A stretch of DNA of 64,000 nucleotides from an uncultured Clostridia bacterium. Its GTDB lineage: Bacteria > Bacillota > Clostridia > TANB77 > CAG-508. This document shows, piece by piece, positions 1 through 64,000 of the stretch (positions are counted from its first letter, which is position 1; every line of letters begins with the position of its first letter). The stretch is taken from assembly GCA_910589185.1 (NCBI GenBank), contig CAJUSU010000003.1:8847-72846 (forward strand). The letters are read 5' to 3'. The notes beneath the pieces are model-generated. The model was given only the letters and a program-made list of their open reading frames with translations. It was not told the DNA's origin and made no database searches. The position numbers and the translations under genes were made by a program.

Positions 1-1483
1 CTGCCATTCCTAAGGCATTGTGTAAAAATGCATTCATAGCAATGAAAATACTAATACTTACTGCTAAAGATACAACAGTAGTTCTATATTTCTTTTTGCT
101 TCTTTTTAGATTTTTATACGCTAATACCCCACCTACTTTAAACACTTTTGAGATGATTTTTGGTGTTTTTAATTTTTTGCTATTTATTTTAATATCCTTT
201 GCATTTCTTAACTGTTCTATTGGGCTTACTTTACTTGCTTTTTTAGCCGAAGACATAGCTGATAAATATACTGTTAAGAATCCAAGAACTATGGATAGAA
301 TAATTGGAATAATAGAAACTTTAAACAAAATTCCATCTGTATAAGCAAGTAATGCTCCCGGTCCTAATAAAGAATTAACTATTTGCAGTAATACCCACAC
401 TGCTAATATTCCTGATAAAATTCCTAATGGAATTCCAACTAATCCAAGCATTAATGCTTCAAATATAACACTTTTCTTAATTTGCTTTTTGGTAGCACCT
501 ATACTAGAAAGCATACCATACATTTTAATCTTTTCTGTAGTAGAAATAGCAAATGAATTTCTAATACAAAATACACTTGTAAATAAGATAATAATAACCA
601 CCACTACAATCACACTATATAACATAGCAAGAGTATTATCACTAAAAGCAAATACCTCCCATCTAAGTAATTCATGGTTAATAGCAGATACATCATATTT
701 CATTGGTGTACTATTTTCTTGTACTATTCTCATACTAGATACACCTAACATCTGTGGAATAGACGTTTCATATTCTTTTGGATCTTTTAAAGCAATGTAT
801 CCTTCTATTTTTCCATTAGGACTACTTGCATCACCAGTTGTAATGACAGTATATCCCACATCACTGTAATTCTCAAAACTGGTATTAGGTCTTTTGATAA
901 CTCCTACCACCTTAAAAGTTCTTTTTTGTGGGTTGACAATATGTTCTCCTGCTTCCACATCATACGGATTTCCCGGATGCAATTCAAATCCATCTAAACT
1001 TTCTCTTTTTCCTACTTCTATGGTAATAGTATCTCCTATATTATATTTTACTTCTCCATTTGTTTCAATATGGCGAGAAATCACAATTTCTCCATTATTT
1101 TGTGCAAATCTTCCCTCCTCTAATTCAAAGTTTAGTTTCTGAAAGGTATCTTCATTCATAGAACATAATTTCAAATATGGTTTGTCTTTATTGGTTCCAT
1201 TTGACAAAATGCCATATCCTTCTTGTAAAACACTAAAAATTTCTTTGACATCTCTGTTATTCTTTATGGTTTCAATATCATTTAAAGTAAGGTTCTCTAA
1301 TGACAAATGATAATATCCTGTTTCATTAATCGCATTTTGTACTAAAGTCGCTTGAAAGCTGGTTGCTAATGTACAAGCTGCACAAATCAGAGCAGTAGAA
1401 AGGATAATTCCAATGACTGTACTAATGGTTCTCTTTTTATTTAACTTTAAATTTTTAAGTGACACTTTATTTAATATCTTCAT
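1..1483 (-). CDS. ABC transporter permease, FtsX/MacB-type, partial (3' end lies beyond window start)
   Basis: Hand translation of the minus strand from ATG at 1483 (MKILNKVSLKNLKLNKKRTISTVIGIILSTALI...) stays open to position 1. It contains an FtsX-like segment (MYGMLSSIGATKKQIKKSVIFEALMLGLVGIPLG). It starts 20 nt after the ATPase stop. It is absent from the ORF track because there is no stop in the window; plus-strand ORFs 18-1142 are its shadows. Confidence 0.8.
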   Translation of the reverse strand, partial: MKILNKVSLKNLKLNKKRTISTVIGIILSTALICAACTLATSFQATLVQNAINETGYYHLSLENLTLNDIETIKNNRDVKEIFSVLQEGYGILSNGTNKDKPYLKLCSMNEDTFQKLNFELEEGRFAQNNGEIVISRHIETNGEVKYNIGDTITIEVGKRESLDGFELHPGNPYDVEAGEHIVNPQKRTFKVVGVIKRPNTSFENYSDVGYTVITTGDASSPNGKIEGYIALKDPKEYETSIPQMLGVSSMRIVQENSTPMKYDVSAINHELLRWEVFAFSDNTLAMLYSVIVVVVIIILFTSVFCIRNSFAISTTEKIKMYGMLSSIGATKKQIKKSVIFEALMLGLVGIPLGILSGILAVWVLLQIVNSLLGPGALLAYTDGILFKVSIIPIILSIVLGFLTVYLSAMSSAKKASKVSPIEQLRNAKDIKINSKKLKTPKIISKVFKVGGVLAYKNLKRSKKKYRTTVVSLAVSISIFIAMNAFLHNALGMA

Positions 1484-1503
1484 CTTGAGCAAATCTCTCC
1501 TTC

Positions 1504-2175
1504 CTACATATCTTCTACAATTTTTCCGTCTTCAATTTTGATAATTCTATCCGCTATTTTAGCAATTTCCATATTGTGTGTAATCATCACAATAGTTTGC
1601 TTGTAATCTCTATTTGATTTCTTTAATAATTCTACAATTTCATCGCTTGATTTAGAATCTAAATTTCCAGTAGGCTCATCTGCTAAAATAATAGCCGGAT
1701 TGGTTATCATTGCTCTTCCAATAGAGGTTCTTTGTTGTTGCCCTCCTGATAATTCATTTGGTAAATGTGTTTTTCTACTTTCTAGACCTAATAACTGAAT
1801 TAAATCGTTTAATCTTTTCGAATCAATTTTACGATTATCTAGACTAAGTGGAAGTGTAATATTTTCTTCTACATTTAAAATAGGTATTAAGTTATAGAAC
1901 TGATAAATGAGTCCCACTTGTCTTCTCCTAAATATAGCAAGTTCATCATCATTAAATCCATAAATATCTTTTCCATCAATAAATACTTTTCCACTTGTTG
2001 GTCTATCTACTCCACCAATTAAATGTAATAAGGTAGACTTTCCACTTCCCGATGCTCCTACAATTGCTACAAACTCTCCTTTTGCAATGCTAAAAGAAAC
2101 ATTATCAAGTGCTACCACTTTAGCTGCTCCTTTTCCATAAACTTTACTTAAATTTTCAACTCTCAAAATTTCCAT
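1504..2175 (-). CDS. ABC transporter ATP-binding protein (MacB/LolD/FtsE-like)
   Basis: Walker A GASGSGKST, ABC signature LSGGQQQR, Walker B ILADEPT, H-loop ITHN; 223 aa. Confidence 0.95.
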   Translation of the reverse strand: MEILRVENLSKVYGKGAAKVVALDNVSFSIAKGEFVAIVGASGSGKSTLLHLIGGVDRPTSGKVFIDGKDIYGFNDDELAIFRRRQVGLIYQFYNLIPILNVEENITLPLSLDNRKIDSKRLNDLIQLLGLESRKTHLPNELSGGQQQRTSIGRAMITNPAIILADEPTGNLDSKSSDEIVELLKKSNRDYKQTIVMITHNMEIAKIADRIIKIEDGKIVEDM

Positions 2176-2207
2176 GTTTTTTATCCTTTCTTCACTTTGT
2201 TGATTTT

Positions 2208-2241
2208 ATTATACGATAGTTAAAGTGACAAGTAAGTGACA
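2208..2241 (-). promoter_or_regulatory. Predicted promoter of the ABC operon, with a direct repeat TGTCAC-N5-TGTCAC overlapping the -35
   Basis: Minus-sense sequence is AATGTCACTTACTTGTCACTTTAACTATCGTATAAT. The -10 TATAAT lies at 2208-2213 and a -35-like TTACTT at 2230-2235. TGTCAC hexamers lie at 2225-2230 and 2236-2241 (11-bp period). Confidence 0.4.
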
Positions 2242-2261
2242 TTTTGAAAAAAATTTTGAAA

Positions 2262-2310
2262 TTAAAAAAAGACCCCACCGAAGTGGGGCTGCCGTTGTAC
2301 TTGTCGGCAG
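2262..2310 (-). terminator. Tandem-hairpin rho-independent terminator after the 108-aa gene
   Basis: Minus-sense hairpins are CTGCCG-N10-CGGCAG (2289-2310) and then CCCCAC-UUCG-GUGGGG (2273-2288). A run of 7 U follows. Confidence 0.75.
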
Positions 2311-2319
2311 TGTCGAGGT

Positions 2320-2646
2320 TTATCCTCTCAAGCGAAGCAGAGCCCACATTTCCTCACGGTTCAAGATACCATCTTTCCATATGGAAATGATAAGGCAGCG
2401 ATCTTCTTCACTCAAGTGCTTCAAAAGTTCCTGCAGATCAGGGTCAGTCTGAACATCTTCCTTGTTCAGCGTTTTGTAATTGAGGCGACCGTCTGCCCAC
2501 ATAGATGTGACCAATTCCTGATCCTCATTGCTTAACTGGGACATAAGGTTGCCAAGCACTAGATAGGAACGTATCAGTTCGATTTTGTCCGGTCCTTCCT
2601 TTTTGTCCAACTGTTCCCTGATTTCGCTTGTTGTCAAAAATTTCAT
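2320..2646 (-). CDS. Hypothetical 108-aa protein with internal tandem repeat; compositionally foreign
   Basis: A GGAGG RBS sits 9 nt upstream of the ATG. Two related segments are present: LSNEDQELVTSMWADGRLNYKTL and LSEEDRCLIISIWKDGILNREEM. A hand count of 2321-2400 gives 37/80 G+C, against 15/80 in 2701-2780. Codons CTG, CAG, CGC and GAC are used, unlike the neighbouring genes. Confidence 0.6.
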   Translation of the reverse strand: MKFLTTSEIREQLDKKEGPDKIELIRSYLVLGNLMSQLSNEDQELVTSMWADGRLNYKTLNKEDVQTDPDLQELLKHLSEEDRCLIISIWKDGILNREEMWALLRLRG

Positions 2647-2697
2647 GTTGTTAAAACCTCCTATGTCTTCTCTGCTATCAGCAGATTTGTACCCTTC

Positions 2698-2726
2698 ATT
2701 ATACCATATTTAAATCTTAATTTCAA
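2698..2726 (-). promoter_or_regulatory. Predicted promoter for the 108-aa gene (TTGAAA-17-TGgTATAAT)
   Basis: The -35 TTGAAA is at 2721-2726. The extended -10 TGGTATAAT is at 2698-2706. A palindrome TCTGCT-N3-AGCAGA at 2671-2685 lies between the -10 and the RBS. Confidence 0.5.
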
Positions 2727-3843
2727 GTTTTGAAGATTTTACCTTTTTACTTTTCTTGCTATTTTTATTTGAAATATTCATCATAACGTTTTCTTTAACA
2801 ATGCCTAACAAGGAATGTAGTGCCTTTGAAATAAGAACTTTATTTTCGCTATCTATGTTTTGGTAATTTTTAATCAATAATCTAGCAGTAGCTATCTTCT
2901 TATTAGAAAGTTCTTCCAAAGTAGTCGCATCTGTAGAATTTATAATCTCAAATAATACCTCTACTACTTGTGCTCTTTGATCAGCAGGTACAGTTTTTAC
3001 CCATTCTTTAATAGTCTTATCAACTAGCAAACTTTTATCAGTTACATTTTTCATGGAAACAAATTTACTCCCCAATACTTGCCAACTATATAAATCATGT
3101 TGCATAATTCCATTTGCTGTACTTTGAACTACTACATATGTTTCTTGATGATTTAATAATCTACCAATTACAGAAGATTGAGGAATATAGGTGTGTACTT
3201 TTTGAATCATTTTTTGATATTCTACTGTTTGAACAATATCATCATCAAAACCAGGACCATCTTCGTTATAGATTATTTTAATTCTTTTCTTGATTTCATC
3301 ATTACAAAACGTTGCAGCGTATACTGCTAAATTACCACCTTTTGAATGCCCTCCTACAATGATATCTCCCTCATATTTACTAGCAATATTATTCAAATAA
3401 GCTTTACTGTCTTTTTGAGATGGTACATGGGAGGAAAAACTCATATTGAAATCTTCCTTCCAACCAATTAAGGTATTGTCTGTACCTCTAAAAGAAACAT
3501 ACAAAATATCATTAGGTAAGCATATTGTAATTGCTGAAAATTGTTTTTCTTCTTTTGGTTCCACTTTATTAATGTAATCTAGCAATATCAAATCTTTATA
3601 TCTCGCACATTTTGCTACTGCTGGGAATAAATCTAAATCATCAACTTGTAATACTGTTTTATCCTTTTCTTTTCTAAATCTTTTGTAAGCTTTTTCTATC
3701 GTTATTTTCTCTTCTCCTTGAAATAGATTATCAAAAGGAAAATAAGAAATTCTAGATAAAATAAGGCTATCTATCTCATTTAATGGAACTTGTGAAAATG
3801 GAATATCTCCTCTCCATGTTAAATAATCCAAAATATTTGCCAT
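2710..3843 (-). CDS. DUF2974 (Mbeg1-like) alpha/beta-hydrolase, lipase-like
   Basis: It has a nucleophile-elbow motif GGHSKGGNLA and the context FRGTDNTLIGWKEDF typical of this family (from memory). Its ATG overlaps the upstream stop (TAATG). Confidence 0.7.
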   Translation of the reverse strand: MANILDYLTWRGDIPFSQVPLNEIDSLILSRISYFPFDNLFQGEEKITIEKAYKRFRKEKDKTVLQVDDLDLFPAVAKCARYKDLILLDYINKVEPKEEKQFSAITICLPNDILYVSFRGTDNTLIGWKEDFNMSFSSHVPSQKDSKAYLNNIASKYEGDIIVGGHSKGGNLAVYAATFCNDEIKKRIKIIYNEDGPGFDDDIVQTVEYQKMIQKVHTYIPQSSVIGRLLNHQETYVVVQSTANGIMQHDLYSWQVLGSKFVSMKNVTDKSLLVDKTIKEWVKTVPADQRAQVVEVLFEIINSTDATTLEELSNKKIATARLLIKNYQNIDSENKVLISKALHSLLGIVKENVMMNISNKNSKKSKKVKSSKLEIKI

Positions 3844-4847
3844 TATCTTTCAATTCTCTCCTTTGCTTCTTGCTGTGCTTCTTTTGTAAATCCTAGAATA
3901 ATACGATTATTCTTTGCAATAATAGTATTCCAGATTTCTTCATACATCTCCTTTTTTGCTTTTGTTGCAATATCAATTGCAGCAATTTCATGCGTTTTGC
4001 CATCTTTCGTCATGACTTTAATGCTTTGATTTGTTTTAATTCCATTTGTACGATAAATCATAGAATACATCCAAATAATATCTTGATATTCTATTACTCT
4101 AAAACTACCTTTGAAGTTGATGACATAACGATTGGTTAAGAACAAATGAATTCTCTCATAATAGAAAGCTTCTGAACTATTCATCTCATTATCCAATGTT
4201 TCAATAGTAGTTTCATCCATTTTCTTAATATTGCTACTAAATTTAATTTTTTGAGTAATTGCTGTGGCAAATAGAATAAGTCCTAATAATCCACAAACAA
4301 AAGCACAAAAATAAGGAATAAATCCAATATCATCCATACCTGTTGCGGAAATATCTAGGTAAACTGCTCCAAAATAAGAATTAAAATCTGCCATAGTTAG
4401 CTTTTCCTCTTCTTCTAAGCCTTGGTTGTATGCTTCTAAAGCATATTCTTTAATTTCCTTTGGAATTAGTTTTGTTCCACCTGTAATGGTAACAGGATTT
4501 TCTTTCAAATCTGTTTTGCTTGTTAGTTCATTATATTTTCCCATATAAGCGATATACATAAATTCGTCATCTGTTACAATAAAATATGCATATGTAGAAT
4601 CTGTTTCTTCTGCAAATAAATATGGCTTTGTATGTACATCAATAGTAGCAATTTGCTCTTCTTTGCCACCATCTTGCTCTACAATGATATCATTTAATGG
4701 TTTTGTATTTGCTTTTGCTTGTTCTACCATATAATAGCCAAATGCTACTAGAGCAATAGCTACAATAAGAAGCAAGATGCTAAGTAGCACATTTCTTGTT
4801 AACCTTTTTTTCTCTTTTAAAATGTTAGGATTTGTAAATCTCTCCAT
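3843..4847 (-). CDS. Membrane protein (2 TM segments) with a C-terminal PH-like/DUF-type soluble domain
   Basis: The hydrophobic segments are LLSILLLIVAIALVAFGYYMV and FIPYFCAFVCGLLGLILFATAI. The gene is translationally coupled to the downstream hydrolase gene. Confidence 0.65.
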   Translation of the reverse strand: MERFTNPNILKEKKRLTRNVLLSILLLIVAIALVAFGYYMVEQAKANTKPLNDIIVEQDGGKEEQIATIDVHTKPYLFAEETDSTYAYFIVTDDEFMYIAYMGKYNELTSKTDLKENPVTITGGTKLIPKEIKEYALEAYNQGLEEEEKLTMADFNSYFGAVYLDISATGMDDIGFIPYFCAFVCGLLGLILFATAITQKIKFSSNIKKMDETTIETLDNEMNSSEAFYYERIHLFLTNRYVINFKGSFRVIEYQDIIWMYSMIYRTNGIKTNQSIKVMTKDGKTHEIAAIDIATKAKKEMYEEIWNTIIAKNNRIILGFTKEAQQEAKERIER

Positions 4848-4965
4848 TTCATTTCCCCCTTTATTTCTATTAATTTATATCACATTTGTTACAAAAAATC
4901 TAGTACATTTCAAGGGAATAATATTTTACAAATTCTTATTTTTCTCTAATAATCTCTTTTCAATT

Positions 4966-5406
4966 TTATCTACATCGGGGAATATTAGATTTATCCCGTT
5001 TAGCCTTTAGCCTAAATACTTTATTTACTTTAGCAACGATTTCTCTTTGCGTACCTTCAACAACAGGTACAGCCTTATCTCTGCTAGTATCTATATGATC
5101 TATATATTCTTCAGTAACTGGAAAAATGTTTTGAATGAGAAAAGCAGCATACTTTTTTCTATATCTTCCAATTACAATGGTATCACAAATACCATTTTTC
5201 TTTATCTTTTCTTCTTGTAGCCTTTTATATTTTTCTACTTTTGAACTCATTGGAACAAACCAAAAAATTTTACTATTTGCATTTCGTATACACAAATAAG
5301 TAGGTCTTGTATTTCCATTTTCATGATTTCTCATTAACTTTTTATCCTTTGCAACTTCAAAATATTCTTCTTTAATATGATATACATATCCTGTTTCTAT
5401 TAGCAT
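4966..5406 (-). CDS. ToxN/AbiQ/CptN-like type III toxin (endoribonuclease), putative
   Basis: Start taken at ATG 5406 with an AAAGGA RBS; the track's TTG at 5421 is less likely. Segments YHIKEEYFE and RPTYLCI...WFVPMSSKVEKY resemble the conserved core (RPY.GI...APLSSPK) of ToxN/AbiQ-type toxins, from memory. It sits directly downstream of a promoter/tandem-repeat/terminator module. Confidence 0.65.
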   Translation of the reverse strand: MLIETGYVYHIKEEYFEVAKDKKLMRNHENGNTRPTYLCIRNANSKIFWFVPMSSKVEKYKRLQEEKIKKNGICDTIVIGRYRKKYAAFLIQNIFPVTEEYIDHIDTSRDKAVPVVEGTQREIVAKVNKVFRLKAKRDKSNIPRCR

Positions 5407-5421
5407 AATTTTTCCTTTCAA

Positions 5422-5458
5422 AACAAAAAGAGACCTTCTATAACTTAATATAGAAAGC
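5422..5458 (-). terminator. Rho-independent terminator/attenuator between the repeat array and the toxin ORF
   Basis: Minus-sense sequence is CUUUCUAUA-UUAAGU-UAUAGAAGG followed by UCUCUUUUUGUUUU. Confidence 0.55.
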
Positions 5459-5471
5459 CCCCTATTTTCAT

Positions 5472-5564
5472 AATGGATAACTTATTACTCGCACCACCAT
5501 AAAGCGAGAACATTTAGCGAAATGGATAACTTATTACTCGCACCACCATAAAGCGAGAACATTT
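5472..5564 (-). ncRNA. Putative type III antitoxin RNA: two tandem repeats (49-nt period, 44 nt identical)
   Basis: Identical 44-mers aatggataacttattactcgcaccaccataaagcgagaacattt occur at 5472-5515 and 5521-5564. Each contains an internal hairpin CTCGC-N11-GCGAG. Confidence 0.6.
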
Positions 5565-5577
5565 TCCTTCTATATTT

Positions 5578-5607
5578 ATTATACTGTTCATTTTTCATAA
5601 TTGTCAA
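5578..5607 (-). promoter_or_regulatory. Consensus sigma-A-type promoter driving the repeat array
   Basis: Minus-sense TTGACA (5602-5607), an 18-nt spacer, then TATAAT (5578-5583). The first repeat begins about 13 nt downstream of the -10. Confidence 0.7.
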
Positions 5608-5672
5608 GACATTTGTATAATAAATATAACATAAAGTTTGCACTATTTTTAAAGATATATTCTTGTTACAAA

Positions 5673-6446
5673 CTACACTCCCATAATGTTATATCCACTA
5701 TCTGCATAAATTACTTGCCCTGTCACAGCATCTGACATTTCACTCAATAAGAAAGCTGCCACATTTCCTACTTGAGTAGTTGTTACATTTCTGTGTAATG
5801 GTGATTTTTCTTCTACAACAGTTAAAATACTCGAAAAATCTTTAATCCCTTTAGCAGATAAAGTTTTAATTGGCCCCGCTGATATAGCATTCACCCTTTT
5901 TCCTTCTTTTCCTAAGTTTTCTGCTAAATATCGTACACTAGCCTCCAATGCTGCTTTTGCTGCTCCCATTACATTGTATCCATCTAACACTTTTGTAGAA
6001 CCATGATAAGTTAAGGTTACTAAACTTGCATTTTCATTTAATAAATCTACTTCTTTTGCAATTCTTGTTGCTAGTACAAAAGAATAGGCACTTACATCAA
6101 GAGCATGAGCATATCCTTCTTTACTGGTATAGATGAAATCTTGGTGCAAATCTTCTGTATTGGCATGTGCAATAGCATGTACTAAACCATCTATTTTCCC
6201 ATTTTCTTCTTTGATTTGTGTAAATACTTTTTGTACCAATTCATCTTCTGATGCACCATCCAATACATAAGCTTTACTTCCTTGAAATTCGGAGATAAGT
6301 TCTTCTATTTTTTCTTTATTTTCTTCTCCCATGTAAGTAAAAATAAGCTTTGCTCCATTCTCATAAGCTGATTTTGCAATTCCATAGGCAATACTCCATT
6401 TATTACGTATTCCCATAATTAGTATCGTTTTATCTTTTAATAACAT
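5673..6446 (-). CDS. fabI: Enoyl-[acyl-carrier-protein] reductase (NADH), FabI
   Basis: N-terminus ILIMGIRNKWSIAYGIAKSAYENGAKLIFTY, with SDR-like Y/K motifs; it is the last gene of the fab/acc operon. Confidence 0.9.
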   Translation of the reverse strand: MLLKDKTILIMGIRNKWSIAYGIAKSAYENGAKLIFTYMGEENKEKIEELISEFQGSKAYVLDGASEDELVQKVFTQIKEENGKIDGLVHAIAHANTEDLHQDFIYTSKEGYAHALDVSAYSFVLATRIAKEVDLLNENASLVTLTYHGSTKVLDGYNVMGAAKAALEASVRYLAENLGKEGKRVNAISAGPIKTLSAKGIKDFSSILTVVEEKSPLHRNVTTTQVGNVAAFLLSEMSDAVTGQVIYADSGYNIMGV

Positions 6447-6461
6447 AACACTTTCTTCCTT

Positions 6462-7274
6462 TCATTTTATTCGAAACCCCGAAATACTCCTAAACTTCTC
6501 ATATCGTTGTTCCACTAATTCTTCCTCTGTCATTTTCTGCATTTTACGAATTTCTTTTTGAATTTCCTTTTGAATAGATTGACTTACTTTTTCAAAATCT
6601 TCTTCTTCCATTTCTACTGGCTCTTTGATAATCTTATCAATCACTTTTAAATCATATAAATCTTTTGCTGTTAGCCTCATTTTTTCTGCTGCTTCTTTTA
6701 CTCTACTACTATCCTTCCATAAAATACTGCTATATCCTTCAGGGGATAAAATAGAGTAAATCGCATTTTCTAACATAAAAATTTTATTAGCTACTGATAT
6801 GGCTAACGCACCACCCGAAGAACCTTCTCCTATTACAATGCTAATCACAGGAACTTTTAGTCTTGCCATTTCAAACATAGATTTTGCAATTGCTTCTCCC
6901 TGTCCTCTTTCTTCTGCGCCAATTCCCGGATAAGCGCCTTTGGTATCCACAAAAGTAATAATGGGTCTGTGAAACTTTTCTGCTTGTTTCATAAACCTAA
7001 TCGCCTTTCGATAACTTTCAGGATTAGGCATTCCAAAATTTCTCTCCATATTTTCTTTCGTCGTTCTTCCTTTTTGCTCTGCAATAATAGTAAAGACCTG
7101 CTCTCCTAGTTTTGCTAATCCGCAAATAATTGCCTTATCATCTTTGAAACATCTATCTCCATGTAACTCAATAAACTCATCAAAAATGCTTTCTATATAG
7201 TCAATGGCTGTTTTTCTTTTTGGATTTCTAGCAATTTCTACTTTCTCCCAAGCAGAGGATTTATTCTTTTCCAT
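6462..7274 (-). CDS. accA: Acetyl-CoA carboxylase carboxyltransferase subunit alpha
   Basis: Motifs [23 protein letters not shown] and [10 protein letters not shown]; overlaps the end of accD. Confidence 0.93.
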
Positions 7275-8124
7275 TTGTCATTCCTCCTTTATGGTACTGA
7301 ATTAGCTGATGTAATGTGTCTTTCATTTCTTCTCTTGCTACAATCTTATCAATAAATCCATGTTCCAATAAAAATTCTGCTGTTTGGAAACCTTCTGGCA
7401 AACTCTCTCCAATTGTTTGTTCTATTACTCTTGGACCTGCAAAGCCTATCATCGCTCCCGGTTCTGCTAAAATGATATCTCCTAAACTTGCAAAAGATGC
7501 AGTAACTCCTCCATAGGTTGGGTCTGTTAAGACAGATATGTATAATAGTCCTGCCTCATCTAATTTAGTAAGTGCTGCCGTTGTTTTTGCCATTTGCATT
7601 AAAGAAATAATCCCTTCTTGCATTCTAGCACCACCTGATACAGCAAATATGATAAGTGGTAACTTTAGCTGAATGGCTTGTTCAATACTATATGTAATTT
7701 TTTCGCCAACTACTGCTCCCATACTTCCCATTAAAAAGCCACTATCCATGATACAGATAACTACATCTTCCCCCTTAATTTTTCCTGTTCCACAAGCAAC
7801 CGCCTCTTCTAGGCTTGTTTTTTCTCTTAAAGCTGCTAGTTTTCTAGGGTAATCTTCTAAATCTAAAGGATTCGTTGTGTCTATATTCAAGTCAAAACGC
7901 TTGTAAGTTCCCTCATCAATGACTAATTCTATTCTTTTTCCAATATGCATTCTAAAATAATGGCCACAATTAGGACAAATATTTAAGTTACTTCTAACAG
8001 TATCTTTATAAATGATTTCATGGCATTTTTCACATTTGAGCCATTTTCCAATTGGAATATCCACATTTGACTTTTTATTTGCTACATTCTTCGTTTCTCT
8101 TTTCTTGATTTTATCTACTATCAT
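7261..8124 (-). CDS. accD: Acetyl-CoA carboxylase carboxyltransferase subunit beta
   Basis: N-terminal zinc ribbon CEKCHEIIY...[10 protein letters not shown] and carboxyltransferase domain motif SGGARMQEG. Confidence 0.93.
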
Positions 8125-9467
8125 TTACTTTTTTGCATCTCCTTTTCAATAAAAGATGTGTCAAAATTTCCTCTAATAAAATCAGGGTTACGAATAATAT
8201 CAAAAAGGAAATCTCGGTTGGTATCCACTCCGTCTATTACAAGTTCTTCTAAAGCCCTTTTCATTTTACTAATCGCTTCATTTCGATTAACACCAAATAC
8301 AATAATTTTGGCTATCATAGAATCATAATTTGATGGAATGGTATATCCGCTATAAATGGCCGTATCTACTCTAATACCATTTCCTCCCGGCAAGTTCATT
8401 TCATTGATTTTCCCCGGTGAAGGCATAAAGTTTTTGCTTGGATTTTCTGCATTAATTCTACATTCCATAGAATGACCCTTAAATACAATTTCCTTTTGTT
8501 TGAATTTCAATTCTTCTCCTGCTGCAATACGAATTTGCTCTTTGACTAAATCAATTCCTGTTCTCATTTCTGTAATAGGGTGTTCCACTTGAATTCTTGT
8601 ATTCATTTCCATGAAATAGAAATTCTTATCTTTATCTACTAAAAATTCTACTGTTCCACAGCTTGTATATCCTGCTGCTTTTGCTGCTTTGATAGCGGCA
8701 TTTCCCATTTTGTTCCTTAGTTTGTCATCTATTATAGTGGAAGGAGTTTCTTCTATTATTTTTTGATGATTTCTTTGTATTGTACAATCTCTTTCTCCTA
8801 AATGTACTACATTTCCATGTTCATCTGCCAAAATTTGAATTTCCACATGTCTTGGATTTTGGATAAATTTTTCTATGTAAATCTCACTATCATTAAAAGC
8901 ATTTTTGGCTTCTTGCTTCACAATATTGTAATTTGTTTCTAACTCATCAAAAGAATTGACTTGTCTAATTCCTTTGCCTCCACCACCTGCTGATGCTTTT
9001 AATAAAACAGGATAACCAATTTTTTCACAAACTAAAATAGCTTGTTTCAAATCTTTTACACTTCCATCAGAACCTGGAACAACTGGTACCCCTTCTTTTT
9101 TCATCATTTCTTTACTATTCGATTTATTGCCTAGCAAATCAATAACTTTTGAAGTTGGACCAATAAACTTAATATTAGACTCCTCACAAATCTTAGCAAA
9201 CTGAGAATTCTCTGATAAAAAGCCAAATCCCGGATGAATACTATCTGCTTTTGTAATACTTGCCGCTTCAATGATATTCTTCATGTTCAAATAGCTTTGT
9301 TTTGGACTTGCAGGCCCTATACAAATAGCCTCATCTGCAAGTCTTGTATGCAAAGCATCTTTATCCGCTTCAGAATAAACAGCTACTGTTTTTATATTCA
9401 TTTCTTTACACGCTCTAATAATACGAACTGCAATCTCTCCACGATTTGCTATTAGTATTTTATTCAA
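8121..9467 (-). CDS. accC: Biotin carboxylase
   Basis: N-terminus [26 protein letters not shown]-grasp motif GGGGKGIR and motif [14 protein letters not shown]; 448 aa. Confidence 0.95.
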
Positions 9468-9468
9468 T

Positions 9469-9906
9469 CTATTTCACCTCTTTTTCAACAACTGCGAAAG
9501 TAAATTCTCCTTTTGCCGCTAATTTTCCATCAACAGTTGCAATTCCTTCTCCTACACCAATAGGGCCTTTTTTCTTAATGATATTTACTTCTAATTTTAA
9601 TCTATCTCCCGGTACTACCATCTTCTTGAACTTTAATTTATCAATTCCACCAAACAAAGCATTTTTTCCTTTATTCTCTTCTAGAGAAAGTATCGCTACC
9701 GCTCCTGCTTGTGCCAAGCTTTCTGTAATTAATACCCCCGGCATAATGGGGTTACCCGGAAAATGCCCTTGAAAATACCATTCATCTTTATCGACATTTT
9801 TATATGCCACAGTCTTTTCTCCCGGTATATATTCTTCTACTTCGTCAATCATCAAAAATGGTTCCCTTTGAGGAATAATCTTTTTTATCTGTTCTTTATT
9901 TAACAT
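9469..9906 (-). CDS. fabZ: 3-hydroxyacyl-ACP dehydratase FabZ
   Basis: Hotdog-fold motifs QREPFLMID and [15 protein letters not shown]. Confidence 0.93.
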
Positions 9907-9921
9907 ATGTATCTCCTTTTT

Positions 9922-9968
9922 GTCAGTTTAGGGACGTTAGTTTAACTGACATCTGTCCCCTAACTGAC
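9922..9968 (-). other. Structured accB-fabZ intergenic element (imperfect 14-bp inverted repeat)
   Basis: gtcagtttagggac (9922-9935) is complementary to gtcccctaactgac (9955-9968) as 7+5 bp with a 2-nt mismatch. A third copy of AACTGAC sits in the loop. Confidence 0.35.
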
Positions 9969-9969
9969 A

Positions 9970-10413
9970 TTATTCTATAATAAACAACGGCTTGCCATAT
10001 TCAACTGCTTCTCCGTCCTTTACTAAAATTTCCTTTACTTTTCCTTCAAATTCAGATTCAATTTCGTTCATCAACTTCATAGCTTCAATAATGCAAAGGG
10101 TATCTCCTTTTTTAACATTCTTTCCAACTTCTACATAACTTTCAGAAGTTGGAGAAGGTTTTAAATAAAAAGTTCCAACCATTGGAGATTTTACAATATT
10201 TCCTTTAATTTCTTCTAGTGATGTTTCTTGTGCTACTTCTACTCTTGACACGTTCTCTGTTGTAACTACTTGTTCTACTACTGGTGTAGTTACTTTTACA
10301 GTAGTTTCCTTCTTCATACTAATTTTGGTTCCATCTGGAAAATCAATATCAATTGCAGTCAATTTTGAATTTCCCATATCTTCCATCAATTGTTTAATTT
10401 TCTCATACTCCAT
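9970..10413 (-). CDS. accB: Biotin carboxyl carrier protein
   Basis: Biotinylation motif CIIEAMKLMNEIE near the C-terminus; 147 aa. Confidence 0.93.
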   Translation of the reverse strand: MEYEKIKQLMEDMGNSKLTAIDIDFPDGTKISMKKETTVKVTTPVVEQVVTTENVSRVEVAQETSLEEIKGNIVKSPMVGTFYLKPSPTSESYVEVGKNVKKGDTLCIIEAMKLMNEIESEFEGKVKEILVKDGEAVEYGKPLFIIE

Positions 10414-10464
10414 TTTAATTCCTCCTATCTTTTATGATTGCTTTACATAAAAATGTCCTACTAA

Positions 10465-11703
10465 CTAACGTCCCCAAACGGACATAACAACACTACTATT
10501 ATGTCCACCAAACCCTAAAGAATTTGACATGACAATGTTTAATTCTGCCTTTCTTGGTTCATTTGGAACAATATCCAAATCACATTCTTCATCTTTTTCT
10601 TTGTAGTTGATAGTTGGTGGCACTAGCCCTTCCTCTAAAGCTTTTACACAAAAGATCGCTTCTACTGCCCCTGCCGCTCCTAATAAATGTCCTATGTTTC
10701 CTTTGGTAGAACTAACCATTACTTTTTGTGCTGCTTCTCCTAAGGCTGTTTTAATTGCCATAGTTTCTGTTTGGTCATTTAAGTGTGTAGAAGTTCCATG
10801 TGCATTAATGTAATCTATTTCATTTGGAGAAATGCCTGCATTTTGAATTGCTCTTATCATTGCTTTTGCTCCACATTCTCCATCTGGGCATGGTGATGTA
10901 ATATGATAAGCGTCTGTGGTAGAACCAAATCCAATTACCTCTGCATAGATTTTAGCTCCTCTTTGTTTAGCGTGTTCTAATTCTTCTAAAATGACAACTC
11001 CTGCGCCTTCTCCCATGACAAATCCATTTCTTTCTTTGTCAAATGGGATACTCGCTCTATTTTTATCTGTACTACTAGATAATGCTTTCATATTTTCAAA
11101 GCCTGCAATTCCTACCTCACAAATTGCAGCTTCTGTTCCTCCTGCAACAATAACATCTTCTTCTCCTAATTGAATCGTTTTATATGCTTCTCCAATACAA
11201 TGTGTAGAAGATGCACAGGCTGTTACAACACTAATAGATTCTCCTTTAAAACCAAATTCAATAGCAACATTTCCTGCTGGCATATTTGCAATTGCCATTG
11301 GAATAAACATAGGAGATACCCTCTTATTTCCTTTTTCATAATTTGTTTCACATTGTTCTTGAATGGTTCTTAATCCACCAATGCCAGAACCAACAAAAAT
11401 TCCCACTCTATCAAAATCCGTATTTTCTTTGGTAATTCCTGCATCTTTTACTGCTTCTCTTGCTGCAATAATAGCAAATTGAGATGACCTATCTAATCTT
11501 TTTGCTTGCTTTGGATCAAAATATTCTAGTGGATCATAGGCTTTTACCTCTGCATCTAGTTTTGTTTTGTATTCTGTCGTTTCAAATAAGGTAATTTCAT
11601 CAATTCCACATTTTTTATGCTTAATTCCTTCCCAAGTTTCCTCTACATTCTTTCCTATTGGGGTAATTGCTCCTAATCCTGTAATCACAACTCTTTTTTT
11701 CAT
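10465..11703 (-). CDS. fabF: 3-oxoacyl-ACP synthase II
   Basis: N-terminus RVVITGLGAITPIG, active-site Cys context VVTACASS, His motifs NAHGTST and GHLLGAAG. Confidence 0.95.
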   Translation of the reverse strand: MKKRVVITGLGAITPIGKNVEETWEGIKHKKCGIDEITLFETTEYKTKLDAEVKAYDPLEYFDPKQAKRLDRSSQFAIIAAREAVKDAGITKENTDFDRVGIFVGSGIGGLRTIQEQCETNYEKGNKRVSPMFIPMAIANMPAGNVAIEFGFKGESISVVTACASSTHCIGEAYKTIQLGEEDVIVAGGTEAAICEVGIAGFENMKALSSSTDKNRASIPFDKERNGFVMGEGAGVVILEELEHAKQRGAKIYAEVIGFGSTTDAYHITSPCPDGECGAKAMIRAIQNAGISPNEIDYINAHGTSTHLNDQTETMAIKTALGEAAQKVMVSSTKGNIGHLLGAAGAVEAIFCVKALEEGLVPPTINYKEKDEECDLDIVPNEPRKAELNIVMSNSLGFGGHNSSVVMSVWGR

Positions 11704-11717
11704 TTTCCTATCCTTTC

Positions 11718-12452
11718 TTACATTAACATTCCACCATCAACTTGAATAACTTGCCCTGTAATATAGCTACTCTCATTAGATGCTAAAAACTTCACAACAT
11801 TTGCTACATCTTCTACTGTTCCCATTCTTTTTAGTGGTATTGTTTTCTTAATTTCTTCTTTGATATCCTCTTTTAAAACATCGGTCATTTGAGTTTCAAT
11901 AAATCCGGGAGCCACTGCATTTACTAAAATGTTTCTGCTTCCTACTTCTTTTGCTAAACTTTTGGTAAATCCAATAATTCCTGCTTTAGAAGCGGCATAA
12001 TTTGCTTGACCTGCATTTCCACTAATTCCTACAACAGAAGATAAATTAATAATTCTTCCTTCTTTTTGTTTCATCATATATGGAATAACATTCTTTGTTA
12101 CATTAAAAGTTCCTACAAGATTGACTTGCAATACATCTTCAAAATCTTCTTTCTTCATTCTCATAAGTAATGTGTCTTTGGTAATTCCTGCATTATTCAC
12201 TAACACATCTATCCTACCTAATTGTTCTATCACTTGCTTAACCATATTTTCACTATCTTCAAAGCTAGAAACATCACCTTGAACTGGCAAACATCTTACA
12301 TTACATTTTTCAATTTCACTTTTTGTAACTAACAAATCCTCATTTTCTGTCCTATAATTCACTGCAACATCATACCCTGCATTTGCTAAAGTTATTGCAA
12401 TTTGCCTTCCAATTCCTCTTGTTCCTCCTGTAATAAAAGCAACCTTATTCAT
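11718..12452 (-). CDS. fabG: 3-oxoacyl-ACP reductase
   Basis: SDR motifs TGGTRGIG, NNAG and YAASKAG; position within the fab operon. Confidence 0.92.
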   Translation of the reverse strand: MNKVAFITGGTRGIGRQIAITLANAGYDVAVNYRTENEDLLVTKSEIEKCNVRCLPVQGDVSSFEDSENMVKQVIEQLGRIDVLVNNAGITKDTLLMRMKKEDFEDVLQVNLVGTFNVTKNVIPYMMKQKEGRIINLSSVVGISGNAGQANYAASKAGIIGFTKSLAKEVGSRNILVNAVAPGFIETQMTDVLKEDIKEEIKKTIPLKRMGTVEDVANVVKFLASNESSYITGQVIQVDGGMLM

Positions 12453-13383
12453 TTTCCGTTACCTCCTTTATCACTTGCTCTAAAGTATCTACATTGTTAA
12501 TATTCTTGATTTGAACTGTCCTTTCAAAATTCATTCTTTTAACAAAACCACTTAATGTCTTTCCCGGACCGATTTCAATAAAAGTATCTATTCCATTGTC
12601 ATACATTGTTTGTAAATCGTAGGTAAATCTAACTGGATTCATAATATGGTCAACTAAAACTTGTGCAATATCCTCTGTTTGCGAGTATGGCTTTCCATCT
12701 AGATTTTTAACTACTTTACTATTTTTAGCATTTATTTTTATCTTGTCAATTTCTTCTTTTAATGCTTTGGAACATTCACTTAATTTCTCTGTATGGAAAG
12801 GACCTGCTGTATTTAAAATGCTCACCTTTTTTGCTCCAAATTCTTTTGCTAGTTCTCCTGCTTTGGTCACTGCTGTTTCTTCTCCTGAAATGACAATTTG
12901 ACCAATGGTATTGAAATTTGCTGGAACTACAAAACCTTCCACTTGGTTGCAGGCTTCTTGTACTTTTTCTTCACTTAGACCTAATATAGCAGCCATTTTC
13001 CAATTTCCTTGAGGTGTCAAGTTTTGCATAATTTCTCCTCTTTTTTGTACTAGCTTTACTCCCTCTTCCAAATCAAATATCCCGTCTTCTATTAGCGCTG
13101 TATACTCTCCTAAGCTTAGCCCTGCTGACATAGTTGCTTGTATATTATACTTTTTTAAAATAGCAAGTATCGCTAGGCTTTGAGTTAATATAGCAACTTG
13201 AGTGTTTTGTGTCTTATTTAGTTCTTCTTCTGGACCTTCAAAAGATATCCTTTTTATCTCCATTCCTGTTACTTTTTCTACCTTGTCGTACACTTGCTTT
13301 GCTTCTTCATAACTCTCATATAAATCTTTTCCCATTCCTACTGTTTGTGAGCCTTGCCCCGGGAATAAAAAACCTATTTTCAT
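12445..13383 (-). CDS. fabD: Malonyl-CoA:ACP transacylase
   Basis: Start chosen at ATG 13383 (MKIGFLFPGQGSQ). Active site is GLSLGEY. The track's longer 5' extension overlaps the upstream gene. Confidence 0.92.
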   Translation of the reverse strand: MKIGFLFPGQGSQTVGMGKDLYESYEEAKQVYDKVEKVTGMEIKRISFEGPEEELNKTQNTQVAILTQSLAILAILKKYNIQATMSAGLSLGEYTALIEDGIFDLEEGVKLVQKRGEIMQNLTPQGNWKMAAILGLSEEKVQEACNQVEGFVVPANFNTIGQIVISGEETAVTKAGELAKEFGAKKVSILNTAGPFHTEKLSECSKALKEEIDKIKINAKNSKVVKNLDGKPYSQTEDIAQVLVDHIMNPVRFTYDLQTMYDNGIDTFIEIGPGKTLSGFVKRMNFERTVQIKNINNVDTLEQVIKEVTENE

Positions 13384-13411
13384 TTTCCTATTGTTCCTTT
13401 CTTGATATATT

Positions 13412-13981
13412 TTAACCATTAATCCTTCTTTGAATAACTTCTTCAAATTGATTACAAAACTCTATTATCACTTTGTCTCTATCTACTTCTATTCCAAATT
13501 CTTTTTGAATAGAGGTAGCTATATTTTCAATATCACTTGTAAAATGCATTTTATTGGTATTAATTCCAATTCCCACTACTAAAAATTTGACTGTTTCTAA
13601 ATGAACTTTACTTTCTGTTAGAATACCACCTATCTTTTTCTGATGATACATGATATCATTTGGCTCTTTAATATCTAGCATTATCCCATATTCTTTTTTT
13701 AAAATATCTACTAGAATTTGTGCAATTTCTACGGTAAGCCCCTCTAATTTTTCTGGCACACATTCTGTTTGGAGATATAGCGAAAAAGTAACATTATTTG
13801 GTTCATCTGTATGCCAAATTCTCCCATGTGTTCCTTTTCCCTGTGTTTGAATATCTGCTATTACTACACTTCCGTTGATGATAGAACCATTTTCTATCCT
13901 TCTCCAAATTTCACTTTGGGTGGAATCAATTTCATGATAAAAGAAAATTTCTCTTCCTAATACTTTAGTTGTTAATTGCAT
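13412..13981 (-). CDS. Biotin--protein ligase catalytic domain protein (short, 189 aa)
   Basis: Motifs EIDSTQS and QTQGKGTHGRIWH (the GRGRxGRxW-type motif), plus KEPNDI and KIGGIL. No N-terminal HTH or C-terminal SH3-like domain is apparent. Confidence 0.75.
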   Translation of the reverse strand: MQLTTKVLGREIFFYHEIDSTQSEIWRRIENGSIINGSVVIADIQTQGKGTHGRIWHTDEPNNVTFSLYLQTECVPEKLEGLTVEIAQILVDILKKEYGIMLDIKEPNDIMYHQKKIGGILTESKVHLETVKFLVVGIGINTNKMHFTSDIENIATSIQKEFGIEVDRDKVIIEFCNQFEEVIQRRING

Positions 13982-15674
13982 CTAAATTTGCCTGCCTTTT
14001 TATTTTATTTGTTGTGGTTTTAATGAGTGGATCTTCTGTTAAAATAAGCCCTCTAATTGCCTTGTATTTTGGCATTTGTTCATTTACTTCTTTAATTTTT
14101 TCTAAAATTGCTTTATAGATTTCTTCTTCTGTTTCTGCCTTATATACATTTTTTACTATTTCTTTATCATAAACTACTTTCACATGAATTTTAATGTTTT
14201 CTTTATCCTCCGTTTGTTGCTTTCCAAAAATGAAAGACTCTTTTACTCCTTCAATTTTGTTTACTAAAGCTTCCATTTCCTCTGGAAAGATGTTTTTACC
14301 ATTTTTGAGAACAATTACACTTTTCTTTCTACCACAAATGTAGATATATCCATCTTCATCTATTTTGGCTAAATCACCTGTATAGAACCATTCTCCTTGA
14401 AAAGCTTCTTTGGTAGCTATTTCATCTTGGTAGTACCCTAAAGCAACATTAGGGCCTTTTACCACTAATTCTCCTATTCCTTCTTGGTTTACATCTACAA
14501 GTTTTACTTCCATACTTGGAACTACTTTTCCAATAGAACCTAATCGATACTCTTCATTAGTTCCTACTGCTACTACTGGCGATGTTTCTGTTAGTCCATA
14601 TCCTTGCACTAAATTAAGCCCTAACAACCTATATCTTTCCTCTATTTTGCTATCTAAAGCTGCTGCTCCTGAAATAAATAACTTGATGTTTCCACCTAAC
14701 ATTTCATGAATTTCTGGGAAAGCTTTTTTACGTTCAGCCATAGTACAATTTTTAAATTCTTCTTCTTTTCTTAAAATATCCTCTAGCTTTCCTTGCTTCT
14801 CTAGCCCTTTTCTAATAATGTCAAATATTCTTTCATAAATTCCCGGAACACATGCCATGACGCTTACTTGATATTCTCTTAAATTGTCAATCACATGTTT
14901 TAGTCCATCACAAAATACAGTAGTTGCTCCTTTATATAAAGAAAAAAGAAATCCAACTGTACATTCAAAAACATGGTGAATTGGTAAGATAGAAAGTAGT
15001 GTATCTTCTGATGTGATATCTAAAATACTTCCAATATCCATTAAATTGGAGCATATGTTCCTGTGTGAAAGTGCTACTACCTTAGAACTTGATGTAGTAC
15101 CTGATGTAAATAACATGATTGCCATTTTTTCACTATCTATTTTGGCATCTATGAATTCTCTATTTCCTTGTGCAATCAGCTTTTCACCTTTTTGAATTAG
15201 TTCTTGTTCAGAATAGATACCACTGCTATGTTCTACATTATCCATTGAGATTAAATGTTTTAGTTTATTGTTTTCATTATATTTGATTCTAGTTAATGCT
15301 TCCTCATATTTTTGTGAATAGAAAATTGCTTCTACTTCTGACCTTTCAATAAGAGATTCTAACTCATTTTCTGGTAAAGACTTATCTAGTGGCACAACAA
15401 TACCTGTTCCGCAGACAACAGAAAGATAAGCAATTTCCCATTCGTAACGATTTTCTCCAATGACTGCAATTCTTTTGCCTTTTAATCCCATATCGATTAA
15501 TGCCGTACCTAAACTATCTACCATTTGCCTTACTTGCTTGTGGGTAAAAGTAAGATATCCGCCTTTTCCATCTTTTATTTTATACGCTATGTTGTTTGCA
15601 TAGATATCTTTCGTCTTTTTTAACATATCCTTTAAGTCTGTAATTGCAATAGTTTCATATAGCTTTTTACTCAT
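13965..15674 (-). CDS. AMP-dependent long-chain acyl-CoA synthetase/ligase
   Basis: AMP-binding motif FTSGTTSSSKVV, plus GYGLTET, YTGDLA and GRKK; it is the first gene of the operon. Confidence 0.85.
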   Translation of the reverse strand: MSKKLYETIAITDLKDMLKKTKDIYANNIAYKIKDGKGGYLTFTHKQVRQMVDSLGTALIDMGLKGKRIAVIGENRYEWEIAYLSVVCGTGIVVPLDKSLPENELESLIERSEVEAIFYSQKYEEALTRIKYNENNKLKHLISMDNVEHSSGIYSEQELIQKGEKLIAQGNREFIDAKIDSEKMAIMLFTSGTTSSSKVVALSHRNICSNLMDIGSILDITSEDTLLSILPIHHVFECTVGFLFSLYKGATTVFCDGLKHVIDNLREYQVSVMACVPGIYERIFDIIRKGLEKQGKLEDILRKEEEFKNCTMAERKKAFPEIHEMLGGNIKLFISGAAALDSKIEERYRLLGLNLVQGYGLTETSPVVAVGTNEEYRLGSIGKVVPSMEVKLVDVNQEGIGELVVKGPNVALGYYQDEIATKEAFQGEWFYTGDLAKIDEDGYIYICGRKKSVIVLKNGKNIFPEEMEALVNKIEGVKESFIFGKQQTEDKENIKIHVKVVYDKEIVKNVYKAETEEEIYKAILEKIKEVNEQMPKYKAIRGLILTEDPLIKTTTNKIKRQANLDAINN

Positions 15675-15814
15675 TTGTTTTCCTCTCCTCTTTACTTATT
15701 TTTCCATTTTTATATCACATTTTTTTCAAAAAATCTTTAGACTGAGAGGTCAGTACAAAAAACTTTCGCATATTTCTTTCTATTCTTTCATAAATTTTTA
15801 TTGGTGAAGTTTAC

Positions 15815-16942
15815 ATGCTATTGTCTAAAAAATTAAAGTGGATATTCCTAATCTCTTTTTCTATGCTACTCATTTTAGTAGGTTTCTTTTCTTTTGAAAG
15901 ACTTTCTGCCATTCCTGTTTCAAGTAGTCAAGCTTTTGAATGGCATAATTCTACTTTGGAAAATACTGTGCAAGAAAAGAAATATATTAAATGGTTTGAA
16001 TTTAAAGTTTCTTACGATGTATTAGACAAGACATCAAAGTTAGATATTCAGTCACATACTAAAAATGAAGATGTGAAATTAAATTGGATTGAATTAATTG
16101 CTTATTTAGCCTGCAAATATGGAAATGACTTTTCAAGATATAAATATCAAGATTTAACTAATTTAGTAGAAAAATTGAGAAGCGGTCAGACAATGGCTGA
16201 TTTGACAAAAGATATGAAGAATTATAACTATTATTTTGAAGGTTACGATAGTGTGTTGCATGAGTTTATTGGAGAGTTTAAGAAAGAAGTAAAAACAAAT
16301 ACCACTAAAGATAATCAAGCGACTACTAATGATAACACTATTGCTGAACAAGAAACTCCGCAAAAACAATTTGAAGATACATATGGTATTAAAGCTTTCC
16401 ACCCTGTTGCGAAAAACTATTCTTATAGCCATTATGATGATTTTGGAGCATCTAGATCTTATGGATATAAAAGACTACATTTTGGAAATGATTTAATGGG
16501 AAGTATTGGTGCTCCTATTATAGCAGTAGAATCAGGGGTTGTAGAAGCGGCTGGCTGGAACCAATATGGTGGTTGGAGAATTGGCATTCGTAGCTTTGAT
16601 AAAAAGCGTTATTACTACTATGCTCATTTGAGAAAAAATCACCCTTATGCAGAAAATTTAAAAGAAGGTCAAATTGTGCAAGCAGGTGATGTGATTGGTT
16701 ATCTTGGTATGACTGGATATAGTACGAAGGAAAATGTCAATAACATCAATGTTCCACATCTTCATTTTGGAATACAGCTTATTTTTGATGAAGTACAAAA
16801 AGAAGGTCCTAATCAAATTTGGGTAGATTTATATGAACTAGTAAATTTTTTGCAAAAAAACCGTAGTGAAGTTTATAAAAGTAATCAGGAAACTAAGGAC
16901 TATTCAAGGAAATATGAGATAATTGACCCAATTGTGCCATAA
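15815..16942 (+). CDS. M23 family peptidoglycan metalloendopeptidase
   Basis: N-terminal TM/signal segment and C-terminal M23 motifs HFGNDL, YYYAHL and PHLHFGIQ. Confidence 0.85.
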   Translation: MLLSKKLKWIFLISFSMLLILVGFFSFERLSAIPVSSSQAFEWHNSTLENTVQEKKYIKWFEFKVSYDVLDKTSKLDIQSHTKNEDVKLNWIELIAYLACKYGNDFSRYKYQDLTNLVEKLRSGQTMADLTKDMKNYNYYFEGYDSVLHEFIGEFKKEVKTNTTKDNQATTNDNTIAEQETPQKQFEDTYGIKAFHPVAKNYSYSHYDDFGASRSYGYKRLHFGNDLMGSIGAPIIAVESGVVEAAGWNQYGGWRIGIRSFDKKRYYYYAHLRKNHPYAENLKEGQIVQAGDVIGYLGMTGYSTKENVNNINVPHLHFGIQLIFDEVQKEGPNQIWVDLYELVNFLQKNRSEVYKSNQETKDYSRKYEIIDPIVP

Positions 16943-16978
16943 ACCGCTTTAGAAAAATTCTAAAACGGTTTATTTCTT
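16941..16978. terminator. Bidirectional terminator hairpin between convergent genes
   Basis: AAACCGCTTTAGAA-AAA-TTCTAAAACGGTTT (one mismatch), followed by a T-rich tract. Confidence 0.6.
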
Positions 16979-17269
16979 CTGCTTTTCAATAGGCACTACT
17001 CTCAAAGTATATCCCATAGGATATAATATCTTTAGTAAAGTATATATTTGAGGAGAATTAGTATGCTTTTCTATTCTAGCAATTGCTGGTTGTTTTACTC
17101 CGCTCATTTTACTCAATTCTTCTTGTGTAAGATTTCTACTCTTTCTTGCTTCAATAGTGGCTCTAATAATATCTTCTTCTATTTTTATTTCTTCTTCTTC
17201 CTCTGGAGTCAATTTTAAGTTAGCTCTTACTTCTTCCCAAGTTAATTCTTTCTTTCCCATTTCACTCAC
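16970..17269 (-). CDS. higA: XRE-family HTH antitoxin (HigA-like)
   Basis: HTH segment LTQEELSKMSGVKQPAIARIE; overlaps the upstream toxin gene by 8 nt. Confidence 0.75.
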   Translation of the reverse strand: MSEMGKKELTWEEVRANLKLTPEEEEEIKIEEDIIRATIEARKSRNLTQEELSKMSGVKQPAIARIEKHTNSPQIYTLLKILYPMGYTLRVVPIEKQKK

Positions 17270-17618
17270 TCCTTTCTTTATAGTCTTTTAATAGCCTTTT
17301 TGCCTTTTCTATTTCTTGCTTTGGTGTTTTTTGTGTTTCTTTCATAAAATATGTTAACAGTAAAAATGTATTATTCTCATAATGAGCAAAAAGTATTCTA
17401 TCTCTTATTGGTCTTAGTTCCCATATATCCTCTTCTAAATGTTTTATATATGGCTCACCTAATTCTAGCCCTTTTTCTTCTAATAGATTAATATATGCTA
17501 CTATTTTATTGAGCTTTACTCTGTTGTCTTTATTATTAACTTGTTTTCTTAAAGACATAATATAGTTTTCTACTTCACTTTCTCCATTTTTGTTTTGATA
17601 AAAAACAATTTTGTACAT
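17262..17618 (-). CDS. higB: RelE/ParE-superfamily toxin (HigB / phage Gp49-like)
   Basis: 118 aa with segments IWELRPIRDRILF and LLTYFMKETQKTPKQEIEKA typical of Gp49/HigB-like toxins. Gene order is toxin first, then antitoxin. Confidence 0.7.
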   Translation of the reverse strand: MYKIVFYQNKNGESEVENYIMSLRKQVNNKDNRVKLNKIVAYINLLEEKGLELGEPYIKHLEEDIWELRPIRDRILFAHYENNTFLLLTYFMKETQKTPKQEIEKAKRLLKDYKERSE

Positions 17619-17623
17619 ATATT

Positions 17624-17652
17624 ACTCCTTTTAAATATAACATATTTGTTAT
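17624..17652 (-). promoter_or_regulatory. higBA promoter with overlapping palindromic operator
   Basis: Minus-sense TTGACA (17647-17652), a 17-nt spacer, then TATATT (17624-17629). The palindrome ATAACA-N4-TGTTAT at 17627-17642 spans the spacer and -10. Confidence 0.6.
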
Positions 17653-17802
17653 TAGATGTCAATTAATTTTTTCTGGGGATTTGATTAAGAATTGAAATTT
17701 AAAATGATTTATAATTACATTTTTATATTACTACTATCCTTTAACTCTGTCAATTTAAATCGATAGACATATTTCTACATAATACAACATAGTGTTTTTC
17801 AA

Positions 17803-17847
17803 TAAAAAAGAAACTTTAGTAATATCTTAATAGATACTACTAAAGTT
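17803..17847 (-). terminator. Rho-independent terminator after the C-N hydrolase gene
   Basis: Perfect 10-bp stem AACTTTAGTA/TACTAAAGTT, followed on the minus strand by TTTCTTTTTTATT. Confidence 0.7.
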
Positions 17848-17859
17848 CCATTACTTTTA

Positions 17860-18624
17860 TTAACTCATCTGTTCTAAGACAGGGAACTCTCTTCTATACT
17901 TCTCTTGTTCTTCTAAGTCTAAATCAACATTCAATATTCCTTCTTCTTTATTTAGTGACTCTATAATAGTTCCATCATAAGAAATCACTTGTGTATTAGC
18001 ACATAATTTTTCTCCAGTTTGATTACAAGCGCAAAAATATACTTGATTTTCTATTGCTCTTGCTCTTGTTAATATATCCCAAGCATTCTTACCAGTATTT
18101 ACATTAAAATGCGCAGGAAGAAATATAATTTGTACTCCATTTTTTATTAATTCTCTAAAGTACTCTGGAAATCTCAAATCAAAGCATATGCCTATTCCTA
18201 TTTTTATATTATCCAATTCAACAATTCCTAATTTTTCACCTTGAATTGTGTCATCACTTTCATCTAGTTTAAAATCTGGTTTGTTTACTACATACATATA
18301 CTTTTTGTCATATCTGCCAACTATTTCTCCATTACGATTTATTGAAAAACATGTATTAGTAGTTTTATTGGAATTTTCTTTTTCTAGAGCTACACTTCCT
18401 AAAATAATATTTACATTATTCTCTTTCGCCAAAACTTGATATCTTTGTATTTCCTCTAGCTTTACTTTTCCATTTTCAAATTCTTTCCCCCATGAAAGGA
18501 AAAGTTCTGACAAGCAAATAATATCCGGCTTTTCTTTTACTGCTTGTTTTAATAAATCTAATGTTTTTTCTTCATTTTCAGTTTTAGTTCCATTTGACTC
18601 CATTTGAATTAAAGTAACTCGCAT
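17860..18624 (-). CDS. Carbon-nitrogen hydrolase (nitrilase superfamily)
   Basis: Catalytic-triad contexts CLSELF (Glu), YDKKYMY (Lys) and GIGICFDLRFPE (Cys). Confidence 0.85.
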   Translation of the reverse strand: MRVTLIQMESNGTKTENEEKTLDLLKQAVKEKPDIICLSELFLSWGKEFENGKVKLEEIQRYQVLAKENNVNIILGSVALEKENSNKTTNTCFSINRNGEIVGRYDKKYMYVVNKPDFKLDESDDTIQGEKLGIVELDNIKIGIGICFDLRFPEYFRELIKNGVQIIFLPAHFNVNTGKNAWDILTRARAIENQVYFCACNQTGEKLCANTQVISYDGTIIESLNKEEGILNVDLDLEEQEKYRREFPVLEQMS

Positions 18625-18641
18625 TGTAACTCCCCCTATTG

Positions 18642-19508
18642 CTACATAAATTGATTAGCTAATTGATCTATTGGAATACCTCCATTATCTTTCCAATCAA
18701 CTTTTATATTATCAAATTCCTCACTTCTAAAAGTATTTAATTTTTGATAGTCTTCTTTTTCCATTTCAAAGTCCAATGCTTGTTTATTTTCATTAATTCT
18801 ATGTATATTAGTTGTTTTTACTAGAGCTATCATTTTCTTTTCTTTTATTAACCAATTAAGTATAATTTGATTTTGAGTCTTTTGATACTTATTTGCTAAT
18901 TCAACTAATAGTGGATAATTTCTTAGTGCTGTTCGATTTCTTCTTAATGGTTGATAGCATAAAAATTTTATATCATTTTGATTGCAATATTCTATCACCT
19001 TTATATCCTCATATATTTTACATTCTAAATTGTAAATACCTTCAAAGAAATCTATTTTAACCTCTTTATTGACTGTTTCTAATTGCTCTAAACTTGCATT
19101 GCTAATTCCTATATATTTTACTTTTCCTATCTCTACCATTCTTTGTATTTCTTTATAGACATTTATTAAAGGAATTTTGGAAAATGAGGGCTTATGTAAT
19201 TGAAGCATATCAACATACTCAATATCAAGACTAGTTAGATATTCGTCTAACTGCTTTTCTACATCAGTTTCACACTCAATATTAGGTTCTAAATTTGCCG
19301 CAATAAATAATTTTTTTCTATCTACTCTTTCTATAAACTTTTTCAATTTTTTTACGACTTCTCCATTATTATATAGCATAGATAGAGATAAATAATTTTG
19401 CCCCAAATTATAAGAGTTGAGCAAGGCTTCTACTTCACTTTCTATATTTTCAGGATCTATTTTCCAAGTTCCTATACCTATTTCAAATATTTGATTTTTG
19501 TCTATCAT
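18642..19508 (-). CDS. Aldo/keto reductase
   Basis: Start chosen at ATG 19508, which has a GGAGG RBS 6 nt upstream (MIDKNQIFEIGIGTWKI). Also has AKR-like motifs IGISN and LHKP. Confidence 0.75.
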   Translation of the reverse strand: MIDKNQIFEIGIGTWKIDPENIESEVEALLNSYNLGQNYLSLSMLYNNGEVVKKLKKFIERVDRKKLFIAANLEPNIECETDVEKQLDEYLTSLDIEYVDMLQLHKPSFSKIPLINVYKEIQRMVEIGKVKYIGISNASLEQLETVNKEVKIDFFEGIYNLECKIYEDIKVIEYCNQNDIKFLCYQPLRRNRTALRNYPLLVELANKYQKTQNQIILNWLIKEKKMIALVKTTNIHRINENKQALDFEMEKEDYQKLNTFRSEEFDNIKVDWKDNGGIPIDQLANQFM

Positions 19509-19537
19509 AATATTCCTCCATTTCCTTTCTACTTTTA

Positions 19538-20089
19538 TCACTTTTCATACAACTTTCGATACATCTCATAATCATTCAGAATTCTTCTCACATACATATT
19601 AGTCTCTTTGTATGGTATATTTTCCAAGTCAGAACCATCTGCCTGAATAGTTCCTCTTTCTATCCAATTGTTTACATTTCCCATTCCTGCATTATAAGCA
19701 GCTAGCGCAATGCCCACTTGTTGGTTATACTTTTCTAATAACTGTGAAAAATAATAAGTGCCTAGCCTAATATTCGTCTCAGGGTCATATAAATCTACTT
19801 CTATTTGCTTAGACAATTCTATTGCCGTTTTATCCATTAGTTGCATGAGTCCCTTTGCACCATTATGTGATTTTGCTTGTGGGTTGAAATCACTTTCTGC
19901 TTTGATAATGGCATAAATCAATAATGGATCCACTTCACATTCTTCAGCATACCTTGTTACATATTCAGCATATTCTTGAGGATATGCGATTTTCATCATC
20001 CCATCTTCTAAGCCTAATAAATGAAATAAAACAAAATATAAGATAAAAATAACCATTAATAGTATCAATAATCTTTTTAATACTTTCAC
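19538..20089 (-). CDS. Lytic transglycosylase (SLT domain), membrane-anchored
   Basis: N-terminal TM segment and SLT motifs AIIKAESDFNPQAKSHNGAKGLMQL and AYNAG. Confidence 0.88.
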   Translation of the reverse strand: MKVLKRLLILLMVIFILYFVLFHLLGLEDGMMKIAYPQEYAEYVTRYAEECEVDPLLIYAIIKAESDFNPQAKSHNGAKGLMQLMDKTAIELSKQIEVDLYDPETNIRLGTYYFSQLLEKYNQQVGIALAAYNAGMGNVNNWIERGTIQADGSDLENIPYKETNMYVRRILNDYEMYRKLYEK

Positions 20090-20116
20090 TTGATTTTCTA
20101 AACTCTCCTTTGTCCC

Positions 20117-22849
20117 CTATTTTACCTCATACCAATTGTCTGCTTCTGAAACTTCTACTTCTAATGGAATATCTAATGTTACAGCTTGCTCCATAGAGTC
20201 CTTTAGAATTTGTTTTACTTGTTCTTTTTGTTCCTCTTTACATTCTATTAACAGCTCATCATGAATTTGCAAAATTAATTTGGCATTTAATTTTTCTTCT
20301 TTTAATCTATCAAAAACTTTTATCATAGCTATCTTCATAATATCTGCTGCTGTTCCTTGAATTGGCGTATTCATGGCTGCTCTTGTTCCAAATTGTCTTA
20401 CCATATAGTTATTAGAAGAAAGTTCTGTGATATATCTTCTACGATGATACAAGGTTTCTACAAATCCTTTTTCTTTTGCTTCTTCTACAATATCATTCAT
20501 GAAGGCTTTTACTCCCTCATATCTATTCAAATATTGCTCAATATAATTTTCTGCTTTTTTACGACTAATTCCTAATTGCTCTGCTAGTCCAAATCCACTA
20601 ATACCATAAACAATTCCAAAATTGACTGCCTTTGCTGCACTTCTTTGTTCTTTTGTCACTTCCTCTAATGGAACGTTAAATACTTTAGACGCAACCTGTC
20701 TATGAATATCCTCTTCATTTAAAAAGGCTTGTTTCATAGTTTCATCTTTTGAAATATGAGCCAAAATACGTAACTCAATTTGTGAATAATCTGCATCTAT
20801 AAAAACATTTCCCGGTTCTGCTTTAAAAGCCTTTCTAATTTGTTTTCCTTGTTCTGCCCTCGTTGGGATGTTTTGTAAATTTGGCTCTGTTGAGCTAATT
20901 CTTCCTGTAGCTGTAATCGTCTGGTGGAAGTATGAGTGTATTCTGTGTGTTTGTGGGTTAACGTATGGTAATAGCCCTTCTACATAAGTAGAATTCAATT
21001 TTACAAGGCTACGGTATTCTAATAATTTTTCAATAATCGGATGTTCTGGACGTAATTTTTCTAAGACGTCACCATCTGTCGAATATCCCTTTTTCGTTTT
21101 CTTGTATACTGGTAATTTCAGTTTTTCAAATAAGATATTCCCCAATTGTTGTGTAGAATTAATATTAAATTCTTCTCCACTTAATTGGTATATGTCTTGT
21201 TTTAAAGTCTCTATTTCTTCTTTTAATTTATCTCCAAAACTAATTAATTCTTTTTTATCCAAATAAATCCCGTCATATTGCATATTGGCTAGAACTTTCA
21301 TTAATGGCATTTCAATGTTTTGAAATAACTCTGTTGCATTTGTTTCTTCTAATTTTGGTATCATAACTTCTTGTAACTTCGCAATAACATACACATACAT
21401 TGCATTTTGATATCTGTCAAAATCTAAACTCTTATCTGTTTCTTGTGTAAATAGAGTCATTTGTTTTTCTTGTTCTTGTTTCATTCCCATTGCTTCTAAA
21501 TAACTAGTAATCTCTATTTTCAAATATTGCTGACTTAGTTCTTCTAAAGTATAATGACTAATACTAGAATTCAAAAGATACCCTGCAATTTCGGCGTCAA
21601 AATAAATTCCATTTAAATCAATTCCTAGCCCTCTCCATAAAACAATATCTTCTTTCATACGATAGCTATATTTTTTTATGCTACTGTCTTCTAAAATTTC
21701 CTTGAAATTTTGAACGAATAAATCTGTATTATTGATTGGAGTTTCATAAACGTTTTCCTCAGCAATCACATATAGCGTAACCATCTTTTTAGGAATTACG
21801 CCCAATGTTTGTTGCACTTCTGCTTTTTCTTTTTGTAAGAAATAGATTAATTTTCCTTCTTGTTTAATGGCATTTGCTAATTCTTGTAGCTTTGTTGTGT
21901 CTTCTAAGCTAATAGTTTCTATACTAAATAATTCATGGATATCTTGAGGCATTTCTGGTTTTCCTTGTAGTCCAAAACGTTCAATAAAACGATTGAAATT
22001 TAATTCTTTAAATTTAGCATATACTTCTTCTTCGTTCCATTCTTGTCTTTTAAAATCTTCTACTTTTTCTTCAATTGGAACCTGAACATTAATCGTTCCT
22101 AAGGTTCTAGAAAGTTCTGCCAATTCTCTATTAGCAACCAACTTTTCCTTTGTTTTTGGCTTTAAGTCTGCCTTATCTCTTTCTATTTCTAAATAAAGAT
22201 TGGCAATAGAATGATATTTCTGAATAAGTTCTAGTGCAGTCTTTTCTCCAATTCCTGGAACACCCGGAATATTATCAGAAGTATCACCTTGTAAGCCTTT
22301 TACTTCTATTAATTGTTTTGGCATAATACCATACTTTTCCCAAATAGCATCTTCGTCAAAAACATCTACTTCTGTTTTCCCCATTTTTGTATGTGGAATA
22401 CGTACTTTAATATGATTAGAAGTTAATTGGAAAGTATCTCTATCTCCTGAAACAATGGTAACATCTAACCTTTTTCTTTCAGCCTTTTTAGCTATTGTTC
22501 CTAAAATATCATCTGCCTCATAACCTTCCATCTCAACAATAGTAATATTCATAGCCCTTAAAATATCTTTTAGCATTGGCATTTGTTCAGCAAGTTCATT
22601 AGGCATTCCTTTACGGTTCGCCTTATATCCTTCATACATCTTGTGCCTTGCTGTTGGAGCCTTCAGATCAAAGGCAACCATAAGATATTCAGGTTTAATA
22701 TCATCTAATACTTTAAATAGAATAGCTAAAAAACCATAAATAGCATTGGTATATTTGCCATCTGGTGTCATTAACATTTTAGAACCCATGATTCCATAAA
22801 AGGCTCTGTTTAAAATACTGTTTCCATCAACTAAGACTATTTTTTCCAT
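20117..22849 (-). CDS. polA: DNA polymerase I
   Basis: Start at ATG 22849 with an AAGGAGG RBS. It has a 5'-nuclease N-terminus (LVDGNSILNRAFY) and the pol motifs DYSQIELRILAH, QVHDE-like LQIHDELL and RSAAKAVNFGIVYG. Confidence 0.95.
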   Translation of the reverse strand: MEKIVLVDGNSILNRAFYGIMGSKMLMTPDGKYTNAIYGFLAILFKVLDDIKPEYLMVAFDLKAPTARHKMYEGYKANRKGMPNELAEQMPMLKDILRAMNITIVEMEGYEADDILGTIAKKAERKRLDVTIVSGDRDTFQLTSNHIKVRIPHTKMGKTEVDVFDEDAIWEKYGIMPKQLIEVKGLQGDTSDNIPGVPGIGEKTALELIQKYHSIANLYLEIERDKADLKPKTKEKLVANRELAELSRTLGTINVQVPIEEKVEDFKRQEWNEEEVYAKFKELNFNRFIERFGLQGKPEMPQDIHELFSIETISLEDTTKLQELANAIKQEGKLIYFLQKEKAEVQQTLGVIPKKMVTLYVIAEENVYETPINNTDLFVQNFKEILEDSSIKKYSYRMKEDIVLWRGLGIDLNGIYFDAEIAGYLLNSSISHYTLEELSQQYLKIEITSYLEAMGMKQEQEKQMTLFTQETDKSLDFDRYQNAMYVYVIAKLQEVMIPKLEETNATELFQNIEMPLMKVLANMQYDGIYLDKKELISFGDKLKEEIETLKQDIYQLSGEEFNINSTQQLGNILFEKLKLPVYKKTKKGYSTDGDVLEKLRPEHPIIEKLLEYRSLVKLNSTYVEGLLPYVNPQTHRIHSYFHQTITATGRISSTEPNLQNIPTRAEQGKQIRKAFKAEPGNVFIDADYSQIELRILAHISKDETMKQAFLNEEDIHRQVASKVFNVPLEEVTKEQRSAAKAVNFGIVYGISGFGLAEQLGISRKKAENYIEQYLNRYEGVKAFMNDIVEEAKEKGFVETLYHRRRYITELSSNNYMVRQFGTRAAMNTPIQGTAADIMKIAMIKVFDRLKEEKLNAKLILQIHDELLIECKEEQKEQVKQILKDSMEQAVTLDIPLEVEVSEADNWYEVK

Positions 22850-22884
22850 TGTTTCCTCCTTCAAGGTGTGTCCCTAATCTAACA

Positions 22885-24378
22885 TTAGTGCATATAAGTA
22901 GTTATGTATAAAGTATCTCCCATACACAAATATTCCTTATTCTGTTCTAAGTATTCTTGTTTCTCTATTTCTGTTGGTTCATACATGTTCAATTTACTAT
23001 TGGTATAATAATTATAACATCCTGCTGCTGACCATTGTGTCTTTATTCCACTAGACATCATAATGTTTCCATAACATCTCAATTGGGGATAAAATGATTT
23101 CGTAGTTTTCCCATCTTTAACAACAATTGCAATTTTGGTTACATCAACTTTTTTCTCCTCTTCATATTGTAGCACATCTTTTTGCATAACCATTACTTCT
23201 TCTTTTACTAATTCATTTAGTTTATTATGATCTATGACAGCTGTAATATAATGAAGAGAATTCATTAGTCCATATATCAATAAACCTACTATTAGTAAAG
23301 TATTTATCCATTCTCTTTTCTCTGTCAAATTAGTCTTCACCCATAAATGAATCCATAAAAAGCCTATTAAAGCACCTATTGAAAAACGAGCTCTCCCCGC
23401 CCAAAATCCGGAAGTATTAAGCACTGAAACAATAAAACCTGCTGCTATTCCAACACTAATAATGGCAAATTGTTCTAAAATGATATTTACATTTTTGTTT
23501 TCTTGCTTTTCCTTATTTTGTTTTACTACCTTAACTATCATTATCAGCTCTGTTATCCCTAATGTGATAAGAAAACTATATTGTGGAATTAGATATCCCG
23601 TATTTTTTAATACTATAAATATCTTGGAAAAATTATATGTAATATTATTCCCAATAGTAGTTAAATTAATATCCCTTCCTTGTTGCAGCTCTAAAACTCT
23701 CTCTACTATTTTGATAGATAATTGATTTACTAAAATTCCCGCTAGCGCTATTAACATTCCATGGAAAAAGTCTTTTACTATTTGCTTGGCTGAATTTCCT
23801 TTGCAAATTGAGAATACTAAAAGTGATAGTACAAACATAGAAATAGTACCTTGATAACATATAAGGCCTATACAAAGTTGTATAAACATTTTTTGCATCC
23901 AAAATCTATCTTTTTCTACAATTTGTCTAGCTGCTAAAATGTATAATGATAAACTTAAAGACATTGCACCACATTCAATAAAATGTAGATTTTCAATATA
24001 TAGAAAATGAAAAATAGTATAGTAACTAGCAACAATTAGAACTATCTCTCCCAAAATAGTCTTAGGCTTTTTCCACTTTTCAATAATATTCTTTAATATC
24101 ATAACGGAAATGCAGGATAGAAGTAATGCTATTTCCAAAATGATACTAGTATAAACTCCAATAGGAATATCAAGAATGTCCATCAAAGTTGTTCCTAAAG
24201 CTACTATAAATCTTCCATCCAAAAGAGAGAAGTTCTTGTTATATTCTTGATAGCCAATATTAGAAATATTATAAGAATCAGTAGACATGTGACCATTGAT
24301 TAGCCATGGCAGAAAAATAAAATTTGTCATTAAAAATAGTATCACAAAAATAAGAATATTTTTCTTTTTACTATTCAT
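22885..24378 (-). CDS. Polytopic membrane protein, possibly a GtrII-like glucosyltransferase
   Basis: At least 10 hydrophobic segments. Family assignment rests only on N-terminal resemblance (weak, from memory). Confidence 0.4.
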   Translation of the reverse strand: MNSKKKNILIFVILFLMTNFIFLPWLINGHMSTDSYNISNIGYQEYNKNFSLLDGRFIVALGTTLMDILDIPIGVYTSIILEIALLLSCISVMILKNIIEKWKKPKTILGEIVLIVASYYTIFHFLYIENLHFIECGAMSLSLSLYILAARQIVEKDRFWMQKMFIQLCIGLICYQGTISMFVLSLLVFSICKGNSAKQIVKDFFHGMLIALAGILVNQLSIKIVERVLELQQGRDINLTTIGNNITYNFSKIFIVLKNTGYLIPQYSFLITLGITELIMIVKVVKQNKEKQENKNVNIILEQFAIISVGIAAGFIVSVLNTSGFWAGRARFSIGALIGFLWIHLWVKTNLTEKREWINTLLIVGLLIYGLMNSLHYITAVIDHNKLNELVKEEVMVMQKDVLQYEEEKKVDVTKIAIVVKDGKTTKSFYPQLRCYGNIMMSSGIKTQWSAAGCYNYYTNSKLNMYEPTEIEKQEYLEQNKEYLCMGDTLYITTYMH

Positions 24379-25204
24379 AAATTCCTATTCCTCGCATGTA
24401 ATTAATATATCCTTGATCTATATTAATCCATTCTGTGACTTTATCTTCTAACTTTTTCTCGTCAAGTTTCGTTTGAGCATATTTCTCATAATTATTAATA
24501 ATTTCTTGTTTAAAGTTTTTAGGGCAATTTCTGCTAAGTATTCTAGCTACATCATCATAAATGTTTCCATAACCGGCAAAGCCAAAGTCAATAATGGCTG
24601 TTACTTTGTTGTTTTCATCTAATAGCACATTGCTTAAGTTTAAATCTCCATGTACTAAGCATTTTGGTGTCTCAACTGTATCTGAGAACTTCCAAAACTC
24701 TCTGTCTTCTTGACTTACATGTTTAATTAATAACTCATCTAAAAACTCTGATAAATTTAGTCCAATATCATTAATTGTAAAAATCTTTTCATTTTGAAAA
24801 TTCACTTGATGAAGTTCAGCCATAAACTTTGCAATGTCTGCTGATACTTGTGCAATTTCTTCTTCTGATAAAGTTTCAATTTTTTCTGCAAGAGGAGTTC
24901 CTGCAATCTTTTTATGCACACTAAAAGGTCTACCTTCATCTCTTTTTAATTCTAATTGGCAAGTATTAAAAGAAGTCTTTTGATAAATATACCCTGCGAA
25001 TTCGCTATCTTTTACAATGGTTCTAGACCAGAATTCATCACGTGGGAAGCGGAAGAAATAGTTTCCTTCATTGGTTGCTACTTCATATACAATATTCGTC
25101 CAACCAGTTGTAATTAAGTTCATTAATTTTACTTCTTTTCCTGCTAATGCCTTCTTAATAATCGGCTCAAAATTTTCATCTATTTTAAAATATACTTCGC
25201 TCAT
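24371..25204 (-). CDS. Phosphotransferase-family (APH-like) kinase
   Basis: Catalytic loop LVHGDLNLSNVLLD and DFG-like IDFGFAG. Confidence 0.8.
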   Translation of the reverse strand: MSEVYFKIDENFEPIIKKALAGKEVKLMNLITTGWTNIVYEVATNEGNYFFRFPRDEFWSRTIVKDSEFAGYIYQKTSFNTCQLELKRDEGRPFSVHKKIAGTPLAEKIETLSEEEIAQVSADIAKFMAELHQVNFQNEKIFTINDIGLNLSEFLDELLIKHVSQEDREFWKFSDTVETPKCLVHGDLNLSNVLLDENNKVTAIIDFGFAGYGNIYDDVARILSRNCPKNFKQEIINNYEKYAQTKLDEKKLEDKVTEWINIDQGYINYMRGIGIYE

Positions 25205-25221
25205 TATTTTTTCCTTTCTGT

Positions 25222-26487
25222 CTATATTGTCTTTTCTGAATAAGCTGGTACTACTACCATATCTTTATCATACATTTGTACTATCTTCCTATACCTTTCA
25301 TGTACTTTTTGATACCCCGGCAAATAGTTTGCTATGTCTTTATGGCTAAATGGTATCACCCTAAAATTACTCCATGTAGCTTGATTATAGTAGGTATAGA
25401 TGAATTCATTTTCTACATTATCTATTTTTATGCTACTTTTCCCATCTTTTGTTGTTTTCGTAATTCTTAAAGAGCTCATCAAGCCCACTGTTTTGTTATA
25501 GTTCTCATCTTGATATTGTGCTGATATGAAGTTCCCTAATGAATAAAATACTAAAGTATCATCTATCCATTCTACTGGTTCTAGCACATGTGGATGTGTT
25601 CCAATTACCAAGTCTACACCTTGTTCCGCTAAAAATTTCGCTTCATCTTTTTGATATGCAGATGGCTCGCTCGTATATTCTATTCCACAATGCATTGCTA
25701 CAATTAACACATCTACTTTATCTCTTACTCTCTTAATATCTTCTTTTACTTTTTCTTTGTATGTCTGATATTTTGTATCTCTTTTTGGATCATTAATCGA
25801 TAAATCTGTTGGCCATACATTTACTAAATATTCTTTTCCAGTTGGTACTGGTATTCCATTTGTACCATAAGTGTAATTTAGCATAGTATAAGTAATTCCA
25901 TTGATTTCTCGAATTTGCACTTCATCTCTTTGCTCAAAAGATTTGTAACTTCCCACAGCCAATACATCTTTTTGTTTATCCCAATAAGCCCTTGAATTTA
26001 AAATCGCCTGTTCTCCTCTATCCATAGTATGATTGCTTGCAGTGCTGACTAAATTAAATCCCGCATCTAGCATGTTACCACCTGCTTCGTAAGGTGAGTT
26101 GAAACATGGGTAGTCAGATAAGCCCATTTTACTTCCGCCTAAAATAGTTTCTTGATTGTAATAAGCTATGTCGTAGTTCTTGACTTTTTCTTTTATCAGT
26201 CTAAGCATTGGTTTGAAGTCATATCCCTTATTGTCTGCATTTCTATGTGCTTCTTCGTAAATACTACTGTGTACTAAATTATCTCCTACCATAATAAGGG
26301 AAGCACTTGTTGTCTCTTCTTTTGGCTTTTCTAGTTCTATTTTATTTTCCTGTTTATCACTTGCTGCTCCTATGGTTTCTTTTGTGTTAGGATACATTTT
26401 TAAAATTACTAAAGCAATAACTGCTATTAGTAAAATAAATGCTGCAATGATTACTACTTTCTTTCCTGTATTTCTTTCTTGTTTCAT
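25222..26487 (-). CDS. CapA-family (PGA_cap) metallophosphatase-like envelope protein
   Basis: N-terminal TM segment, then MVGDNLVH, ASNHTMD and IGTHPHVLEP. Confidence 0.8.
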   Translation of the reverse strand: MKQERNTGKKVVIIAAFILLIAVIALVILKMYPNTKETIGAASDKQENKIELEKPKEETTSASLIMVGDNLVHSSIYEEAHRNADNKGYDFKPMLRLIKEKVKNYDIAYYNQETILGGSKMGLSDYPCFNSPYEAGGNMLDAGFNLVSTASNHTMDRGEQAILNSRAYWDKQKDVLAVGSYKSFEQRDEVQIREINGITYTMLNYTYGTNGIPVPTGKEYLVNVWPTDLSINDPKRDTKYQTYKEKVKEDIKRVRDKVDVLIVAMHCGIEYTSEPSAYQKDEAKFLAEQGVDLVIGTHPHVLEPVEWIDDTLVFYSLGNFISAQYQDENYNKTVGLMSSLRITKTTKDGKSSIKIDNVENEFIYTYYNQATWSNFRVIPFSHKDIANYLPGYQKVHERYRKIVQMYDKDMVVVPAYSEKTI

Positions 26488-26576
26488 TTTTTCTACTCCT
26501 ATGTTCCCCTACTATATCATACTTTTCTATTATTTTCTTGAATTTAAGAAATTTCCTCTTTATTTTTAAGAAAATA

Positions 26577-27140
26577 TCAAGAATCGCATTTGTCCTTTTC
26601 AATCTGCTTCCTATATCTATCTTCCTCTGAAAAAATACAACCGCAATATTTTTGCATATATAGTCCTAGTTCTCTTGCTTTTGCCTGTCCATCACGAAAG
26701 CCTACTCTAAAATCACGATATAAAAAACTAAGTCCATATTTTTTAGCGACTTCTTCCGCTATTTTTCTCAACTCTTCATGCTTTTGGTAAGGACTTACTA
26801 ATAATGTAGTAGTTATCGTATCATATCCATTTTCCTTTGCATATTTTGCTGTTTGTTCTAGTCTTACACAATAGCAATAATCTGTACATCTTGTTTCTAA
26901 TGAATTTACTACATTTTTGCAAAAATTATCTAATCCATAATCTTCTTCAAAGATTGCTTGTATATTGATACTTTGTGTATATTCCTTTAAGCAGTCCCTT
27001 CTTGCTTTATATTCCATATATGGATGAATATTTGGATTATACCAATAAATCGTTGGCTCTATTCCCTCTGCTCTTAAACTATCTATACAATATACACTGC
27101 ATGGTGCACAACAGGTGTGCATTAAAACTTTATTCTTCAT
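26577..27140 (-). CDS. queH: Epoxyqueuosine reductase QueH (DUF208)
   Basis: Motifs [17 protein letters not shown] and YCGCIFS; overlaps the ruvB stop. Confidence 0.88.
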
Positions 27141-28134
27141 ACGTCACTCCTATATGGCTATATGCTGCTGGCATGGCAATTCTTCCTCTAGCAGTTCTAG
27201 CCAAAAATCCAATTTGTATTAAGTATGGTTCATACATATCTTCTACTGTTTCAGCGTCTTCACCAATTGTTGTTGCAACTGTTTCAATACTAATTGGCCT
27301 TCCGTTGTATTTAATAATCATAGTTTCTAATATTTTTCTATCGATGTCATCTAATCCCATTTCGTCAATTTCTAGTTTGTTTAGTGCAGTTTTTGCGATT
27401 TTTAAAGTAATGTTTCCATCACCTAAAACTGCTGCATAGTCTCTAACTCTTTTTAATAATCTATTTGCAATTCTAGGGGTTCCTCTAGAACGTCTTGCGA
27501 TTTCCGCTGCTGATTCATCATCAATTTCTACTTCTAGAATTTTAGCTGACCTTTTAACTATTGTCGTTAAATCTTTTGTCTGATATAATTCTAAATGATG
27601 TACTATTCCAAATCTATCTCTTAATGGTGTGGCTAATGCTCCTGCTCTAGTAGTCGCACCAATTAATGTAAATTTCGGTAAGTCTAAACGAATAGACCTA
27701 GCACTAGGTCCTTTACCTATCATAATATCTAAAGTGTAATCTTCTAATGCTGGATACAATATTTCTTCTACACTTTTGTTTAAACGATGTATCTCATCAA
27801 TAAATAGCACATCAAATTCAGATAAGTTAGTCAGTAATGCTGCCAAATCTCCTGGCTTTTCAATGGCTGGACCTGATGTGATTTTAATGTTAGAATTCAT
27901 TTCATTAGAAATAATATTGGCAAGAGTAGTTTTTCCAAGCCCTGGAGGTCCATATAGTAAAACGTGATCAAGAGGCTCACCTCTTTTTTTGGCAGCCTCA
28001 ATATAAATTTTCATATTTTCTTTTACTTTATCTTGTCCAATGTATTCCTCTAGAGTTTTAGGTCTTAAAGTGTTTTCTATTCTCTCTTCTTGAATATCCT
28101 CTAATTCTGGACTAATTAGTCTTTCTTCTTCCAT
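27130..28134 (-). CDS. ruvB: Holliday junction branch migration helicase RuvB
   Basis: Motifs [12 protein letters not shown], Walker [10 protein letters not shown], Walker [10 protein letters not shown] and [15 protein letters not shown]. Confidence 0.96.
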
Positions 28135-28180
28135 TCTTTTGCCTTCCTTTAATTAGTATTTTCTCTTACTATTAATATAT

Positions 28181-29309
28181 TTAATTCTTATCATGTCTAA
28201 TATTTTTCTCATCTACTTCTATAACTTCCTCCGTTTTCACCCTAAAAATGTCTTTATATCCAATTGCTACAAATGCTATCACTAATAAAGCAAATGATAA
28301 TGCTTTCCAAATTCCACTTTCTAATAGAATAACTGCAAACATTCCTAAAGTAGCAGTAAGTCCATATAAAATGAAAACAGCTTGCTTTTGTGTATAGCCT
28401 TTTTTCATTAGTCTATGATGTAAATGCCCTTTATCTGCTTGAAATACTGCTTTAATTGATTTGCCTTTAATAATTCTTCTGACTATGGCATATAAGGTAT
28501 CAAAAATTGGAAAAGCAAGTACAATAATTGGAGCAATTAACACAATTGCTGTATACGTTTTGGCTACTCCGCAAAATAGAAATAATGGCTAGCGAAAAGC
28601 CTAAGAAATTAGAACCAGTATCTCCTATAAAAGTTCTTGCTGGGCTAAAGTTAAATGGTAAAAATCCTACAATTGCTCCACCTAATGCTGCAATTAAAAG
28701 TACTGCAATGAGTGGCGATTTGTTAAGAGTAAAGATAATTAACAATGAAAAACATGAAATCAAAGTAATTCCTGAAGATAAGCCATCTAAGCCATCAATT
28801 AAATTAATAGCATTGGTAATTCCAATAATCCAACAAATAGTAAGTCCACAAGAAAACCATTCATTTAAACCAATTTTGTCATCTAAAAATGGTAAATGAA
28901 CATTTTGAATACGAACTCCACAAGCAACTACTATAACTGCTGCAATAATTTGCATAATAAGTTTTACCCAACTTGGCACTCCCTTAGCATCATCAATAAA
29001 ACAAGTAATTCCTAATACGACAATACCAATAAAAAAGCCTAGCATTTTAAGCCAATATTGTTCTTCTCCAAACAAATCAACAGAATGTTCTAAATTCATC
29101 ACAATTAATAAATATACTGTTGATACCAAGAAACCACAAATAACAGCCACACCGCCTAGTCTTGGCATTGGTTTTTTATTGACTCTTCTATCATTTGGTA
29201 TATCTATTGCTCCTACCTTTTTTGCTAGTCTCATGGTATATGGTGTTAATACAAAAGCAGTAATAAACGCTAACAAAAATGCAATAGCGATGTCTCCCCA
29301 CATAGTCAT
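28181..29309 (-). pseudogene. tagO: TagO/WecA-family undecaprenyl-phosphate GlcNAc-1-phosphate transferase, frame-shifted near 28571
   Basis: Two overlapping ORFs (28500-29309 and 28181-28543) together form one MraY/WecA-like protein with motifs NAINLIDGLDGL, GDTGSNFLGF and PIFDTLYAIVRR. Removing one base from TTG-C-GGAGTAGCC restores ...SILGVAKTYTAIVLIAPII... Confidence 0.8.
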
Positions 29310-29339
29310 TCCTCCTCTTGCTTTCTATTTTTCTCTTTT

Positions 29340-30035
29340 TTAATGTAATACTTCTACGGGATAATCTATAAATAATCCACTTTCTATTACTCCTGTAATA
29401 GATTTAATATCTTCTTCTAATGTTTCATAAACTTCTACAAATTTTGCATCTAAAATTACATTATTATTTTCAGTAAATACTGGTCCATCTTTTTTCTCTG
29501 CTTTTCTCAAAGTACATTCTGTAAGCCCTAAATCTAATAGTGCTTCTTTCACACTACTAATTGCTTCTGGATATACTTCAATTGGAATTGGAAATTTCTC
29601 ATTTAGCTTGTCCACAAATTTGCTATCATCTACTAGAATATAGGTAATTCCACTGTTCACCATGTTTAGCTTTTCTTTAAACATGGCTGCTCCTCTACCT
29701 TTAATTAAAATATTATCTGTTTTAGATACTTCATCTGCACCATCAAATGCCCAATCTGGCTTTGCTTCTAAAATACTCACTGTTGGAATTTTTAATTCTT
29801 GACATAGCGCTTTTATTTCAAAAGAGGTTGGAATTGCTGTAATTTTTAAGTTTTCTTCTTCTATTCTTTTAGCAATCTCTTTTGCTGCTAAATAAGATGT
29901 AGAACCCGAACCAAAGCCTATCACATCTCCGTCTTTTGCTTTTTCTGCTACTTCTTTGGCTACTTTTTCTTTTTGTTCTTGGTTGCTAATTTTGTTTGGT
30001 TCAATTTCTTGCATAGAACTATTCATCCATTCCAT
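29340..30035 (-). CDS. rpiA: Ribose-5-phosphate isomerase A
   Basis: Motifs GFGSGST, FDGADEV and LIKGRGAAMFKEK. Confidence 0.9.
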   Translation of the reverse strand: MEWMNSSMQEIEPNKISNQEQKEKVAKEVAEKAKDGDVIGFGSGSTSYLAAKEIAKRIEEENLKITAIPTSFEIKALCQELKIPTVSILEAKPDWAFDGADEVSKTDNILIKGRGAAMFKEKLNMVNSGITYILVDDSKFVDKLNEKFPIPIEVYPEAISSVKEALLDLGLTECTLRKAEKKDGPVFTENNNVILDAKFVEVYETLEEDIKSITGVIESGLFIDYPVEVLH

Positions 30036-30189
30036 AATTTATCCTCACTTTATTCTATCAAATTTTGACTGTATTATATCATTACTATTGTTTGAAAGTA
30101 AAGGTAATTGGGAGAAAAAGCAAAAGAAAAAGAATAGTACAATATTATATAAAAGAATTTTTTAATAATTCATATAAAAGTCAAATTCA

Positions 30190-30225
30190 AATAAAAAAGG
30201 AATAAATCCTGTAAATTACAGGATC
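30190..30225 (-). terminator. Rho-independent terminator about 100 nt downstream of the NUDIX gene
   Basis: Stem ATCCTGT/ACAGGAT with a 5-nt loop, followed on the minus strand by TTATTCCTTTTTTATTT. Confidence 0.55.
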
Positions 30226-30330
30226 TACCCCTTAGAAGTAGTCTAATATAAATCAAACAGCATCTAACTCCTTTTGTTCAGTTTAGACTCATCTTTTTTG
30301 TCCCCAAAACAATGAATCTTCGTTTAGAAT

Positions 30331-31092
30331 TTAAATGAATCCTTCAAAGTCTCCTCTGTGTAACTTAGTAAAAAAACGTTGCAACAATAGTATTGTAACT
30401 TCAGCAAGGTCAAATCCTAAAAATGGTTTTTTCCCTTCTAAATAATCTTCCAACTCTTGTTCTATTCTTTCTACTGAATACCATTTATACCGAATACATT
30501 CATTTTCGTCCAAATTCTGTTGTGTCTTTTGTCCTACTCTAGCTACGAAAAGCTTTAGGGTTTCTGTAGAACAAGAAATGTGTAAATGTACAAACGGTTG
30601 CACTAACGGCTGTATCTCTTGTATCTCATAACCAATTTCTTCTTGTGCTTCGCGATAGGCACCCTCCTCCATAGTTTCGCCTTTTTCTATCAATCCAGCA
30701 GGTACTCCCCAGAAAAAGCGTGCATATTGTTTGCCGTCTACGGTCGCTGTTCTAGCACCTCTAGGCTCTAACACCATACAAGTTTCTATCTTTCCGTTTT
30801 TAGGATTTCTTCGAAGACAGAGAACGTGAACAGCTGGCTTAGAAAGCATCAAGTTAAAAGTAAAGTTGTGTAAAGTGCCATTTTTTTCACCAATTTCAGT
30901 ATACTCTGCTACATCAAATCTTTTTAATTTTTTAATTATCTTTTGACTCACTATTAACTGCCCATATTTCCGATAATAGTTCCAACTTGATCTCGGTGGA
31001 ATATATGGCTGTTGTCTCTTTTCCTCCTCGCATTCATTTGTTTCGTAAGCCACATAAGGAAACATGCTAAGTTCATTATTTTGTTTTTTCAT
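30331..31092 (-). CDS. NUDIX hydrolase with N-terminal extension
   Basis: Nudix box GLIEKGETMEEGAYREAQEEIGY; GGAGG RBS. Confidence 0.8.
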   Translation of the reverse strand: MKKQNNELSMFPYVAYETNECEEEKRQQPYIPPRSSWNYYRKYGQLIVSQKIIKKLKRFDVAEYTEIGEKNGTLHNFTFNLMLSKPAVHVLCLRRNPKNGKIETCMVLEPRGARTATVDGKQYARFFWGVPAGLIEKGETMEEGAYREAQEEIGYEIQEIQPLVQPFVHLHISCSTETLKLFVARVGQKTQQNLDENECIRYKWYSVERIEQELEDYLEGKKPFLGFDLAEVTILLLQRFFTKLHRGDFEGFI

Positions 31093-31253
31093 TGTAGTGC
31101 TCCTCCTAATTCAACTTAAATTTGGAATATTCTGCAAAACTTATATATTTATATTTTAACATATTTTATGTTAATTTTCAAGTTTCACTTGTTTTTTTCG
31201 ATTTCTATGGTAAAATATTGATTAAATTGTAAATGGAAGGAAATGATAATAAT

Positions 31254-32471
31254 ATGGCAGAAAAAAATGTATTTGATACTTTAATGGAAAGAGGTTATAT
31301 TGAACAAATAACCCATGAAGAATTAAAAGAAGTACTTGGAAAAGAAAGTGTTCCTTTTTATATTGGATTTGATCCTACTGCTGACAGTTTACATATTGGT
31401 CACTTTATTTCTTTAATGGTTGCCTCTCAAATGCAAAAAGCAGGTCATAAACCTATTATTCTAATTGGTGGTGGTACTGCAACTATTGGTGACCCATCTG
31501 GTAAAACAGATATGAGAAGAATGATGACACGTGAAGAAATTAATCACAATGTAGAATGCTTTAAAAAGCAAATGTCTAAATTTTTGAGTTTTGAAGGCGA
31601 CAATGCCGCTATTATTGTAAATAATGGTGATTGGCTTTTAAACTTAAACTTTGTAGAGTTTATGCGTGATATTGGTTCCCTATTCTCTGTGAATAAAATG
31701 CTTTCTGCAGAATGTTATAAACAAAGAATGGAACGTGGACTTACCTTTTTTGAATTAGGATATATGTTAATGCAGTCTTATGACTTTTTGCATTTATATG
31801 AAACTTATGGCTGTAAATTACAATTAGGCGGAAATGATCAATGGTCTAATATCTTAGGTGGTGTTGACCTAATTCGTAGAGTTGGTCATTCTGATTCTTT
31901 TGGTTTAACTTTCAAATTGTTAACCACCAAAGAAGGCAAGAAAATGGGTAAAACAGAAAAAGGTGCTTTATGGCTTGACCCTGAAAAGACTTCCCCATAT
32001 GAATTTTATCAATATTGGAGAAATATTGATGACGCAGATGTAAAAACTGTCTTATCATTAATTACTTTTCTACCAATGGAACAAATTAATGAATTATGCG
32101 CTCATCAAGATGAAAGAATGAATGAAGCTAAAAAAATAGCAGCCTTTGAAATTACCAAATTAATTCATGGTGAAGAAGAAGCAAAAAAAGCTGAAGAAGC
32201 AGCATCAGCCTTATTTGAAGGAAATGGTAGTTTAGATAACATGCCTACATCTAAAATAGAAAGTTTACCTATTTCTATTTTAGATGCTATGATACAAGTT
32301 GGATTTGCACCTTCTAAAGGTCAGGCAAGAATTTTAATTGAACAAGGTGGTATCTCTTTAAACGAAGAAAAAATAACCGAAACAACTTACCAATTATCTG
32401 AAAATGATTTTAAAGAAGGATATGCTATCTTGAAAAAAGGTAAAAAGGCATTTTACAAATTAGAAAAATAG
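31254..32471 (+). CDS. tyrS: Tyrosine--tRNA ligase
   Basis: HIGH motif (SLHIGHF), KMSKS-like motif KMGKT and a C-terminal S4-like domain. Start preferred at ATG 31254 ([18 protein letters not shown]); an in-frame ATG at 31233 lacks an RBS. Confidence 0.93.
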
Positions 32472-32498
32472 AAATACAAATGAAAGGATACAGATACT

Positions 32499-33605
32499 AT
32501 GACGAAAAATCAACTTGTTCCCGTTTCTGCAAAAAAACACAATGGCATTATTAGTTTTTGGAAATTTTGCTTTTGCATGTTAATTATCATTTTCCACGGT
32601 AATGTCTTTGCTGCTAACAGCGGAGAGGCTTTATTTTCTAAAGGTTCTATTGGAGTTGAGTTTTTCTTCTTAGTATCTGGTTTCTTATTGGCCAAGACAG
32701 CTTTTCGAAGAAATGAGCAAGAACCGAATACAGAAAACTTAGGAAAAGAAACTTTCCATTTCATTTGGAAAAAATATCTCTTCTTTCTCCCTTATGTTTT
32801 CTTTGCTGGTCTACTTAATTTAATTTTGCAAAATGTTTGCGGTAATATAGATTTATCCCAAAATGTACTTTCTATTTTAGATATGTTATTACTACGCATG
32901 ACAGGATTAAAAGTCAATGTCATTATTGGACAAGTTTGGTATATTTCTGCTATGTTATTATCTATGATGATATTATATCCTTTACTTCGAAAATATAAGA
33001 AAAATTATCTTTATTTGGTTGCTCCTTTAGTGATATTACTTGGCTTCGGTTGGCTTGTTCATAGTAATGGCAGTTTAAGAACCCCAGAAAAATGGCTTGG
33101 CTTTGCATATAAAGGTCTAATTAGAGGCTTTTTGGAGTTGAATTTAGGCTGTATTTTATATTTGCTTTGTCAAAAGTTAAAAAATATTACATTTACTAAA
33201 TTAGGAAAAATCTTTATCACATTAATAGAAATTGGTGGATTCGTTTTGCCTTTTCTAACCTCTCAATTTCTTTCAAGCACTAAAGCAGATATTTTTTTAC
33301 TTGCCTTTTTGGCACTTTCTATTTTATTAGCATTTAGTGAAAAGACTTTAGAATTTAATTTGTTTAATCATAAAATATTTTTCTGGTTAGAAAAATTTAG
33401 TTTGCCATTATATATCTGTAATATTTTAGCTAGGGATTTTGTTAAAAATATTAATATTTTTAACTCCCTATCCTATTATCCAAAACTTGGCGTATACTTG
33501 GTAATCAATTTTGTACTTGCTCTCATTTGTATGTATTTCATTTCTTTTTTACAAAAGTTACATCTAGTAGAACATCTAAAAAAACTAATAATTAAAGAAG
33601 AATAG
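32499..33605 (+). CDS. Acyltransferase family 3 membrane protein (O-acyltransferase)
   Basis: About 10 TM segments, with N-terminal FCMLIIIFHG and GVEFFFLVSGFLL typical of Acyl_transf_3. Confidence 0.8.
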   Translation: MTKNQLVPVSAKKHNGIISFWKFCFCMLIIIFHGNVFAANSGEALFSKGSIGVEFFFLVSGFLLAKTAFRRNEQEPNTENLGKETFHFIWKKYLFFLPYVFFAGLLNLILQNVCGNIDLSQNVLSILDMLLLRMTGLKVNVIIGQVWYISAMLLSMMILYPLLRKYKKNYLYLVAPLVILLGFGWLVHSNGSLRTPEKWLGFAYKGLIRGFLELNLGCILYLLCQKLKNITFTKLGKIFITLIEIGGFVLPFLTSQFLSSTKADIFLLAFLALSILLAFSEKTLEFNLFNHKIFFWLEKFSLPLYICNILARDFVKNINIFNSLSYYPKLGVYLVINFVLALICMYFISFLQKLHLVEHLKKLIIKEE

Positions 33606-33610
33606 AAAAA

Positions 33611-36340
33611 TCAATATTTTTCTATTCTTCTCTTTTCTAAAACCGCAACAACTATAAAAGCCACAACACCTATACTTGTACAAATTATACCTAATTTCAA
33701 ATATGGTACTTCATACGTTAAATAGATTTCATGTTGCCCTGCTTTTACTGGAATTCCTATAAAAGCTGTATTAACATTAATTGTATCTACTCTTTCTCCA
33801 TCTACATATGCTTTCCAACCAGTAGTATAACTTGATGTTATTTGTAGAACTGCATCTTCACTTAAGTTAATCTTTCCGCTGATTTCTCGATTATTGCATT
33901 TTAATTCTTTCAATTCATTTTGCTGTAATCTCTGAATTGTATTTTCATAATTATCCATAGAAACTGCAACTACTTGTATATCCTTAAAGCAATAAACTCC
34001 TTTTGTACTAAAAGTTAACTCTATTTTTCCCTCTGCATTGTCATAATATCCAAGATTCAACAATATTTCTGGTACTTTTTGGTAATAAGGTGAAGTAATT
34101 TTATTATTAATTACCCTACTTGCCATTTTATTTTTAAACTTTGCTGTTACTGTATGCTTTTTAGTATCCATAAATTCAAACCCAGAAATATAAACATATA
34201 ATTCAGAATTTTCTATATTGTCTATTTCTATTTCAATACTTTGCTTATCTTTCTTAGTAACAACTTGTTTTCTATTTTCTTTTTGAGTTACAATATTCTC
34301 TTTATCTATTAATCTATATGGAATATTTTGATAACAGTCTCGAATATCCCTTATGTCTTTTTTTTCTTTTAATTTAACATCTTTTATTTCTTCTTTACTA
34401 TCAACAACCGCTACTTTTAAGATTGCATCTTCTTTTTCAATTGGATTTAACTTTTCATAATTTTCTTTTAACATATAGTTGTTATAGCAAACACCAATAG
34501 AAAGTGGATACTTATTTTGATAAATCTTTTTTCCTTCTTTCTCTTGAAGCAAAGTATATCCATAAGGAACATATTTCTGATTTTTCTCATCTACTACATA
34601 ATATTTATTTCCCAATAGACTTGTTATTTTAGTTCTATCTGCAAAACCTCTTACATTCATCGTAGTAGAATATTTATTATCCGCCAGCTCTCTACTTAGA
34701 TTGTATACATATTTACTTCCTAATGATAAGAAACACTCAATTGATGGATAGTTGTAATAAATAGAATAATTTGCTAATTCATGTGGTAACTTCGAAATAC
34801 GATAAAATTCTTTATCTTTCTCTAAAACCTCTTGAATATTTTGAGAATAATCTTGGTTCTTTCCTCTTTGTGTTTTTATTTTTTCTTCAACCTGACCTAA
34901 TTTAATAAACTCCTTTGCATATTCCCTATCAAAAGAACTATAAAGTCCATATGACATTATTCCAATATTACTAATTACCAATAATAATATAATTATTTTA
35001 AAAATATTTGCTCTACATTTCAGCCAAAAGGAAATTTTCCTATTGTTTTTTAAAACGATAACAATATACATTAAAAGAGCAATCACAATTTGTATGAAAT
35101 AAAGCATCTGTACTGATGTTCTCATTTTACTGATTAATACAATACTAATTCCTATAATGCTATATAGTGCATAAAATGCTCCCATACTTATTAATTCTTT
35201 TTTAGTATAATTTTCTTCTAAACAAGACATCACAATATAGGCTAAAATAAAGCTATACATGAATGACCAGCGATTGCTCGGAAAAGAAAATCCATTCATC
35301 AAAGAGCCGATAAAAGGCATTAATAGCATTATTGTAGTAACTAGGAAATAGATTAAGTAAATCTTATGTTCCTTTTTTCTTAACCATAAAACCGGTAACA
35401 TTAATAAAATAATAGAAGATACACCTATTGCGCTCCAATTATTATCATTTACGGTTAATAAATTAATAGTAAATATATTTTGATAATACTCTTCATTATA
35501 TTGACATAATGTTTTTTCACCACTTCTCGCTGAGTTGATAAACGAGTGAATGGTAGGCATTAAAATAATTCCTGCAATCAAAATTCCTATAACATAACAC
35601 AAAATTGCCGAGCCTAGCTTTTTGAAAAAATGCTTTGCTCCTTCTTTTCTATACTCACAAATATATTGAATAATTGCATAAATAACTATCATAATAGTAT
35701 GCATATAAAAGAAGTAATAATTAGATATAGCTGATAATGCAATAAAAATAATGAAAGGAATTTTTTTATTCTCCCTAAATAATTTATCTACTCCTAATAA
35801 AAGCAAAGGAAATAATATCATGGCATTTAAAAAGTAAGGATGTCTTACCCCAGCATATATACTGTATGCTGAAAAAGTATATATTAAAGCACCTATTAAT
35901 ATATTATAAAACTTCTTTTCTGCGTTTTCGCTTTTTTGCAAATGATATTTGCTATAAGTAATAAAAGCAATACCTATACAAAATAAACGAAGAATAATCA
36001 GTAAATTATAAGTCATCTCTAAATGTTGCATAGGAAATAATAAGCTTATATAGGCAAATGGATCACCTAAAACATAATAAGAATACTGCCCTATAACATC
36101 TAGTCCTAATCCCATATTCCATGAAAACAAGTCAAGTCCTTCACTAGGATTTGACAAAAAATCTCTAACCTTTTCATTAAAATCTTTTAAAATAATATAA
36201 TGTTGCTTTAATCCATCATCTTGCCAAACAAAACTACGTTTATTGATTATAAAAACAGAAAATACAATACATGCTGTTAGTATAAAGAGAATAGCATATA
36301 TCCAATATATCTTCGTCTTATCATTAAAAATTTTATGCAC
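33611..36340 (-). CDS. yfhO: YfhO-family membrane glycosyltransferase
   Basis: 909 aa. The N-terminus (SFVWQDDGLKQHYIILKDF) plus many TM segments and a large C-terminal extracytoplasmic domain match the YfhO architecture. Confidence 0.8.
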   Translation of the reverse strand: MHKIFNDKTKIYWIYAILFILTACIVFSVFIINKRSFVWQDDGLKQHYIILKDFNEKVRDFLSNPSEGLDLFSWNMGLGLDVIGQYSYYVLGDPFAYISLLFPMQHLEMTYNLLIILRLFCIGIAFITYSKYHLQKSENAEKKFYNILIGALIYTFSAYSIYAGVRHPYFLNAMILFPLLLLGVDKLFRENKKIPFIIFIALSAISNYYFFYMHTIMIVIYAIIQYICEYRKEGAKHFFKKLGSAILCYVIGILIAGIILMPTIHSFINSARSGEKTLCQYNEEYYQNIFTINLLTVNDNNWSAIGVSSIILLMLPVLWLRKKEHKIYLIYFLVTTIMLLMPFIGSLMNGFSFPSNRWSFMYSFILAYIVMSCLEENYTKKELISMGAFYALYSIIGISIVLISKMRTSVQMLYFIQIVIALLMYIVIVLKNNRKISFWLKCRANIFKIIILLLVISNIGIMSYGLYSSFDREYAKEFIKLGQVEEKIKTQRGKNQDYSQNIQEVLEKDKEFYRISKLPHELANYSIYYNYPSIECFLSLGSKYVYNLSRELADNKYSTTMNVRGFADRTKITSLLGNKYYVVDEKNQKYVPYGYTLLQEKEGKKIYQNKYPLSIGVCYNNYMLKENYEKLNPIEKEDAILKVAVVDSKEEIKDVKLKEKKDIRDIRDCYQNIPYRLIDKENIVTQKENRKQVVTKKDKQSIEIEIDNIENSELYVYISGFEFMDTKKHTVTAKFKNKMASRVINNKITSPYYQKVPEILLNLGYYDNAEGKIELTFSTKGVYCFKDIQVVAVSMDNYENTIQRLQQNELKELKCNNREISGKINLSEDAVLQITSSYTTGWKAYVDGERVDTINVNTAFIGIPVKAGQHEIYLTYEVPYLKLGIICTSIGVVAFIVVAVLEKRRIEKY

Positions 36341-36360
36341 TTTCTGTCACCAAGTCCCTT

Positions 36361-37482
36361 CTAAATAATGCTAAATATAAAATCTACTATCTTTTCTGTC
36401 GTGTTTTCTATATTTTCTATGTATTTTTCTCTAAAGGCTCGTAATTTTTCTTTATTATATTCTCCCTTTTCTATTGCAGCTATAATTGGATCTATTGTTT
36501 TACTTACTACCCCTGGTAACTCCTTTTGATAATCAATTGTTAAACCTCTGGTATCTAAATACTTTTGTAAATCAAAGGCATAGAAATATAAGGGAATTTC
36601 TAAGATAGCTGCTTCATAAATAATACAACTATAATCACTAATCACATAATCTGCAACCATTAGCATATCCATAGTAGAAAATTCTTTATCATTGATAATA
36701 TTATTTTCTGTTATCTCTACTTTACTTAGTGGATGTAATTTTAAGATAAGATTGTATTTCTCTTTATCTATCTTTTCTATTATCTCTTTTACTTTTTTAT
36801 TAAAGTCTTCCTCATTCTTTCGGAAAGTTGGACAATATACAATATTCTTTTTTACCTTTATTTCTGGATATCTTTCTTCTATTTTGCTTCTTGTTTCTTC
36901 TTTGTAAGTTTTACTTGTTAACAAATCTACTCTAGGAAGCGAAAAAATCTGTATCTTATCCATTCCACAGTTGAAGCCTTCTTCTAATAAACTAGCATAT
37001 GCTTTTCCACTTGCAAAAACATAAGTATAATTCTTATGCATCTTCATAGAATTTGCTATTTTACTAGAAGATCCCTCTTCTTTATCCAAAATTTGATACC
37101 CAAATTTCTTCATAGTTCCCATAGAATGCCACATTTGAATTACTTTTAAATTCTTTTTATGTTTTAGTACACTGATCAAGATACAATAAGAATCTAACAC
37201 TACAATTTTAGAAGTAGCAATATGATACATTTGTCGAACACAGTGAAAAGCATATCCTACTTTATTCTTCAAGTTTGCCTTTGCTCCACCTTTCAATTCT
37301 TTGCATAATACCACTACTTTATATTCTGGCGATTTTTCTATTATCTTCTTTTCTAGCAACATAAAATCTACTGTTTTTTTATTTGACTGTCTACTAATCA
37401 TAGTAATCTTCTTTTTGGTTGGTAATAACTTAAAAAAACAATAAATCAAATTTGCTCCAAATATGAATATCTTTTTTATCAT
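36361..37482 (-). CDS. CDP-glycerol glycerophosphotransferase family protein (TagB/TarB-like)
   Basis: Size and motifs WHSMGTMKKFG, YCPTFR and KLHP, followed by DYSCIIYEA, are characteristic of the TagB/TagF family. Confidence 0.8.
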   Translation of the reverse strand: MIKKIFIFGANLIYCFFKLLPTKKKITMISRQSNKKTVDFMLLEKKIIEKSPEYKVVVLCKELKGGAKANLKNKVGYAFHCVRQMYHIATSKIVVLDSYCILISVLKHKKNLKVIQMWHSMGTMKKFGYQILDKEEGSSSKIANSMKMHKNYTYVFASGKAYASLLEEGFNCGMDKIQIFSLPRVDLLTSKTYKEETRSKIEERYPEIKVKKNIVYCPTFRKNEEDFNKKVKEIIEKIDKEKYNLILKLHPLSKVEITENNIINDKEFSTMDMLMVADYVISDYSCIIYEAAILEIPLYFYAFDLQKYLDTRGLTIDYQKELPGVVSKTIDPIIAAIEKGEYNKEKLRAFREKYIENIENTTEKIVDFIFSII

Positions 37483-39080
37483 TCTTTTCCCTTTAAAATA
37501 ATATTATCAATAATTAAATCAGAAGCCATTTTCTGATTTTCTACTTGCACAGTTTCTTTTGCTTTCATTTCCAATTTTTCTAACTGTTCTAATAATTCCT
37601 CTAATGTACAGCATACAGTTGCAAATTCATATTCTCTTACATTTTTATGCACTCTATTAATCAATTGATAATCATCTAAATCAAAAGTGTATAATAAAAT
37701 TGGCTTCTTTAATTTGCTATATTCATAAACACTAGAAGAATAATCTGTGATTAATACATCTGCTATATAATACAAATCATTAATATCTGTGTATGCACTA
37801 AAGTCTTGAATATACTCTGCATACTCCTTCGGTATTTCTATTCGTTCTTGGATAAACGGATGCATTTTTATCATAAAAATTGCATTTTTTTGTTTACATA
37901 TTTCATAAATCTTCGATAAATCCAGTTTATCATAAGGATAATATGCTTTTGCTTGTCTTCTTCCTCTAAAAGTTGGTGCAAATAAAATTACCTTTTTTTC
38001 CTTTAAGTTTGGAAATTTCTCATATAAATTTTCTTTAATTTTTTCTATCTTCTCTTTGTCGAAAAAGTGGTCCATTCTAGCAAGTCCATAAGGTAATATC
38101 TTCTCTTTTGTAATGCCGAATACTTCTTCATATACTGGAATTAATTCTTCTTCACCAACAATCGCATAATCATATTTCCTATGGCTACTTTGATATGGCT
38201 CTGGACCTCCAAAGCCAAATCTTGCATACCCAACCGACTTAAATCCAACACCTGCATGCCACACTTGAATTAGTTTAGTTTTAGGACTAATATCAATATA
38301 CTTAAATATTGGTGAATAATCATCTACAAATATAAATTCTTGTTTAGACATTATCCAAATTAGCTTAAGCCATTTTGAAATAATATGCCATTTACTTTCT
38401 TGCAATGTTGTTGAAAAGGAATAGCTTATTTTATAATCTTTGTCAATATTTCTTTCTTTTAACCTCTGATCTAACGCCAACAAATTCCCACTCATAGGAG
38501 CTCTTGTTTCTGACATAAGTAAAATCTTTTTGCTTTTATTTGGATGCAAAAAGCTAAAAAATCGATACAAAATCTTCATAGTATTTGCCATAAAGTTAAA
38601 AGTAGTATCTTTTAAAATGCTTTTTACACTTTTATTAGAAAAACAATGTTTTCTAGGATTTTTATTCAATTTCATATACCTAGATATTAATACACAACCT
38701 AGTTGTTCATTTTCTAATTTTCTCACTTCAAAATTAATGGTATATGCATAAATATCGCGATAATATCTATAGATTTTTCCTAAACTTTCTAATCGATATG
38801 CAAGCGCATAGTCAATGGTTAAATCCTCATACCCTTCTTCTTTTTTTATCTGGAATCGGTAATTTTGGTTTTCTAACATTTTTCCATCTATATTGGTTAT
38901 ATTAATTTTAGCATGATATTGATACTGTATTTCTGTTTTTTCTAAAGGTATGCAATATTGCTCTTTCCCAGAAACTAAGTAAATTTGTTGTGCTTCTTCA
39001 TATAGTTTAAAAGTAATATTTAGAAATATTCTTTCCCAATAAATATCTATTATGCAATTCTTGTTTACTTGGTTTTCCAT
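37479..39080 (-). CDS. CDP-alditol phosphotransferase, TagF/TarL-like teichoic acid polymerase
   Basis: Motifs WHAGVGFKSVGY, FAPTFRG, KMHPF and TDYSSSVYEY. Confidence 0.8.
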   Translation of the reverse strand: MENQVNKNCIIDIYWERIFLNITFKLYEEAQQIYLVSGKEQYCIPLEKTEIQYQYHAKINITNIDGKMLENQNYRFQIKKEEGYEDLTIDYALAYRLESLGKIYRYYRDIYAYTINFEVRKLENEQLGCVLISRYMKLNKNPRKHCFSNKSVKSILKDTTFNFMANTMKILYRFFSFLHPNKSKKILLMSETRAPMSGNLLALDQRLKERNIDKDYKISYSFSTTLQESKWHIISKWLKLIWIMSKQEFIFVDDYSPIFKYIDISPKTKLIQVWHAGVGFKSVGYARFGFGGPEPYQSSHRKYDYAIVGEEELIPVYEEVFGITKEKILPYGLARMDHFFDKEKIEKIKENLYEKFPNLKEKKVILFAPTFRGRRQAKAYYPYDKLDLSKIYEICKQKNAIFMIKMHPFIQERIEIPKEYAEYIQDFSAYTDINDLYYIADVLITDYSSSVYEYSKLKKPILLYTFDLDDYQLINRVHKNVREYEFATVCCTLEELLEQLEKLEMKAKETVQVENQKMASDLIIDNIILKGKE

Positions 39081-39107
39081 TACTACTCCTTTTCTATGTA
39101 GTAGAAG

Positions 39108-40883
39108 TTATTTACCTTCTTTTGCTTGATTACTCTCAATATATTCTACAGTTCTTTTGAAACCTTCTTCTATTGTTATGGTTGGTTTCCAACCTAAAGC
39201 TCTGATTTTTTCACTATTAATAGTTCCTAACTTAAATGGTGCTACTCCTTTTTGGTTCTCCTCTATTTTCATTTCTACTTTCAATTTTCTTTCTGGATAT
39301 AGCCCTACTAATAACTCTGCCAATCCCTTTATTGTAATTTTTGCTTGTTCATCAGCAACATTATATGCTATATCATCAGCTTCTAATAACACAAAGAAAA
39401 TTCCTGCTACTACATCTCTAATGTAAGTATAAGTCCTTAGAGACTCACCTGTACTTTTCATTAAAATATTTTGATGTTCTACTACATTTTTTAAAAAGTC
39501 AGCTTGCACTCTTCCATCATGAATTGACATTCCTGGTCCATAGGTATGTGCTGGTCTTACAATTTTTGCATTTACTCCATATTGCTCTCTAAAGGTAACA
39601 CACATATTTTCGGCTGCTCTTTTTCCTTCTGGATAACATGACCTTGGAAGTAATGGATCTATAAATCCATAGGTATCCTCTCTAAACTCTTCTTGCCATT
39701 CATAAGGTTCTCCATAAACTTCTCTAGAAGAAATAAATACATAAGATTTTACATTACTTTTTTTAGCTAGTTTTAATGTATTATACGTTCCTAAAGTATT
39801 TGCCATTAAAGTGTCCACTGGAGCATCTTTCATTATCTTAGGACTTGCAGGACTTGCCGCATGAATAATATAGTCTACTTTGTCATCATAGTTAATTCTG
39901 TCACATACGTCTTGCTCTAACACAATAATATCATCTCTATTTTTTAAATATCCTGTAATTTTATTTCTATCTCTTACTAAAGCAACTATCTTAATATTTA
40001 AAGATCTTAAGTCATTTAATATAGCTAAAGTGTATAAAAGATAGGTTCCTATCATTCCACTAGCACCAGTAATTAATACAGTAGAATTTTCTAATTTTTT
40101 AAAGTTAATAGGATTATCTAAGATATGATTAATGTCTTCCTCTATAATTTTGTTTAGCTCATTCTCTGACCTATACTCATCTTTTTTATATTTGTATAAT
40201 GCTTGAATAAGATAATAATCTGTTGGAGTAGTTACTTTGATATTGTTTCTTGGTCCCATTGTCATATGTACAGGATAACCATTATTTCTCATTAAATTGC
40301 AAGAATCTACTGCACCATCATAACCTTTCTCAGTCTGTCTTACCTTTTGATGAACTTCTACAATTTGCCCTAGTCTAAAGCATTGTGGCGCTTGAGCGGT
40401 ATACATTTCGCTTCTCTTTGGTACTTCTTCTACCAATTCTCCATTGCTACTTTGGATAGCAGTTTCAAAACAAGGTGTTACTGTAATAGAAGTACCATAT
40501 TTTTCAACATCTTCAATATTTTGATTAATTAGTTCTTGACTAATAAAAGGTCTTACACCATCATGAATTAATACAATAGAATCTTTTGGATTTTCTTCAT
40601 AGGCAGCATATAAAGCATTAAAAATAGAATCTTGTCCGCTTTCTCCACCTTTTACAATTTTAGCTACCTTTTTTATTCCAGATTGTTCAATTTCCTCTTT
40701 TAAATAATCAATCCAGTCTTCTTTACAAGCAATATAAATTTTATCTATTTGCTTATTAATTTCAAAATTCTCTAGTGTCTTCACAATAATTGTTTTTCCC
40801 TCAATTTTCAAAAACTGTTTTGGTAGCCCATGAGTTTTCATTCTCGTACCACTACCTCCTGCAAAGATAATCGCTATATTCAT
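39108..40883 (-). CDS. Bifunctional cytidylyltransferase (IspD/TarI-like) plus SDR reductase: Bcs1-like CDP-ribitol synthase, putative
   Basis: The N-terminus AIIFAGGSGTRM...LPKQFL is IspD/TarI-like. The C-terminal half has a Rossmann motif VLITGASGMIGTYL and an SDR extended-family layout. Confidence 0.7.
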   Translation of the reverse strand: MNIAIIFAGGSGTRMKTHGLPKQFLKIEGKTIIVKTLENFEINKQIDKIYIACKEDWIDYLKEEIEQSGIKKVAKIVKGGESGQDSIFNALYAAYEENPKDSIVLIHDGVRPFISQELINQNIEDVEKYGTSITVTPCFETAIQSSNGELVEEVPKRSEMYTAQAPQCFRLGQIVEVHQKVRQTEKGYDGAVDSCNLMRNNGYPVHMTMGPRNNIKVTTPTDYYLIQALYKYKKDEYRSENELNKIIEEDINHILDNPINFKKLENSTVLITGASGMIGTYLLYTLAILNDLRSLNIKIVALVRDRNKITGYLKNRDDIIVLEQDVCDRINYDDKVDYIIHAASPASPKIMKDAPVDTLMANTLGTYNTLKLAKKSNVKSYVFISSREVYGEPYEWQEEFREDTYGFIDPLLPRSCYPEGKRAAENMCVTFREQYGVNAKIVRPAHTYGPGMSIHDGRVQADFLKNVVEHQNILMKSTGESLRTYTYIRDVVAGIFFVLLEADDIAYNVADEQAKITIKGLAELLVGLYPERKLKVEMKIEENQKGVAPFKLGTINSEKIRALGWKPTITIEEGFKRTVEYIESNQAKEGK

Positions 40884-43620
40884 TTTCTGCTCCTTTCTCT
40901 TCTATATTTTTTTGTTCTTTTTTGATCAATTTATTTTGGATACTTTGATAAATTCTTTCACAATTGTTGTAATCATCATAAGCAAAAAAGTCATTGGCTC
41001 TTCTAATATACTCTTCTTCTATTTTGCAATCTTGTTTCATATACTCACATAAAACATTAACAATTTTATCATTTGTTTTACAAATTGGTCCAAATCCCAT
41101 TGTCTCATAGTCTAATTCACTTGTTTCATAATGTGGTGGCAATTCATCAGGATGATAATACACAATTGGTTTCCTCATATAAGCAAAATCGAATTGTACT
41201 CCTGAATAGTCTGTAACCATTAAACTAGCTTCTGTTAACATTTTTTCATAATTCACATTATCTGTTGCTGCTAATAGTTCCACATAATCATTTCTATCAT
41301 AATCATCAATTTGTGAGCTTGTACACGGATGTAAAACATAAATAATTTTATAACCATATTCCTTTGCTGTGCTAATAAGTCTTTCATCATTAATTAATGT
41401 ATTATATATTTTGAAATAGTCTGAATTTTTAAAACTGTCGTTATGCTGTCTCGCTTCCCCATATTTAGGAGAAGGAAGTGTCAGGTATCTTCTCCAAGTT
41501 GGCGTAATTAAAATTTGTTTTTGATTTTTATCTTTCAATCCATCATATCTGGCTAAACCCGTCATTTCTATGTGCTTTTCTTGAAAATCATACATTGCAT
41601 TATTTAACAAATTATGTACTTCATACTTGGAAGCACAGCAATATAATTTGGTATTATCTACTAATCTATTTTGATATTGCGCAATTTCTTGAATAGTCAA
41701 ACCATGTTGTATACATACAATTTCTGCATCAAACAAATCACAAATATATAATTTTGATTTTTTAGAACTAAAGCCACAGTAAGATATTGCATTAGCATGA
41801 GTAGCTAAGATAACAGTCGCTAATAATGACATTAATTTATGTTTGAAAGTCCCATATAATAGAAGATTAGCATTTTCTTCTCTTTTTAACCTTTCATAAT
41901 CTAAGGCTTCTTTCTTGATAACATAATACATCTTTACATCTGAATGATTTTCTTTAACATGTCTATAAATATATTCCCCATTATCTCCTGCTTTATACAA
42001 TTTATCATAAGTAATCCATATTTGTCTGTTCTTGTAAAATGGCTTCACTATCCAATAAGCTAGTCTCAATGTAAAATATTTTAAAGTAACTGGTAAATGG
42101 TTTGTTCGTACTATCCTTGCTGCAAAGAACTTTAATTCTTTTACTATTCCTGAAAATATTCTTTTTCTTTCAATAACTAAGCGTTCTCTTTTATTGCACA
42201 AATAATAGTCATCATTTATTTTCCAATAAGAATATCTTGAATTGGTTAGGCGTGCTTGTGGCTTTTCATATCGTATATTCATTTTATATTCTTTTTCTTG
42301 ATAGATAACATAAAATTCTATATTGCCTTTTTGTTCTAATGGAATATCCATATGGAAAAATATTTTCTTTGCTATAGTTACACCATAAACTTTTACCAAT
42401 GGATAACATTCTGTCTTAATTGCCTTGATTGTTTTTCCATTATATTTTGCAATAACTTCTATATCGTCTCTTTTTAGAAAATCTTGCATACTAATTGAAA
42501 AGTCCATATTCAATACTTTATCTTCAAAATTAATAGCATACATATTTAATTTTTCTTGTTCTAATTCACTAACTAAATATTCTTTCTTGTTTTCCTGCAA
42601 ATATATCTTTTTGTCATCTATTACTATATTTGTCTCTACATTTAATTTACTGTTTTTTAGTAAAACAAATTGGTAAGCTAACCACCTAGGCATCTTAAAT
42701 AACAGATATTTATCCTTTTCTATGATTAAATCTGTATCAATATAGGTTAGTGCAATCGCTGTACTGTCTAGAAAAGCTTGAACCTCTTCTTTGTCCAATA
42801 ACATTTTATTTCTATCATTTAAATTACAATTATATTTTTCATATATGTAATATAACATTGCTTCTTGTATAAAAGTTGGAACTTGCCTAACCTTTTCAAG
42901 TATTTGTGTTAAAAATGGAATTACAAATTGAGTAAGAGATACTTGATACCACTGCTTCTCATTCTGCATGTTATTTGTTCCAATGTCATCTTCTTTCGGT
43001 ATGGTATAATATACAGATTTATGATTGATTAAATAATAAGATGGGTGCTGTAACAAAATTTCTAGCAATAATTTGATTTTAGCATCTTCAAAATACATTG
43101 TTTCGTCCATTTGCTTGATGTAGTCTTTATGAAAAAAATATGCTGGTAAAATCATTCTTAGCTCTAATGGACTTTTTATTAAATCTATGCTTAAATTTTT
43201 ATTAGAACTAGAACATTTTTTATAGGTCTTTTTCTCTTCACTTTGCATATAGCAAGGTTTTAAACATATTATTTTAGCATGTTCCTTTTGGATATGTTTT
43301 TGTACACTTGCTATTGCACCTTTCTCATATTTTATGCCTTGTTCTGCAAAGCTAATATAATCTCCTGTTGCTTTTTTTAATCCAATATTATATGCTTCAT
43401 TTTTACTTTTATTTTTTGCATCTACATAAATAATAGTAGGATATTTTACTAAAACTTCTTCTAGTTCTTTACCTGCTTTATTTCCTTCTGTATTATCTAA
43501 TAAAATAATTTCTATATTTGATTTCACTAAATTAGAAATGGTGTCTTCTATATCTTCACTTGTTTCTAATAGCATTAATATTGAAAATCTATTTTCCACT
43601 CCTTTAAAAGCTCCTTCCAT
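40852..43620 (-). CDS. Fusion protein: GT2-like glycosyltransferase N-terminal domain plus TagF-like CDP-glycerol/ribitol phosphotransferase C-terminal domain
   Basis: 922 aa. The C-terminal motifs IQHGLT, ITPTWRR, VLHP and TDYSGVQFDFAYM are TagF-like. The N-terminal ~220 aa resemble a GT-A fold (weak). Confidence 0.65.
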   Translation of the reverse strand: MEGAFKGVENRFSILMLLETSEDIEDTISNLVKSNIEIILLDNTEGNKAGKELEEVLVKYPTIIYVDAKNKSKNEAYNIGLKKATGDYISFAEQGIKYEKGAIASVQKHIQKEHAKIICLKPCYMQSEEKKTYKKCSSSNKNLSIDLIKSPLELRMILPAYFFHKDYIKQMDETMYFEDAKIKLLLEILLQHPSYYLINHKSVYYTIPKEDDIGTNNMQNEKQWYQVSLTQFVIPFLTQILEKVRQVPTFIQEAMLYYIYEKYNCNLNDRNKMLLDKEEVQAFLDSTAIALTYIDTDLIIEKDKYLLFKMPRWLAYQFVLLKNSKLNVETNIVIDDKKIYLQENKKEYLVSELEQEKLNMYAINFEDKVLNMDFSISMQDFLKRDDIEVIAKYNGKTIKAIKTECYPLVKVYGVTIAKKIFFHMDIPLEQKGNIEFYVIYQEKEYKMNIRYEKPQARLTNSRYSYWKINDDYYLCNKRERLVIERKRIFSGIVKELKFFAARIVRTNHLPVTLKYFTLRLAYWIVKPFYKNRQIWITYDKLYKAGDNGEYIYRHVKENHSDVKMYYVIKKEALDYERLKREENANLLLYGTFKHKLMSLLATVILATHANAISYCGFSSKKSKLYICDLFDAEIVCIQHGLTIQEIAQYQNRLVDNTKLYCCASKYEVHNLLNNAMYDFQEKHIEMTGLARYDGLKDKNQKQILITPTWRRYLTLPSPKYGEARQHNDSFKNSDYFKIYNTLINDERLISTAKEYGYKIIYVLHPCTSSQIDDYDRNDYVELLAATDNVNYEKMLTEASLMVTDYSGVQFDFAYMRKPIVYYHPDELPPHYETSELDYETMGFGPICKTNDKIVNVLCEYMKQDCKIEEEYIRRANDFFAYDDYNNCERIYQSIQNKLIKKEQKNIEEKGAENEYSDYLCRR

Positions 43621-44357
43621 TATTTCTTTTTGTAGGTCTCCTCATATTTGATAATTGTTTCATCTATTGTTCCATCATAAATTAGTTTTCCATCTTTCAT
43701 TAGTAATCCTCTCTTGCAAAATTCTTTTGCCACACTTGTTACATGAGTTACTAATAATAAGGTAATATTATCATTGCTGGTAATTTCATTTACTTTTTTG
43801 ACACATTTTCTTTTAAATTCTTCATCACCAACACTTAAAGCTTCATCTACAATTAAAATTTCTGGTCTAATATTTACGTTAATAGAAAAACCTAACCTTG
43901 CCTTCATACCACTTGAATAAGTTCTTACTGGTTGGTCTATATACTCTTCTATTTCAGCAAAATCAATAATCTTTTGTTCTAATTCTCTAATTTCTTTATC
44001 TTTAATTCCTAATAGTTGTCCTTTTAAGTAAATATTCTCTCTACCAGTAAATTCCGGGTCAAACCCTGATGTTAACTCTAACAAAGCACTTACCCTACCA
44101 TTTACTGTTATATCTCCTGTTGTTGGAAAACATACACCAGTTATCATTTTTAAAATAGTAGACTTTCCTGCCCCATTTCTTCCTAATAGTGCTACTGCTT
44201 CTCCTCTTTTTATTTCAAAAGAAACATCATTAACTGCCTTTTTTTCTTTATATTTTATCTTTTTACAAAATGTATATAATAGTCTCTTTTTATCATTTTT
44301 AAATAATTTATACATTTTAGTTACATGATCAAACTTAATTACAATTTCTTCTTTCAC
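43620..44357 (-). CDS. tagH: Teichoic acid export ABC transporter ATP-binding protein
   Basis: Walker A GRNGAGKST, signature YSSGMKARLGF, Walker B LIVDEALSVGD; adjacent to tagG. Confidence 0.88.
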   Translation of the reverse strand: MKEEIVIKFDHVTKMYKLFKNDKKRLLYTFCKKIKYKEKKAVNDVSFEIKRGEAVALLGRNGAGKSTILKMITGVCFPTTGDITVNGRVSALLELTSGFDPEFTGRENIYLKGQLLGIKDKEIRELEQKIIDFAEIEEYIDQPVRTYSSGMKARLGFSINVNIRPEILIVDEALSVGDEEFKRKCVKKVNEITSNDNITLLLVTHVTSVAKEFCKRGLLMKDGKLIYDGTIDETIIKYEETYKKK

Positions 44358-44371
44358 GCTTTCAAACTCCT

Positions 44372-45179
44372 TTAATTTAATACATCTGGAATTTCTTTTC
44401 TTAACTTTTTATAAGTCCAAATTGCTAAAACAAGCAATAGGATAGTAATTACAACAAAATACAATAATCTTTTTGGTTGCTCCCAAAACCAAGTTTCATT
44501 AATAAAACAATTTCTAAATCCATTTGTCAAAAAGGTAACTGGATTTATCATTAACAATTTTTTTATCCACCCTATCTTAATTGTCTCTGGATTCCAAAGA
44601 ATACCTGATAGCCAAAAAACAGCTGTTATCATTGATTTTACTAGATTTGCAAAATCCTTGCTCATTGCTGAAAGAAGGGATGCAAATAAACTCCAAATAG
44701 TGAAAAATAAGAACATCAATATCATATAAAATGGTAGTTGCAATAAATAAATACTTGGTGGATATCCCATAGCAATAAAAATTCCAATCATAATTGCCAT
44801 TAATATAAGGTGAATAATGAATTTTGAAATACTTACAAAGGTAGGAATAGTAGCTATTGGAAATTTCATTTTTGTTACCAAATAACTATATTTACGTATA
44901 GTATCTGTTCCCGCTGTTAGCATATCATTCATGTAGAACCATGGCATTACTCCTGCAATCAACCACAAAAAGAACGGAAATCCGATTCACATCTTTCCCC
45001 GCTCTTAGTCCAATCTCAAAAGCAAACCAGTACACAAAAATAGTAACAGCAGGTTTAATAATGGCCCATGACCATCCAAGTGCTGCCCCTCTATATGTCT
45101 TTACTAAGTCAGCTTTTGCTAATTTTAAAATTTGTTGTCTATATGTTTTATGCTCTTTTAGTATATTTCCTAATATCAT
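44372..45179 (-). pseudogene. tagG: Teichoic acid export ABC permease TagG, frame-shifted near 44984
   Basis: The N-terminal ORF (start ATG 45179 with an AAGGAG RBS; MILGNILKEHKTYRQQI...WFAFEIGLRAGKDVN) runs out of frame. The remainder (FPFFLWLIAGVMPWFYMND...) continues in another frame. Deleting one base from AAT-C-GGATTTCCG restores ...DVNGFPFFLWLIAG..., which parallels B. subtilis TagG HGVPFVYWLLVG (from memory). Confidence 0.8.
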
Positions 45180-45238
45180 AAATGAATTTCTCCTTTTGTA
45201 TTGGCTTTTATCATTTTGCACAATTTTATCATTAATTT

Positions 45239-46270
45239 CTAAATATTACAAGCTTTTTCATATTCTTCTTGGTCTTGTTTCCATTGTCGATAATTAGGAT
45301 CATTTCTATGGTCTGGCAAAGAATAATTTTCTTTCAAATAATTTCCTACATATTTTGTCACCTTCTTAGCCCCATAAATATTCATATGTATTCCCTTATC
45401 GCTTGTATCTGTTTTCCAATCAATCCCCATTTCGCTTACCACTTTATTCAAATCTAAAAATGGCACATTATTTTTAACTGCCCATTTCGTCATTTCTTGT
45501 TGTTTTGTCTTATTCCATACCTTTGGTGCAGGCATTTCTAGTAATAATAACGGAATACCATTTTCTTGACATAACTCTTTTATTTTTAGAAGATACTTTT
45601 CTGACTCTGGTGTTATCTTGTTAGTTTTATCTTCTTTTTGTAAATAATTGTTATCACCTTTATAAGCCTTCTTTTTTTTGATTAAAACATATCCTTTTTT
45701 AGCATAATGATAATTCTCATTTGCCATTTTAAAATCTTCTTCATCTAGTTCACTCCATCTACTATGATATTTAAAAATAGGAAATAAATAAGAAGCTATT
45801 TCTTCTGTTGTATTTTTTTGTACAGGGTCCATCACTGCCTCTATTTTATTCATACTTAATGGCATATTATCATACAAATGGCTTTTAAAGAATTTGCTTA
45901 ATGGCTTTGCATCAAACGCTTGGTCTGCATTTAATATAATCACTTTGGGCTTTTGATATTTTAAAGCTTCCTTCATGCAATAATAACTATCCCAAATTTT
46001 TTGGCCAGGTGAGGCAAAATCATAGCTAGTAAATCCATGTTCTTCCCACATTTCAATAGGTGATATAGATTTATAAATTGAACTTTCTCCTATAAAAACA
46101 GCATCTAAGCTATTTTCTGGTTCATCATAAAATCCTTGTATAATTGCTCGATAAAACCCTTTTTTACTATTCCCTGTTTTTGGTACAAAAAGTGGTGATA
46201 GAAATAAAAATAACAAAATTCCTATCATAAAAAATATCAATGCCCTCATTACTATTACTAGTTTTTTCAT
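45239..46270 (-). CDS. DltD-like / SGNH-type membrane-anchored acyl-transfer protein
   Basis: Start at ATG 46270 with a GGAGGG RBS (MKKLVIVMRALIFF...). It has a TM anchor, FIGESS near the N-terminus and DKGIHMN near the C-terminus (SGNH block I/V-like). Confidence 0.6.
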   Translation of the reverse strand: MKKLVIVMRALIFFMIGILLFLFLSPLFVPKTGNSKKGFYRAIIQGFYDEPENSLDAVFIGESSIYKSISPIEMWEEHGFTSYDFASPGQKIWDSYYCMKEALKYQKPKVIILNADQAFDAKPLSKFFKSHLYDNMPLSMNKIEAVMDPVQKNTTEEIASYLFPIFKYHSRWSELDEEDFKMANENYHYAKKGYVLIKKKKAYKGDNNYLQKEDKTNKITPESEKYLLKIKELCQENGIPLLLLEMPAPKVWNKTKQQEMTKWAVKNNVPFLDLNKVVSEMGIDWKTDTSDKGIHMNIYGAKKVTKYVGNYLKENYSLPDHRNDPNYRQWKQDQEEYEKACNI

Positions 46271-46292
46271 TTTCCCTCCTACTGTTTTCTCA

Positions 46293-47885
46293 TTAAAATT
46301 GTCCATAAATAAAATCACTTGCCGCATATCCTGGTCCATAAACTCCAAAAATGATAATGGCAAATAGAATGGCATAATAAAGTAGCCACCTAAAAGGCAA
46401 ATTTTGCTTTGCTATTGCCTCACGAATATGATATCCTTTTTCTTGTAATAATCCCACAACAAACATTAAAATAATTCCTACAATTAGTACAACAAAATCA
46501 TGTGGAATATATCCTATATTAAACAAACTTCCGTCAAATAGAGAACCAATTCCCTGCCATGTAAAGATAGAGCAAAACATCTTCCAAGCATCTAACAATC
46601 TATGTGACCTAAAAATCATCATTCCAATAAATACTATTATCGTAGTTCTAAACATCTGCCATAAGCGATAACTAAAAGCTTTTGTGTTGACTTTTAAAAG
46701 GTTTAAAACCTTATTACTCAACGGCTCTAATAACATTCCTATCATCATAATAATATAGTAATATAATCCATAAAAAATATATTTCCAACTAGCACCGTGC
46801 CAAATACCATTTCCAAGCCATACAAAAAACAAAGCAAAAGCAACTGGTATTAATTTTGATAAATATGTATTCTTAAAAATTTTTTTAGCACCATTTGTAA
46901 GGTGCACAGTAAACTTTGAAAAAGAAATTGGATAAAAAATATAATCTTTTAGCCATGCTCCCAAAGTAATGTGCCATCTTCTCCAGAATTCTTGCACTGA
47001 CGTTGAAAAAAATGGTCTTTTAAAGTTTTCCGCCATTTCAATTCCCATCATTTGTGCAGTACCTCTTACAATATCCATACAGCCTGAGAATTCTGCATAA
47101 ATTTGTACTGTGTATAAAATAATCGCCAGAACAATTGTAACCCCTGTGTAATTCGCATAATGTGCAAATACTTCATTAACAAATAGACCCGCTCGATCTG
47201 CAATAACCATTTTCTTGAAATAGCCCCATAACATTAATTGAATACCAAACTTTAAGTTTTTATATTGAAATTTATGTGGTTTATATAATTGATGCGCTAA
47301 ATGTTCATATCTTCCAATAGGTCCTTCTACAATTTGTGGAAAGAAAGATACAAATAAAGCTACTCTTCCAATATTTTTATCTGGCTCATATTTTCCTCTA
47401 TACACATCAATCACATAACTAATCGCTTGTAAAGTATAGTAAGAAATTCCTAATGGTAATATAAATTTTTGGAATGGTATTTCTATTTGAAAATGGCATA
47501 ATGCAAATAAACTATTTAAGTTTCCTGCTATAAAATTAAAATATTTCAAACACGCTAAAAAGCCAAAATTAATGAAAATAGCTAAGAAAACTACCCATTT
47601 TTTCTTTGTTTTGGCTCTATGTTTTATTTTCTTTTTTACTTCTTTTTCTTCAATCTCTTTACATTTATCTTTTGCTTTGTTATCAATTTTTCCTAATAGT
47701 AAAGCAGTTAGATAAATAGATATCGTAGTGAATAGTAAAAATACAATTAGCTTATTACTTGCTAGGAAATAATAAATATAACTAGCTATTAATAATACTA
47801 CCCATTTCGCTTTTTTAGGAAAAATGTAATATAAGATACATACTATTGCCACAAAAGCAACAAAATATAATGAATTGATTGACAT
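46293..47885 (-). CDS. MBOAT family O-acyltransferase (DltB/AlgI/PatA-like), 530 aa
   Basis: Polytopic protein with the conserved MBOAT region FWRRWHITLGAWLKDYIFYP including the catalytic His. Confidence 0.85.
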   Translation of the reverse strand: MSINSLYFVAFVAIVCILYYIFPKKAKWVVLLIASYIYYFLASNKLIVFLLFTTISIYLTALLLGKIDNKAKDKCKEIEEKEVKKKIKHRAKTKKKWVVFLAIFINFGFLACLKYFNFIAGNLNSLFALCHFQIEIPFQKFILPLGISYYTLQAISYVIDVYRGKYEPDKNIGRVALFVSFFPQIVEGPIGRYEHLAHQLYKPHKFQYKNLKFGIQLMLWGYFKKMVIADRAGLFVNEVFAHYANYTGVTIVLAIILYTVQIYAEFSGCMDIVRGTAQMMGIEMAENFKRPFFSTSVQEFWRRWHITLGAWLKDYIFYPISFSKFTVHLTNGAKKIFKNTYLSKLIPVAFALFFVWLGNGIWHGASWKYIFYGLYYYIIMMIGMLLEPLSNKVLNLLKVNTKAFSYRLWQMFRTTIIVFIGMMIFRSHRLLDAWKMFCSIFTWQGIGSLFDGSLFNIGYIPHDFVVLIVGIILMFVVGLLQEKGYHIREAIAKQNLPFRWLLYYAILFAIIIFGVYGPGYAASDFIYGQF

Positions 47886-47895
47886 TGTTTTTCTC

Positions 47896-48120
47896 CTAAT
47901 CCTCTAATTTTTGAATTAGCTCATACATAGCTTGTATGGAGTTAAAGTTTTCTGGAACAATATCTCCTGCTCCTATTTCAATGTCAAATTCATCGTTAAT
48001 AGCTGATACAATTGATACGATATCAAAAGAATCTAGTTCTTCATTATCTATCAAATGTTCATTTCCTTCAAAATTCACTTCTGGCTTGATTTTCTTTAAT
48101 AATTTTAGTAATTCCTCCAT
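47896..48120 (-). CDS. dltC: D-alanyl carrier protein-like acyl carrier protein
   Basis: 74 aa with phosphopantetheine attachment context ELDSFDIVSIV. Confidence 0.8.
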   Translation of the reverse strand: MEELLKLLKKIKPEVNFEGNEHLIDNEELDSFDIVSIVSAINDEFDIEIGAGDIVPENFNSIQAMYELIQKLED

Positions 48121-48163
48121 TTTCTTTTCTAACCTCTTTTGGTTAGTTTCGCCCCCATTTCTT

Positions 48164-49672
48164 TTATATCATTGTTTTTAATTTTTTTCTATCAATCTTA
48201 CCATTTGCATTATACGGCATTCTATCTAAACAATGTATTTCATTCGGACACATATATTTTGGTAATCGCTTTCCTGCTTGTTCTAATAAGTCCTTTTCTT
48301 CTAATTTATCCCCTTGATAAAATAAAACAATTTTATCTGTTTTTTCATCATATACACTAGCACAAGCTATGATATTGTCAATAGCATTGATAGCTGTTTC
48401 TATTTCACCAAGTTCAATACGATATCCCATATGCTTAATTTGAAAGTCTTTTCTAGAGAGATAAATCAGTTCTCCTCTTCCATTTTCTTTAACGATATCT
48501 CCTGTTCTATAAATAATCTCTGGATAACTTTGATTTAAAGGGTTTTGTACAAACACTTTCTGCGTTTGTACAGGGTTATTATAATACCCCTGTGCCAAGA
48601 AACTTCCCCTAACGCAAAGTTCACCTTCTTCTCCGTTTTTCGCTTCAGTTCCATCTTCTTTCACAATCATTACATTGCAATTATCACAGTGCTTTCCGAT
48701 GGGAATACTTTCTGTATTTGCAAATTTTCTATCCACAATATAATAAGTGCAAATATCTGTAGTTTCAGTTGGTCCAAACAAATTGGCAAATAATGCTTTT
48801 GGAAAGTGTTCTATCCACATATTAAGTTGCTTTGTTGGCATTACTTCTCCTGCAAATAATATTTTTTCTAAATATGGTAATTTAACTTCTTCTAAAGCTT
48901 TTAAATTTGCTACAATACATAGTGCTGACGGAACCCAATAAATTGTGTTTACTTTCTTTTCGTCTAAATATTGTAACAATTTTACAGGAAATGAAAAATA
49001 CATTTTAGGGATAATATAAAAAGTAGCACCAGATAAAATTGTGGTAAAAATGTCTGTAATTGACATGCTAAAATAAAATGGAGTTTGGCTTCCCCAAATA
49101 GTGTTTTCATTAATATCAAAAGTTTCTTTAGCCCAGTGAGCATAAGCTATTACTGCTTTATGGCTAATCACCGTTCCTTTCGGAACACCTGTTGAACCCG
49201 ACGTAAATAAAATATACATTGTATCTGTGTCTATCATTTTGCTTCTAATTTTTTCTAATCTTTCTTGTTGTATCTCTATTTCTATCATTTGTTCATATGT
49301 ATATATTCTTTGATTTTCTGTTGCAATTTCTTTCGCTTTTGTTTCATTCTTTTGGTCTGTTATAATTGCAACTGGATTTAAGGTATCTAGAATTGAAGCT
49401 AACCTTTCATTGGGCGATTTCACATCTAAAATCGTATAGAAATTTCCACTATATAGCACTCCCATCATAGCTTCTAAGCAAGCTACACTTTTATCTAGTA
49501 AAATAGCAATTGGCTGATTCATTTTCTCTATATTACTTAAGTTACTTCCTATTTTTTGGCTATTCTTTAAAAAATCAGAATAAGTAACCTCTCTATTTAC
49601 ATCTGCAAAAGCAGTCTTATTAGCATACTTTTTTGCTGTTTGTTCTAAATACTGTAAAATATTCTTTTTCAT
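48164..49672 (-). CDS. dltA: D-alanine--carrier protein ligase-like adenylating enzyme
   Basis: 502 aa with motifs FTSGSTGVPKG, GPTETT, YRTGD and GKIDRKKL; length and context match DltA. Confidence 0.8.
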   Translation of the reverse strand: MKKNILQYLEQTAKKYANKTAFADVNREVTYSDFLKNSQKIGSNLSNIEKMNQPIAILLDKSVACLEAMMGVLYSGNFYTILDVKSPNERLASILDTLNPVAIITDQKNETKAKEIATENQRIYTYEQMIEIEIQQERLEKIRSKMIDTDTMYILFTSGSTGVPKGTVISHKAVIAYAHWAKETFDINENTIWGSQTPFYFSMSITDIFTTILSGATFYIIPKMYFSFPVKLLQYLDEKKVNTIYWVPSALCIVANLKALEEVKLPYLEKILFAGEVMPTKQLNMWIEHFPKALFANLFGPTETTDICTYYIVDRKFANTESIPIGKHCDNCNVMIVKEDGTEAKNGEEGELCVRGSFLAQGYYNNPVQTQKVFVQNPLNQSYPEIIYRTGDIVKENGRGELIYLSRKDFQIKHMGYRIELGEIETAINAIDNIIACASVYDEKTDKIVLFYQGDKLEEKDLLEQAGKRLPKYMCPNEIHCLDRMPYNANGKIDRKKLKTMI

Positions 49673-49684
49673 TTTTTCTCTCCA

Positions 49685-50617
49685 TTATTTGCCTTTTTGT
49701 AGCTTTGCCACAAAAAATCCCTCCATATTTTTAGAAGGCAATATTTTAATAGCTTTTTGGGTATTCAATGTTTGCCCTTTTTCTACTTCTCTTAATTCGA
49801 TACTAATATCTAATAATTTTAAGTCAAACTGTTCTAAAGCCCATTCTAAAATCTGTTCATTTTCTGCTAAGTTTAATGTACAGGTAGAGTATACCATTAT
49901 TCCATTTGGTTTTAAAGCTTCATAAGAATTTCTTAATAATTTTCTTTGGATTTTTACTAGTTCTGCCACCTTTTTTTCTGACCAATTACGATATGTTTTG
50001 GCATCTGATGCTATGAAACGTCCTTCGCCACTGCAAGGAGTATCTAATAATACTTTATCAAAAGTTTCTGGATATTTTGCTCCTATTCTTTCTCCATAAT
50101 CATTGTTGACTGTTACTATACTTGCTCCTTGCGCTGTTACATTATATTGTAGTCTTTCACAGCGAATTTTATCTAATTCATTTGCTAAAATTTCACCTTT
50201 GTTTTGCATTATCGCTGCCATCTGCGTTGTTTTGCTTCCAGGTGCAGCCGTTAAGTCTAACACCCTTTCTCCCGATTTTGGACTTAATACTAGTGGTGGC
50301 ACCATGCTAGATAAACTTTGTAAATAGATATATCCTTTTTCAAAAAGGTCTAATTTTTGAATTTCTTTTTCTGTTACATTTTTAATGATTAAGGCATCTT
50401 GATACCAAGGCACCCTCTCAAATTTAATGTTCTTTTCTTTAAAATCTCTCATTAAACTTTGAATATCATATTTTAAAGTATTTACTCTTAAGGTAGTATA
50501 TCTTTCTCCTGCCATTCCTGCTAAAATTTTATCCACTGTTAAAGGAGAAAACAGCTCATATAGATTTTCTATAAAAACTTGTGGCAATTTTCGTTTTACT
50601 TCTAATACAGATAACAT
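49685..50617 (-). CDS. RsmB/NOP2/Sun-family RNA m5C methyltransferase
   Basis: SAM motif DLTAAPGSKTT and catalytic Cys motifs LLDTPCSGEG and YSTCT. Confidence 0.85.
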   Translation of the reverse strand: MLSVLEVKRKLPQVFIENLYELFSPLTVDKILAGMAGERYTTLRVNTLKYDIQSLMRDFKEKNIKFERVPWYQDALIIKNVTEKEIQKLDLFEKGYIYLQSLSSMVPPLVLSPKSGERVLDLTAAPGSKTTQMAAIMQNKGEILANELDKIRCERLQYNVTAQGASIVTVNNDYGERIGAKYPETFDKVLLDTPCSGEGRFIASDAKTYRNWSEKKVAELVKIQRKLLRNSYEALKPNGIMVYSTCTLNLAENEQILEWALEQFDLKLLDISIELREVEKGQTLNTQKAIKILPSKNMEGFFVAKLQKGK

Positions 50618-50670
50618 CTTTTTCTCCCTCTATCCTTATAGTGTCATTTTTTCTAAAAAGGTTTCATATT

Positions 50671-51213
50671 TTACTCGCTTTTTTGTTTTTCTTTTAACAA
50701 ATCTCTAATTTCCTCTAGAAGAACAATATCTTCACTCTTCTTAGGTGGTTCTTCTACTTTTTCTTTTTTCTCTTCATGTTTCAGTTTTTCAAACAATCGA
50801 ACCATTGTAAAAATGCAAATAGCAATAATTAGGAAATCTATAATTGTCTGAATAAAGGATCCATAAGCCACTTTAGAGTTTCCTATTTCCAATGTTAAAT
50901 TTGAAAAATCTAATCCACCAATGATAATACCAATTAATGGTGTGATAATATCATTTACTAAACTAGTTACAATCTTTCCAAAAGCTCCTCCGACAATAAC
51001 ACCAACTGCCATGTCAACTACATTTCCTCTAGAAATGAACCTTTTAAATTCGCTTGCTTCTTTTTTCATTTTTTTTAAGTTTTTTTCTGCTAATTGTTCT
51101 AGTTCTTTTTTCCTTGTTTCTGTTTGTTCTTCTTTCTCTCTATCACTATTTCTTTCAGTTTCTTTTTGTTCTATTTCCTCTATTGTCTTCTCTCTTATTT
51201 CATTTTCTTCCAT
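50671..51213 (-). CDS. mscL: Large-conductance mechanosensitive channel with charged N- and C-terminal extensions
   Basis: The core [41 protein letters not shown] is the canonical MscL TM1 region. An AAGGAG RBS supports the long start. Confidence 0.88.
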
Positions 51214-51216
51214 CTT

Positions 51217-51780
51217 TTACTCCTTGCAATACTCATTTATTTTATCTTCATCTTCCCTCATTGCTAAAATTGTTTTTTCAAATAAAGTATCTAATTCCCA
51301 ACCTAACATTTCAGCTCCTTGCTTAATCACATCTCTTGAACAACCTGCTGCAAATTTTTTATCTTTAAACTTCTTTTTAAGACTTGATACCTCCATATCC
51401 TTAGTGCTTTTAGAAGGTCTCATTTTAGTAGCAGCCCAAATTAAACCTGTTAATTCATCTGTCGCAAACAAAATCTTTTCCATAATATGCTCTGGTTTCA
51501 CATCAGAACATAGACCATACCCATGGCTACAAATAGAGTGTATAATATTATCTTCTACACCATTTTCTTTTAACAATTCTACACATTTTATGCAATGTTC
51601 TTCTGGGTACATTTCAAAGTCTACATCATGAAGCAATCCTACTATTCCCCAGTATTCTACATCTTCATTCATTTCTTTTGCAAAATATTTCATAACACCT
51701 TCTACTGTTAAGGCATGTCTAATATGAAATTCCTCTTGATTATATTTTTTTAAAATCTCAAAAGCTTTTTCTCTATTCAT
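51217..51780 (-). CDS. HD-domain metal-dependent phosphohydrolase
   Basis: HD motif context RHALTVEG...GLLHDVD. Confidence 0.75.
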   Translation of the reverse strand: MNREKAFEILKKYNQEEFHIRHALTVEGVMKYFAKEMNEDVEYWGIVGLLHDVDFEMYPEEHCIKCVELLKENGVEDNIIHSICSHGYGLCSDVKPEHIMEKILFATDELTGLIWAATKMRPSKSTKDMEVSSLKKKFKDKKFAAGCSRDVIKQGAEMLGWELDTLFEKTILAMREDEDKINEYCKE

Positions 51781-52195
51781 TTTCGTTTCCTCCTACTTTT
51801 TTAAATTCTTCTACTTGGCGAACCATATGTCCAATATTACCTTCTCCTGCAAATTTGTTATAGTCAAAGAAATTTTCTTGTTTATCCATCCATTGCAAAT
51901 GATTGACTTCTTCTACCAAAGCTACATCTTTATTCAATTTTCCATAAAAAACTTCTAATTCATAATCTTCAAACGGATATTGGAAATTCATTAAGTGTGA
52001 AAGTGAAATGTCTTGGTTCGTAATTCCTGTTTCTTCTTGTAATTCTCTATATGCTGCATGCAATTCTTCTTCATTTTGTTCTACTTTTCCACCAACTAGG
52101 TTAAACTTCCCTTTAAAAGGCTCTTTTGCTCTTTGACACATCAATATCTTGTCCTCGTTTTGATTGTACACTAATATTAGATTTAATTTTTTCAT
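51773..52195 (-). CDS. NUDIX (MutT-like) hydrolase
   Basis: Nudix box GGKVEQNEEELHAAYRELQEETGI. Confidence 0.85.
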   Translation of the reverse strand: MKKLNLILVYNQNEDKILMCQRAKEPFKGKFNLVGGKVEQNEEELHAAYRELQEETGITNQDISLSHLMNFQYPFEDYELEVFYGKLNKDVALVEEVNHLQWMDKQENFFDYNKFAGEGNIGHMVRQVEEFKKVGGNENE

Positions 52196-52345
52196 AGCTT
52201 ACACTCCAATAATTCAAATTAATAATTGCATTATATCACAACCTTTATAAAATTGTCTATTCTTACTATTTATTACACAAATCACTTCTGTTTTGTAAAA
52301 ATTAATGATATAATAAAACAAAATATTAAAAGGAGAAATAAATTT

Positions 52346-53062
52346 ATGAATAAATCACACAAAACATTGTTCATTTTCTTAATAGTACTACTTTTATCTT
52401 ATAACTTATCTGAGTCTTTTCTTACTATTTATTGCCATACTTTTTGCAAAGAGACAATAGAAATTATTGTAATAAGAGCCATTCCATTATTAATACTACT
52501 ACTATGTTACCTTACTAATATTCGTTTTTCTAGTAAATTATCTATCAATTATTTATATTTATTCATTAGTATTGTAAGTTTCCTCATTGCAAAAATGCAT
52601 ATACTTTTCTATCTTTATCTATTAATAGACCCTGTTGACAATCTTTTTCTATTGATCATGAATATTATCTCAGCAATTTTTATGGTATTAACATTTTTTA
52701 AAAACTTTAAAAGGAAAGAAGGTAGCATTGTTTTTCTATTTTTAATAGTACCTATATTTCTAATTTTGCAACTAATATTTGAAATGAAAACTTTTGGTAT
52801 ATCTCCTTCTTATTCTTATACTAACCCTAATAGATATGAATTCGTAAAATACCACTATTTTTCCGCAAAAGAATTTTCTTATTTACCAGATAGAATACCA
52901 GAGGATGCTACTAATATTATTTTTCATTATAATTCCTATTCTTTATTTTCTCAAGATGAAGATTTATATTTAGAATATGATTCCCCTTCTATTCCAAATA
53001 GTGAACACCATATTAAATATGAAATCACAATTCCTTCTAAAGAAAACAGTGAAGTAGAGTAA
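52346..53062 (+). CDS. Hypothetical polytopic membrane protein
   Basis: Start at ATG 52346 with an AAAGGAG RBS, preceded by an extended -10 TGATATAAT. It has about 5 hydrophobic segments and no recognised motif. Confidence 0.55.
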   Translation: MNKSHKTLFIFLIVLLLSYNLSESFLTIYCHTFCKETIEIIVIRAIPLLILLLCYLTNIRFSSKLSINYLYLFISIVSFLIAKMHILFYLYLLIDPVDNLFLLIMNIISAIFMVLTFFKNFKRKEGSIVFLFLIVPIFLILQLIFEMKTFGISPSYSYTNPNRYEFVKYHYFSAKEFSYLPDRIPEDATNIIFHYNSYSLFSQDEDLYLEYDSPSIPNSEHHIKYEITIPSKENSEVE

Positions 53063-53088
53063 TCTAATTTACTCCACTTCATTTTTTC
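53051..53088 (+). terminator. Terminator hairpin overlapping the convergent gene ends
   Basis: GAAGTAGAGTAA-N6-TTACTCCACTTC (one mismatch), followed by ATTTTTTC. Confidence 0.55.
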
Positions 53089-53867
53089 TAATCGATATAT
53101 TCAATTTTAGCTTCCTCTTTTAAGTACTCTTTATATTCATCTACTAATTCAAATAATAAGCTAATATTTTGAGATTCAGTCTTGTTTTCTCTATATTGTT
53201 TACACTTTTTATTAAATGCCTCATTCTTTGTATTTAATTCACCTTTTCTTATAGCTTCATTAATATGAAGTGTCCATTTAGTTCCTATTTCTAGTCTTTT
53301 AATTTTAGCTATATGAAATTTCAAAAATTCGTCATAATCCATTTGAAATGTATTCAAAGTACTATCCATCCCATCTTTGTCTTTAGCAAATTGTTTTTTT
53401 GTTCTTTCTTCAATCATTTTATTTTCTTCTTCTGTTAAAAATATGTTTCTCTGTTTTGCATCTTGCACAACAACATACTCCTTAATTGCCTCATTTGTAG
53501 CATCCTTTTTTTCTTGCTGTTCATTAAGTACTGTATTGTTAATTTGAAAATCTATATAAGCTATTTCCCTTTCAGTAATTTTTTCTCCATTGACAATCAC
53601 TTTACACTTATCTGTTTTTCCATCCATTATTGTCCCCAATTCATTCGTTGCTGTATTTCTTTGTTCATTTGAAAAAAAATTACTGCTTTGTTGACTATCA
53701 AATCTGTTTTCTAAATTCAAATTTTCTTGTTCATCAACTATATTATTACTCATATTATATGTTTTCTCTTTACTTCTTGATATTGTTTTACATATTAATA
53801 TTATAAGCGCTGTCATTACTATTACTAATAAAATAATTATCCCTATATATCTTTTATCTTTTATCAT
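53088..53867 (-). CDS. Membrane-anchored hypothetical protein, SurA-N/PrsA-like chaperone domain possible
   Basis: N-terminal TM segment. The segment VNGEKITEREIAYIDFQ resembles SurA N-terminal-type chaperones (weak). Confidence 0.4.
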   Translation of the reverse strand: MIKDKRYIGIIILLVIVMTALIILICKTISRSKEKTYNMSNNIVDEQENLNLENRFDSQQSSNFFSNEQRNTATNELGTIMDGKTDKCKVIVNGEKITEREIAYIDFQINNTVLNEQQEKKDATNEAIKEYVVVQDAKQRNIFLTEEENKMIEERTKKQFAKDKDGMDSTLNTFQMDYDEFLKFHIAKIKRLEIGTKWTLHINEAIRKGELNTKNEAFNKKCKQYRENKTESQNISLLFELVDEYKEYLKEEAKIEYID

Positions 53868-53890
53868 CTTCTATCCTCCTTTAATATTAT

Positions 53891-56065
53891 CTATATATTT
53901 TCTATTTCGTATTTTCCCGTTACTTTCATATCATTTTTGTTCCAAATCACCTTGCATTTAATCCAACCATAATTAGTATAATTTCTTGCAAATCCTGCAT
54001 TATGCATTACATACAAATATTCTGGAAGTATGTCAGCAATATTTCCTAGTACATTTCCTTGAAATAATGTTGAATAATCTTTGTCCGTTTGAGGATCCCA
54101 ATCATAATAATCATCTATTTCATACCTTACCTTCATTTGGTAATCATCTTTAATTCTTGTAACAATATATTCCATCTTTATCCTATATAGATGTAATGTC
54201 AAAAACCAATCTTTGCTTGTTTCTTCAGTAGCTTCTCCTGAATCTTCTATCACATTACAAAAAGTTATTGGTGTATTTTCTACAATATTCAGTTCTTCGG
54301 ATACTTTTATAGCATTCTTAATATTTTCGTTCAGCTTTTTTTCCATAGATTTGCTTTCCCCCATAGCATTTATTAATATGATATTTCGCCTTGTATGTCC
54401 TTCTTTATAAATACCACCTTCATCTTTAACACTAAGACTAGTTTTTCCACTCTCTTTTTGCGTTAAAAAATATTCTAATGCAGAACCAGCATTTGGATAT
54501 ATCGCTTGCAATCCTCTTGCTCCCTCTAGGATAATAGCCTTTTGACTTAATAATGTTGGATATAATATCGCAATATCACCTGGTTTCATACTATTATACA
54601 TTTCCTCTGCTCTTTTTATATTTTCATAATTACTTTGTGTCGTAGCTATATCATTCCAACCAATATCCGTTTTATAACATATCCCTTTATTGTCATAAAT
54701 ACATTGCCCAAGTATTTTGTTCTTTCCACAATAAATTTCTTGATTTGTTGTTATACAATTATTTTGGAATTTATCTTTTTTTATTAATATTGTATTTCCA
54801 AGTACAACATTCTTTTGCATTTCTATTTTTCCATTAGATTTTATTGTTACCATTAAAACATTACTTGGATTATTTAGGCGATAATCTTCTCCACTTTCTG
54901 CAACATTAAATTTAGTTACACTATAGCAAATTCTCATATTATAATTGTTATCTACAGTAGCAATATAATATAAGTAATCCTTCATATTTATTCCATAGCT
55001 CAAAGTTGGAAAGTATACATTATACATTTTAGTTGATATTCCATAAATACTATGCTTAAATGTTATATTTTCATATTCTTCTTTTGTTACTATTTCTAAA
55101 TTGTCAGAAAAAACATAACCCTCTTTTCCATTACATAATACTATTTTATCCCATACATGTCCATTTTTCTCATTTATTTTGTGATTTGTTCTCTTTACAA
55201 TATCCTTTTCTTCTAAGGCCATCATTTCATTGTAATTAAGAGCTGGTTTCTCGTATACTATTGTTTTTTTATTTACCTTTACTATTTCATTGCAATTTTT
55301 CCCATCCTCATTATTTGCATCATACTCATAGCCACAATTCTTACTAAAAATCTTTTCTTTTGTATTTCCTAATAAGATATCTTGATTTGCAAATTTACAT
55401 GTAATTACCGAACTATTTTCCTTTATCATTACTGTCTGTATATCTCTATCTAAAACAAGCTTGCCATTCATCGACACTTTTCCATTTTTCCACACTACAA
55501 CCACAAATATTGCTTTTGGATTACAAACTCTATAATTACCATTTGATTCGTTGCATTTAAACCTTTCTGTACCATAATAAATCGTCATATATGATTTTTC
55601 GTTACTCTCTCCTATCACATAATATGGATAGTCTTCGATATTTATATTATAGACCTTAGTTGGAAGATATATATCATATGTTACTCCTTCATATTCAAAT
55701 GTATTTTTTGAGTATTCTCCCTCTACAGTCATCTCTAAATTATCTGAAAATACATATCCTTCTTTACCATTACTTAATATTACTTTATCCCAAGTATGAC
55801 CATCTGCTTCTCCTACTCCACTTTCAACCCTTTTTATCACACTGTTTTGTTCTAAGGTTGTTATCTTATTATAACTAGTTCCTATTCCCTCATATACATC
55901 TACCGTTTCTCCTACTTGCATAATTTCTTCTTCGTTTACCTGGTTCGTATCATATTCTCCACCTTTAGATTTGCTAGTTCCTATACAGAAATATAACAAA
56001 CCCATAAATAAAGTCACTACTACAACAAGTAAAAAATACTTTTTAGCACAACATTTCCCCTTCAA
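53891..56065 (-). CDS. Secreted/anchored protein with two SH3b-containing ~190-aa repeat modules and an uncharacterised ~260-aa C-terminal domain
   Basis: TTG start with an AAGGAGG RBS and an N-terminal hydrophobic anchor. The duplicated segments are DGHTWDKVILSNGKEGYVFSDNLE and NGHVWDKIVLCNGKEGYVFSDNLE, each followed by a related domain. Confidence 0.65.
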   Translation of the reverse strand: MKGKCCAKKYFLLVVVVTLFMGLLYFCIGTSKSKGGEYDTNQVNEEEIMQVGETVDVYEGIGTSYNKITTLEQNSVIKRVESGVGEADGHTWDKVILSNGKEGYVFSDNLEMTVEGEYSKNTFEYEGVTYDIYLPTKVYNINIEDYPYYVIGESNEKSYMTIYYGTERFKCNESNGNYRVCNPKAIFVVVVWKNGKVSMNGKLVLDRDIQTVMIKENSSVITCKFANQDILLGNTKEKIFSKNCGYEYDANNEDGKNCNEIVKVNKKTIVYEKPALNYNEMMALEEKDIVKRTNHKINEKNGHVWDKIVLCNGKEGYVFSDNLEIVTKEEYENITFKHSIYGISTKMYNVYFPTLSYGINMKDYLYYIATVDNNYNMRICYSVTKFNVAESGEDYRLNNPSNVLMVTIKSNGKIEMQKNVVLGNTILIKKDKFQNNCITTNQEIYCGKNKILGQCIYDNKGICYKTDIGWNDIATTQSNYENIKRAEEMYNSMKPGDIAILYPTLLSQKAIILEGARGLQAIYPNAGSALEYFLTQKESGKTSLSVKDEGGIYKEGHTRRNIILINAMGESKSMEKKLNENIKNAIKVSEELNIVENTPITFCNVIEDSGEATEETSKDWFLTLHLYRIKMEYIVTRIKDDYQMKVRYEIDDYYDWDPQTDKDYSTLFQGNVLGNIADILPEYLYVMHNAGFARNYTNYGWIKCKVIWNKNDMKVTGKYEIENI

Positions 56066-56177
56066 TTTTAATTCCTCCTTTGTCTTTTTATTAATCTTAT
56101 GTATATTATTTTATTGTATAGGCATATTTTATCATAGTGTATAAATAAAGTATATACCTTTTACCATTTTGTTGTAT

Positions 56178-56216
56178 ATAAAAAATGAAAGTAAACTTAA
56201 AAGTTTACTTTCATTT
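56178..56216. terminator. Bidirectional terminator (14-nt perfect inverted repeat)
   Basis: ATGAAAGTAAACTT-AA-AAGTTTACTTTCAT, flanked by an A-run and a T-run. Confidence 0.75.
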
Positions 56217-56225
56217 TACTAGTCA

Positions 56226-58229
56226 TTATAAAATTGACATTTCCTTTTCTTTAACCATTTCACAAATCAATTCTGCTGATTTTTCTACACCTAGTTTATC
56301 ACTATTAATGCAAATATCATAATTGCTATAATCTTTCCATTCTTTTTCTGTATAATGTTTATAATGATTGCTTCTTAATTTATCAATTCTCTTAATTTCT
56401 TTTTCAGATTTTATCTTATCAAATCCATAAATTTCAGTTGCTCTTTTCACTTTATCTTCCATATTGCTATAAATAAAGACCTTTAATACATCTTTTCTAT
56501 CTTTTAAAATAAAGTCTGCACATCTACCAATAATAACACTTGACTCTTTATCAGCTAATTCTTTAATTAATTCTGATTCTTTTAAAAACAAATCATCACT
56601 GTTATTTAATCCTATATAATATCCATTATTAAAGTTGCTGAATTTACTCATTTTTTGTTCATTTGCTTCAATATATTCTTCAGATAGCCCTGTTTCTTGT
56701 GCCAATTTTTCTATGAAATCTTTATCATAAAATTTAATTCCTAATTTGTCAGCAATTAGTCTTCCAACATATCTTCCACCTGAACCATACTCTCTAGCTA
56801 TTGTAATAACAATATGATGATTTAATTGATTGTCTGTGCTAGTATCATCTATCAAAGCCTTGCTTTCCACTTTCTTTTCGCCTAATTTTCTTAGTTCTAA
56901 AACTAACAATATAACAGCAATAACAAACGCTAATCCATCTGCCATTGGTCCTGAGTATAGTAATCCTTTAAGTCCAAAAGCTTTCCCTAAAATAATCATA
57001 GCTGGAATTAAGAATAATACTTGTCTTGATAGTGATAAAATTGCACTTTTCACGCTTTTTCCAATCGCTTGGAAGAAAATACCTGCTGGTATTTGAATTC
57101 CATTGCAAATACATAATAACAAATAAGTTCTAAATGCAATGCATGCAAATTCCATATAATTTTCATCTCCACTACCAAAAATAGAGATTAATTGTTCTGG
57201 AATTGCTTGGAATAAAACAAATGCTATAGTACTAATTACTAAGCTACAACCTAAAACTGCTTTCAAAGTTTTCTTTACTCTATCATATTTTCCTGCACCA
57301 TAGTTATACCCAATGATTGGCTGTGAACCTGCTGCAATTCCAATAATAATACTATTTAAAATTTGGCTAATCTTCATAACAATTCCAAATACCGTAATTG
57401 GTATTTCAGAACCAAACTTAGACTCTGCACCATATTGCCCTAGTAGATTATTTTCAAACGCCATAACTACTACAATACTCATTTGAGTAATAAAACTGCT
57501 AATTCCTAATGTAGATACTCTTTTAATGCTATTAAGTTGTGGTTTAAAAGTTTCTTTCTTCACTTGAATAGATTGGAATTTTCTAATATATAAAATATTC
57601 ATTCCCAAAGTTAAAATTTGGCTAATGACTGTTGCTATCGCTGCTCCTTGTACTCCCATTTTAAATACAAAAATGAAAATTGGATCTAAAATAACATTTA
57701 AAACTGCTCCTAGTACCATTGAAGTCATTGCGTATTTAGGATTTCCATCTGCTCTAATAATAGAATTTAGAGTTGTTCCTATCATCATAAAAGGTAAACC
57801 TATGGCAATAATGTAGCCATAATTCAAGGCATATTCTCTTAAATTGTCAGTACAACCAAAGATGTTTAATAATTGTGGTAAAAAGATTAAAGTGATAGCA
57901 CATAGTATCACGGCAACAACAATAGATATTAAAATTCCATTTGCAACGCCTTTACTAGCTTCCTCTTTTTTCTTTTCGCCTAACTTCAAACTCAAATAAG
58001 CTGATGCACCATCTCCAAACATTAATGAAAATGCTAAGCAAATCATCGTTAGTGGAAACACTACATTGGTTGCACCATTTCCTAAATAGCCAACTCCCCA
58101 ACCAATAAATATTTGGTCTACAATATTATATAGTGAGTTTACTAATAAAGAAATAATGCAAGGTATTGAGAATTTCTTGATTAATTTTCCTATTTTTTCT
58201 GTTCCTAAAATATTTTCTTCTTTTTCCAT
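56226..58229 (-). CDS. MATE-family efflux transporter fused to a C-terminal cytidylate-kinase-like (Cytidylate_kin2-type) domain
   Basis: The N-terminal ~450 aa contain 12 TM segments in a MATE layout (SLLVNSLYNIVDQIFIG...). The C-terminal ~200 aa begin IVITIAREYGSGGRYVGRLIADKLGIKFYDKDF, a P-loop-like motif of the cytidylate kinase-like family. It is a single uninterrupted ORF. Confidence 0.75.
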   Translation of the reverse strand: MEKEENILGTEKIGKLIKKFSIPCIISLLVNSLYNIVDQIFIGWGVGYLGNGATNVVFPLTMICLAFSLMFGDGASAYLSLKLGEKKKEEASKGVANGILISIVVAVILCAITLIFLPQLLNIFGCTDNLREYALNYGYIIAIGLPFMMIGTTLNSIIRADGNPKYAMTSMVLGAVLNVILDPIFIFVFKMGVQGAAIATVISQILTLGMNILYIRKFQSIQVKKETFKPQLNSIKRVSTLGISSFITQMSIVVVMAFENNLLGQYGAESKFGSEIPITVFGIVMKISQILNSIIIGIAAGSQPIIGYNYGAGKYDRVKKTLKAVLGCSLVISTIAFVLFQAIPEQLISIFGSGDENYMEFACIAFRTYLLLCICNGIQIPAGIFFQAIGKSVKSAILSLSRQVLFLIPAMIILGKAFGLKGLLYSGPMADGLAFVIAVILLVLELRKLGEKKVESKALIDDTSTDNQLNHHIVITIAREYGSGGRYVGRLIADKLGIKFYDKDFIEKLAQETGLSEEYIEANEQKMSKFSNFNNGYYIGLNNSDDLFLKESELIKELADKESSVIIGRCADFILKDRKDVLKVFIYSNMEDKVKRATEIYGFDKIKSEKEIKRIDKLRSNHYKHYTEKEWKDYSNYDICINSDKLGVEKSAELICEMVKEKEMSIL

Positions 58230-58310
58230 TTGTTCCTCCTTCTTTTTCTACTATGTATAAATATCTATAAACTCTGTTTATTATAAACAATTGACTAAAT
58301 TTTAGGTCAC

Positions 58311-58343
58311 ATAAAAACACCTATTTTTACAGGTGTTTTTTTG
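58311..58343. terminator. Terminator after rpmF
   Basis: AAACACCT-N8-AGGTGTTT, flanked by A/T runs. Confidence 0.7.
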
Positions 58344-58400
58344 CTACATTACAATTAATTTATAATCTTCATCTTGCAAAATATATATGAGATCTAGCCA

Positions 58401-58583
58401 TTAGTTTTCAGATTTTGCAACTACTTCTTTTCCATCATAATATCCACAATTTGGGCATACTCTATGTTGTAATACTTTTTCGTGGCAATGTGGACAATCA
58501 ACTAAATTTTGATTTTCTAATTTCCATGTAGATCTTTTTAAATGTGTTCTTGCTTTTGACCATCTTCTTTTTGGTTGTGCCAT
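58401..58583 (-). CDS. rpmF: 50S ribosomal protein L32
   Basis: N-terminus MAQPKRRWSKARTHLKRSTWKL and zinc ribbon CPHC...CPNCG. Confidence 0.95.
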   Translation of the reverse strand: MAQPKRRWSKARTHLKRSTWKLENQNLVDCPHCHEKVLQHRVCPNCGYYDGKEVVAKSEN

Positions 58584-58656
58584 TTTAATTCCCTCCCTTG
58601 ACTGTCATTCTTTGTATCTATATTTTAATTTGTTACATAAAATTTCGTACTATAAG

Positions 58657-58685
58657 ATTATACTAGTTTTTATTTTATTTGTCAA
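58657..58685 (-). promoter_or_regulatory. Consensus promoter for rpmF
   Basis: Minus-sense TTGACA (58680-58685), a 17-nt spacer, then TATAAT (58657-58662). Confidence 0.7.
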
Positions 58686-58778
58686 CCGCTTTTTCCTATT
58701 TTCAAGATATTTTATTCTATTTTTTGAATACAATTACAGATATACACTAAAAATAAATTGTTCTTGTTCTTCCACAAC

Positions 58779-58807
58779 TTGACATTTTCCTTATTTTATG
58801 TTAAGCT
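58779..58807 (+). promoter_or_regulatory. Predicted promoter for the 66-aa gene
   Basis: TTGACA (58779-58784), a 17-nt spacer ending in TGt, then TAAGCT (58802-58807). Confidence 0.45.
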
Positions 58808-58908
58808 TAATAAGATTTCTATTGATTAAGGATACATTAAATTAAGTGTATCCAGATATAATAGGAATTGCGATCTTAGCAAACCATAAAACTTTGGAGG
58901 AAAACATT

Positions 58909-59109
58909 ATGAGCAAACAGTATCGTCAGAAACACGTTATGCAGATTCAACGAGTTTTAAGCGGCAAATGTAATTCAATTTCCATCTCCGCTTACCCAGG
59001 TGACATCAAATATCTGGAAAAGAACTACCCTGTGGAAGCATTTTTCATGGGATATATTCGTAAAATTCCCGGATTAGGTCGGTACAAAATCAAAATAAGG
59101 AAGATTTGA
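58909..59109 (+). CDS. Hypothetical basic 66-aa protein; compositionally foreign
   Basis: ATG 58909 has a GGAGG RBS 8 nt upstream; the track's GTG at 58846 has none. A hand count of 58911-58990 gives 32/80 G+C. It uses CAG, CGT and CTG codons, unlike its neighbours. Confidence 0.55.
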   Translation: MSKQYRQKHVMQIQRVLSGKCNSISISAYPGDIKYLEKNYPVEAFFMGYIRKIPGLGRYKIKIRKI

Positions 59110-59136
59110 GCGAAGATTGCAACCCGAAACACAAAG

Positions 59137-59175
59137 CAGAGCGTTCTCGAAAGAGAACGCTCTGTTTATTTCTTA
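59137..59175. terminator. Strong terminator, 12-bp stem with GAAA tetraloop, shared by convergent genes
   Basis: CAGAGCGTTCTC-GAAA-GAGAACGCTCTG followed by TTTATTTCTT. Confidence 0.8.
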
Positions 59176-59185
59176 TTATTTCTGT

Positions 59186-61810
59186 TTATCTAGGTTGTTT
59201 AATTGCTGCTTGAGCTGCTGCTAATCTTGCAATTGGAACTCTGAATGGTGAGCAAGATACATAAGTTAAACCAACATTATGGCAGAACTCAACTGTTGGT
59301 GGGTTTCCACCATGTTCTCCACAAATTCCTAAGTGAATGTCAGGTCTTGTTGCTTTACCCATATCAACAGCCATTTTTACTAATTTTCCAACACCAGTTT
59401 GGTCTAATTTGGCAAATGGATCTGATTCATAGATTTTCTTTTCATAGTAAGAACCTAAGAATTTTCCTGCATCATCACGGCTAAATCCGAATGTCATTTG
59501 TGTTAAGTCATTTGTACCAAATGAGAAGAATTCAGCTTCTTTTGCAATTTCGTCAGCTGTTAATGCTGCTCTAGGAATTTCAATCATTGTTCCTACTTCA
59601 TATTTCATTGTTACACCAGCATTTGCAATTTCTTCATCTGCTGCTTTTACAATGATATCTTTTACATATTTTAATTCTTTTACTTCACCTACTAATGGAA
59701 TCATAATTTCAGGAACAATATTCATTCCTTCTTTATTTACATTAATAGCTGCTCTAATAATTGCTCTTGTTTGCATTGCACCAATTTCTGGGTAAGTAAC
59801 ATCTAGACGACATCCTCTGTGTCCCATCATTGGGTTGAATTCGTGTAAGCTTACTACTACATCTTTTAATTCTTGGAAAGTCATTCCCATTTCTTTTGCT
59901 AACGCTGTGATTTCTTCGTCTGTATGTGGTAAGAATTCATGTAGTGGTGGATCTAATAGACGAATGGTTACTGGGTAACCTTTCATTGCTTTGAATAATC
60001 CTTCAAAGTCCCCTTGTTGCATTGGAAGAATTTTAGCTAAAGCTTTTTCTCTTTGTTCTGCAGTTTTAGAAACAATCATTTCACGAATTGCTGCAATTCT
60101 TTCTGGAGCAAAGAACATATGCTCTGTACGGCATAATCCAATACCTTGTGCGCCAAAGTTGTATGCAACTTCAGCATCTTTTGGAGTATCAGCATTTGTT
60201 CTAACTTCCATTTGACGATATTGGTCAGCCCATCCCATTAATTTTGCAAAATCTCCTGATACAGATGCTTCTACTGTATCAATTTTTTCTCCATATACAT
60301 TTCCTGTTGAACCATCTAATGAAATGTAGTCTCCTTCATGATATACATTTCCTTGTGGATCTCTGAAGTTTCCTTCTTCTTCATTAACAACTAATTCTCC
60401 ACAGCCAGCTACACAGCATGTACCCATACCACGTGCAACTACTGCTGCGTGTGATGTCATACCACCACGAACTGTTAAAATACCATGGCATACATTCATT
60501 CCATCAATATCTTCTGGAGATGTTTCAAGTCTTACTAAGATTAAGTCTTTTTCACCTTTTTCATGTAATTCAACTGCACGATCTGCTGTAAATACAACTT
60601 TACCTGTTGCAGCTCCTGGTGAAGCAGCTAGTCCTTTTGCAACTGGCTTAGCAGCTTTTAATTTAGCTTGATCAAAGTTTGGATGTAATAATTGATCTAA
60701 TTGATTTGGTTCTACTCTTAAAACAGCCTCTTTTTCATCAATCATTCCTTCATTTACTAATTCTACAGCTATTCTAAGTGCAGCATTTGCAGTTCTTTTA
60801 CCATTTCTTGTTTGTAAGAAGAATAGTTTTCCTCTTTCAATGGTAAATTCCATATCTTGCATATCTCTATAGTGATTTTCTAATAAGTTAGCATATTTTA
60901 CGAAATCAGCATATGCTGCTGCATTTGTTTGCTCTAATGTAGCAATAGGTTGTGGTGTTCTAATACCTGCAACAACGTCTTCACCTTGTGCATTCATTAA
61001 ATATTCACCAAATAAAGCTTTTTCTCCTGTTGCTGGGTTACGTGTGAATGCAACACCAGTTCCACAGTCATCTCCCATGTTTCCGAAAACCATTTCTTGA
61101 ACGTTAACGGCTGTTCCCCAACTTCCAGGGATATCATTTAATCTTCTATATGTGATAGCTCTTGGGTTATTCCATGAACGGAATACTGCCTTTACAGCTT
61201 CTTTTAATTGTTCTGTTGGATTACTTGGGAATTCACTTCCATGTTCTTTTAAGTAGATTCCTTTGAAGATTGCTACTAATTCTTTTAAATCTGCTGCTGT
61301 TAATTCTGTATCTTGTTTTACGCCTCTTTTTTCTTTCATAGCGTCGATTTCTTTTTCAAATAGTGGCTTTGGTATTTCCATAACAACGTCACTAAACATT
61401 TGAATAAATCTTCTGTAACTATCATAAGCAAATCTTTCATTTTTTTGTGCCATGCTTGCTGCAACTTCTTCATTTAAACCTAAGTTTAAAATAGTATCCA
61501 TCATACCTGGCATTGAAGCTCTTGCTCCTGAACGTACTGATACTAATAATGGGTTTTCTACATCTCCGAATTTTTTGCCTGTAATCTCTTCTAATTTTGA
61601 AAGAGCTGCAAAAATTTCATCTTCGATTTCTTTTGCAATTTTTTCTCCATCTTCATAATATCTTGTGCAAGCCTCTGTTGTTACTGTAAAACCTTGTGGA
61701 ATTGGTAAACCTAAGTTAGTCATTTCTGCAAGGTTTGCTCCTTTTCCTCCTAAAAGTTCACGCATATTTGCGTTTCCTTCTTTGAATAAGTAAACATACT
61801 TTTGACTCAT
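59186..61810 (-). CDS. ppdK: Pyruvate, phosphate dikinase
   Basis: 874 aa with N-terminal LGGKGANLAEM, phospho-His region GGMTSHAAVVARGMG and C-terminal PEP-utilising motifs GICGEHGG and SCSPFRVP. Confidence 0.96.
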   Translation of the reverse strand: MSQKYVYLFKEGNANMRELLGGKGANLAEMTNLGLPIPQGFTVTTEACTRYYEDGEKIAKEIEDEIFAALSKLEEITGKKFGDVENPLLVSVRSGARASMPGMMDTILNLGLNEEVAASMAQKNERFAYDSYRRFIQMFSDVVMEIPKPLFEKEIDAMKEKRGVKQDTELTAADLKELVAIFKGIYLKEHGSEFPSNPTEQLKEAVKAVFRSWNNPRAITYRRLNDIPGSWGTAVNVQEMVFGNMGDDCGTGVAFTRNPATGEKALFGEYLMNAQGEDVVAGIRTPQPIATLEQTNAAAYADFVKYANLLENHYRDMQDMEFTIERGKLFFLQTRNGKRTANAALRIAVELVNEGMIDEKEAVLRVEPNQLDQLLHPNFDQAKLKAAKPVAKGLAASPGAATGKVVFTADRAVELHEKGEKDLILVRLETSPEDIDGMNVCHGILTVRGGMTSHAAVVARGMGTCCVAGCGELVVNEEEGNFRDPQGNVYHEGDYISLDGSTGNVYGEKIDTVEASVSGDFAKLMGWADQYRQMEVRTNADTPKDAEVAYNFGAQGIGLCRTEHMFFAPERIAAIREMIVSKTAEQREKALAKILPMQQGDFEGLFKAMKGYPVTIRLLDPPLHEFLPHTDEEITALAKEMGMTFQELKDVVVSLHEFNPMMGHRGCRLDVTYPEIGAMQTRAIIRAAINVNKEGMNIVPEIMIPLVGEVKELKYVKDIIVKAADEEIANAGVTMKYEVGTMIEIPRAALTADEIAKEAEFFSFGTNDLTQMTFGFSRDDAGKFLGSYYEKKIYESDPFAKLDQTGVGKLVKMAVDMGKATRPDIHLGICGEHGGNPPTVEFCHNVGLTYVSCSPFRVPIARLAAAQAAIKQPR

Positions 61811-61896
61811 AAAGAACCTCCTTTAATATTGTTTATATTATTTAAAATAATATACTTTTTTCGTTGCTAGGATTAGTTTACCCTAGAACTTTCCCT

Positions 61897-61925
61897 ATTA
61901 TATCTATAAACCCCAAAAAAGTAAA
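61897..61925 (-). promoter_or_regulatory. Predicted ppdK promoter
   Basis: Minus-sense TTTACT (61920-61925), a 17-nt spacer, then TATAAT (61897-61902). Confidence 0.5.
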
Positions 61926-61939
61926 GTATTTTTCAAAAA

Positions 61940-63997
61940 CTATTTACTATGTTTTCCTCTTTTAGTATTATCTTTTACTCTTTTTTCTTTATGGCTTGTT
62001 ACTTTCTTCTTATTTGGAACCTTCTTTCTTTTTTCTCTTGGTGCTTCTAAAATCTCATCTTCGAATAATAATCTCACCTTTTGCTCCATTTTATTTGATC
62101 TATCAAAAATCAAAGTAACTTCTTTTTCAAAGTCTGGAATTCCTTGTTCTTGTACTTGTTTTTGAATCTGTTCTTTCAAATCTAGATTTAATAAGAAGTC
62201 GTCTTCCTCTTTATTCCACTGTCTTTCTTCTGATTGTTCTTTTGGTATTACTAATTCCATGTCATTTTCTTGTATTGTTACATCTCTTTCCGTTTCTTCT
62301 GCCATTTTTTCCAATTCTGGACCTTCTGTTGCTAATACGGGCTCATCTTTATAAATTCTTAATTTCACTAACAAAGGATATATTTTTGTGCCAAATGGTA
62401 TCATCAAAATATCTTCTTTTTTTAGTATTTTTCCTAAAAACAATGCTAGTACATAAATAATTCCACCACAAACGATAGAGATGATAGTGCTCATCGAATT
62501 TCCTACTACTGTATTTAGCCCCTTATTAATAAAATAAACTACTCCTCCCATCAAAACTCCTGCTGCTATTGGGCTTGCAATCATTCTGCCAAATTCAAAA
62601 TTTAATTTTAAGTTCTTATGAAGTGCAATAATGCAAATCAAAAATACAAATCCCTGCGCCACAATAGAACTAATACCAGAACCATTAATTCCAATAGAAG
62701 GATTGCTAATTAAAGTAATATTTAATCCTACTTTTATAAAGACAGAAAACACGATTGCAATTGCTGGTATATAGCTTTTATTCACTCCATATAGTCCACC
62801 ATTAATCGTTTGATTAAGCGCCACAAATATCATAGAAATAGAACATAAAATAAACACACTTGCCCCATCTGATGCTGTCGGATAAATTAAGTTTAAAATT
62901 GGTTGAGCTAAGCTAATAAATCCACAAGCACAAGGAATAATAATTAGTATAGATGCAAATAGCGAAAAGGTCATTCTTTTAGAAGCTGTTTCATAATCTC
63001 TTTTAGCAATAGATGTAGATATGACTGGTACCAAAGCAGTTGAGAACGCAATGTTTACAGCAATTGGCAAAGCTGTCAAGGTATCCACTTTTGACAAAAT
63101 TCCTGTCATACTCATAGCAAAAGCTTCTAGTTCTTCTTTCACTGGATAGATACTAGCAAATGCACTTTGAATACATCTACTAACTGTTGTGCTATCAATT
63201 AATGGACTAATAATAGAAATGACAGAACTAAATGTAATTGGAATAGACATTACTAAAATTGTTTTTAATAGTTGTCCTGTTGTCTTATGTGCTTCTGGTG
63301 AAATTTGCTTTCTCTTTACTTTAATTTTCTTTCTTTTATAATAAGCAATTAAGTAAACAAATGTCAGTACAATAGCACAAGTAGTTGATAAGTTACCACC
63401 TGCTGCCATAATATATGGTTCTTTTCCTATTAATGCATATACAAAAGTAATAGATAACACACAATTTAAAAACTGTTCTAAAATTTGAGAATAACTTGTT
63501 GGTTTCATATCATTTAGTCCTGCAAAATAGCCTCTAAAAACTGCTGATGTTGCAACAAATACAACAGCTGGTGCTAATACTTGCATTACATATTTTGTAT
63601 CTGGTACATTAAATACTACTTTTGCAATTGTTTCTGCCCCAAAGAATAAAATAACTGAAAGTATCAATCCTATAATCGTAAAGAAAGTCATAGAAACTTT
63701 AAAAATACGCTGTGCTCCTTTATTATCTCCTATTGCTACTCTTTCTGAAACCAATTTAGAAATAACATTTGGAATTCCTATAGAAGATAAAGCTAGTAAT
63801 AAAGAATAAACTTGATATCCAGCAGAATAGTAACCAAGCCCCGTATCTCCAAATCCTTCAAAATTGGTAATGACTAATTTATATATAAATCCTAATATTT
63901 TCACCATAATTTGTGAAAACATCAAAACTAGGACATTCTTCATAAAGGATGCCCCTTTTTTCTTTTTTACATTGGTATCTTTTGTTCTTCTTGCCAT
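61940..63997 (-). CDS. MOP-superfamily polysaccharide/lipid II flippase (MurJ/SpoVB-like) with a long charged C-terminal tail
   Basis: About 14 TM segments in the first ~540 aa, with an N-terminus (ILGFIYKLVITN...GLGYYSAGYQVYSLLL) typical of SpoVB/MurJ-type proteins. The last ~145 aa are hydrophilic and K/E-rich. Confidence 0.75.
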   Translation of the reverse strand: MARRTKDTNVKKKKGASFMKNVLVLMFSQIMVKILGFIYKLVITNFEGFGDTGLGYYSAGYQVYSLLLALSSIGIPNVISKLVSERVAIGDNKGAQRIFKVSMTFFTIIGLILSVILFFGAETIAKVVFNVPDTKYVMQVLAPAVVFVATSAVFRGYFAGLNDMKPTSYSQILEQFLNCVLSITFVYALIGKEPYIMAAGGNLSTTCAIVLTFVYLIAYYKRKKIKVKRKQISPEAHKTTGQLLKTILVMSIPITFSSVISIISPLIDSTTVSRCIQSAFASIYPVKEELEAFAMSMTGILSKVDTLTALPIAVNIAFSTALVPVISTSIAKRDYETASKRMTFSLFASILIIIPCACGFISLAQPILNLIYPTASDGASVFILCSISMIFVALNQTINGGLYGVNKSYIPAIAIVFSVFIKVGLNITLISNPSIGINGSGISSIVAQGFVFLICIIALHKNLKLNFEFGRMIASPIAAGVLMGGVVYFINKGLNTVVGNSMSTIISIVCGGIIYVLALFLGKILKKEDILMIPFGTKIYPLLVKLRIYKDEPVLATEGPELEKMAEETERDVTIQENDMELVIPKEQSEERQWNKEEDDFLLNLDLKEQIQKQVQEQGIPDFEKEVTLIFDRSNKMEQKVRLLFEDEILEAPREKRKKVPNKKKVTSHKEKRVKDNTKRGKHSK

Positions 63998-64000
63998 TTA

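Follow-up and report, generated by a model that had tools for sequence, protein, structure and literature searches.

A CptIN-family type III toxin-antitoxin cassette in an uncultured Clostridia bacterium, with a toxin gene that probably continues in the +1 frame past a rare CGG codon

[quoted passage not shown] We analyzed the group within a window of 64,000 nt, by which we mean the whole stretch of DNA under study, and found that the promoter, repeats, terminator, and ORF named in that note can all be read on the minus strand. The locus is almost certainly a genuine type III cassette of the CptIN family. Of the two bounds previously given to it, the one at 5607 stands, while the one at 4966 does not, since the gene reaches 40 nt further, to a TAA at 4928-4926.

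The cassette opens with a sigma-70-type promoter, TTGACA-18-TATAAT (5578..5607, minus strand), which had been called near-consensus and agrees with the consensus at 12 of 12 positions. Perfect matches to this pattern occur twice in the window, compared to 0.17 expected by chance, and nearly all homologous loci carry an equivalent promoter 5' of their repeats.

At the other end lies a 146-aa ORF (4966..5406, minus strand; ATG at 5406, TAA at 4966), with an RBS, AAAGGA, at 5418-5413, 7 nt 5' of the ATG. The ORF scored 150.8 bits against the NCBIfam equivalog NF047359.1, "CptIN family toxin" (cutoff 90), and matched the crystallized CptN of E. rectale (CptN_Er; PDB 4RMO) with E=1.9e-16 in phmmer. 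The match to Pfam ToxN_toxin (PF13958) was marginal, at 25.9 bits against a cutoff of 25, and the PADLOC AbiQ model matched with E=1.9e-6, these being profile comparisons of the kind that the earlier note had put forward as a check. An AF2 model of P0060, a homologue that is 76% identical and has its gene in a single frame (pLDDT 88.2), had 4RMO_A as its top Foldseek match (TM 0.81/0.83, rmsd 2.6 A), followed by MazF/Kid, ToxN_Bt, and AbiQ. Judged from this model, the toxin would share the ToxN/Kid-like fold, a twisted antiparallel beta-sheet ringed by helices, and would be related only distantly in fold to ToxN and AbiQ (4ato, 4glk), with which its sequence similarity is marginal.

The putative active-site residues Ser54-Ser55-Lys56 align with the catalytic triad Ser51-Ser52-Arg53 of CptN_Er, the third residue being Lys here and Arg there. 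Within the clade, S54 is invariant and S55 and K56 are at least 90% conserved, and Arg occupies the third position only in more distant members. In CptN_Er, Asp81, Ser85, and Tyr104 specify the -1 adenine (PMC4627078); their equivalents here are K, A, and D. Since these residues are not conserved, they do not fix where in or beside AAAU the cut falls, and the junction differs, reading (A/U)|AAAU here and GA|AAG in CptIN_Er. Matching the 6-nt 5' tail of CptI_Er to place the cleavage site was abandoned, as the tails of relatives with 45-47-nt repeats are longer and the -1 base varies.

Between promoter and toxin, a repeat search returned two exact 44-nt direct repeats (5521-5564 and 5472-5515) at a 49-nt spacing, and their 34-nt core occurs at only these two sites in 64 kb, against an expectation of 0. 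The tandem 49-nt units are thus present as first described, each with its AAAUG start and its CUCGC...GCGAG. Unit 1 of the CptI-like antitoxin (5516..5564, minus strand; 49 nt), supported by the exact repeat and by covariation, has an AAAU junction at its start, a stem 1 of CUCGC/GCGAG (5557-5553 / 5541-5537), a stem 2 of AUGG/CCAU (5549-5546 / 5525-5522), and an A-rich loop 2 (5536-5526), all on the minus strand. Unit 2 (5468..5515, minus strand) is 48 nt long and is bounded at its 3' end by a third AAAU junction at 5467-5464, 48 nt past the second. Since this third junction is present, two complete units, not 1.9, would be excisable, and related loci keep a 3' junction, UGAAAAU, after their last repeat. 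Tandem Repeats Finder reported no array at the locus because two copies score under its threshold, and an Rfam scan at E<=10 left the repeats unmatched, returning only chance-level hits to miRNA and snoRNA models. The antitoxin repeats are left unannotated, and Rfam has no family that matches them.

We then consider how each unit folds, using an alignment of 29 distinct repeat units from homologous loci (alignment A2). Across these units, 93.9% of cells were paired under a pseudoknot, compensatory changes occurred in all four pairs of stem 2 (UA/CG/AU, GC/UA/CG, GC/AU, and GC/UA), and A31, A33, and A34 of loop 2 were invariant. The covariation score was 0.456 compared to 0.133 for shuffles, none of 500 of which reached the observed value, and slid controls gave at most 0.10. 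Covariation, which the earlier note had also listed as a check, therefore supports reading each unit as a CptI-like H-type pseudoknot with an A-rich loop 2. The minimum-free-energy fold, in which both repeats together form a single long hairpin, was rejected as the functional fold because covariation favors the pseudoknot within each unit and a related strain (L017) apparently copes with one repeat. The predicted architecture is that of CptI_Er, in which a short tail at the 5' end precedes the two stems and the long loop 2 is rich in A (UAAUAAGU in this locus, AUAUAAAU in CptI_Er), although the repeat is 49 nt here and 45 nt in E. rectale and its sequence is unrelated apart from the loop-2 motif. 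To our knowledge, this is the first time that comparison of many loci has been used to support the CptI pseudoknot. In 2012, CptI sequences could not be aligned (Blower et al., PMC3401426).

An intrinsic terminator found by a terminator scan (5418..5463, minus strand) separates the array from the toxin. Its 15-bp stem, at 5463..5428, encloses a 6-nt loop and is followed by a U-tract, TTTGTTTT; the hairpin and U-tract had been placed at 5422-5458, and both are there, with a hairpin somewhat larger than that extent allowed. The hairpin forms in the MFE fold as well as in the centroid fold (leader z = -4.3), and an equivalent one follows the repeats in homologous loci. We take the terminator to be leaky. 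The order of a single promoter before the repeats and an intrinsic terminator between repeats and toxin is that of the cptIN family and is kept in homologous loci. Published cptIN loci have repeats of 40-48 nt in 1.9-3.4 copies and toxins averaging 148.6 aa (Blower et al. 2012, PMC3401426), and the repeat length (49 nt), copy number (about 2), and toxin size found here fit these ranges, with units of 49 and 48 nt reaching 1 nt above the 2012 range, which supports the CptIN assignment. Together, NCBIfam, 4RMO, the fold, and repeat covariation agree with the original type III call and with its preference for CptIN over ToxIN.

The cassette sits between fabI and a variable membrane-protein gene. 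Of about 90 homologous loci with enough upstream sequence, most place about 2 (up to 5.2) repeats, each 45-51 nt long, after a consensus promoter and before a terminator. Elsewhere, the cassette adjoins unrelated genes such as gyrA, thrS, lytB, and pta, so it is autonomous. A scan of the minus strand from 4966 to 3700 found no terminator-like site, in agreement with the earlier note, which saw no terminator after the toxin ORF. A functional link to the downstream genes for a 334-aa membrane protein and an Mbeg1-like hydrolase was rejected because the cassette has unrelated neighbors elsewhere; the 334-aa gene is also missing in L001, L002, and L013. Related strains show the locus in several states of loss: one has lost the promoter and both repeats (L002), one has lost the toxin after codon 22 (L013), and one has a single repeat (L017). 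These natural variants illustrate "safe" routes of decay, namely a single repeat, deletion of promoter plus repeats, and deletion of the toxin.

The 146-aa ORF is only the frame-0 portion of the gene, and the conserved C-terminus of the family (GINLIFPDVDKIEKRLL...) is encoded in the +1 frame. The ORF and its RBS were therefore correctly read at the outset, but the ORF is not the whole toxin. An extra C at 4998, before a Gly codon GGG, sets up a proposed +1 frameshift site, AAA CGG, at codons 136-137 (4996..5001, minus strand). The +1-frame continuation, GINLIFPDVDKIEKRLLEKNKNL plus stop (4926..4997, minus strand), would bring the fused toxin to 159 aa. When C4998 is skipped, the protein reads ...LKAK-GINLIFPDVD..., colinear with 4RMO, the entire NCBIfam profile, and homologues whose gene lies in a single frame: the fused protein aligns to residues 4-153 of 155 in 4RMO (E=4.4e-19) and to profile positions 1-150 of 150 in NF047359 (168.3 bits). 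With the +1 segment included, the toxin is homologous from end to end to that of E. rectale (Rao et al. 2015, PMC4627078), although cptN_Er is a single ORF and the gene here is split at codon 137. In P0060, the C-terminal segment, which corresponds to the last 23 residues here, is modeled as a loop plus helix with pLDDT about 90, and in E. rectale CptN the equivalent segment contributes Phe139 to the pocket that binds an antitoxin base (PMC4627078).

The same arrangement recurs across the family. We compared 15 distinct genes of the type that has the extra C and CGG at codon 137, here called form A. All 15 have CGG at this codon followed by an open +1 frame with no stops, which reads G-I-N-L-I-F-P-[DN]-V-D... 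and gives fused lengths of 156-166 aa. Elsewhere in form-A genes, none of 88 Arg codons is CGG, and in the ORFs of the window CGG accounts for 4 of 18,914 codons, three of them outside this gene. Within the 9-codon overlap of the two frames, variable sites are distributed 5/0/8 over the positions of the +1-frame codon, with 140/0/353 pairwise differences; since second positions of the +1 frame do not vary, third positions of frame 0 are the least variable. Past the frame-0 stop, the corresponding distribution is 8/3/9, and the frame-0 stop itself wanders, giving proteins of 138-148 aa. The pattern shows selection acting on the +1 frame and not on frame 0. Identity among form-A genes has fallen to about 57% with the +1 frame still open in all of them, and these genes make up about 100 of the best 120 homologue clusters (about 85% of close relatives). 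The in-frame relatives nested among them regained frame in three ways, by loss of the C, by loss of an A, and through K-R-I. In our view, the comparison argues strongly that most of this CptN subfamily would need a +1 frame change at a rare CGG to make the conserved C-terminus. Expression of the +1 frame, by whatever route, is very likely, and a full-length toxin probably requires a +1 slip of the ribosome at the very rare CGG codon.

Ribosomal +1 frameshifting is, on balance, the route that we favor for the +1 product. The P-site codon varies among form-A genes (AAA, AGA, AAU, and AAC), so simple P-site slippage fails to explain all cases. Inspection of the 15 aligned sites found no conserved SD-like element upstream and no stable downstream structure. 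A 4-bp stem, GGAA...UUCC (GGGA...UCCC in the window), was considered as a stimulator and rejected, because it begins within the stretch that the ribosome covers and coding constraints account for it. Hungry-codon shifts can do without a stimulator. The window contains no tRNA genes, tRNA-Arg(CCG) included. Since CGG is used three more times in the window ORFs, it can probably be decoded, and the shift may be of low efficiency. A sequencing or assembly error was rejected as the source of the extra C, which six independent assemblies of the species share unchanged and which every other form-A assembly also has. A literature search on recoding in type III toxins found no report, and the matches to "frameshift" were engineered ToxN-FS controls.

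A +1 frame that is conserved in sequence could still be silent. The locus would then be an ordinary cptIN system whose functional toxin is the 146-aa frame-0 protein, with the C an old, tolerated insertion and the +1 similarity an untranslated leftover. This protein retains both the catalytic Ser-Ser-Lys and the beta-sheet core, passes the NCBIfam cutoff at 150.8 bits, and could be the main functional product; the lack of a stimulator at the 15 aligned sites is consistent with this, as are the CptN variants of only 45-101 aa listed for other loci (Blower et al., PMC3401426). On the other hand, an untranslated, drifting sequence would not be expected to stay open at about 57% identity, to change mainly at third and never at second positions of the +1 frame, or to have regained the normal C-terminus through three independent 1-nt deletions, and the frame-0 stop is not conserved. 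We therefore consider this account improbable.

The full-length toxin could also be made by a route other than ribosomal slippage, such as transcriptional slippage on an A-run, quadruplet CGGR decoding by an unusual tRNA, or RNA editing. Most genes have a short run of 3-5 A before the C, and the variable P-site codon speaks against simple tRNA slippage. Useful slippage by RNA polymerase, however, needs A-runs well above this length, and the window gene has only AAA, L002 AAT, and L111 AAC, while quadruplet decoding would require a dedicated tRNA across hosts as varied as Clostridia, Bacilli, and "Tenericutes" MAGs. These routes seem quite unlikely to us.

That the toxin gene is a pseudogene, inactivated by a frameshift in a decaying locus in which antitoxin and promoter persist by inertia, is very unlikely. 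The losses in L002, L013, and L017 are in line with decay, and sporadic frameshifts do occur in the family, e.g., at a poly-A run in L032. Decay, however, predicts assorted lesions and accumulating +1-frame stops, whereas the same C interrupts the same codon in 15/15 distinct genes of different genomic contexts (and in about 100 of the best 120 clusters), 0/15 have +1-frame stops, and the evidence of purifying selection is at odds with inactivation. Finally, we find it scarcely credible that there is no toxin-antitoxin system and that the repeats and hairpin are a cis-regulatory leader (attenuator- or riboswitch-like) for the RNase gene or the membrane-protein and hydrolase genes, since the order of promoter, structured leader, terminator, and ORF and the minimum-free-energy pairing of the two repeats would suit an attenuator, but Rfam is unmatched, covariation backs the pseudoknot within each unit, the protein is CptN at equivalog level, and the cassette is autonomous, without the 334-aa gene in three loci.

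A self-contained CptIN cassette with a programmed +1 frameshift in its toxin is thus likely to be the best overall explanation. The mechanism that homology with ToxIN and CptIN suggests is that a single strong promoter drives a transcript of two CptI-like units; most transcripts would end at the terminator, and a minority would read through into cptN. CptN, a predicted endoRNase of the ToxN/Kid fold with a Ser-Ser-Lys active site, would cut at the AAAU junctions to release 49- and 48-nt pseudoknot RNAs, which would bind and silence it. Should transcription or the supply of antitoxin fail, free CptN would degrade cellular or phage RNA. RNA processing, toxicity, and neutralization are proposed here by homology. 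CptIN systems are characterized by repeat units cut to leave a 2',3'-cyclic phosphate and by a heterotetramer of toxin and cognate RNA. The principle is shared with ToxIN of Pectobacterium atrosepticum and Bacillus thuringiensis and AbiQ/antiQ of Lactococcus, whose endoRNase toxin both matures its own repeat RNA and is blocked by it, with a terminator between repeats and toxin setting the ratio. Unlike this cassette, ToxIN has repeats of 36 nt (Pa) or 34 nt (Bt) in up to 5.5 copies and assembles as heterohexameric triangles. The chromosomal location in a gut Firmicute is shared with E. rectale CptIN. Abortive infection has been proven for ToxIN and AbiQ, not for CptIN, and two cptIN loci assayed in E. 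coli gave no phage resistance (PMC3401426), so such a function for this locus is an assumption.

Within the toxin gene, the extra C before the invariant Gly codon interrupts the reading frame at codon 137, leaving a rare Arg codon, CGG, in frame 0 and the C-terminal 23 residues in the +1 frame. Ribosomes waiting at CGG may shift +1 and read GGG (Gly), yielding the 159-aa full-length toxin, and unshifted ribosomes would make the truncated 146-aa protein; the ribosomal nature and the efficiency of this shift are inferred. Precedents for +1 shifts include yeast Ty3 (GCG AGU U) and glass-sponge mitochondria, where an inserted T or C before GGA gives a rare UGG_A or CGG_A (reviewed in Atkins et al. 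2016, PMC5009743), and also bacterial prfB. Shared features are one extra base that stands directly 5' of a GGA/GGG Gly codon and produces a very rare zero-frame CGG, a downstream frame that holds the conserved protein, and relatives without the extra base; as in Ty3, no obvious P-site re-pairing is required. Unlike these sites, the one proposed here lies in a toxin gene on a bacterial chromosome and is known from its sequence, and unlike prfB, it has neither a Shine-Dalgarno stimulator nor an A-site stop codon.

The cassette itself is one more cptIN locus, and its toxin is already named by NCBI's current model. What the frame change would add is a layer of translational control in type III systems, whose toxin:antitoxin ratio has so far been thought to be set only by the terminator. 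It also matters for annotation, as gene callers at present end these toxins early, at 138-148 aa. Very few +1 recoding sites are known in bacteria, so a family with some 100 distinct gene clusters would offer a useful natural system in which to study hungry-codon frameshifting in low-GC Firmicutes. We also put forward, as a doubtful extension, that the CGG shift site is a regulatory sensor rather than a tolerated indel, such that the amount of full-length CptN competent to bind antitoxin is set by the ribosome's wait at CGG, and this wait by the supply or charging of tRNA-Arg(CCG). If so, the dose or activation of the toxin would be tied to a lack of arginine or to phage disturbance of the tRNA pool or translation, and the 146-aa product could have a distinct role, e.g., antitoxin processing without sequestration. 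CptN would then be the first type III toxin controlled by recoding, and its shift would join prfB among the very few programmed +1 frameshifts on bacterial chromosomes.

The locus is almost certainly a real and complete CptIN-family type III toxin-antitoxin (TA) cassette. We confirmed the promoter, two repeats, terminator and 146-aa ORF described in the earlier note by reading each on the minus strand. The promoter TTGACA-18-TATAAT (5607-5578) matches the consensus at 12/12 positions and is followed by a GGA/AAAU junction and 49-nt unit 1 (5564-5516), unit 2 (starting at 5515), a UGA/AAAU junction (5467-5464), and a terminator-like hairpin found by terminator scan, whose 15-bp stem (5463-5428) precedes the T-tract UUUUUGUUUU. 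A ribosome-binding site (AAAGGA-N7-ATG, ATG at 5406) leads into the frame-0 cptN ORF of 146 aa, which ends at TAA 4968-4966. The window holds two perfect promoter matches vs 0.17 expected, the other being TTGACA-N17-TATAAT at 58657-58685, also on the minus strand. Spaced 49 nt apart, the two repeats are identical over 44 bases, and their core is absent elsewhere in the 64 kb; Tandem Repeats Finder reported no array there because two copies score below its reporting level. The terminator hairpin is dominant in the leader fold (z = -4.3). A perfect 14-nt inverted repeat (TATATTTATTATAC / GTATAATAAATATA; arms 5571-5584 and 5615-5628) flanks the promoter, with the right arm covering the -10 box and start region and the left arm upstream of the -35. 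It recurs with altered sequence in the 49/50-nt clade, and related locus L013 shows a compensated change (TGTATTT.../...AAATACA). The inverted repeat may serve as an operator, form a hairpin in RNA reading through from fabI, or supply a divergent plus-strand -10 box (promoter-like sites 5592-5621).

The CptIN-type assignment made earlier from sequence alone is supported by toxin matches, conserved locus anatomy and pseudoknot covariation among the repeats, and published family statistics fit. The 146-aa product matches Pfam ToxN_toxin marginally (25.9 bits, cutoff 25), PADLOC AbiQ at E=1.9e-6, and clearly matches the NCBIfam equivalog NF047359.1, 'type III toxin-antitoxin system CptIN family toxin' (150.8 bits, cutoff 90); the toxin is already named in current NCBI models. 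It also matches the crystallised CptN of Eubacterium rectale (CptN_Er, 4RMO; E=1.9e-16, residues 5-133 vs 4-132). An AlphaFold model of P0060, a 76%-identical in-frame homologue rather than the window protein (pLDDT 88.2, pTM 0.83), has 4RMO_A as its top PDB match (TM 0.81/0.83, rmsd 2.6 Å), followed by MazF/Kid/CcdB, ToxN_Bt and AbiQ, the order that Rao et al. give for CptN structural relatives (PMC4627078). Ser54-Ser55-Lys56, conserved within the clade, aligns with the CptN_Er triad Ser51-Ser52-Arg53, whereas Asp81, Ser85 and Tyr104, which read the cleavage-site adenine in CptN_Er, are not conserved in the window toxin. By homology, the RNA at this locus would be processed, and the toxin would be toxic and neutralised by it. 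The earlier note also spoke of abortive infection, which is not established for CptIN (PMC3401426). IMG/VR contigs classed as viral (L116-L124) carry nine CptN relatives at 37-45% identity, so phages or prophages transport some cptIN cassettes; in 2012, Blower et al. saw cptIN only on chromosomes (PMC3401426).

From genomes, metagenomes and contigs indexed by protein, we gathered ~125 related loci. The majority of those with enough upstream sequence carry a TTGAC(A)-17/18-TATAAT promoter, repeats, terminator hairpin and toxin in order, with ~2 direct copies (up to 5.2) of 45-51 nt. AAAU opens every unit and recurs at the correct distance after the last one; two units, 49 and 48 nt long, can therefore be excised between the window junctions at 5564, 5515 and 5467. 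The window unit runs 5' tail, S1, S2, S1', A-rich loop UAAUAAGU with invariant adenines, S2', 3' tail, and its pseudoknot consists of stem 1 (CUCGC/GCGAG) and stem 2 (AUGG/CCAU). The element order is identical in CptI_Er, the E. rectale antitoxin, where loop 2 (AUAUAAAUG) forms an A-minor twist essential for antitoxicity. When 29 distinct units, aligned with MAFFT, were scored against the pseudoknot read from the window sequence, 93.9% of cells were paired, stem 2 showed two-sided changes at 4/4 pairs (UA/CG/AU; GC/UA/CG; GC/AU; GC/UA), and the outer stem-1 pair alternated between CG, GC and AU. The covariation score was 0.456 vs 0.133 +/- 0.022 when shuffled (0/500 shuffles reached 0.456), and <=0.10 in a control with partners slid 1-3 columns. 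Compensation also occurs within single arrays, where unit 1 has AUGG/CCAU and unit 2 has AUAG/CUAU (L001, L003, L112, L114, L125, L126). The repeats matched no Rfam family.

Some relatives depart from this arrangement. L017:3530-3805 (GCA_948752475.1, the window's species) has a toxin identical to the window's and a single repeat between two AAAU junctions, either a natural variant, which is plausible since a lone CptI_Er repeat is enough for antitoxicity, or a repeat collapsed in assembly. In the human-gut 46-nt clade (L032-L089), which includes the 5.2-copy array (L035:780-1110), units 1 and 2 of one array differ by ~30% with distinct stem sequences, and each variant is kept across many loci, a hint that each locus may make two antitoxin RNAs that are not equivalent. 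The 'uncultured Bacilli' clade (L004, L005, L006, L008) has a terminator-to-cptN spacer of ~150 nt vs the usual ~30-65 nt; since another promoter-like element (TTGACGAACGTATATTTAATATAGTACACT) lies within this spacer, the toxin there may have a promoter of its own.

The cassette immediately follows fabI, the last gene of a fabG-fabF-accB-fabZ-accC-accD-accA-fabI cluster. Six assemblies from this mouse-gut Clostridia species carry it at the same location with identical sequence. In sister species, fabI and the Mbeg1-like hydrolase persist while the cassette varies: it is intact in L001; in L002 (L002:2800-3450) a deletion between short ATCT repeats has cleanly removed the promoter and both units, leaving the toxin ORF open (85% identical); and in L013 (L013:2780-3170) the toxin is gone after codon 22, as is the 334-aa gene, and the promoter, one repeat and terminator remain. 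Since neighbours elsewhere are unrelated, the cassette is an autonomous module. As the earlier note had said, no terminator follows the toxin in the window, where the scan found no such site 3' of it; read-through into the gene for a predicted 334-aa membrane protein (3843-4847, minus strand, no Pfam hit) is possible and is not a conserved feature. The stop of this gene overlaps the start of that for the 377-aa Mbeg1-like (PF11187) putative hydrolase (2710-3843, minus strand); L001, L002 and L013 lack the former and have the latter.

The 146-aa ORF, earlier taken for the complete toxin, covers just the frame-0 portion of the gene; the conserved C-terminus lies in the +1 frame. More distant homologues are 155-177 aa long and end ...LKxKGINLIFPDVDxIxxxLLxE..., while most close homologues share with the window protein the ending ...LKAKRDKSNIPRCR and the +1 reading of the same window DNA ends GINLIFPDVDKIEKRLLEKNKNL, each at a stop. 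One extra C (4998) precedes the invariant Gly codon, so that frame 0 reads AAA CGG GAU. Genes with this arrangement are called form A here, and we compared the DNA of 15 distinct ones, which are 57-100% identical and come from unrelated genomic neighbourhoods. CGG stands at codon 137 in 15/15, after AAA in nine, AGA in four and otherwise AAU or AAC, and the +1 frame is open for 20-30 codons in all, giving fused proteins of 156-166 aa. CGG, the rarest codon class here, accounts for 4/18,914 codons in window ORFs >=100 aa, one being the codon-137 site (window G+C 30.4%), and for 0/88 of the Arg codons that precede codon 137 in the 15 genes. The remaining window CGG codons (28571, 30972, 30492) lie in minus-strand ORFs >=100 aa at 28500-29309 and 30331-31092, two of the three sharing one 253-aa ORF.

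We consider it very probable that the +1 frame is expressed in some way, and somewhat favour ribosomal +1 frameshifting as the route; transcriptional slippage or quadruplet decoding is an unlikely alternative. A further, also unlikely alternative is that the truncated 146-aa toxin, which by itself matches the CptIN profile, is functional as such. Every homology measure improves with the +1 segment added: the fused form aligns with residues 4-153 of 155 of 4RMO (E=4.4e-19), placing LKAKGINL..IFPDVDKIEKRL opposite MLKRGIKFtpTQPDIQKIYERL, and with the full NCBIfam profile (1-150 of 150, 168.3 bits). The equivalent segment holds Phe139, part of the antitoxin-base-C6 pocket, in CptN_Er and is a confident loop plus helix in the P0060 model. 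The frame-0 stop shifts among form-A genes (138, 143, 145, 146, 148 aa). That the interrupted gene is a pseudogene fits poorly with its pattern of change: across the nine overlap codons, variable sites are 5/0/8 at +1-frame positions 1/2/3 (pairwise differences 140/0/353), and since the would-be frame-0 third positions show zero variation and changes fall on +1-frame positions 1 and 3, selection acts on the +1 frame. Past the frame-0 stop the pattern is 8/3/9, and the helical [KR]-I-x-x-x-L-L-x-E signature is retained.

Among the best 120 homologue clusters, ~100 are form A and ~18 in-frame, and the two interleave in an NJ tree with at least eight changes. In-frame genes nested in form A regained the frame by various routes: some dropped the C (K-G), L126 dropped an A but kept the C (TCA AAC GGA, N-G), and L125 has K-R-I (AAA AGA AUA). 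Judged from these sequences, this is the pattern expected were the +1-encoded tail functional throughout. A sporadic cptN frameshift in a seven-A run (L032:1560-1640), on one contig among ~40 near-identical in-frame loci, resembles an ordinary mutation or an error of sequencing, in contrast to the invariant CGG site.

For the favoured route, we propose a hungry-codon +1 frameshift of the Ty3 type at codon 137, in which a Lys-, Arg- or Asn-tRNA would occupy the P site, the A site would present the rare CGG, and abundant Gly-tRNA would read GGG/GGA one base on. The closest precedent is in glass-sponge mitochondria, where an inserted T or C just before GGA gives rise to rare UGG_A/CGG_A shift sites (Atkins et al. 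2016, PMC5009743). Our literature search turned up no case of recoding in a type III toxin. Since no conserved frameshift stimulator was found around the codon-137 site of form-A genes and CGG is probably still decodable, the 146-aa and 159-aa products may both arise from what would be a conserved +1 recoding site, not described before, within this toxin gene.
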